Source: Bispira polyomma
Taxonomy: Eukaryota
Direction of reading: 5' to 3'
DNA length: 64,000 bases
Assembly: GCA_965649765.1 (NCBI GenBank)
Contig: OZ287756.1
Location: 42,842,001 to 42,906,000 of the forward strand
Numbering within the stretch: the first letter of the stretch is position 1; every line of letters begins with the position of its first letter. Positions 1-64,000 of this stretch are shown here, piece after piece. Made by a program: the position numbers and the translations under genes. Below the pieces are notes generated by a model that was not told where the DNA came from, did not search any database, and saw only the letters and a list, made by a program, of their open reading frames with translations.

Positions 1-142
1 CGTATGGAAACAAGCCATAAAAATTGAAACAGTTGCTTAGTCCTTGTTCTTCGTGACACTTATTATTTATTATTCAATCCACATGGCTGCCCACAGACAA
101 AAATGGGCAGATGAGGCCAAGTTAACAAACTAAGTACACCAG

Positions 143-834
143 TAAGCCTACGCTTCCTTTCAGCATATTCCGACGTCGGCCGATTTGTGTGTGTCCGACG
201 TCGGCCGATGTAGCGCTTCCTTTCATCAGATATATACCCAATATTCGTCGGATGTTGCCTTTAAAAATAGCATAAGAATCTTATTTTATTGTGAGTACTG
301 TGCTTCTTTTTTCACCAAAATTCGTTAAGAAACGGCTCAGATATTTAAATTTATAGAGGGGTACCCATTTTTACTTGCTTATGCGTGAGTTGTGACGTAG
401 CTGCAAAACTGACGTCATTATGACGTCACCGTTACGTATTATTTACTGTAGAAGGGAAAATTTATGGGGTACCCATCTATAACCTTAAATATCTCAGCCG
501 TTTCTTCACGGATTTTGGTGGGGAAAAAAGCACAGTAATCACAATAAAATAACCTTTCTCACGCCATTGTCATCGTCAACATCTGACGAATATTGAGTAT
601 ATATAGGATGAAAACTATATATATGATAGCATTTTTGCAGACATTTTTGTTTCCAAATGGGACAGTCCTCCCGATTTTTCCCTCCCTGAGAGATAAAATA
701 TGTTGGCCAAACAGACGTCGGCCGACGTCTGATCGGATCTGATGCAAATCTGCTGAAAGGAAGCACTTGGTAGTATTGTATAATGAGGGAAAAAATCGGC
801 CGATAAAAACATGCTGAAAGGAAGCCTAGGCTTA
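143..834. mobile_element. Non-autonomous DNA transposon (MITE) with 24-bp terminal inverted repeats and an internal palindrome
   Basis: taagcctacgcttcctttcagcat (143-166) is the reverse complement of atgctgaaaggaagcctaggctta (811-834) with 1 mismatch. An inner inverted repeat pairs ~281-368 with ~464-553. No coding capacity. Confidence 0.8.
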
Positions 835-2555
835 CACTTGTTGCACATTTGGGCATTTATTCTAAATACATATTGTTAATACATCAGTATAATGAAACAT
901 CAAAGCTACAACGATCTATATACATACAGTAAGTTTACTTTAGTGTAAGAGCACCCTACTTAGAGTAAGATGACTGTATAATTTAGAAAAATAGGGGTGA
1001 CATAACTTGACCTAAGGTCACCCTAATTAAAGGACAAATTTGTCAAGAGTTTAATACTTTGGGTGATTGAGGTCACCGTTAGAAATTTACAAAGTTACTG
1101 AATTTAAGGTTGAAGCTTTACACTATTATACCTCTGTTTAATGTATAATAGTTATGATCATGGGTTTTGTGTTATTTAATTTGCATGTTTCAATACCAGG
1201 GCAATTTCGAAATGACACCCAAACTATTTAATCTTATTTAATTGTCTTATTAACTCATTTCAACAGAAATGTATCCAACTTGCCACACTTTTAATTGAAA
1301 AGTTAGCTTTTTAGGTTATAAATTGTTTCTTCACAATGCATCATCATTCCAAAAATCTGCAAAAAAAACAAAAAAACACCTTGGGTAAATATGTCCAATA
1401 TAGCCGACAAAACGAGTATGTTAAGGAATAAATTGGCATAATATACCTTTTACAAAGCATATTTGAGTGATTTAAACGGCTAGAATATGTATTTGGAGGA
1501 TTGGCAGACTTCTAGAAAAGAGATTTTCCTGATCTGACAGCTTCATTAAAATCCAAAATAAGAATATTAAGCAATAAAAGTGTACTCTGTTATTTATTAG
1601 ATTTAGCTTTTGTTCTGTTTCTATAAGAAGCGTTGATATCATAATGTTCAGTGCAAGTTGCATAACCTGCCTGACTCTGATTTTTTTTCCATTTTTGAAG
1701 TCGAGCAGCTGTAGAAGATCAACATGAAATATCCTAGTCGCAAGCATGGAATTTAATGCTGCATCACATAATAATGGGTTGAGTATATACAGGTGAGGTC
1801 AATTGGATTCAGGTCTATCATTAGAAGATAGAGGAATGACGATGGTCCAGGGTGGCTACCTTTCTATGTTGCCTGCATATATTCTGACCATCTTGGTATT
1901 TTAGGGCTCACAACCATTAAAGCTTTTAAAGAGAACACCAATACTTGAGGTTGGGTAATCAGCATAGTGCAATGGCAGTCTACCATAGTACAATTATTTT
2001 AATCCATTACATGCTGGCACCAAAAAAACAACTGATATTGACATGCCAGTATATCTGTGACTCTTGGGATTTTATGGCTGCTCTTTATACCTGGGGTAAT
2101 GGTTTCAATCATACCCATTTCGTGTAATGTATGTTATCTGCAACATACTGTACAAAGTTATCTGGTGCATAATTCTCTATATGTACACCTTGAGTGACTG
2201 ATGATCTGTTTTGATTACATCATGCATAAAATAAGATATGGGAACTCTTTGTGATGATGTCACACTATTATGAAGTCATAGTCCTTATTATGATGTCACA
2301 AAACTCCTTTAATACATAATAGAAGGATTGTACCACATTAATAAAGACCAAGTTTAATATAGTAAACATAGTTAACAACATGCAATAGCAACACTTGCAA
2401 GAACTATACATAATTTTTAAAGTTGCTTTATTAGAAATATAACTGAACCCATTATTAATTACTGCATTAATAGTTGTTTAAATAATTTTTTGTGGGGCAT
2501 TCATTGTGGAACAGATGACAAACATTAAAATTGACATATTAGCCATCAATGTACA

Positions 2556-2814
2556 TTTGAATTGAATTTGAATTGGGTTATTTAACGTCCACTCTAGTAC
2601 CTGTTTAGGTTATATTGGGACGGGTAGTTGGAAATACTGGAGAAAACACTGGATACACTTGATCAAGGTTCTGCACTGAAACCAACGGCCCACAGTAAGG
2701 AACTACGACCTTTCCCACATAGGCATCGACGGGATTCGAACTCACACCGCCCAGAGGTGATAGACCACTGATTGTGAAGTGCAATGCTTGCTAACCACTA
2801 GGCCACCACGGCCC
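2556..2814 (-). mobile_element. tRNA-derived SINE, full-length copy
   Basis: On -, A box TGGCCTAGTGG and B box GTTCGAATCC, with an (AATTCA)n-like tail. TSD gccat(c/t)aatgtaca at 2542-2555 and 2816-2829. Matches the other copies in the window. Confidence 0.92.
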
Positions 2815-3094
2815 TGCCATTAATGTACAGTTTAATCACACAAAAAGAAATCACAGTAACTTTTATGTAGTAACCCAAAAACACAGAAATCTCTAATTGG
2901 CCATATTGGATTTATGCAAATTAGGTATATTTTCCCAGGTGCAAGACTAAGCGTGGCCTTAAAACGTAATATCAAAATCTTTATTGGAAGCCAATGTACA
3001 GATTTGAGAACATCATATTTCCTCATATGGCAAAACAAGCATGCAGCAGCATTTTGAACAAGTTAAAGTTTGTGAATTAGAGTTTGTGGTAGGC

Positions 3095-3450
3095 CATAGT
3101 CACGAAACTGCGGTGCAAGTGGCTAACGCAATGGTCAGCAGCCGGCCAGACTATTGCAACTCCTTGCTGTACGGTATAAATAAGGCCAACATAACAAGGC
3201 TTCAAAGAGTTCAAATTGTCCTCTGCTGTATTCTGTAAAGGCTTAGCAAACTTAGCCATGTCTCAACCTACCTAAAGTGAATTCTTTTTAAATACAACCT
3301 TCTTCTGTTTAAAGCCATCAAACTCAACCAACCTCCTTATCTCTCCTCGCTTATCAAATTTAGTAGCCTTACCCGGGGAAACCGCCTCTCAGTTTCCTCA
3401 ACCCGATAAAACAGAAAAATTGGTTGGCGCGGGTTTGCCCTTGCAGCATC
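3095..3450 (+). pseudogene. L2/CR1-type LINE 3' fragment (post-RT region)
   Basis: Translation VANAMVSSRPDYCNSLLYG...RLQRVQ matches the SRLDYCNSLL motif also present in the L2-like copies at 51-53 kb and 62-64 kb. Confidence 0.75.
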
Positions 3451-3858
3451 TATACATTTACTATATTTAAACTTCCTACTGTATAAGTGTGCATTATGAC
3501 AACTTTATAGTTTATTTAACACAAAAACATGCAGTTGCACCTCTTCGAATTTTATAATTATGTAAGGAGATTTAGCAATAAACTATTTATTCCAGGACCT
3601 TTCTTCTTTACCTTTCAATTGTCAACTGATGTGGAGGTGTATGACAAAAATCACCATGTTTGACTTCTGCTATTAAGATAAGTCACAACTACTTTACAAC
3701 ATGTGTTCATGACGTCACCTTACCAGTTATATTGGTGCAACAGCTCATTATATACGATAATATATAATCGTGATTCACATCCGGGGTTAAAACAAGATAA
3801 AAATACAGTGCCTAAAAATTGTTGTGTGATTTTTTGATACATAACTATGTTCCACGCA

Positions 3859-4190
3859 TGTGGCAACGATAAATGTAACAAAAACTACAAATGTAGCTAT
3901 AACCACAATTGTAACAATTTCCAACCACATATGTAGCTATAACCACAAATGTAGCAATGTCCAACCTTAAATGTAGTAATCTCAAAAAAAGTTATACCCA
4001 CAAATGTAGCAAATTGAGAAACCACAAACGTAATAACCACAAATGTAGTAAATCCAAAAACCGCAAATGTAACAAGTACTAAAATGTAGCTATAACCACA
4101 AATGTGACAATTCCAACCACATATGTAGCTACAATCACAAATGTTACAATATGCGACAACAAATGTAGTAATCTCAAAAAATGTTATATC
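3859..4190 (+). repeat. Array of ~20-bp degenerate subrepeats (aaccacaaatgtagctat-like); left arm of a long inverted repeat
   Basis: Recurrent CACAAATGTA core. 3859-4075 is the reverse complement of 9095-9311. Confidence 0.85.
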
Positions 4191-5304
4191 TCCAATTGTT
4201 TTCTGATATTCCTATCCATTGATGTCCCATAACTACATCATAAATTTCAAACTTGAAGGACAAATAATGACTAGATACAAGTCCACTTTTGCCTACGAAC
4301 AAATTAGTAGATATTGTTTATGGCTTATTCGCAAGAAATGCATCACACATTTTTACTTAAACTTATTTACATAACCTAAGCTTTATTTTAAAATAATCTA
4401 ATCTAACTTTTATAGCACTTATCTCTGTGCTGGCGGATTGTAAGGTGCATGAGACAGGAAAATCATTTTTATAATTTCATATAGCTATTGGACGTGCAGG
4501 GGTTATGGCAATAGGGATGCAGGAAATGGTGGGGAGGCTAAGGTAAAAAAGCCTTGCTAAAAAGGTATGTATTGAGCATCATTTTAAAGTGAGGAGGCAG
4601 TGCGGAAATCATGAGGCAGATCATTCTACAGTTGAAGGGGCTGTCCCACTATGCTGATCATAGCTCCCGACCATTCCAAATATACGATCGGTATATAATC
4701 TGGATAATATTCGGGACATCGGTGAGTTGTCCCGACTTATTGTGATCACTCCGGACACTCTTGGTTACTCATGCAAATTAAGTAACATGTTAGGAAACCT
4801 CTGCGATTGGATGACCTTCAGCCAATAGGTTTGAGTCAATTAGGGTCAATCGTAAGCTGCTAAGAAGTTGTCTTTACCTTAAAACAACCTTTTCAATCAG
4901 GATCTAAATCGGGAGTAAATTTAGCCATTATGATAAGGATTTATCGTCCCATCCGTCGCGATGGGTCGGGGGCATTACGAGTTATTGTCCACTTATCCCA
5001 AGTTATCTTGTCAGATGTTAACAATAGGTCGTAAGAAATGGCCCGATTGTAAAGATAGCTCAGGAAGACTAACGATAGGTTGGGTGGAACAAAGGATAAC
5101 TCTGGAGTGAAAACCATAATTTGGGCGTAAATCGGGAGTGAGAAGGGGATTGTATAAAATGCAGACGAGTCACTCTTTTTTAAACAGATTTATGCTAGCT
5201 TTGGCAATTTGTTGAGAAATATGATAATAGATGATTTTAATAGGGTTTTATTTTTTATTTTAAAAATTAGTGAGACTAGGTTTATTACATATTGCAATTC
5301 AATT

Positions 5305-6506
5305 ATGCCAGGAAAATGGAGAGCTACCAAGAAGAGGAGAGTACAGCCAGTACAGGAGGAGAGAGAATTTGAAGTGGGAGACACAGATGATGAGGGAATT
5401 ATTCCAGAAACATAACAGTCCACGATAGAGAGTAACAACCTAGAACTTTTGAACAGTTCAACCAGAACACACAGGATACACAGGATATGCGCGAAACACA
5501 GGATATACCGGTGAGGTGGCGGCAGCCTTCGGTCAAAAACAGAAGTAGGGGGAAGATGAGGACTGTGTTGTTAACTGATGAGCAGGAGGAGGCTGTGGTG
5601 GACTTCCTGAAAGAAGTGCTATCCACAATATAAAGTCACTCAAAAGAAGAACATAGTTCCAATCCCAGAGGACTATCTTCGGCAAGTCCCAGCTGGCTTC
5701 AAGCATAGCCAAGTCTTCAACAGCCTTCGGATCCTTTACCTCTATCCAGGAGCGACAGCTCAGCATTGAATTGCGCGATTCTATTAGAAGGATGGAAGAA
5801 ACAAGAACAGGGATCCTGAAGGAGGCCAAGAAACCCCAAGCTGAATCCCGTCGATGCCTATGTGGGAAAGGTGGTAGTTCCTTTCTGTGGACTGCTGGTT
5901 TCAGTGCAGAACCTTGATCAACTGTATCCAGTGTTTCCTCAAGCGTTTCCAACTACCCGTCCCAATATAACCTAAACAGGTACTAGAGTGGATGTTAAAT
6001 ATCCAAATTCCTTCAACCTAATAACCACACTCCAGAAAAGGGCAGCAGCTCCCACAGCAGCTATTCAGCCAAAGCAACAGGCTTTTCCCCACTACCAGAT
6101 GGTACTTCCAGCTTACATTCCTCAGCCACCACAACAGGGACACTACATTTATTAACAGCCACCACCACAACTGCCACAACCAAGACCACAAGCACCTCCT
6201 CCAAAGGCACAGCCCAGGCCACATGTGATTACAATACAAACATTACCTACATTACCATTATTGCCCAGCACCAGTAGTCTTCAAAGCCAGCAAGTGATAT
6301 CTGGAGGCAGCACGACTAGTTGGATTAGTGGGAATAATGGAGCGTACTACCAAAACCTACTGTCAGGCTTAGATTTAAACACACCAGACGTCAGCTACCA
6401 GAACATTCAGACTCCTGCAGGCTTCGGGGATGTGGCTGACATACAGCCACCAACAGACACCACAACCACCACAATTTCATCAGCAGCCACCACCACCGAC
6501 AACTAG
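5305..6506 (+). pseudogene. Harbinger ORF2 remnant (putative Myb/MADF-like DNA-binding protein), interrupted by a SINE
   Basis: Lies inside the TIRs, convergent with the transposase. Fragments MPGKWRATKKRR... and LTDEQEEAVVDFLKE, then a Q/P/T-rich low-complexity C-terminus. Stops and frameshifts present. Confidence 0.55.
5843..6010 (+). mobile_element. 5'-truncated copy of the tRNA-derived SINE
   Basis: Starts within the B box (gaatcccgtcgatgcc) and runs to aaatatccaaattc. Collinear with the 55517-55783 copy. Confidence 0.9.
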
Positions 6507-7089
6507 CCACTCCTCTCCTCCTCCATCAGTCATGTGACCACAAATCGGCCCTTTTCAGGGCCACCCAAATCATCCAAGAACATGATTTGAGCAATTGTTT
6601 AAAAAATAATATAAAAAAAACCCTCATGACAATAAGCAAATTGAGCCCACAAATAACTTATCTCACTTACACACAAAACAAAATATACTTGCCCCCACAC
6701 ACAAGTATAAAATAATTTTTTAAAATATCAAACATACAAAAGCCCTTCCAAATATAATCCCCCTTTATAATATGAAGTCCTTCCTAATGTAAACTCCAAT
6801 AAATTTGAAAACCCATTAAAGTAGAAGTTTTTTAAGACAATTTCCCCTTAAAATAGTTCTACTTAAAGCGGTTTACCAAGTTAAAGAACTGATAATTTTA
6901 TTTTTATGTTGTCCAAATTAAAGGGGAAATAATTTAACAGACTTCTATACAAGTGCTTTGACCATGTTTCATTTACCTGGTTTCAAAATAAAAGGGGAAA
7001 TTCTACTTGAGGGGGTTTTTACAAGGGTTTGAACAGTTATGAATTTAATTTCATTACATATGTAGGGGGTTGGGGGATAGGTTTCTATT

Positions 7090-7884
7090 GATAGGTTGAC
7101 TATCTGGGAATTAGACCAGGAGCCACAGGAACCCAGGTCTACCCACATGAAGCGGTACTCAGCATCCACCAGGGCCAGCATAACAATGGAGTGGAATTCA
7201 TTGTGGTTGAAATACTCACTCCCCCCTTTTTTGGACATCTCATTGCTATGTGTTGCCATGTATGGCACCCAGGGCATTAAGGACATTCCAGGTGTGTCTG
7301 TATACAGCTGTGACCTTCTTCCAGCTCTCTGGGGTGGTGGTGCAGCAGAGAAATTCCTCCTGGAATTCGTCAATAATAGCCTGGCAAACCTCTGGAGCAA
7401 ACATAGTGAAGGTTGACCACCCTACTGGGAATGCATACTGAAATGAGGTGTAAAACTCCCTAGTCACCAAATGCCTTAAAGTTATTTCAACCTGCAGTCC
7501 GGGTGACAGTACTTTGCGGTACCAGATCGTATTTTACCAATTCTGTGGGCCACCGTCCTCTCTAGTTCCTGGAATAATCCCGGGTTATGCTCAAAAAGTT
7601 CCCATACAATCGTACATCTTGTGCCTCCATCCGTGGCAGAAGTGCCAATTAGTGACCGTACTCCTACCTATCCCTGAGCAATGGTTTAACCCAGAGCCTC
7701 CATCGTGCTCTGCTTCTCTGCATTCCTACATTATTATCCTGATTCTGTGTCGGTATGACATTTTGTCTTCTTCTTTGACCTTGAAAATCTGTAAAAATGC
7801 AAGTAATTGTACCAGCATAAATGCTAATAAAGCTTGTACAATTTCGGCCATTTCTATTATCTTTGTGGTAGCATGTTGCTCCAT
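7090..7884 (-). pseudogene. Harbinger/PIF DDE transposase remnant, 3'-truncated
   Basis: Fragments WNVLNALGAIHGN (cf. WNFP..LGAIDGKH) and YFNHNEFHSIVMLALVDAEYRFMWVDLGSCGS (cf. YYNYK.FHSIVL.ALVDA.Y.F..VDVG..G). Frameshifted. Confidence 0.88.
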
Positions 7885-9094
7885 CAACTTCTCAATTAAA
7901 ACTGAACAGTCTGGATTTGTGACCAGTGCCCCTTTCTATATGGTTTTGGAGGCAAATTACAAGGTTCCGTACGTCTCCTAATTGCAAAATTGCAGGATAC
8001 ATCTTGCCAATTGGGATCCAGGTAGCAACCTATCGGGATCGAGGTAACAACCTATCTTTATGATCGTAAGTGGTTTAACGACATATCTTTGTCAATCGGG
8101 CAGATATATTTGGTTCGTACCAGTCAAATCCCCGATCTTACAGGATCTATTGGGCTTTGCTCCCAACCTATCGTTACAATAATCAACCAATACAATTATA
8201 GTCATATGACGTAAATTTTTCTGCCATTTTTTTAAGAATCGGGGCAAAATACTAACGATTCCTCCCGACTGCACCTCCCAATAGATCTTGATAGTGGGAC
8301 AGCCCCTTTGGGAGCCTCAAATGAGAAACTATGGTTGAAATGCATTTTTGACTTATGAACTGATGGTACAAAAGGTAGAGACAGATACAAGGAGACAATG
8401 ACTGAAATATCCTGAATTAAGGCTTCTGTAGAGTAAGGACCAGTTTTGAATATTGACTTCAGTCTGTTGTGACATCCCAATGCAAGTTTGAAACTAGATT
8501 AGTACGAGGTAGATATTTAATTTGAGCCACTTTTGATCCATTTGTGAGAGAATAAAGTGGAGGGAATTACGTATTAACAAAACTTATTATTACAGCATAT
8601 CTTTGGTTGTTTATAAAGCATAGAACTGAATATTAGATTGGTCCTTGCGCCCCCCCTCCTCCCCTCCCCTCCCTTAACATCAGTTGTTACCGAGCTGTAC
8701 CCTCTAATCCCTGGTGGGTATAAAACAGTAGCATAGTGTGCAATACTAGATAAATACAACCTTATGCACATATACACAAAAGTATCTTAAAAAACAAGAT
8801 GGTTTATTATTAATTTTAGAAATATGCATATATATATTTTTAATATTATTACGGGGTAATTTTAAGTAATACGCACATATGACAGTAATCCACACTATTT
8901 AAAATTTAAGGTTATAGTTAATGGTTTTACAAACAAAAGACCATAAAACAAAAATTTTGTCAAAGATGATTTTCTTTTTCAAAATTAGAGGATGTTTGTA
9001 ATCATGATCCAATGTTTAAATCATCCATTAACAAATTAATATGCATTTTACAATGTCTCAAGGTCAAACAACCATTTTAGTCTTGGTCAATCTG

Positions 9095-9311
9095 TTTGTT
9101 ACATTTGCGGTTTTGGGATTTACTACAATTGTGGTTATTACTTTTGTGGTTTCTCAATTTGTTACATTTGTGGGTATAACTTTTTTGAGATTACTACATT
9201 TATGGTTGGACATTGCTACATTTGTGGTTATAGCTACATATGTGGTTGGAAATTGTTACATTTGTGGTTATAGCTAGATTTGTAGTTTTTGTTACATTTA
9301 TGGTTGCCACA
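9095..9311 (-). repeat. Inverted copy of the 3859-4075 subrepeat array
   Basis: Reverse complement reads tgtggcaaccataaatgtaacaaaaactacaaat..., collinear with 3859 onward with few substitutions. Confidence 0.85.
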
Positions 9312-10959
9312 GTCTCTTATGAATATCAGTATGGTGAAAAAGCAAAGCTGTACCTTTATACATTAACTTATGAGAAGACACTTGCTTATTCACTGCCAGG
9401 AAGTAGAAAATGGAGACTGCAGAATCTGAAAGTTTGGTTCTGAACCAGGGATTATGCCCTTTACAAGCCCTTGACAGTGCATCTTGCTTAACTTGATTCT
9501 TGTAAGAACTTTCTACTGTCAAAAGATTGGTAAGAATTTTATTGAATGGAAAACCATATCCTTTTGAGAAAGCAAACTGCCCTGGAATTAGATTCAAAAT
9601 CTTCCCATACTTGCCAGTACCGTTGAAATGGCCTCCAGGAAGTGATTACCTTTATACTCTCAATTCGTTCTGCATCTGGTATTTCTGGTCATGCCTGATA
9701 GCAGGGTACTTATCTTGATTCTTGTCACCAACAAACCAATCACGGTTCTGGTAAATATTGTCAACATTACCCTGATTCTCTGTATTTAAATAGCTTATAA
9801 AAACTGATTCATGTGTGCTGTTTAAATCTGCCAACTCATCCTTGGAGCCGGAGAAATGTTTCTTGCTGACAGTTACTCGGACCAGGACACTGGACCATCC
9901 ACGGCTCTGGCAAGCAGTTCTCAGAGTTTGAAAATGTGGGAGTTGAGTTGGTTTGGTTGGATGTACCCGTAAGCATTTTGGAAACTTCCTGCCCCGAGTT
10001 CATCTATTTATACGGTCGCCTTTAACTAGGCTGTTGAATTCTGAAGACAAAGCAATTTGGAAACAACTCCACCAACATATTGCTATACATCTTGAAGTCT
10101 ATCATTTCTTATGTCCTCTAGTAATGCATATTTAAAACATTTAAGAGAAGGGGAAGGGGAACATATTTGTTGAATTAAACTGTAGTTTTAATACAAATGA
10201 CACAGCAACAAGATAAGAGTGGCCCATGAGGCCACATCGCTGGATGACTGTGAGGATTAACCTAAAGTTACTTTAAATGAGGATCTTAAGGTGGCATTAA
10301 ACTTAGACTTTATTGTATAAATACAAGGCTGACCTCTTATGTAGAACCTAATGGTATAGGACAAGTTTATGCCCAGGACCAGTTGGTGATTTTACAGTCA
10401 CCTCCTTGATGCCTAGGTAATTTCTCCTAAAATGTCGGCGATTTTAGTTTTAGATGGTGCTATGTCTAGGTAGGGGTTCATTTTTGTGGGTGTCCTATTT
10501 TCATAGATTATTGTTACTGATATTGATCACCCTCCCGCAATTACCCTTATAAAACAACAATGTTCTTATTATAACAATTGGAATGGTTCTTGTATCCGTA
10601 CATTCCTAAAATAAATTATACCAGATAGCTGTGGCCAGAGAACACTTGCTTATGTAGAAATAGGAAACATTTTCATATAGAAAATACAAGATCTGTAATC
10701 CAGTAATAGTAAGATTTGGAAATTATATATTTTGAGATGATATTGTTGAGGCAAATAATAACTGAAGCACATTGGTTCCTGAAATAGAAGAGCCAACAGT
10801 AAAGGAAAAACATAAGCACTTCTTTGATCCTGAAGGAGGAGGTGAAGTTTGACCCGCTCAACTCATTTCCAGCTCATAATTTCGGAAGTTTGTTGCACAT
10901 GCCAAACCTGTAGGACCCCTAATAAGCAAGATATAAGGGTCTAAAGTATAGAAATACAT

Positions 10960-11890
10960 TTGACCTTGAAGGAGGTCAAATGACAAGATGGCTGTCAAAA
11001 TTGGAATTGTTTTGAAAAGTTGATATTAGCATTAAAAATCAACCCTATTGGTCGAAATGAGCTTGAAATCGCTCTATTTCGCACCATTTCCGATATAACA
11101 GACATTAAAAAAAAGACACAGAAATTCAAGATGGCCGCCAAAATCAAAATCTTTTTGAAAAGTTTATATCAGCTTTAAAAATTCGCCCTATGGGTTGAAA
11201 ATGAGCTTGAAATCGTAAAAAAAATCCCATAAAAGTTGACATAACCCTGTTGCTTGAAAATGAGATTAAAATGCTCTATGTCCGCTAAATTAGAAATTCA
11301 ATATGGCAGCCAAAATCAGATTTTCTTTGAAAAGTTGATGTAAGCTTTTTAAAATCAGCCCTATAGGTCGTTATTGGGCTTGAAATCGTTTCCGAGATAG
11401 CAGAAATTTTCGAAAATGAAAGAAATTCAAGATGGCCACCATAATTAGAATTTTTTTAAAAAGATTATATTTGCTTTCTAAAATTAGCCCTGTGGATCAA
11501 AAATGAGCTCAAAACCACTCTATTTCACCCCGTTTCAAAGAAAACAGAAGTTTTCAAAAAATCGCAGAAATTCAAGATTGCCACCAAGATCTGATTTTTT
11601 TTGGAAAAGTAGTTATTACCTTTTCAAAATCAGCCCTATTAGTCAAAAATGAGCTTGCAATCGTTATATCTTGCACCTTTTTTGAAATCACAGACGTTTT
11701 TGAAAAAACCCTGAATTTTTGACATTTGAAAAATTTATGTTATATCTCAGTAACGATCGCATATTTTGGGATAGGGTAAAAAAAAAGAAGAAAAATTGAG
11801 CCTTTTCTTTAAAACTTAGGCGCTGCATCTATTGTTCTAAAATTTTAAAAAAGCCACTCGTTGACAAAAGTGCCACTCAACACATTTTTC
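10960..11890 (+). repeat. Degenerate tandem array of ~120-bp units (agaaattcaagatggccgccaaaat...) within an interspersed repeat, possibly Helentron/HINE-like
   Basis: About 6 units sharing aaattcaagatggc, aaagttgata and aaatgagcttgaaatcg. The same unit and its 3' flank recur at ~15066-15330. Confidence 0.7.
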
Positions 11891-26171: not shown

Positions 26172-27128
26172 GTTCCCATAGATTACATCAACTGCTGCTC
26201 AGGTTCGAGCCTATTCTGCTTTTCAGCACAGAACTAGGACGCTGTACAGTCGTTCACTGTCACACTTTCTTAAGTTTTGTGTCAGACATTCTGTCCCTCA
26301 CCCACACTACACTCTTAGTGTCATTCTTGCATACATTGAGCATCTTGTGCAACTGCACTTGTCCTATCTTACCATTCAAAACAATCTTTCGGCACTTAAC
26401 CATTATTTTAGGCGTTTTGGCTTGAACCTGGATGTATTCAACAATGTGAAGGTAACAATGTTACTTAGGTCTATTAATAATAATATTCCTAGGAATATAA
26501 AGGTAAAAGACATTTTTGGGGTGGAAGACCTTAAAAAGATTTGTGAACAGTGTGACCATTGGGAAGTGTATATAAATCAGTGTTTCTTATAGCCTTTTTT
26601 GGTTTGTTTCGCATTAGCAATTTATTGTCGCATTCTGTATATATGTATGATAATGAGCGCTTGTTGCTCAGGCGTGATGTTCAGTTCCAGGACCCAGGAT
26701 TAGTTATCAGTGTTAAATGGACTAAAACCATGCAAAGTCGTCAAACCAATGTTCAGTTACAGCTGCCACGTTTGGCTGGTTCCCCTTTGTGCCCTGTTCA
26801 GGCCATTTCTGACATGTATAGTCAGTTTCCAGCCCCTTTGGCTACTCCATTGTTTGTAGTACCTGGTTCTTCTGGTTATCAACCATTAACAGATGTTAAA
26901 GTTCGACAGGTTTTAAAGCATATTTTGGCCATTCTTGGCCTCAACAGTTCCACCCTAGGGTTCCATGCGTTCAGAAGGTCAGGGGCTTCTCTCCTGTTCC
27001 AACATAATTTCCCTCTTCAGTGCCTACAAGCTCATGGCACTTTGACTTTAGACTCTGTCTGGTCCTATCTTCAGGCTGGGGAAAATCTCACTCTCATTCC
27101 ACACACTTTTCAGTCTATTCTTTTATAA
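26172..27128 (+). pseudogene. Element A tyrosine recombinase, frameshifted near 26560
   Basis: AFFGLFRISNL (catalytic R), KWTKT, LCPV, FHAFRRSGAS (HxxR), AHG and VWSYL (catalytic Y). Confidence 0.92.
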
Positions 27129-27887
27129 AAAAAAAAAAAAAATCTTCACACATAAATCCTTGTTTGGCTTGGGGTGGTTAGTATTATTCTTTAGTATTCA
27201 CTAAATAATTTCACCAACTTTTTATATGACGTGTCAAGATCATACAATGTCATACACATGTGGTGAACTGAACGTATGGAACTAATAAATGGAATATATT
27301 ACCAAAAAGTATGTTGTTCTCATTTATGGATTAAACTATCAAGGTCACTGTTCCTTTCAAGGTCACTGTAGTAGGTTTGCGATGACGCACGAAAGTAGCA
27401 AACTTGTTCAGTGATGAATGGTCAGGGACGTTGCACCGAGTTACTGTAGTAAAGCACGTGCCTCGTCGCAGTTCGACGAGAGGCACCAACTGGGTAGCAC
27501 GTATAAGTTTAACTCTATAATTAGTCTTTTAATCTTTTTATTAAGTGTCCAGAAATACAGCCGAGTGTCCATTTCATACCAAGCATGATCGTAAGAGGCT
27601 CTTGTTATACTATGGGAACCTTAGTCGTGGTCAGTGACTGGTTACTATAACTTTGAACACAACGCGAAGTCAGATCAGTTGAACATTTAGATGCAGCTGT
27701 TTATATTTTAAACTTGAGGCTATACTGAAGGTCGCCACAGAAGCAACAGAAAATATTTTAAGCATGCAAATAAACATTTTTACATAGATTTTAGTCAACT
27801 GTTTTAATTTTTATACATTTTCATTGTGTTTTATTATATGTTGGCTACTTGCAAGTGTATATTTGTGTACCACATTGTGTGTTAATT

Positions 27888-29135
27888 ATGGGGAAAACAA
27901 CAAAGAAGATGCTGCTCGCTTCACAATTAAAGAAATCAACACGTCAGAACAAGGGTTCAACAACAAGGACGGGGGACAGGGGTCAACAGGTAAATACATT
28001 ATCTCGCAACTTACAGAGTATTCTGACAGAAGCCGTTGGTAATTACAACAGTACTTCTATGATTGACTCTGATAACGTCCCCGTTCCAGCCAGTATCACA
28101 GCTAGTACACCGCCTCGTTCTAGAGCACCCCTGTCAGGAGAATCCACATCAGATGAAATGCTGAACATATTAAGACGTCTAGAGTCGTCTAATGCCGCTT
28201 TGTCGCAAAGGTTGGACAAAGTCAAGTCGGGAGCGCTGAACCAGCACATTCCAGTGCAATCTCACGGCCCATCGGCCACACAGACCACGAGTATTGCTAC
28301 AAATCCACTCCCGGTTCCCAACTTCACAACGTTTCGACAGCAGCAGCCAGCCGTGGCTCACGTCAACATGGCAACACAGCCAAACGCTGCTCAGACCAAC
28401 CCACAAGAATTTGCCCGTGATGGAATCGTGCCAAACCTTGATGCCTTGCGAACCATGCCGTCAGTACAGGCGGCTGTCACTCAGCAGTTGGCTCAGTATG
28501 AGATGGCAGCCATTAGAGAGTTGACACAAGGTAAGCGACTTAAATCTGGAAGATTCAATAGCACTGACATTACTACGACCGATGCCAAACGCAGATGGCC
28601 CAACGAGGGCTGGGTCGGCGGGGCCACACGCAAACGTCCAGTCTATGATGACTTATCACTGCCCCAATGGGCTGCAGGTCAACTCTCAAACACATTACTC
28701 ATCACCGACATCAACGAGATGCACGGGATCATGCAGCAACTAGTCTATGCACTGAGAAACGCAGCCTCGCTTCCGTGGCCGGTCGTTCGCACCGCGTGGG
28801 CATTGAATATGCAGGAGGTAGAGGAGAGCAGACTGACCTGGGCTGATAACACGCAGTGGGCCATTAACAGGCTCAATGCATCCCAGCTAGCTATGGCAAA
28901 TGGTAATTGGGGGGGTAATGGAAACGTCTCTAGTAACGGTACCACAGGGGAGGGGAAATCAACAATATGTAAGCACTTCAATAGTGGAAAATGCACATAC
29001 AAAGCAGATCATGGGGTCTATAAGCATAACTGTTGGCATTGTGCCAAGGTGTTGGGGAAAGAGTCTAGCCCCCCAGAATTTAAGTGCTTTAAGGCCAATG
29101 CCAGTAAAATTGAAAACAATACCAGTACAAAATAG
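27888..29135 (+). CDS. Element B gag-like ORF1, open reading frame with Cys/His zinc fingers
   Basis: Uninterrupted ORF (track 27849-29135; first ATG at 27888). Motifs KSGR, WPNE, YDDLSLPQW and CKHFNSGKC...H...HNCWHC. Confidence 0.88.
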   Translation: MGKTTKKMLLASQLKKSTRQNKGSTTRTGDRGQQVNTLSRNLQSILTEAVGNYNSTSMIDSDNVPVPASITASTPPRSRAPLSGESTSDEMLNILRRLESSNAALSQRLDKVKSGALNQHIPVQSHGPSATQTTSIATNPLPVPNFTTFRQQQPAVAHVNMATQPNAAQTNPQEFARDGIVPNLDALRTMPSVQAAVTQQLAQYEMAAIRELTQGKRLKSGRFNSTDITTTDAKRRWPNEGWVGGATRKRPVYDDLSLPQWAAGQLSNTLLITDINEMHGIMQQLVYALRNAASLPWPVVRTAWALNMQEVEESRLTWADNTQWAINRLNASQLAMANGNWGGNGNVSSNGTTGEGKSTICKHFNSGKCTYKADHGVYKHNCWHCAKVLGKESSPPEFKCFKANASKIENNTSTK

Positions 29136-29262
29136 GTAGTTTATCGACAACTAGGGACAGAGACAAAGCAATGTAAAATTGAGAGCAGTGATAGTATTTT
29201 AATTGTTAATGTAGATAGTGATGATAATGAGAACATTATGAACAAAAATCATAATGAGCTAA

Positions 29263-31850
29263 ATGAGTACATTTTGGAAAATGTTAAAATTTGTGAAAAT
29301 ATTAAAAACTACAAATAATATGCCTTCTATTGTTATAGAATCAGAAATTTTAGGTGGTGAAATGACCAATACCAAAGGGTTATCTGTTTCCTCCTGGGTG
29401 AGAGATGAAGGGCAGGAACTTGCAGAGAATGCACTTCACGAGCTCCAGCATAGCAAAATAACGGTAACAGAAAGCGCATACAATCCAGAAATTCATAGAG
29501 GGCATGTTGTTATAGGCAGCACTGACCAAGCACTGAATCAGGGTAAGGTTGGGAATTTAAAAGAAGTTGAAATGGACAAAACTGTCACAATTTCTGAGAC
29601 AAATTGGGCGTATGTGGATTTTACAACTGGAAATAATTGTCCTATTGTACACATAGCTGATCATAATGGCCTGAGTCAAGGTTTTTACCGTTTAGAAATA
29701 GATTTGGTCACTGCTGCCTCTCTGTTTTATAAAGTTGAATTTAAACCTAATGGTTTATTGCAAATAATGAACTCTTATCAAGTGTTGGTTAAAGACCTGA
29801 ATGTAACAAGTAATTGTCACAACAAAATTAAAATCAGATCTCAAAGAGACATAAATCAGGCAGCAATGGTTGCTGACAATTATAAAGCAGATGTAAAAAG
29901 TTTACAACGACATGGTAAAAACCATACTGAAATGATGGAACAAGTAATTGACTCGTTGATATATAACTGTGAGCATGAAATAAATAATAATAATGTAAAC
30001 AGTGAAGATAACAGAAGTCTGGATCACCAGCACTTGGCAGGGGCAGAAGCCCATTTCAATGCAGGTAAAGAAAATTGTGATAAAATACACACTCTAAGGG
30101 ACTTTAATGACAAAGATAAGGAAATAGGTTTTCTAGCTTTAGCTCCTACTAAGTACACTTTTTGTGGCCCTGACAGATGTGGGGAAAAAGTTGACACTAT
30201 CCCAAAAATCTTATAAATGGCTAAAATAATTAAAGTCACAGGGGTACCCAATTTTAAACAGGCAAGAATCCCTGTTAGTTCAGATTTACACATTAAGGCA
30301 TGGGAGGACATGCTAAGGGAATATCCAGATGAACTCCTTATACAATACATAAAGTTTGGTTTCCCTCTGTGTCTGGAAGATCCAGACAGTGTCAGAAATA
30401 AAGACATAAAAAATCACTTCTCAGCTCTTCAATTTCCCTATAAGGTTGGAAAATATCTAAGGAAAGAACAGCAATGGGGTGCTATGCCAGGTCCAAGTAA
30501 GAAAATTGACACAATTTACTACAACTGCTCTCCTCTGCTTACCAGGCACAAAGATGGTAACAAGCGTCGTGTAATACTACATTTGTCACACCCATATGAG
30601 ACATCTCTCAATGACAACGTGAATAGGGACAAATTTGACAACATAGCATTCGCATTAAAATTTCCCACCATTGATAACATCACAGATGCAATTCGCAAAA
30701 CGGAAGATGTAATGTTATTCAAAATTGACGTAGACCGCGTGTTTCGCAACTTAAGAGTTAACCTGTAGACGCAGTCAAACTTGGCATATTTTGGAACAAT
30801 GAATATTACATAGACCCTGTGATTGCATTCGGGTGGGTCCACGGCAGCGCGGCCTTTCAACGCTGCACTGACGCAATTACGTCACGCATGCGTAAACAAG
30901 GATATAATGTATTTGGGTACATAGACGATTACGTGGGCGTAATTTGTAAAAAGGATGCAGAACAGGGTTTTGAAAGTTTACACTCACTACTCACAAAACT
31001 TGGTTTACCCATGAATGCAGACAAACTAACTGCCCCATATAGGAAGCTCACATGCTTAGGAATTGATTTTGACCTAGACGTAGGTACTATAAGTATTCAG
31101 CCTGAAAAACTCAAAGAAGTGTATGACTCATGCGCGGACGCCATTGACAAGAAATACATAGGCAAGACAAAATTTCAATCACTTCTTGGAAAGTTACTCT
31201 ATGCTCATAAATGTGTAATTCCGGCTCGTGCATTTATCAATAGATTATTAGCAGCCTTTAGAAATAACCATGACAGAAAGCGATTTAAGGTTACACAAGA
31301 TATGAGGAATGACTTACAATGGTTTATTTCTTTCATGAAAAAATTCAATGGAATCACTTTTATTAACCACAAAAATATTCCTTTTGCAAATGAACTGCAT
31401 CTGGACACCTGTCTTACAGGCTTTGAAGCAATCTATAATGATGAAGTATATGCCACCCCGTTTCATAACTTATTCGACCAAGATCTCACGATTGTACATC
31501 TCGAAATGTTGAATATAATAGTAGCACTACGTGTATGGGCCAGAGCATGGGAGCATCAAGCAGTTTGTATCAATTGTGATAACATGGCAGTAGTTCTAGT
31601 TGTTGGTTCTCAGAAAACCAAAGACCCTTTCTTAGCTTAAAGTGTAAGGAACATTTGGCTCATTACAACCACATATGATATTAAGTTAGAAATTAAACAT
31701 ATACCAGGGAAGGCAAATGTAATTGCTGATCATTTATCAAGAATTTACTCTAGCAAACCTCCTAATGAATTGGTAATGCACTCATTACTGAGTAATTTCA
31801 GGTGGAAACCTGTACCAATTGACTACTTCAATTTAAGTTTATCCATATAA
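29263..31850 (+). pseudogene. Element B pol (N-terminal extension, RT, RNase H) with stops at 30214 and 31638 and a frameshift near 30765
   Basis: IKFGFP, RRVILHLS, FKIDVDRVFRNL, FGWVHGS and YIDD. RNase H motifs LDTCLTG, HLEMLN, CDNMAVV and HIPGKANVIADHLSR. Confidence 0.92.
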
Positions 31851-31856
31851 TTGTAG

Positions 31857-32833
31857 GCTCTACAGTCATCAGTCAAACACTGATGTCTTCAGCTTGGTTA
31901 AGGATGAACTCATCACTCAGGCCTAAGACTACTGCAGCATACAAAGGAAAATTCAGAACATTTCTCAGCTTTCTTCAAGTGGTGGGCATTCAACAGATTA
32001 CTGTGCATGCTGTCATTGCTTTTATTGAATATTTAATTCAGAACAACCTGTCTCCAGGGGCTATTAGTAATTACATGGCTGCAATCAAGTTCACAGCTAA
32101 CAAATTTAACTGGGACTTGACACCCTTTACACATAATTCCGTAGCTCTGTTGTTAAGGAGCTTGACACATAAGTCAGCATTTAAACATAAACCCAAAGGC
32201 ATTTTCACAATAGAGCATCTAGTGGAGATCTCAAAAGCATGCAATATACTAGAGGACCCAATATTATTCAGGGCAGTATTTATGCTGGCGTTCTTTGCAT
32301 TCTTGAGGGTCTCAAACATTGCTCCTCAGTCCAGAGCTATTTTTGACACAACTAGACATTTCTTAAGGCAAGACATTATCTTTGTTGAGCCTGGAGCACA
32401 TATCATATTAAAGTGGGCAAAAAACTTACAGAACCGCACAGATACCCATATCATACAGATTCCAACTCTAAAAAACAAGCATGTTTGCCCAGTCACAGCT
32501 TTGAAGGTACTATTACAATCAAGACCAAACTCGCCAGCACATCCTTTGTTTGCAGCAAATGTTAGTCCTTTTCACACAATAGTAGATTCACGCATCAGGG
32601 TAGCACTGCAAACAGTACTAGAACATATAGGCATACAATATGCATCACATGGCTTTCATACATTTAGAAGGTCTGGGGCCACCTTCGCATTTAATCACAA
32701 TGTTTCATTACAAAATATAATGGCCCATGGCCTATGGAGGTCTTCCTCGGTATGGACATACCTACAGAAAACTTCACAAGCTGCGTCTATAGTACCACTT
32801 ACATTTGCTGCAGCTATCCCTTCCTCCCTTTAG
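31857..32833 (+). CDS. Element B tyrosine recombinase, intact ORF (ATG at 31883, frame open from a putative splice acceptor at 31856)
   Basis: AFFAFLRVSNI, KWAKN, CPV, FHTFRRSGAT, HGLWRS and VWTYL give the complete R-K-HxxR-H/W-Y signature. Confidence 0.93.
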
Positions 32834-33413
32834 TTTGGCTTAGGGCTTAAATTTTTTTTAAAAATGTCCAAATTTTAAGCATTATATTTTAATATTTTAT
32901 GTAACATTGTAAATATTACTAACATGTACAAAAATAAAACCTCAAACCTAATCTTTTACTACCTGTCTTTCATCAAACATCACACTTAATATATCTAGGC
33001 CTCACCTTCTGCAGAAATAGCTTTAGAAAATCTGACCTTGCATTGTGTGACCTTACTTTTCAAACATGGGGACTGTAACTAGTAGGACACTTTAGGACAC
33101 TAATGATTCAGTCCTCGTACCAAAGTTTATACCTCTACCTTAAATATGTGAACTACACATAACTATGCTTAACAAATTTGTCTCTCCATCCACAAACTGA
33201 CCAATCAGATTATTCGACTTGTAGCTTAATTTCCGCTTTTTGAAGGGATTCCATATTGAAATTTGCTAATGACATGAAGGGCGACAGAAAATATTTTAAG
33301 CATCCCACCACCTCCCCTTTACCACAGCTAGGGATAAGATTTTTCCATGGCATTAGATCAGAATGGACTTAAGTTGTAAGGTTATAATCCCAGTTAGATC
33401 TGGGTAGGTCGAA

Positions 33414-33543
33414 CCTTGGGCCGTGTGGGGGCGGGGTCCAGTCTGCTGTAATCCTCCCCTGAGCAAACCACTGGGGTGCCAGGGTAGAATAGGGGCTCTG
33501 AGAGGCTGGACCTACCCTTGCTAGGCGGGGTTGTCCAAGGCCC
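33414..33543 (+). ncRNA. Putative structured cis-acting RNA/ssDNA element in the A2-B2 spacer of element B
   Basis: Stems ggtccagtct (33435-33444)/aggctggacc (33503-33512), gagc/gctc and ccttgg/ccaagg. Conserved, with compensatory changes, at 61371-61514. Confidence 0.6.
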
Positions 33544-34091
33544 TTGGTTCCAACCTGAACAAGTACTGGTAAATGAGGAAATTTACAAAAATTTATACAA
33601 GTTCAACCTTGTGGTATCAGGTTTCAAGAATGTCTAAGGAACAAATGACACATTTGTAACTAGAATTGTTTTTGACTATATTCAGGAAAACGTATGCTAG
33701 AGGTAGACATTAACAAATGACATTAGACTACATATGTGATTTGTGGTTTATGACAAAGTTAAGGTGTAAAAATACTTGGCAGGGAACGTTAAAAATGTAG
33801 ATTTATGGGTCGCTTATGTCGACCCTCATAGAGTGTGAGAGTTGGGTGAAGTACATCACTCACATCAGAAAACGTTATCAAATGTAATGATTTATGGCAA
33901 GCTAGAGCTGGTTAAAAGTTGAAACAGCGTTAAATGCAGGCACAAGTATGTGGTTCTTTTAAAACTTACAATTTGTATGAATTATTTTACTGGTTAAAGT
34001 TTCTTTTAGTGTATGGGATTTATATCGTGTTTAATGGTGTATCTGACTCTTATGTAGTACAATCATTTATATTATTTATATTATATTATGT

Positions 34092-37022
34092 AATCTAACA
34101 GCCAAAGTTGTGCCAGTTTATGTGGACTCCTCTCGTATCTGTGCTGTAAAAGCTATTTTCAATGACACTGCTATACTTTTAATTAATGTGTACATGCCAT
34201 ATAACTCCAATATGGACAGTTATGTTGATGAAGTTAATAATATATTATCAATGGTGTCCTCTATTTGCAAAACTGCATCAGCAAATTATATAATCCTAGG
34301 TGGTGATTTTAATGCTGATCTAAACAAATCTAACCATAGAGTTACAAAAGTTATTGGAGAATTTGTGTCCAATGAATCTTTAGAATGTTGCATTAAATGC
34401 AGTTTAAGTAAAATACATTTCACCTATATGAGCACAAGTAATGAGGGTGTGTCAATAATTGATCACTTTTTTGTTTCTCGTAACTTGTATGATGACATTT
34501 TGACATATGATGTCCTTCATGATGGTGACAACTTGTCTGATCACTCTGTGGTATCTTTGAGTATAATGTGTACTAAAGTGGAATATGCAACTGTAATTGT
34601 AAATGCGAACAATAAATCCATTTGTTGGGAAAAGGCCACTGATGTGGACATTGCTAATTATCAGTCTTTGATTGATCTTACTTTGAGTAAAATTAATATC
34701 CCATGGGATGCATTGAAATGTAATGACTACTTCTGTGATATACATAAAGAGCATATAAATAATTTTCATGACGCCATTATAAATGCTCATGCAGATGCTG
34801 CTAATATGTGTATTCCTACCACCAATACAGTTAATAAGAAAGGTAATATTCCTGGTTGGAATGAATTTGTATGTTCAAAAAAGAAATCAGCCATCTTCTG
34901 GCATAATATGTGGAGAAGTAATGGTTCTCCACATAATGGTATCATTGCTGACATAAGACGGAGGACACGAGCTCAATATCATTACTCTATTCAGTTTGCT
35001 AAGAACAATCAGAATGGTATATGTGCAAAGGCAATGGCTGATGCAATATCATGTAACAACTCCAGAAAATTCTGGACTGAAATGAAAAAGAAATTAAGTA
35101 ACAAAAACTCCAGTATTCTGAATGTTGACAATTTAACTGAAAAACAGAATATTTGTGATTTATTTGGAGATAAATATAAGACCTTATATACTTCTGTACC
35201 TTATAATGTTGAAGAGATGAAAACATTATGTAACAGTATTGATAATAAAATTGTTGGGAATTGTATTGAAGGCAAGTGTTATAATAAGCATGTAATTACT
35301 GTAAATGATGTAATTGATAGTGTTGCTAAATTGAAGAATAACAAAGGTGATGGAATACATAAGGCATTTTCTTGTAACTTAATAAATGTTCCCCACTTGT
35401 CTTCTGTATATATTTCAATATTGTTCTCATGTATGTCACGTCATGGTGTTATACCAGGTGATATGACCCTTGGTACTATAACTCCAATAATTAAGAACAA
35501 ACGTAAATCTTGTAATGAATCTAACAACTTTAGAGCAATAACCTTGAGTAGCATATTGGGTAAAATGTTTGATAATGTAATACTTTCTCAAAACAGTAAT
35601 GTTCTAAACACATGTGATTTACAATTTGGTTTTAAAAGTAAACATTCTACAGTTATGTGTACTTTTGTTCTAAAAGAAATTGTGCAGTATTATGGTAACA
35701 ATAATAGTAATGTACATTGCCTTCTACTTGATGCTACACAAGCATTTGATCGTTTACAATATGTTAAACTTTTCAATGTCCTCTTTAAGAGAGGGGTATG
35801 TCCTGTGACAGCTAGATTTCTAATTATGTTATACACTCAACAAAACTTACAAGTCAAGTGGGAAAACTGTTATTCATCTGAATTTGGTGTTAAAAATGGT
35901 GTGAAACAAGGAGGGGTATTGTCACCTATATTATTTACAGTTTACTTTGATGAGCTTCTTCAAATGTTAATAAAGTCAGGTTATGACTGTTGGATAGGCA
36001 ATACATTCTGTGGAGCATTGGCATATGCAGATGATGTGACAATTTTAGCTCCAACCTTAACATCAACCAAGTTACTGTTACAAATTGTTCATACTTTTGG
36101 TAAAGAATATCATGTAAAGTTCAACCCTAGCAAAACTAAACTTGTGAGATTCGGTTCTTCGAGAAATAATGAGAACAATGAATATGTAATGTTTAACATT
36201 CATAAAATATATTGTGAGACCAATGCAAGCCACCTGGGCAATCTTATTGGGAATAATACAGAAAAAGATAATATTCAGAAAAATATATATGAATTTGTAG
36301 CAAATGTAAATATAATAATGTTTTATTTTCACATGTCTAATACTGAGATAAAATACAAATTGTTAAAAGCATACTGTATGCCATTGTATGGCTGTTGTTT
36401 GTGGGACTTTTCTGGTAATGATGTAAGCAGATTTTATGTAACATGGCGTAAATGTATAAGGAGGTTATTACATATACCCCATAACACACACTGTAGGTTT
36501 TTACCTTATATTGTAAATGACAAAACTGAAGAAATCCAGCTACATAAAAAGGTTTGTTAAATTTTTCAGTGATGCAATGTGTAGTGAGAATAGTTTGATT
36601 AATTTATGTTCCAATTTAGCAAAAAGTGGTAGTTGTTCTGATGTTTGCAACAGTTATGTATTTATTAAACACAAGTATGGCATGCAAAGTGATTACTCTA
36701 ATTATAATGAAAACCTCTGTTGTGAGAATGAAAAGCTTAGTGTTGATGATGTTGTACATATAATATTAAATATTATACAGGACCTATTAAGTCTGAGGGA
36801 GGATGGAAATACTTTTTTAACCCATCAGGAAATAAATGAGATATTAAAATACGTATGTACAGTATGATATAACATGTAGTATTCTTTATTATGTACATAT
36901 TATGTGTTGTTTTTTTTTTGTTTTGTTTTTGTTGTTGTTTTTGTTTGTTCCTATCATGTTTGTATATTATAAAAAAAAAATGTACTTTGAGTACGAATAA
37001 ACTACATGAACTATTATTATTG
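34092..37022 (+). mobile_element. 5'-truncated non-LTR retrotransposon (APE + RT; RTE-group, Proto2/RTEX-like), inserted in the spacer of element B
   Basis: 816-aa ORF with APE motifs (NVYMP, GGDFNAD, IDHF, SDH) and RT motifs (QFGF, DATQAFD, GVKQGGVLSP, YADD). The C-terminus continues after a frameshift to 36867. AATAAA at ~36996 and a short (TAT)n tail. Confidence 0.9.
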
Positions 37023-37131
37023 TGAGGCTAGTCCTGTGTTATTGCTTATGGCTAGACCTATACCTGTTATGATTTAGTACCCTTTAGTAGGGGGCTTAAA
37101 AATTTGTTAAAAATGTCAAAATTTTTTTAAC

Positions 37132-37413
37132 ATTTTGACATTTTTAACAAATTTTTAAGCCCCAAGCCAAACTAAAGGGAGGAAGGGATAGCTGCAGCAA
37201 ATGTAAGTGGTACTATAGACGCAGCTTGTGAAGTTTTCTGTAGGTATGTCCATACCGAGGAAGACCTCCATAGGCCATGGGCCATTATATTTTGTAATGA
37301 AACATTGTGATTAAATGCGAAGGTGGCCCCAGACCTTCTAAATGTATGAAAGCCATGTGATGCATATTGTATGCCTATATGTTATAGTACTGTTTGCAGT
37401 GCTACCCTGATGC
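37132..37413 (-). repeat. Inverted copy of the 3' end of element B's YR gene and the start of B1
   Basis: Reverse complement matches 32592-~32873 almost exactly in the coding part. Confidence 0.93.
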
Positions 37414-38209
37414 AGTATCAGCTTTTTTTCTAAGATGAGACTTAACTTGGGATTCACAAAAAGTCATGCACACCGAGCTTGAAGATTAATACAAGTTTAT
37501 ACCATAATACTGTATATCATGTTACTTTCGCTCAAATCCAAGGTTATAATGAGGTCTAATAATGACATTAATACTTTACTATTTATAGTGAGCATGAAAA
37601 ATCTTTGAAGTTGAATACTTGTGGTCAGCACATCACTAACACATCACAACACTTCTGTAAGTTTGTTAGAATGTTTAACCCCACAAAGCACTAGAGTATA
37701 AACAAAAATGGAACAGCATTTACAACAATGATGCAAGGCATATGTACACTGCACTTAGCCTACACTTCCATATGTGAGATATATCTTGGCCGATTTCAAC
37801 CGATATTTTTTATCACAATATTTAAAGTGTAGCCACTTCCATGCATCATATGTGATCAGATGTAAAAGCTCAGATTTTTTTTTTGTCAGCGCAAACAAAT
37901 AGGAAAAGTTGGCAGATTTTTGGTTTTATTTTTAGGATTATATCTTTTAAAATGTAATTTCAATGAAATGTGACACACAGAAACATATTTTTATAGGCAG
38001 AATGTAAGCATAAATCAGCCGACGTCTGACAAAAACTTTATAAAAAAAATCGACCAACGTCGGGATCGGCGAAATGAAAGTGTAGGCAAACTTATAAGTA
38101 TGCAAATAATTTTTTACAACAAAAACAAATGTCACAAGGCAAGCAACAGTGGATAATAAAACCATGTAGAATACATTCTAATATCCTGATAAGAATATGT
38201 AAGTTTAAT

Positions 38210-38463
38210 TTGAATTTGAATTTGGATATTTAACGTCCACTCTAGTACCTGTTTAGGTTATATTGGGACGGGTAGTTGGAAACGCTGGAGGAAACATTGC
38301 ATACAGTTGATCAAGGTTCTGCACTGAAACCAGTGACCCACGTTAAGGAACTACCACCTTTCCCACAAAGGCATCGACGGGATTCGAACTCACGCCGCCC
38401 AGAGGTGAGAGATCATTGATTGTGAAGCGCAATGCTTGCTAAACACTGGGCCACCGCGGCCCC
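38210..38463 (-). mobile_element. tRNA-derived SINE, full-length copy
   Basis: A and B boxes on -. Perfect 12-bp TSD tgtaagtttaat at 38198-38209 and 38464-38475. Confidence 0.93.
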
Positions 38464-40023
38464 TGTAAGTTTAATACAGCAATACCAAAAATAAAATAAC
38501 ATTAGAAATCATACTACAAATGTCACAGCCATGATGATGATACAGGAAAACAATCAATCAAGATAATACACAGGCTTGATGTACATTTGATGTGAACATT
38601 CACATTTATGCAAATTCATACACTAAAACAACAATTTGCAGTAAATACAAAAGTATTCGTGGTACTGATTTCTAGTTTAGACCAAGTGATTATTGACAAA
38701 GTTAATACAATTCTTTTCTGTTCTGTACATTTTAAAGATGAGTTTTGTCTGGTATGTCCGCACTTTAAAATTGGTCCAATTTGCTTTAACATCCAAGAAC
38801 AAATTTATGTATTAAAATGATCAATTAATATGGACTTTTGCATTGCTTAAATACTGATGGCTGATGAAAATGTCTATTAGTATATCAAACTATGTTTTGA
38901 AGCAGATGTTGTGTACAAAATATATTACTTTAGACGTGACTGTTAAAAGGTTAATAGTAAATACAAATTTGATCCCAAAACTGACCAGAATTAACAATGA
39001 CAAAACAAATATCGCAAAGTTCACACATTTTTTTGTAAAGGGTTCAGTTGTGTATTCTAAACACATAAAAACGCCAGGGATAAAGTATGCTACTTTTACT
39101 AATGTTTATTTGTAGTAGCTATGATGGTTTAGATTATCCCTTATTACAAGTTTTAATTATGTTGATACCCTTATACATGTACTTAATTACTTTGTTATAA
39201 AACTATCAACCACCCAACAACAATTCTTATATTGGATATCAAAGAATTTCAAAATCTATGTAGAACAATGTATTTGTAAAGAAATCTCCGAGAAGCTTTT
39301 CTGTTGTGACATAATATGGCTATTGATCCAGCATACATAAAGACATTATGTATGCTATTTCTTTGAATAAACTTGGACAAATATTAATATTTTTGTTACA
39401 CTTTTATGCCTTGTTATTTAATATTTGTTGCTCATAATTTTTTTAAATGAAACTTCAAATTTATAAAATTGAACTTCAATTAGTTTTACTTCTTACTTAA
39501 TTATTTTCTGTCATTATAACTTAAAATCTCTAATTTAAAAATTGACTTTGAGGTCTTAAAAGCAAATTAGTGTTTGTGCCTCAAAAGAGATTTTTTATCA
39601 TAATGTGGTACTGTGGACCCTTGAAGTAAACACTAGTCTGGCACAGTTCTGAAATAATTTAACTTCTTAACATGAAGTTAAAGTATAATATTCTAGTATA
39701 AATACACAATGTTATATAAAATCTGAGAGACTGTAGGCTAAACTATCTTATTAATGTCAAGCACAACCACACAGATATACAATTACATGTAGTTAAACAA
39801 ACAATACATACAGAAGTAACATTTTATTCGATATGCAGGCAAATGTTTTATCTTATTAGGGGCACTGTAAACTATTTAATTAGTTATACAAAAAGTATAA
39901 CTGTCAAATGGTGAAAGCCACTTTCCTAAACAAATGCTTTAACATGCTGGAGACAAAAAAATAATAGGCTTATGTAAAGGATACAGTAGTTGCCAAGGGG
40001 ATAATAGTATAACCATGCTATAG

Positions 40024-41053
40024 TTACTTCGATTCAACACAGTGGCAATCCTCTTCTCTGATGTCCTTGTGACCGCCCGACGGATCTAGTCTGTCCATTT
40101 TTATATCACCATAGAGTTGAAGGTCAGTCTGAAACTCATTATTCAAAGCTGTAATGCAGGGCTTTATATGGACACCGTAAAAACATGGTTTTTCACCAAA
40201 GGAAGGTATACTATATCTTGACCTTCCAGACAAAATACCAAGGGCAATCAAATCATCACCATTTTTCTCGTAGATTAAAGCTCCACTGTCTCCTTTCTCT
40301 GCAAATGTTTGCTTAGGCTGTTCAGTTTGTACCAGAAATACAAAACCATCATCTGTCAAAAAATGTGTATTCACTACCAATCCTTTTGTTTCACCCGTCA
40401 CTGCACCTAACTTATATACCGTTTGGCCAATTTTAACCTTTTTCAACGTTAGTTTTTTGTCCAAAGCCCTATCGATTTGGTGCTCCTCCTTAAGATTAGG
40501 CGCAATTGTCATCATTGCTACATCACAGAACATGCGCTTCCTATTAACTTTTTTAGATGATTTCAAACCTGAGCTGCTGGTGGCTAGCAGGATAGTTCTT
40601 CTGGAAACACCAGTATTCTCACTATGTGTTGCCTCTGACAAGATATATCTTTTTGCTATATTTTCTTTATCTTGCTTTAAGTTTAATACATGCTGTGCTG
40701 TAATTCCAAAAATCGTGTGTGATTTTTTTGTATCTTTAGCAAAACATGCAAGACTCCCATAGCCATAATTTTCTAAACATCGTTCTTCAAGAGTATCCAT
40801 GTTTTCATTGTATAGCAATACATCACAAACATTAATGAACTGAATATGTTTTACTTTGTGTCCCCTCTTGATGTCACCCTTCTTTTTGGTTAAAAATTGA
40901 ACAGAGAAATTGTTTTCTTCAATGTCAAAGTCAGATTTTCCATCTTGAAAGTGTTGGATATATTCGGTTGCTTCTTTTTTGAATCCTGGTTTGATGCCCA
41001 TTTTTATTCGCCCTTCATGTTCATAAGTGTAGTTAAACCACTTGGGTTTATCT
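40024..41053 (-). CDS. Terminal coding exon of a host gene encoding a trypsin-fold serine protease (NAL1/Ssy5/alpha-lytic-protease-like)
   Basis: Uninterrupted frame with the triad motifs GITAQHVL (His), FCDVAM (Asp) and AEKGDSGA (Ser), plus VYKLGAVTGETKG. Acceptor tttttctttcag immediately upstream (AG at 41055-41054). Confidence 0.8.
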
Positions 41054-42011
41054 CTGAAAGAAAAACATATTCATAAACAAAACAAACAGAGCAAAATTTG
41101 TATCAAAAGCATCATCCTTGATTATAACTTGATCCCATACTCCTTAAACGTAAACCTTTGATCTATAAATAAATTATTCCTCACAGAAATCCAAACTGAA
41201 ACATATACACCTGATGTGTTTAAATGCAAACTTTAATACAATGGTGTTGTGAAGTATCTAAACTGTTCAGTAAAGTCACAGAGCATTACAATTTCAACTG
41301 TTGCTTTATTTCAATCTCAATTTTGACTCGTAAAGGAATTAAGATATGAAAAATACTTATACAACACAGTACATTTTTAGAGAAAAGGGATGTTAGAAGG
41401 AAGTGAACATGATTGATGTTTAACTTTGTTCTTGATGAGTACAAATAAAATAAGATTGGTTCATTGTATGGTTCATTTTATAGTCATGTAATGCTTTTGC
41501 ACCAGAAAAACAGCATAAATAATTGTACGTTTGGTAAATAGGTGCTTGTCCTTTATTCCAGAAGGCCCTCCATTATTTGGCACAACAAATTACAAGATTT
41601 TATTTTAACAATAATGGTAAAATGTTAAAGAAAACAATAAACAACAAGATTAAACAACAGTTAAAATTTATTTTCTGTATAAAATGCCCTGATCCAGGGA
41701 AGGTCATAGATCAAATTAGGTTAAGTAAAAAAGTTTATGTGCCTAGTGGCATGTTAGTCATAGCAGACTTGAACTAATACTTGAACTAACAATCGGAAGA
41801 ACTGTCACCTGTACTTACAAATACTCAGTTACTGATACTCAATACAAACTCCGACGTTGACAGCATTATAAAACAATTGAAATATTAAGAAATATCACCT
41901 CTGTACATGCACTAATATGAATTTTTGTACCCTCACCTCTCTGGGGGTAAGCTAATTTATATTTTGTGAAAGAGATAAATAATCTGATTGCTTTACAAAC
42001 AAGAAATTTAC

Positions 42012-42063
42012 CTCTCATTTGCTATCTTCACCACAGTATCATCAACTTTATCATCTTCCGAAT
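42012..42063 (-). CDS. Predicted 52-nt internal exon of the protease gene (SEDDKVDDTVVKIANE)
   Basis: Flanked on - by ttatttttag and gtaaat. Its phase 2 end joins the terminal exon in frame (...ANE-R-DKPKW...). Confidence 0.6.
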
Positions 42064-44434
42064 CTAAAAATAATTATTTGTGTATAATAAGTGTGTATTA
42101 TCTATTAGTGTAGCTACAATTGTCTAGAACAGGGTAAGCTGCTTTTAGATACTTAATACCTAGGTCTCATTTACACCTTTGGCCGCCACAAATCTATCAC
42201 AGATTTAGCCATGATGGTTAGTCACTCTTAACTTGGTGCTAAGTCTCGAAATTTTTCAGAAACGTTTTGATTATTGACGATTAGTAGCTCTGTCAAAAAA
42301 GTTTTAAACTTTGCAACATGTAACAGCTTAAGGGGTGTTGCCCTATTATTTTGTCATTTATTTGCAAATGTTTGGCATCAGGAAGGATGTGTAACTGCTT
42401 AAGGTGGTTGGTTGGCCTAGTAACAGCTTGTTTTCTACTTTGTGTAAGTGACACATTGGTCACAGCTAGTCAGATTAATGGGTATATATGTTACAGGCAA
42501 ACTGTGTAATCAGGCATTTAGCGAAATCCCTGGAAATTTCAGTCATTTTGCGAAATCCCTGATTCACTTAGGCAATTCGCAAAATGACTAAAATTTCCAG
42601 AGATTTTGCAAAATGACTGAAATTTCCAGTCTATAATTACACACATTGCCCGACTGGTAATATATGATTTCAGGCAATTTGTGTAACAGTGTTTGATGTC
42701 CAATTTTATGCGACAACAAAGACATTTTAAAGAAGTCTAATCTTTCAATATTATACAAGGATAAAAGTAACCTTAGTCTTATGAATTGGTGAGAATTCAA
42801 AAACAAATTGTAAAAATTTTATTGTAATTTATCTTTTTGGAAGATAAATACTTAGCCTCACTAAGTGCTTTTATCCATATAGAATAAATGCTCGACCAAA
42901 AAGAAAGAAGTCTTTTTTTAAATACTATTCTTGTTCCTTGATACATGTGAACTGCGCATGTGCAGGAAATGTGTTTACTTCTTGATACAGCATGATACAG
43001 TCATATTTCAATTGGGAGTCCCTGCCACACAAATATAGTGGGGTTTAGGTGGGCGGGCATCCAACTTGTGAGGATAAGGTAAGTATGTATCTTACAAAAA
43101 GGTAAATTACAATAAAATTTTTACATTTTATTGCGATAAATATCCTTACCTTATCCTCACTAAGTGCTTGATTCCAACCTTCAAGGTAGAGGGTTTTTGT
43201 GTGACAGAACCCCACGTAAAGAAATTTATTGGAAAGCACTTTGTCGAGAACAAGATGAGTAACATGTGAAAGTGAATGAGTTGTGGAAGGAACTTAGAGA
43301 TAGTTAGGTCAGCTATTACATAGGCCTACTGTAATTCCCTAGTCTAACTCCCTGTAACTCTTAGAGTAGAAATCAGAAATGATTAGGCAAACGTTTCATA
43401 GGAATACCTTAAACAAGACTATTCTTACTCATTGTACTATACTGTACTAGTACTATCGTGTATTTCATTGTACTTGACTTTGTCGAGGACAAGATGTGTG
43501 AAAGTGAATAACACTATAGAAATACACCAACAGCAACGATCAAGTAATACCAGCTAAGGTTTACATTAATCAAAAACTATTGAGTAATCCAAGAACAAAA
43601 CACTGACATTAAGATTAAAAGATAGCAACTATGGCGTACCCTAATCAAAACTAGTAGTGCAGTCCCTTATACACATGCATCTGTACAGAAACTGCTGAAA
43701 GATGGTGGGTAATGAAATAGGTGCAGTCATCTAACCATACAGTGTAAACTGTCATAAAGATGGCACCAAAAATCGTCAAGCAGGACACAACCTCTTAAAC
43801 TATATATTGGGAGGCCTGCAAAGAAGAGACAACACACATAAGTCATCAGCATATGGTAAAGACACAGAAAAAACTCTAAATGCTCACACAGAAACATTAC
43901 AGTAGACTCAATACACAAAGATGTCTCAACTCCAGTATATTATTTTTTGTGGGTGAAGGGAACCTCAAAGTAACACCTGATTTAGTCTTGTGGCACAGGT
44001 TCTATTCATGTAGTCTACTGATATAACATAACAGTCATAGATACAGTGACAAATTGTGTAAAATGTCCAAACACAACCACTTAGGAAGTTAGGACACAGG
44101 TACTCTGAGTCGGGTTTGTTGCCCTTAGTAACAAACTAGTGAAACTGCAAACCTTGAAGGCTAAAGAGGCAGTCATAGCTCTTAACCATGTGCCTTAACC
44201 TGACAAAGGTTCTCAATCGCAATGTCTACAAACTGATAATCCAACAAGATTGTCTGTTTTAGCCAAGATGAAAAGGAAATCCTTGTATAACTTTCTAAAA
44301 TTTTCCCTGTAGGCAACTTCTGAGGGCACTTGAGATTGAATCTCAGAGAACTCAGAAGATAGAAGGTAAACAAGATAAGAATTGCGACCAATAATTGGTC
44401 GCTTAATTTGGGCAAAAACACAAAAAAACTACAT

Positions 44435-45172
44435 TTTCACCAAGGTGATTTTGTCCAAGTTATAGGTTGGGGACAAGACTTTGAATTTGGATATTTAACG
44501 TCCACTCTAGTACCTGTTTAGGTTATATTGGGACTGGTAGTTGGAAACGCTGGAGGAAACACTGCATACAGTTAATCAAGGTTCTGCACTGAAACCAGTG
44601 GCCCACAGTAAAGAACTACCACCTTTCCCACATATGGATCAACAGGATTCAAACTCACACCGCTCAGAGGTGAGAGACCAGTGATTGTGAAGCGCAATGC
44701 TTGCTAACCACTAAGCCACCGTGGTCCCCAGGCTGGGGACAAAAAAAGAAATAATTTTGACTAGGGTGATTTTGTCAAAGTTATACACTGGAGACCAAAA
44801 AAAAAAAAAAAAAAAAAATTAAATTTTGATCAGGGCGATTTAGTCTCAAGTTATAAGTTGGAGACAAAAAAAATAATTAAATTTGACCAGGGCGATTTTG
44901 GCGAATCACCATGTTGGCCAAGTTCATGACTTATAGGATAGAGACAAGAATTTTTATTTTGACCAGGGCGATTTTGTCCAACTTATAGTTTGGAGATAAA
45001 AAAAACATACTTTTGACAAGGGCGTTTTTTTTAAGTTATAGGTTGGGAAAAAAAATAATTTTGAACATGGCAATTTTGTCCAAGTTATAGATTGGAGAAC
45101 AAAAAAATTGTATTTTGACCAGGACGATTTTGTCTAAGTTTAGATTGGAGACAAGAATTTTTATTTTGACCA
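44435..45172 (+). repeat. Tandem array of ~55-60-bp units (ttttgaccagggcgattttgtccaagttataggttggagacaa(a)n), interrupted by a SINE
   Basis: About 8 recognisable units with a variable poly(A) segment. Confidence 0.85.
44480..44729 (-). mobile_element. tRNA-derived SINE, full-length copy
   Basis: Collinear with the other copies. TSD agg(t/c)tggggacaa at 44464-44476 and 44730-44742. Confidence 0.92.
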
Positions 45173-48100
45173 GGTTCCCTTGTTGTAGGCTGTATGTAGT
45201 ATATAAATAGAAACGATATTTCTGTAAAAGTCATAACGGATCGAATTGTTGAAAAAATTGAAACGTCTGGTTACCAAAGGTACAGTGTCTAGTATATTCT
45301 ATTTTCGCTCATGCTATGAAAGTGATGTATTAAAGAGGGTATTGATCATTTCACTGCACATGCTCGGAAGATCATGTGACCTTACTACATACTCTATTTT
45401 CAGCTGCGTGTAACTGCCAACAATCTGCCAGTATCGCCCATGGAGTGATGATTTTTCACTACAAATTCTATGAATCTCTGCGAATCTGATGAATTGGATG
45501 AATCTTTGAATTTATAAGAATATGAGAAGAAGTTAAACTTCCCAAGTATACCTTTTTCGGCTAGAAACACTGCAAAATCCAACTCATCTCCACGTGCAGA
45601 ACTTGGACAGCCAGCCATTTGCGTTCTCTCTAAACCTTGCCATTAGTATTGAACTCGCTCGGAAAAAGAGATATAAAAGCCCAGACTTACCCCATCCACA
45701 CAGGGGTTCTGGCATTTGTACTAGTAATCCATCCACACAATATTAGTAAAAATTCTTTCATTTCCGGTGCTGTGAAAACGCAGAGAACTCTCCCTAAATC
45801 TCACACTGCACACATTGTGTACGCTGGGAAATGGTATTTTGTCACAGCCATTTGCAGAGATATCCATTCGATTTGATCCGGAAATCAAACTGTGCACCAA
45901 TCTCCTGGAGAATGGTATCTTGTATAATAAAAAACAATCTTGAAACCAAGGTAACGCTGCCAGAAATCGACCTTGTTTATATGCTTAAAATGCAGAGCCT
46001 ATCTCATCATACGCACAACAGTCACTACTTCTGTCTCAAGCAATGCTGAAATGACCAACGGCAATACGTAGCAGTCTTTAGTAGGGATAACTGTTGAGAA
46101 GACTGTGATAAGGCAGAATACTGTAAGGAAGGTGTTTTACTGTCAAAAACATAGCCCTTTTAGCAATCTGACAACTTCTGAAAACCATTTGCTTTTCCGT
46201 GAAAACTTTGTAGAGATCTCTGTTGAGAAGACTGTAAAACATGGCTAAAGATATGACAGCTAACCACAAGGCCAGACTGGCTCTCTGGTTCACTGGACGA
46301 TGCTGCAAACTTCAGACATTGTACAGGCTACTAGGCATACAAATACTTGGACATTACTGTAGAAACATTGTTCCTCAGTCACACCACGGCAGAGAGGCGA
46401 TGGATCTTCTACATATAAAAGCAGCAGTGGTCTACAGGATTCTGCACATCCATCTCCCATCTTTAATGCTGGAGCTAAGTAAATTTTGACCTATCTGGGG
46501 CCTTGCCCCTGTCCCAACCACCCACCACTTGAGAACGTCAAAGGCCTGTGGAGGGTCTACAGCAGTCGTGGGCTGATCTTCTACCACAGGTCTTCCTTCA
46601 AAGGACGCACTGGACTGCAAACTTCAGACAAAGTAGAGGCTATTAGGCATACAATGTTGAGTTTTGGCGGGACATCACTGTAGAAACATCCTTCCCAGTC
46701 ACACCAAGGCAAAGAGATGATGGATCCTCTGCAGGTAACAACAGCAGCATCCTTCAGTATTCTGCACATCCATCTGCCATCTACACAACCACTGGCTACT
46801 TCAGAACATCAAAGGGCTGTAGAGGGTCTCAGTCAGTCGAGGGCTGGTCTTGTACCCCTCGTTCGCTGGCGGCATGGGAGTTCCCCAGACATCAGCACGC
46901 ACTGGTAGGGTATTAGGTCTATAGGGCTATGCCCCTACCTTCTACCCTCCAAGCGGTCATGGTCGTCTCCACACACTGGGAGAGCGTTAGGTCTATAGGC
47001 TTTAGCCCTACCCTCCACTCTCGCCATGCGGTCATTACCCAATTCAGTTAGGATTTGCTGAAGACGGTCATCTGGTTTCATCAACACAGGATGGACTGTT
47101 CCAAAAACCGTCAAAACAGCAATGGACACTGCCGGAAATTCGCAAAAATGGAGACACAAATGCTGAGTTCTGTTCAAACAAACTGAAGTAACCCTTCAGC
47201 TGATGCTGTTTAAAAAACAAACAAATTTCTATGTGGTCTGAGCCGAAAGGTTGCACTTTCCAATGGACGACTAAATGAAATATGTCGGTATTATGCTGTA
47301 TCAGGAAGTAAACACACTTCCTGCACATGCGCAGCTCACATGTGTCGAGGAACAAGAATAGTCTTTGAAAAAAGACTTTTTTCTTTTTGGTCAAGCATTT
47401 ATTCAAAATGAATAAAAGCACTTTGTGAGAAAAAGGTAAGGATATTTATCACAATAAAAATATTATGTATTACAGTATGAAGTTATGATGAGTTAAATGA
47501 GTTACTACTTTAGCCTCATTAAAAAAATTATGTATTTGAAATACAATTATGTACATGTAGTACCATAAAATAATACCATTATCAAAGCTGTTAAACTAAA
47601 CTGTACTACCAGATATGAAAAAGTAATATGAATTGTAAATGTAATGTGGACTGTGCAAAATTGTGAAGTGAACGTTGTATTGATGTGGTGTTTTGTTTTT
47701 AATTGGGATATTTAACGTCCACTCTAGTACTGTATTGATGTGAACCACATGAAGGAAAATCAATAAAAAAAAAGAAACAAAAGGTCATCCCTGAGGAAGT
47801 ATTAGTCTTTATTATCAAAGATCTTGGTATCTTTTAATGTTTGCCAGTAAAAGAATTTTAAATTTAGCAGCAGAAGAGTGATTAACGTCTGGGTAAGAGG
47901 ATCCTCTCACGTACTATGTCTGCATTGAAGAGACATATGAAACTGTTTCAATACAAAAGTATTACATTTTCAATAATTAACACAATTTAGGCAATGCGCG
48001 AAATGTGTGAGCCTAAAAACCAGTCATTTCGAGATATCCCTGAAAATTTCAGCCTTTTCGCGAATTGCCAAAGTGAATCAGGGATTTCGTGAAATAACTG

Positions 48101-49229
48101 AAATTTCCAGGGATTTCACAAAATCCCTCATTATGCAGTTTGCCTGTAACATATGTGCCGCAGTATGTTAACCTTGGAAATGTATTTCTTGTCTTTTGGA
48201 AGACCCTTAATGATTTGACTTGTTTTTATCAAAATCATTACAGTATCAAAATAATTAAAATTATTTATTAGCGTCGATAATAGCATCCCTAAATAAAGAG
48301 GTTTATTATGTGTAACCTAGCAACACATAAGGCACCATTTTGATTCGAAGAGCTCTTTTCCTGCTACTAATATATAGTTAAATTGAAATGTATGGTGACA
48401 ATTACTACTAGTGTTACAGATGCATTATACTACATCGAACATGCTACAGATTACTACCTAGTGCTATATTTCTGCCACGAGTTACTGTCACATGCTATGT
48501 CGAACTGTCACAGACCGTGATATATTGTCCCTGATATGCATCCAGTTTAGTAAGATCTGTCGCTAGGAAATCGGCTATAAACAAATGCTACAGATTGAAA
48601 CAAAGCATTCCAATTGGACAACGGTCCTTCGCATTCGAAAACCAAACTACTGCTATTTGGAGCGCACAGCCATTTAAAATTTGCTTTCAATGGTGACATT
48701 TTTTAAATAATTTAATATTTTCTTTATTTCGTGATGGCTAGGTCACCCCTAACTCAGAATACTCTGAGCTGCCCAAGCTGTAGAAGATACTCTTTTGCAT
48801 TCAGACTAGTATCATGAAATGGATTTGAGCCAATGATAAGTCTGAGTCTTCTAAGATTCAGCCCTGTAAGTACCAACTATACTACAATTTTTGAAATAAA
48901 TGTAATGTGGTTCAAATTAAGTAATACATAATTGGAATGAAACTAAATAAATTTAATGTGGTTTAAATTAAGTAATACATAATTGGAATGAAACTTTCTA
49001 AAATATATCTCATGTAATGTATCAATTTCAACTAAATACTGATTAGTCTGTTGAAGAAATATCTGTAATTACTGTAAATTATACAATACTGTGTTTTTAC
49101 TAAAGTCTTGATTCATCTATTTATTATTTCCCAATTAATCAGTTGTAACAGACCCCTTTGTCTATTCAATTATTTGAAATTGAATACAAAACATGATCCC
49201 AATGCCCGAACAGTCATATGACCAGCTTG

Positions 49230-50240
49230 CTTTTCATTGATAACCTTTAGGACCCCAGTTTGACCTTGAGAATTGCCACAAAGACTATGAAGTCATACAG
49301 CAAGTGGAATGGCATTACATATAAGTAATATTTTTAGATATTACACAAAATAGTGGAAATTTATTATTCCAATTTGACCTTGAATCCAAGATCAGAGGTC
49401 AAATCTGGCCAATGCAGTAGAATCTTTCACCCTGGTTTTCTCTATACTCACGACACATTCCAACTATGTAATTTCTACCAAGAATAAAGAAAATATAAAG
49501 CAAATACATCAAATTTGACCCCATTTTCGGGCAATAGGAATGACTGTGAAATGTTTCTGTATGATTCATAATCTTATCACTTCGATTATGGAACACTACA
49601 TGAATATAATTAGAACGTTTGGTGGCACTCCAAGTAATCATTTAAGATTTGACACAAAATATTCGAAATTGACCTTTATAACCACAGTTTGACCTTAAAT
49701 CCAAGGGCACAGGTCAAATTTGACCAGTACATTAGATTGCTTGACCCTAGTTTCCTATACGGTCACAATGCATTCCAACTCTCTAAACCCAAAAGTTAAT
49801 AAGATATAAGGCAAAAATATGAAAAGTAACATTGAAACACATCTGTATGGTTCATACCCTACCAGTAACGAGACAGACCCATAATGATATACTAGAAATT
49901 TTGGTGGAATTCTAAGTAATGCTTTTTGAGATATGACACAAAATACTAGAAATTGAACTTTATGACCTGTTTGACCTTGAACTCGAGGTTACAGGTGGCA
50001 TTTAACCTTGAAACAGATCTGTATGGTTCCAATCAGTAAAATTGTAGAGCCCTATGGAAAAGTCCTAGCAAGTTTAATGACATTTTAAGTAATAATGTTT
50101 GAAATAGGACACAATATTATGGAAATTGACCTTTAAGACCCCAGTTTAATCTTGAACTTTCAAATCTGACCAGGGCATTCGATTATCTGATCCTGGTTTC
50201 CTATATGCTCACAATACATTCAGAATCTCTGAACCCAATA
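49230..50240 (+). repeat. Degenerate tandem-subrepeat region rich in TTGACCTT motifs (interspersed-repeat remnant)
   Basis: Recurrent gacacaaaata..gaaattgaccttta...tttgaccttgaa blocks at ~49340, 49650, 49935 and 50108. Confidence 0.55.
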
Positions 50241-50899
50241 GTTAAGGATATATTTGACATTTTATTAATCTTCAAAAATATTCAAAAATTTTTAAAATTC
50301 CAAAACTGAAACCTGACCAAAATAAAGAAAGTTTAATATATATATGGTAAGGTATATGTTTGTGAAATTTCAGACTGATCCCTTCAGCAGTTCTGGAGAA
50401 AAAACTTGTCAAAGAACATACTGTTTGTATTAGAAAGATAGGAAAAATTTCTAAAACGCAAAGGTAAAGCCTGGGATAATCTTTAGAATGGTCCTAGATA
50501 ATTACCCTAGGTACCTGTAAAAAAACCAGGAAGTCTATATCAATTGCACTCGGACACAGACCTATGGGATAAATATTCAAAAAGGGCTTCAGGACGGTAT
50601 TTAATCAGTCAGCCAATGACCTTGAATTTTTTTATTACAGAACCATGTATTATTGCTGAGGATTGCAATTTTGAAAAATTTTATATTTATTTTAATTTTT
50701 TAACACTAACTATTTGTTGGAGCCATCCAACTCATTGACCAAAACAGACATGCGATGTTTAAGGTATAGCACTACCTTAACCAGTCCAGCGAGTATAGTT
50801 GTCTGTCCTCCCACCAACCAAGTTACATGACCAAGCTTGCTTACTTCATTTTTTTTGTTGAAAGAATAATAAAAGAATCAATTAAGTATGGATATATTA

Positions 50900-53603
50900 T
50901 CTACAGGCTTATCCCTGAAAACATGGTGGTGTCAATTGGGCCTCATGGCCGTTCACTGTTGCTTCCCTGCGTCTATCGCCCCCAGGATCATGTACCTGTA
51001 ATTTTTTAGAAAATTGATGTCTTTTGTTGGTTTCCTGCCATCCATTAACAGTTCATATCATATCTGTGGTAACTTTAACATCCATGTAACTTTCGTGTGA
51101 TCTAAAACAGTCAGTTAGACAACCAACCCATCTACATGGTCACATTCTGGACCTCATTTTATCTCCTTGTGATCAGGATACTATTGTGGATGTCAAAGTC
51201 TTCAATCTTATATCGGATCATTAGTCAAATGCTCAATTGCTTCTCCCCGACAGGTGGCTCATATTCCTAATACAGTGCATTATAGAAGGTACCACCGTAT
51301 AAACATGTCTGACCTCCGTACTGATCTTGAGTACTTCCTTTATTAAGTCACCTACCAATTCTGTAGCCAAACATTATGAACAATACATACATGACTTGGG
51401 TGATGTACTAGATAAGCATGCACCACTTGTATCCAGAATGTCAAAGAAATATTCTGTGCATTGGCTCTCTGATTCTTACCGACGGGCAAAATCTCTCAGG
51501 CACCAATATGAAAGAATTTGGCGAAGGGCCAAGAATCCATTAAATAGAAGTCGACTACGTCGCCAGATTGCTCAGTGCAATGTACTTATTAACGAGGATA
51601 AGTCGGTGTATTACAGCAAGCTTATCTCTGACAACAGGCACAACTCCAGGAAGCTGTGGCACGAACTGCGCAAGACCCTTAATATGGATACCAATGTGGC
51701 ACTCCCGTCCCATGATTCGGATAAATCACTAGCTGATAAGTTTGCTTCCTTTTTTTCGGACAAAATTAAGAGAATTATAGATTCTTTTGTTGTCTCTGGA
51801 ACTAAAATTGATGTTCATCCTCTTTCTGATCCCCCAGAAATTACTGCCTTTACCAGAGTCTCTGAAGATGATGTTAGTAAAATAATAAGTAACTCGCCTA
51901 CAAAATCCTGCATGTTGGATCCATGGCCAACATCTCTTATTAAAGAATGTAGTGATATATTACTACCATCCATTACAAAGCTTGTAAACTGTTCACTTAC
52001 GGAGGGACATGTACCTGATGGTTTTAAAACAGCTGTGGTTACTCCTCTTATTAAGAAGGCTTCTCTTCCAGTTGATGACTTGAAGAATTATCGCCCTGTA
52101 TCTGGTCTTAGTTTCATATCAAAACTGGTTAAACGCGTGGTTGCCAGGCAACTGTTAGATCACATCTTTGTCTACAACTTAGACAACCCATACCAGTCTG
52201 CGTATAAAACTGGTCATTCGACTGAGACAGCTCTTCTGTCTATAAAAAATGAAGTTCACCTATCTTTGTCAAGAGGGGAACCTACTGCCCTGGTATTGCT
52301 CAAAATCTCTGCTGCCTTTCACACCATTGATCATTCCACGCTTCTCAGTTGTCTTCAGACTTGGTTTGGAGTTAGGGGCTCTGTTCTTAAATGGTTCACT
52401 TCCTACTTAACTGATCGTTATCAGTCGATAAAAATTGGCTCTACTCTGTCCGATCTTTGTAAACTCTTGTTTGGTGTTCCTCAAGGTTCTGTTTTGGGCC
52501 CTCTGTTGTTCTCATTATACACTTCCCCTCTCAGATTGTTTATTGGCAAATACACAGGAATAAAGTTTCATTTTTATGCAGATGATACCCAAATTTATGT
52601 GCACCTATCCCATAAAAACACATCTACTGCCTTTGAACAGTTGAACAGGTGCCTTGATGATGTGAAGGAGTGGATGTCAACTGGCAAACTCAAACTTAAT
52701 CCCGATAAGACTGAGTTCATAATCTTTGGCTCAAAACAACAGAGGGATAAGTTGAAAGCATTGTTCCCAGTTGACATCCTGGGTAACCCTTTCAGTCCAG
52801 CTGATTCTGTCAAGAACCTGGGTGTATGGTTTGACTCTGACTTTTCTTTTTCTAAACACGTTCAGAGTGTCTGCAAAAGCTATTTCATGCAACTCCGTGA
52901 CTTTAGACGTGTCAGACGGTTTCTCACTTATGATGCTTCTATACTTGTGGCCAATGCTTTTGTCAGTAGTAGACTGGATTACTGCAATTCACTTTTCACA
53001 GGAGTCTCTCAAAGTTTAATTTACGCAAATTACAATGCATTCAAAATAGTGCAGCTAGAATTGTGTCAAACACCAGTCGATACACTAGTATAACTCCTGT
53101 TCTGAAGAAATTGCATTGACTCCCTGTTGAACAGCGTTCAGTGTTTAAGACAGCTACACTTGTTTATAAGTTTCTCCACACTGGGTTTCCAAAGTATTTT
53201 GGCCCATATCTTTCCACTTAGAGTAGTTCCTACAACACCCGACGTAGTCAGAGTGGTAGTAATTTCCTTGTTGTTACGAAGTTCCACCCATCTACTCAAA
53301 AGTCAGTTAAACAGTTTGGTCACAGCTTTGCTTTTGATGCTCCATTGTTTGGAATGGTCTCCCTGATGTGATTCGTGCTTCCCCCTCACTAGCCTGTTTT
53401 AGAAAGAAGCTTAAAACCCACTTGTACACTAAAGCATATCCACCTTAGTTTCAATCATCCCCCGGCGCGCTCTATGTTGCTGACCCTTTTTACTGTCCCT
53501 TGATTTTGGTAATTGGATAACTGTCTTTTGTGCTGGTGCGCCTTAGAGTCCCCTTTGTTAAGGGGAGATTAAGCGCAATAAAAGTCTAATTACAATTACA
53601 ATT
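50900..53603 (+). mobile_element. L2/CR1-clade LINE, 5'-truncated (APE remnant, RT ORF 51327-53093, 3' stem-loop and tail)
   Basis: [50 protein letters not shown] and SRLDYCNS. 3' end gcgccttagagtcccct...aggggagattaagcgc followed by a (caatta)n tail. Confidence 0.93.
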
Positions 53604-55516
53604 AGATGTCCACCTGTAAATCTTCAAGTTTGACTGCAGGTCCCAAAGATGAAGATTCAGGTAATCTAGATTGTTGTGGAACCTGTTGTGGAACAGATTC
53701 TGCCAAAAAGGAAGCCTCATTTTGTGGACAACTCTATGAGGTCCCAACACCAAGGTATCCCTGGCAACTCTGTTGCAATCAAGATGACCCTGCACTTGTA
53801 AGTAATCATTTTTTGCAAGGATATTCAAACTTCCTGGAATGTGCTTGGCTTTTGTCTGAATTCCTCTGACATTTGTCTATGCCATATTCCTTATAAAGAT
53901 AAGACACATTTCTGGAGAATATGTGCCTCTGGAAGTGGGATAAAAGGTTGCTGTTTAGAATATGTTTTTAGAAAGTTTGCAGAGCTTAAAACACTACTAT
54001 TAAATGTTTATGTGAAGCTTTCTTTCCACATGATTCCACAGACGATTCGGCGTAAAATGATCCAGATGAGCCCCCAGCCCTTCCCTGAACCATCTGTGAA
54101 CAGAAGAAGATTATACCTCTGAACCCTTTAATAGATTTGAAAGCTTTGTACACCACTCCAAATGTAACCTTATGACCGGACTCAGAGGATCTGAAATATC
54201 CAGTGGCTAAGGAAATTTCCAAGTCATCTTGAGATACCACTGACGACTCAACTGCCAGACTTCAACTGGAGACATTAACTTCCTTGGAGTTGTTACACTG
54301 ATTTTCAACTTGAAACTATCTTTTCTAGTAACAAATTGATTTTCTTCTGAGTTAGAAAGGCTACCTTGTTGAGTAAGTTGAACCAGTAACTTCGAAAACT
54401 GGATGTTTTGAGATGGTGTTAAGTCGATATTTTTAGATTTATCACCCATCCTAGGCATTGAACAAGATGTATGAGCCATTTAATATCCGACTTGCACTCT
54501 CGTTTATTATCTAAACAACCAATCGTCTATGTACTGATGAATCCTGAGCTTGCGCCATCAAATTAACAGGAAATAATCAACTGTAAAACTCCAGGGATGT
54601 GCTATTTCTGACAGGAGGTACAGCTGTTTCGTTGCTCATATAGTAAACAGCTTCCAAAAAAAATTGCTGTCTGTCTCGGTTTTGATACTGCTCTTTATCA
54701 TTGAGAAATTTAACAATTCGATAATAATAAATCGATTTAACATTTTTTAAACCTTCCTTTAAAATGTGCAAAAGCCTTGGGTGATTATTAACTTTTTCCC
54801 ATACCTGCCAAAAGACAAACGGACAAACGGCCACCTAGACTCATTTCCTCTTTCCTTCCTTCCTCATGTAGCACCCCTGTAGGATGACTCGGCTGAGGAG
54901 TACAATCCATGTCCTCTGGAGTTTGAGTTAGAATTCATTGAGTTTTCTTTTGAGGGATGAATGGAACCTCTACCTTGTCCCCTATTATCGTTCCCGGATT
55001 CAAGATATCTGGGCATATCATCCTTCTTTGGACTAAAACAGACGTATCCCTATCCGCAGAGGCCCACTGAATCAAATTCTTTTGTATTTCAGACAACTAC
55101 TCAATAGCAAACATACATAGTATTGTAGGTCTATCAAGGGGTAAAAACTGCCCTCTGGTCAAATAATTCTTTCTGTAAGCCCTCTTTCTGTTTCAAATTC
55201 CAGAAGCCTCATGTTTCTTAAAATCCCACATCTTTGACATATTATCCACCAGAGGTAAAGCAAAAGAAGCTTTAGGAGACAGGCTATCATAGTATCCACT
55301 TCTGTAATTTCAATGTCTATCCATTTCTTAACCGCAGACAGAGTCTCTGTATATCTGGGTGGAGGTTGGTTGTCTGCTGCCCCGGAATGCAGAACCGTCC
55401 ATTCAAGACTTTTTAGGTGAAACCGATCCTCAGTTGACACCGCAGGACTGGAATGTAACGCGGAAGATTAATTGAATTTTCCGATGCATGTTCTGACTGA
55501 GCACCTTACACCACCG

Positions 55517-55783
55517 GGGGGCCGCGGTGGCCTAGTGGTTAGCAAGCATTGTACTTCACAATCACTGGTCTCTCACCTCTGGGCGGCGTAAGTTTGAATC
55601 CTGTAGATGTCTATGTGGGAAAGGTGGTAGTTCCTTACTGTGGGCCGCTGGCTTCAGTGCAGAACCTTGATCAACTGTATGCAGTGTTTCCTCCAGCGTT
55701 TCTAACTACCCGTCCCAATATAACTGAAACAGGTACTAGAGTGGACGTTAAATATCCAAATTAAAAAAAACCAAAAAAAAACA
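55517..55783 (+). mobile_element. tRNA-derived SINE, full-length copy
   Basis: GGGGCCGCGGTGGCCTAGTGG head, B box gtttgaatcc, A-rich tail. Perfect 14-bp TSD accttacaccaccg at 55503-55516 and 55784-55797. Confidence 0.95.
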
Positions 55784-56374
55784 ACCTTACACCACCGTAG
55801 CAGTTCTCTTCCTGCAGTCAGATCTTCTAATGGACCTCTCCACTGGTTAAGAACTAGGTGTGCCGCTGGTATCCATGGTAATCAATGACTCTCTGTCATG
55901 GCTGCTAGAAGAGGACCATTGACTCGGCTCTTTGTTATACTTTTCTACAGTATTTAACCGATCAGAAAGTGTTCCATCTGAGATAAAATGGCTGCTAAAG
56001 ACTGATGTACAGACAGTTCAGTCAACTGGCCAGCCTTAACATTAGAAGAAGCAACATCATCTTTAAAAGTTTTTTCACTATCCATAGTCTTCAACTATAT
56101 ATTATGACAGAGGACATATTGTAGACAAAACTCAATAAAAAAGTAAAAGTTCCTAATTCAGCAAAAAGACGTCCTTCCAGTTGATGGCCAACAAAAATAA
56201 TAAAGTAAACAAGCTTGGCCATTGGACCTGGTTGACATGACAACTGTACTCATTGTCCTGGTTAACAATTGATGTCTGCATTGGACAATGAGTTGGATGG
56301 CTCCAACAAATAGCTTGTGTTATGAATGATAATGGTATTTCTCTATTAAAAGCTAGCAATAAATAACTTAGTTT

Positions 56375-56550
56375 GTATTTCTAACACATCTTGCCTTGTA
56401 TCAAGACGGGCAGTTCACTGGTGGTTGGGGTTTTTTGCCCTGCAAACCACTGGCCGTATGCAAGTAGACTGCCTACTTTCCCATATATAAGTCGGGAATG
56501 AGATTTGAATTCACAACTGCAGAGGTAGAAGGTGAATGTGTTACGTGTTA
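56375..56550 (-). mobile_element. Diverged SINE of a related family
   Basis: On -, B-box-like gaattcaaatc, then tgggaaagtaggcagt...cagtggttt...aactgcccgtc, in the same order as in the main SINE. Confidence 0.5.
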
Positions 56551-56693
56551 CGCCATATATAATATAAGAAACTGGCACTCTTAATATTGCCATATATTGT
56601 TTCAAGTCTAAATCAACACAAGGTAACTAGATTACATTGTAACAACTTTTTACGATGTATTTTGCATTGTACTCAATCAATATAATGGTTTAC

Positions 56694-56729
56694 CTGAAGC
56701 ATCAAGTTCATCATCTGTAATGGTATCAC
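56694..56729 (-). CDS. Predicted 36-nt microexon of the protease gene (DTITDDELDAS)
   Basis: Flanked on - by tgtctttgtaaacag and gtaaac. Phase 1/1 joins the 42063 exon in frame to give a continuous acidic tract. Short, so it could be chance. Confidence 0.4.
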
Positions 56730-58099
56730 CTGTTTACAAAGACATATTTTATTAATATTTTAATAGCAACAGGAGCTTTGATATCAAGAAACTGTGTGAA
56801 AAGACAGTATTGAATGATAAACATGTAAGGCCTGATCATGATGACTATAAGTTCCTAGCAACTTTCAAAATCCTTGAGGAGATTTATACATGATAATGAA
56901 ACCATATTACCAGAGTTTAGTGACAGATGAATCGGGTACATATCTCAACTACATTCAATCATAAAAGCAATGATTTGCAAGTATGTTGGTTTGCTTTTAA
57001 TTTGTTCTATTTTTGTTAGTTTGTGAAACCTATTCTGACTTGTTCAACAACTGATAAAGCAGCAAAAGGATAAAGGGTTTTAGGGACACATTTTGTCAAA
57101 CCTATTTAATTTCACTCAGTCCAAACAAATATTACATAATAATAATTTTTGAAACGCAAAATATCCATTTTAAACAGTCATATTCATCGTGGTCACAACC
57201 ATATTGGTTCCAAATGACATGCCAACATGTGTCCAACAGTGTATTACTCCATTTAACAATATTTAAAATCATACTTCACAGAAAATGATGAAAAAAGTCT
57301 TAATTTGATTTATTCATATTTATAGAAAAATTAAATATTTTTGTGTTCATCTTTTCAAAATACATGAAAGGTATGTGTTTCTTGTATTGCAACGAGTATT
57401 GTGTACATCACCATTGATAACAGTGACTACAGCTCCACCTAGTGAGTTCTATGAAAATTAAACTGGTAGACATCGCGTTTATAAAATAATTCAAAACAGC
57501 GACAAACGGAAATCACTACACATTTCAAAAGTCTGCTGTTTCTCCACATTCTTGCATGGACTAAAGCGAGTACTAAGGCCAGTACTAAATCTCTTCCCTC
57601 AAAAATGTGATTCGACCATCCCAGAATTTGCCAGTACACATTCCACTAATATTTTATTTTGTTAAATGGCTGTATCTATGCAAATATTTAAGCTAAATTT
57701 ATTGTTTAGTATCACCAAAAAGCTAATCAACCAAGAAACTAATCAACTGTTCTTAATTTTAATATTATGGAAGATATTATCAGTAGTATAGAGTAAGCAA
57801 AACGTTTAGCCGTTGGTTGCCATGGCAACCATGGTTGCTAGGGTGGTTGCTTTGGTGATGCGACAAATCATCGCAAGATATGTGACAAATCGTCACAAGT
57901 GATGCGAGAAATTGTTGTAAATTGTGCGAGAAATCGTCGCAAATTGTGCAACTATTTGTCGCAAGCAAAAAGTCACAAGGGGCATTAACGATTCTTTATT
58001 TGGTAATACTGGATGGCTTTAATGCAGTAAAGTGTGTTGGAAAGCTTGGATTGTGATCTTTAATTTGCTATAACTTATGTTCTTGTAGTGTACATAGTC

Positions 58100-58570
58100 A
58101 CTGAGTTATAGCCGTTTAAATAAAATCTTATATTTTTGTGAATTCTGATTTTTTAATAAAACAAGTCAAAAATAGCTGTGTAACGTAGACAATATCTCAC
58201 AGCAGAATACTGGATGAATTTTGATGTAATAACTACTGTCAGAAAGCAAATTCTCTGGGCTTTAAAATGATATAATTTTTATATGTATAGGTAAAATACT
58301 CACTGAGATATAACCGTTTACAAAATATCTTGTATGTTGGCGAATTCTGATTTTTTTGTTTAAAAAGTGCAAAACAGAGCTATGTAACGTAGACGGTATC
58401 TCACACACTACTAGATGGATTTTGATGCTGTGAAAACTATTGAAAAGCACAGACTCTGGGCTTTAATATGATATAAAATGTATTTAGAGTATATAGTGAC
58501 GGAGATATAACCGTTTACAAATATCTTATATTTTTGTAAATTCCTATTTTTTTGTTAAAATATGCAAAAC
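58100..58570 (+). repeat. ~200-bp tandem repeat, ~2.3 copies
   Basis: gag(t/a)tata(g/a)ccgttta...atctt recurs at ~58103, 58304 and 58502. Confidence 0.75.
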
Positions 58571-58661
58571 TAAATTGAATGCGTGCGTTATGACCAGCAT
58601 CAGGTGTCAGTTTCCCCAGGTTGGGCTAATTATCGAAGCTCATTAGGCAAATTATTGGCGC

Positions 58662-61520
58662 CAAATCTTCCCGCATAAATTGTTTACCTGCCCAAGAATA
58701 AACACTATTATCCTCATTCTGGGGAAAAGCATTGAAGGAATAACAAGTAAAAAGGAACTACATTCCCTTTTGGACGCCATCTTAACTATTTTACATTTTA
58801 TAAACAACGAAAGGATATTTTAACTTACTCATGTTTTCAAAGGACGTTTTTACAGTTGTATATTTATAAAACGCTTTTAGAAAGACAATTACATATTAGT
58901 GATTTATTATATTGGTGTTATATATATTGTGGTGGCAAATACAAGGATAATACACTGACTGTCACGGCTACTGTAACCAATAATGGGGCCTAAACAGCAG
59001 AGTAATAAGCACAATACCAGGAGCAAGAACAAGGAGCAGTGTTACAAGTGTAATGCAAGCCATCGAGTGACGGTAGGAGAGCTCTGCCTTAGAGATGGAC
59101 CAGCGGACCAGACCCTGTCGTCCGGATCAGACAACCCGGATAAGTCCAACGTACAGGTGGCATCTACGTCTAACCAGCAGCAGGAGAGAATGGTAACACT
59201 CAACTCCACCGCCAAAGGTGTCGACCAATCACAAAGCCAGACCAAAGGGAAGAAGAAACGAGTTGGCAACTGAGAGGTAATGGCAAAACTGGATTTAATT
59301 ATGGACAAGTTCTCGCAGCTTGAAGAACAGGTAAGCAGGGAAGAAGACAGACGCGACAGTGAGCTATCTCTTTCAGCCCGGCCGTCTGCCCACAGCTCGC
59401 CGAAGTGAAAGTCCTCAGGTGAACACTCCAAGGGACAACAGAAGTCGGTAAGAGAGAAAGCTGCAAGACTACCTACGCTGGACTTTCTTCGCGGCAACAC
59501 TACTATCCAGGATGAAGTAGATAGGAGATTAAGACAATATCAAGATGTTTTCAGGCAAGATCTGACAGATATTTTTGTTAATAAAAATCACTAAAGTCAG
59601 GTAGATTGTGTGTAGGGGATCAAAAGGTTAAAGTGTCAGTGCCATGGCCTCATGAGCACTACATGTTGAATGAACAAATGAAAATGCCTACATATGAAGA
59701 TTTAACGCTATGTCAGTGGGTGCAGGGCTATGCCCGTTGTGTACTGGAAGAACCGGACGAGGAAGTACGTAAGAACATGCTGCAGTACCAATATTTATTA
59801 ATGCAGGATGCGATTGATCTGTCCTGGCCTACGGCTAAACGAGCACATGCAGCAGTGCTCTCTGAAATAGAAAGGGGGAATATAACGTGGGAGGATGTCG
59901 GTGAAATTGACCGAATTCCGCAACGCTTTACCCAAAGAACATTGAAAGGGGCTAGTACAGCCAATTACAACGGCTCAGCTAAAGAACATGATCAACAGAG
60001 TAAGGTAACTGTCTGTCCGAAATACTCAAAAGGGGTTTGTAAATTCGAAGGGGGGCAAGATGCTCAAGCATTCTTGTGGTTTCTGTTATAGGACTGTACA
60101 CAAAAATTATGATCACCCCGAAATTAAGTGGAACAGAAAGGTAAAGGAGGGCCCCAAGGGCCGTGACCAAGGGGATAGGGCCAAACAGCGGGTTTAGGGT
60201 TACAAGGACCCCCTCTCACAGTATCACCAATACTGGTTTAAGCAACAATCATTCTCAACCTCAGGGGGTAATGTAGCAAACAACCATATTGGGGAAAGTG
60301 TATTTTGGAAAAGTCGACACTTAGGCTTATTTAATTGTAATTGGTGTAATAGAGATACTAACATTTGTTTACCAAAGGAAACAGATACTGTGAGCAGGGT
60401 TATCCCTACGTCTAACCTCACTACTGTAGGTAGTGGGGGTAGACAAAAATGTACTGTCGCAAATGTAAACACAGTGACAGCCGAAACTAATAATACCCAT
60501 AACTGTGTAAATGTTAGTTGTACTAGTTCTGATGTCAGGACAGGTTTACCAGTTGATACAAGTATAAACTCTAGTATTAATATTTCGTGGTTACACAAGT
60601 ATTATTCAGTAGATGACAATAGTAGTGTTGACAATCATAGTTATAGTAAGGTAGGGGTCAAGGACGACTTCAATCCAGCATAAACTAAAGCATTTAATTG
60701 TCCACAATATAGGGCATATAGAGAGCCTCATGTACAATGCAGACTCTGACATGTCAAATCTATTTAGTGAAACGGGTCAGACCCAGGAAAATTCTAGTAA
60801 TAATGAGAGTGACCAGTCAATTAATGTCAGCACGGCCATAAAACAGGGCCAGTTTGGTGATGGTTTTCAAAGCTCCACCGTGAGTGCCCCTGCCACCATA
60901 AACGAATCTCCAATACGGGTTCCCCTTAACACTTGATTATAGTACTTTCCAGTACAATACACAGGTGGATAACCACTAGCCAGCAGTGTCAATTCCTGCA
61001 TTCCTCAGAATTTCTTTGACAATATTGAATATCAGCTTAAATATCCCACAATTGATAATATTGTAGACAAAATAGCCAGGTTAGGCTCACAATGCTTACT
61101 ATATAAAATTGACTTGCACGGGCCTATAGTAACTTAAGGACGGATCTCTTTGACTATCCTGACTATTCTACGTCAAATCTTCCCGCCAAAATTGTTTACC
61201 TGCCCAAGAATAAACACTATTATCCTCATTCTGGGGAAAAGCATTGAAGGAATAACAAGTAAAAAGGCCCACCCACCCACTTCTAAAAGAGTATAACGAA
61301 TTTGATAAGGGCAAAGTGTGTATATATGTTAATGCAATGCTGTTGCCAGACTTAGACCTTTGCGTTATTGCTTGGGCCTCGGGATGTGTGGCGGCGGGTC
61401 CTATCTCTTACATTTCCCCTGAGCTGGTTGAATAGAAGCTCTGAGAGGTAGGACTCCCTGCTGCTAGGCGATTCAGTGCCGCAGCGATGGGGTCCCTGCT
61501 CTATCTTAAAGGCCTTTGTC
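58662..61520 (+). mobile_element. Ngaro-like YR retrotransposon C, internally deleted (gag, RT fragment, partial A2, structured element); true ends probably lie slightly outside these limits
   Basis: 94-bp direct repeat at 58662-58755 and 61174-61267. gag remnants 58983-60140 (LKSGRL, WPHE, YEDLTLCQW, CPKYSKGVC). RT fragment LKYPTIDNIVDKIARLG..LLYKIDL at ~61035-61115. Confidence 0.85.
61371..61514 (+). ncRNA. Putative structured cis-acting RNA/ssDNA element downstream of A2 in element C
   Basis: Stems gtcctatctct (61398-61408)/agaggtaggac (61444-61454), gagc/gctc, tggcggc/gctgcta and ggcct/aggcc. Homologous to 33414-33543. Confidence 0.6.
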
Positions 61521-61799
61521 GATAAGCAGAGCTAAAAAGTGTGCAATGTCAATCGGTCTTCACGAGACCTGCTCCTATGAGCTCCACAGCCTTTTTCAAG
61601 GCTCAGTCTTGCATGGCTGCTTCCGTGATTGTATATTCCTTGTTTATGGTTACGAAACACCAATGAGGTTTTAGGTTTTTAGTACATATTTTATAATTAT
61701 TAGTGATTAGTCCCTTTACAACTGCATGGTTATTTAAGTACATACATATATAAGTAAACCTACAACAATAGTGTAAATAGTTTAAGTAGTAGAGTTAAC

Positions 61800-62060
61800 T
61801 AACAAATTAGTAGGTAAACCTTAACGCTAGGGTCACCTCAAAACACCAACCGGGGTGACTGCAACTTAAGCTTAAGATAACCTAAACCTCCAGTGTAAGG
61901 TCACCTTAAACATAGTCTAGTGGCTTACCACCTGTTAACCTCAACTTCAGTTAAGGCTAACTTAGGTTAGCAGTTAAGGTCACCTTGAAGTCACAAGTTA
62001 AGGTTATGGCCACCTTTTAAGGTGACCTTAAGTTAAGTAGAATAGTCTAACATTTAACTA
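61800..62060. repeat. Low-complexity repeat built from AAGGTCACC/GGTGACCTT motifs
   Basis: Multiple aaggtcacctt and aaggtgacctt motifs. Similar motifs occur at ~990-1110. Confidence 0.5.
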
Positions 62061-62134
62061 TATATATATGTTGTGGGTATTTTAATAAAAGCCCAAATGT
62101 GTTACAAATTTGTTATTACTCTGTGTTATACTTT

Positions 62135-64000
62135 AACAATAGCGCTTAATCTCCCCTTAACGAAGGGGACTCTAAGGCGCAACAGTAATCCAATTTCCAA
62201 TATCAATGGACAGAAAAGGGTCAGCACCACAGAGCCCACCGGGGGATGATTGAGACTAAGGTGGGTATGCTTTGGTGTACAAGTGGGTTTTAAGCTGCTT
62301 TCTAAAACAGGCTAGTGAGGGGAAGCATGAATCACATCAGGAAGAGCATTTATACAATGGAAGAATCAAAAGCAAAGCTGTGACCAAACTGTTGAACCGA
62401 CTTTTGAGTAGATGGGTGGAACTTTGGAATGACAAGGAAATTACTACCACTCTGACTACGTCTGGTATTGTAGCAACTACTGCAAGTGGAAAGATATAGG
62501 GCAAAAAACTTTGGAAACCAAGTGTGAAGAAACTTATGCAGCTATTTTAAACACTGAACACTGTTAAACAGAGAGCCAATGCAATTTCTTACGAACAGGA
62601 GTTATACTTGTGTATCGACTGGTGTTTGACAAAATTCTAGCTGCACTATTTTGAATGCATTGTAATTTACGTAAATTTAACTTTCAGAGACTCCTGAATA
62701 GCGAATTGCAGTAATCCAGTCTACTACTGACAAAAGCATTGGCCACAAGTATTGAAGCATCATAAGTGAGAAACCGCCTGACACGTCTAAAGTCCTGGAG
62801 TTGCACAAAACAACTTTTACAGACACTCTGAACGTGTTTACAGAAAGAAAAGTCAGAGTCAAACCAAACACCCAGGTTCTTGACCGAATCAGCTGGGCTG
62901 AAAGGGCTACCCAGGATGTCAACTGGAAACAATGATTTCAACTTATCCCTCTGTTTTGAGCCAAAGATTATAAACTCAGTCTTGTCGGGATTAAGTTTGA
63001 GTTTGCCAGTTGACATCCACTTTTTCACATCGTCAAGGCACCTGTTCAACTGTTCAAAGGCAGTAGATGTGTTCTAATGGGATAAGTGCACATATATTTG
63101 GGTATCATCTGCATAAAAATGAAACTTAATACCTTCGTATTTGCCGATAACCAATCTGAGAGGGGCAGTGTACAGTGAAAACAACAGAGGACCCAAAACA
63201 GAACCTTGAGGAACACCAAACAGAGTTTACAAAGATAGGACAAAGTAGAGCCAATTTTTAATGACTGATAATGATCAGTTACATAGGAAGTGAACCATTT
63301 AAGGACAGAGCCCCCAACTCCAAAGTCTGAAGACAACTGAGAAGAGTGGAATGATCGATAGTGTCAAAGGCAGCAGAGAGGTCGAGCAATACCAGGGTAG
63401 TAGGTTCACCTCTTGACAATGATAGGTGAACTTCATTTTTTATAGAGAGAAGAGCTGTCTCAGTCGAATGACCTGTTTTATATGCAGACTGGTATGGGTT
63501 GTCTAAGTTGTGGACAAAGATATGATCTAACAGTTGCCTAGCAACCACACGTTCAACCAGTTTTGATATTAAGCTTAGACCAGATACAGGGCGATAATTC
63601 TTTAGGTCATCAACTGGAAGAGAAGCCTTCTTAATAAGAGGAGTAACCACAGCTGTTTTAAAACCATCAGGTATATGTCCCTCAGTAAGTGAGCAGTTTA
63701 CAAGCTCTGTAATGGATGGGAGTAATATATCACCACAGTCTTTAATGAGAGATGTTGGCCATAAATCCAACATGCAGGATTTTGTAGGCGAGTTACTGAT
63801 TATTTTACTGACATCGTCTTCAGAGACTCTGGTAAAGGCAGTAATTTGAGGAGGATCAGAAAGAGGATGAACATCAATTTTAGTTCCAGAAACAACAAAA
63901 GTATCTCTAATTCTCTTAATTTTGTCTGAAAAAAAGGAAGCAAACTTGTCAGCTAGTGGCTCATAAGATTCATGGGACGAGAGTGCTACATTGGTATCCA
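62135..64000 (-). mobile_element. Second copy of the L2/CR1-clade LINE, frameshifted, running off the window end
   Basis: Reverse complement closely matches ~51686-53580, including the 3' stem-loop (gcgcttaatctcccct...ggggactctaaggcgc). Confidence 0.93.

Follow-up and report, generated by a model that had tools for sequence, protein, structure and literature searches.

A conserved, phase-matched splice predicted to join the Gag N-terminus to the tyrosine recombinase in Ngaro-type retrotransposons of Bispira polyomma

The window, a 64,000-nucleotide stretch of the Bispira polyomma genome, contains element B, a no longer functional copy of a Ngaro-type retrotransposon with a tyrosine recombinase (YR), and all features given below lie on the plus strand. 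The element encodes a reverse transcriptase (RT) together with a tyrosine recombinase rather than a DDE integrase, as matched by the Pfam families PF00078, PF02899 and PF00589. A gag-like ORF1 of 415 aa (27888..29135), with a basic N-terminus and a Cys/His-rich C-terminus, is followed by pol (29136..31850), which comprises a variable N-terminal region, the RT (PF00078, E 4e-8) and an RNase H-like end, and is broken in this copy at several places by stops and frameshifts. The gag stop TAG is followed by G (29133..29136), and pol shares the gag frame in intact relatives, where readthrough is predicted. The recombinase with its SAM-like domain is encoded at 31857..32833, the coding part of the predicted exon 2, and all the catalytic residues R-K-H-R-H-Y were present (R150, K188, H267, R270, H290 and Y301).

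Split direct repeats in the Ngaro arrangement A1-[ORFs]-B1 A2 B2 were detected, those of the window copy being broken up by insertions. The left part of the 5' repeat A1 (20343..20542) showed 96% identity to A2 (33077-33279) and matched A1 of the copies L031/L032; an insert of about 7.2 kb containing another element, element A, splits it from the rest of A1 (27740..27765, end approximate). Downstream of the ORFs are B1 (32843..33075), matching B2 of L031/L032, then A2 (33076..33302) and the truncated start of B2 (37091..37125), which a LINE inserted into the spacer between A2 and B2 has shifted downstream. In L031, L045, L048, L062, L065 and L114, A1 equaled A2 and B1 equaled B2 at 97-100%, and a spacer of several hundred bases separates A2 from B2. 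The Ngaro label is based on gene content and repeats; the tree comprised only the sequences collected in this analysis. The lineage shares with Ngaro elements of the DIRS order the features by which passages of PMC8547959, PMC13465315 and PMC4157794 define them, namely a gag-like ORF, RT/RH, a separate downstream YR, no methyltransferase and split direct repeats A1...B1 A2...B2, but differs in the long A2-B2 spacer. No Pfam match to a methyltransferase domain was obtained in the element, where little of pol follows the RNase H-like motifs. A PAT-like identity (split direct repeats plus methyltransferase) was rejected on this Pfam result, and a DIRS1-like one on the direct repeats, the missing methyltransferase match and a YR that is located downstream and overlaps, if at all, only briefly. 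DIRS-1 of Dictyostelium is likewise a YR retrotransposon with three ORFs, but its inverted repeats with an ICR, methyltransferase domain and YR ORF overlapping RT, as described in passages of PMC5633606 and PMC7192593, are unlike the lineage of element B.

The name Gag for ORF1 is a label by position. A long helix (residues 85-113), conserved helices (172-213) and a helical domain at about 220-340 were predicted. A search of ORF1 for a retroviral-type, capsid-like fold gave no Foldseek match at E<=0.001 and no clear match overall; the best VIA score for the ORF1 domain model was Z 4.9 (rmsd 4.2, 79 aligned), and ESM Atlas matches were unnamed eukaryotic clusters only.

The first-pass annotation had proposed that a splice fuses the N-terminal half of Gag to YR, and its description of the two sites agreed with our recalculation. 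The donor CAAG|GTAAGC (28530..28531) splits a Gly codon behind its first base (gag ORF 27795-29135, ATG at 27888) and is thus in phase 1; the KSGR motif, which the annotation placed just behind it, begins four codons downstream. Its claimed strength was borne out by a rank of 1 among the 74 GT sites of the gag ORF, as scored with a generic 5' splice-site matrix. The acceptor ATTGTAG|G (31856..31857; context ATAATTGTAG|G) lies 6 nt past the pol stop (pol-frame TAA at 31848-31850), and the first exon base takes codon position 2 of the YR frame (YR ORF 31823-32833); the phase match was calculated from the two frames. The join is in frame and stop-free, as the Gag frame has no stop between 27888 and the donor and the YR frame runs on for 324 codons past the join. 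The coding sequence of the predicted exon 1 (27888..28530; 214 codons plus 1 nt) would be common to Gag and the predicted GagN-YR protein, and the predicted intron of 3326 nt (28531..31856) covers the 3' half of gag and the whole of pol. The annotation had such a splice discard the zinc fingers and pol, which holds; it left unstated that the one confidently folded domain of Gag would go as well.

The two sites were compared with those of 100 other copies in 17 clusters, mostly at 29-80% YR identity. In 93/100 copies, a YAG in phase 1 was found no more than one codon away from the projected start of YR, to be read with copies of one cluster being non-independent and the deep lineages in this genome numbering only three or four; 81 control windows gave a mean of 15.7 and a maximum of 56. 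In most copies the AG lies 6-37 nt downstream of the pol stop, and YR-frame stops often occur 2-12 codons upstream of it, so that neither protein constrains the acceptor in those families. The AG-free zone upstream of the acceptor measured 15-77 nt (median 32), compared with a median of 11 for control YAGs (n=947). The pyrimidine tract was weak (0.60 vs 0.52 in controls), and no branch point is claimed, since the candidate motif, some 25 nt upstream, doubles as pol coding sequence. Coding constraint alone can also keep a phase-1 YAG, as in one RNase H column (10/12 pol ORFs). The predicted intron length was 2881-6934 nt, with a median of 3408 (86 copies).

On the donor side, the Gly codon was GGT followed by A in 17/17 cluster representatives; in the protein alignment all 15 aligned rows had GGT-A in the Gly column, the aligner having put the other two outside it. 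Eight other conserved Gag Gly columns use 3-4 codons each, and single-codon use was found in 0/55 conserved YR columns. The residue after the donor Gly varies (K, M, T or N), and the G at +5 is kept in 15/17. G|GTA stood at the donor in 86 of the 88 copies with a gag anchor and in 73/80 further copies. In the structure model, the donor maps to a linker of low confidence, immediately C-terminal to helix 191-213 and N-terminal to the folded domain. The predicted sites of element A, the neighboring, distantly related element, are homologous, with a phase-1 donor TTTG|GTATAT (22145..22146) and an acceptor ATTGTAG|G (26171..26172) that is in phase 1 in intact relatives, the YR of the window copy being frameshifted downstream. 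Among metagenome contigs from other organisms, the acceptor was found in 8/9 with a candidate in the ninth, and all three contigs with the relevant part of gag had G|GTA immediately behind the conserved helix. Conservation of position and phase across relatives, proposed by the first-pass annotation as a check on the splice, was thus observed across distant families. Judged from the sequences, the putative donor and acceptor are canonical, phase-matched and conserved beyond coding need.

The acceptor might be real and be used with another donor, either in a leader or at another phase-1 gag site, the conserved mid-gag donor having a different role such as U1 binding versus premature termination. 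L093, L124 and L110 contain further phase-1 GT sites that score above the conserved one, the conserved donor is not top-ranked in 5/17 gag ORFs by the generic matrix, and U1-dependent control of termination is treated in part of a copia paper (PMC5580714). However, the alignable part of gag holds a single conserved phase-1 donor column, families with the first YR ATG at codon 79-98 need a coding upstream exon in phase 1, and no second conserved phase-1 acceptor was found upstream of the conserved pol region (at most 3/12), so that we regard another donor as unlikely. A second acceptor that would lead the conserved donor into pol was looked for and not found. TAG|G at the gag stop was rejected as an acceptor on account of its phase 0 and the A-rich sequence upstream.

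Translation of YR from its own ATG, by an internal promoter or reinitiation past the pol stop, with the splice-like sites incidental, appeared less probable still. The YR of element B has an in-frame ATG at 31883, 9 codons in, which like the broken pol went unmentioned in the first-pass annotation. Clusters F1-F5 and F8, which include element B, have one at codon 9, and F15 has one at codon 5; however, none occurs at codon 9 in F6, F7, most of F9, F10, F13, F14, F16 and F17. The first ATG past the acceptor falls at codon 5-142 depending on the family, and in most copies of three clusters at codon 79 or later, where a start would cut the SAM-like domain. The relatives thus lack a conserved YR ATG, YR homology starts upstream of the internal ATG, at the acceptor, and the conservation of GGT-A and YAG would be left unexplained. 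A Pol-YR polyprotein made by recoding where pol ends, whether frameshift or readthrough, is the least probable reading, as the short -1 pol/YR overlap of most clusters and the recoding apparently used between gag and pol are countered by frame 0 in F2, F11, F12 and F14, frame +1 in F15, a pol stop 6-37 nt from the acceptor, an in-frame stop 2-3 codons before YR in F2 and F14, and the lack of a common slippery site at the junctions inspected by eye. Depending on the family, YR stands in frame -1, 0 or +1 relative to pol, whereas the acceptor phase is constant at 1; recoding cannot account for YR, as this frame and the position of the first YR ATG vary between families.

Very probably, the spliced RNA encodes GagN-YR and the unspliced RNA gives Gag, plus Gag-Pol by readthrough or -1 frameshift; we infer that the splice is actually used and that the conserved donor pairs with the conserved acceptor. 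The recombinase would be made from spliced RNA, fused to the first roughly 140-330 Gag residues, with the shared N-terminal exon supplying its start codon. Unspliced RNA would double as the genome and the Gag mRNA, and Gag-Pol would arise by stop-codon readthrough in the TAG-G clade and by -1 frameshift in the A AAA AAC clades. The shared exon may carry nuclear-import or self-association signals bringing YR to the Gag complex; a self-association model of the exon-1 helices scored 0.01, with an uncertain fold. That the Gag N-terminus directs YR to particles, as the first-pass annotation had suggested, or to the Gag complex is speculative.

In retroviral and gypsy env mRNAs and in foamy-virus pol mRNA, excision of a large gag-pol intron gives access to the 3' gene. 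The exons of those RNAs carry at most a short leader, whereas 140-330 Gag residues would be carried here, with YR as the 3' gene; retroviruses also make gag-pol by readthrough or -1 frameshift. The analogy to copia drawn in the annotation was only partially appropriate. In the shGAG RNA of plant Ty1/copia (EVD), as described in passages of PMC5580714, a conserved alternative splice governs how much structural relative to catalytic protein is made, and the unspliced RNA is the genome. That spliced RNA is truncated and yields Gag alone, whereas the Ngaro-type one would skip pol and encode the integrating enzyme joined to half of Gag.

The mode of YR expression was not stated in the passages of the Ngaro literature examined, and the third ORF often has no usable start codon. 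A conserved Gag-YR splice, if true, would explain both the translation of the third ORF and the free frame of YR relative to pol. It would likewise explain why the YR ORF of all fungal Ngaro groups is either in frame with RT-RH or frameshifted, as reported in passages of PMC3783388. The same source describes these elements as lacking a protease; the recombinase therefore cannot be excised from a polyprotein in the way LTR retrotransposons release integrase. The real recombinase would be about 540 aa in this family instead of about 320, which matters for the annotation and biochemistry of Ngaro recombinases. Ngaro elements range from protists to vertebrates. It is conceivable, if somewhat doubtful, that the Gag N-terminal half spliced onto YR is the ancestral, order-wide mode of integrase expression of Ngaro, from diatoms to animals, in which the Gag segment would act as an assembly tag loading a protease-independent recombinase into the Gag-Pol-cDNA complex, and host splicing would control integration apart from reverse transcription.

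The predicted junction is a precise target, testable in existing RNA-seq. Three sequencing runs of unknown kind showed even, DNA-like coverage, and the predicted junction was absent among the 15 joints listed of 34, which says nothing for or against the splice. The Gag N-terminus was joined to YR in 0/270 database proteins scanned; longer database proteins also gave no GagN-YR fusion, a weak test, as the matches look like prokaryotic-style gene calls. DNA searches for spliced genomic copies across two acceptors gave no match starting at the acceptor among the best 40 of 42 and the best 40 of 98 candidates. Searches with exon 1 gave no open frame over 536 aa among the best 150 of 1649 and the best 137 of 148 candidates. 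In the 80 copies examined, exon 1 was never followed by a credible YR sequence. No published description of a Gag-YR splice was found in a literature search that covered part of the key Ngaro papers. One weak exon-1/YR match (E 0.002) was observed in the copy L217, whose donor is normal.

The two splice sites that the first-pass annotation had proposed for element B, a copy of a tyrosine-recombinase (YR) retrotransposon, were both present as placed. The donor at 28530/28531 splits a Gly codon of the gag-like ORF (27888-29135) after its first base, and the first exon base behind the acceptor at 31856/31857 is codon position 2 of the YR frame; both sites are in phase 1, because the donor follows codon base 1 and the exon resumes at codon base 2. 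The join was in frame and stop-free as claimed, with gag open for 214 codons up to the donor and YR open for 324 codons past the acceptor, and the YR exon (31857-32833) indeed began 6 nt downstream of the stop of pol (29136-31850). The fusion of the Gag N-terminus to YR (GagN-YR) would come from a spliced RNA joining the mid-gag donor to the YR acceptor, with a predicted intron of 3326 nt.

Pfam matches in element B were RT in pol and the SAM-like and integrase domains in YR, which keeps the catalytic R, K, H, R, H and Y, and no methyltransferase match was obtained in the elements of the window. The repeat order in its relatives was direct repeats A1, ORFs, B1, A2, spacer and B2. The family fits the Ngaro definition as judged against published descriptions (PMC8547959, PMC13465315 and PMC4157794). 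The window copy is dead: its pol is broken by stops and frameshifts, its A1 repeat is interrupted by a 7.2 kb insert containing element A, a second YR element, and a LINE lies within its 3' spacer. The splice claim therefore concerns the family and not transcription of this copy.

For comparison, 100 copies from the same genome were taken from the best matches to YR (60 of 123 for element B and 40 of 150 for element A). YR was intact in 83 of the 102 sequences formed by these copies and the two window elements, giving 17 clusters at 82% identity (F1-F17). Cluster representatives were mutually 25-80% identical, or 29-80% without F12, which probably belongs to the F11 lineage but carries a frameshift; the tree of the YR sequences collected here, which excludes F12, had three or four deep lineages. 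The first-pass annotation had proposed comparing the sites among relatives, and both kept their position and phase across families of this genome.

In 93 of the 100 copies a phase-1 YAG was located no more than one codon from where YR is projected to start; the same test applied to 81 other in-frame windows averaged 15.7 copies and reached 56 at most. On inspection of the seven misses by eye, the site precedes a duplication by 30 nt in L080 and stands ahead of a frameshift in L101 and L102, L042 and L122 have point changes, and L120 and L124 are rearranged. The base at -5 was T in 17/17 representatives; positions -6, -3, -2 and -1 were fixed by site selection. The AG-free stretch upstream was 15-77 nt long (median 32, versus 11 for 947 control YAGs), and the pyrimidine fraction was slightly raised (0.60 versus 0.52). 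Coding constraint alone can conserve an acceptor-like motif, as one RNase H column also keeps a phase-1 YAG (10/12 pol ORFs); unlike that column, the YR acceptor is located beyond the pol stop, and in many cases a YR-frame stop immediately precedes it.

The donor was examined in a protein alignment built blind to splice signals. One gag Gly column was GGT followed by A in 15/15 aligned representatives, and the same GGT-A was present in F14 and F16, set outside the column by the aligner. The other eight conserved gag Gly columns used three or four codons each, GGT-A accounted for 47 of 259 Gly codons overall, and none of 55 conserved YR columns had a single codon. Twelve copies had no gag anchor; among the remaining 88, G|GTA was found in phase 1 in 78 (one, L116, being a misplaced anchor), across an apparent local frameshift in eight, and was lost in two. 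In a further 80 copies it was in frame in 73, with GGC in two, GGTC in one and four rearranged. Ranked by a generic 5' splice-site matrix, the donor came first of all GT sites in 12/17 gag ORFs and first of phase-1 sites in 14/17.

Translation of YR from its own ATG would agree with clusters F1-F5 and F8, where the first ATG past the acceptor is codon 9. In F6, F7 and most of F9, however, none occurs before codon 79, the first is at 98 in F10 and at 5-101 in the rest, and a start at codon 79-98 would delete the SAM-like domain. The conserved start ATG named as a counter-indication by the first-pass annotation was thus not found, and we regard this route as very improbable. Frameshifting or readthrough at the pol end is less probable still: most clusters have YR in the -1 frame relative to pol, but F2, F11, F12 and F14 have it in frame 0 and F15 in +1, so that no single recoding event fits YR, and the acceptor phase is constant although this frame varies. 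No second conserved acceptor was found ahead of the conserved part of pol. The pair of splice sites is real and conserved beyond coding need, and its best explanation is a spliced GagN-YR mRNA, which is likely.

Relatives at 25-45% identity were encoded by nine metagenome contigs. Inspection by eye found a phase-1 YAG where YR begins in 8/9 and a candidate in the ninth, and G|GTA stood right behind the conserved helix in 3/3 contigs covering that part of gag. Among database YR proteins reaching far enough, 61/101 had N-terminal residues as from a read-through T-rich acceptor, versus 183/1417 control windows, an indirect pattern. No annotated GagN-YR fusion was found among the database proteins searched, no processed copy among the best genome matches in acceptor- and exon-1-based searches, and no predicted junction among the joints listed in assembled contigs of sequencing runs of unknown kind. 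The portions of the literature searched contained no description of a Gag-to-YR splice, and a prior mention is rather unlikely; according to PMC3783388, every fungal Ngaro group has its YR either in frame or frameshifted, and these elements lack a protease.

Exon 1 spanned approximately 140-330 codons in 36 copies. Its N-terminus is basic or Cys/His; a heptad-like helix and a variable linker follow, and the last part is a conserved helix ending at the donor. The Gag model (mean pLDDT 59) placed the donor within a low-confidence linker past helix 191-213. The Gag domain that the splice would remove (residues ~219-345, window 28542-28931) was a confident four-helix fold (pLDDT 88) that matched no solved structure above Z 5 and was related to unnamed eukaryotic clusters in the ESM Atlas. 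Exon 1 might conceivably target YR to the nucleus or to complexes of Gag.

Downstream of gag, pol was in frame after TAG-G in F1-F7, F9 and F17 (F8 not shown) and, in F10 and F14-F16, shifted to -1 after A AAA AAC; the window sites are 29133-29136 and 22744-22750, respectively. From likeness to retroviral motifs, TAG-G is predicted to allow readthrough and A AAA AAC frameshifting. Two clades (loci L031-L130) have apparently different gag-pol recoding yet common splice sites. In the metagenome relatives L132, L134 and L138, gag stops at TGA and pol continues in its frame, which may be a third context for readthrough. Several hundred open, poorly conserved codons separate the gag stop from the conserved pre-RT region in L031-L130, and this pol N-terminal region had no Pfam match in the window copies.

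The insert in A1 (20543-27739, ~7.2 kb) carries CGCCACAGAA at both ends and holds element A (21148-27510), of another Ngaro-type family with ~36% YR identity, plus unassigned flanks of ~600 and ~230 nt. A LINE-like endonuclease-RT ORF (34047-36867) is inserted in the A2-B2 spacer, and at 37127-37413, where B2 is truncated, 287 nt repeat the 3' end of YR and the start of B1 in inverted orientation (98%). A 348-aa ORF on the minus strand (40024-41070) had a weak Peptidase_S64 match below the cut-off (E 7e-5). A second LINE-like RT ORF (51303-53490) has an inverted copy ~9-11 kb away at 62214-64000 (87-93% identity), and a tandem repeat of a 50-nt unit occupies 18903-19501. Elsewhere in the genome, eight equal-score exon-1 matches at G000:C3:15669729-15880207, mostly ~29.4 kb apart, are a tandem segmental array carrying an element fragment.
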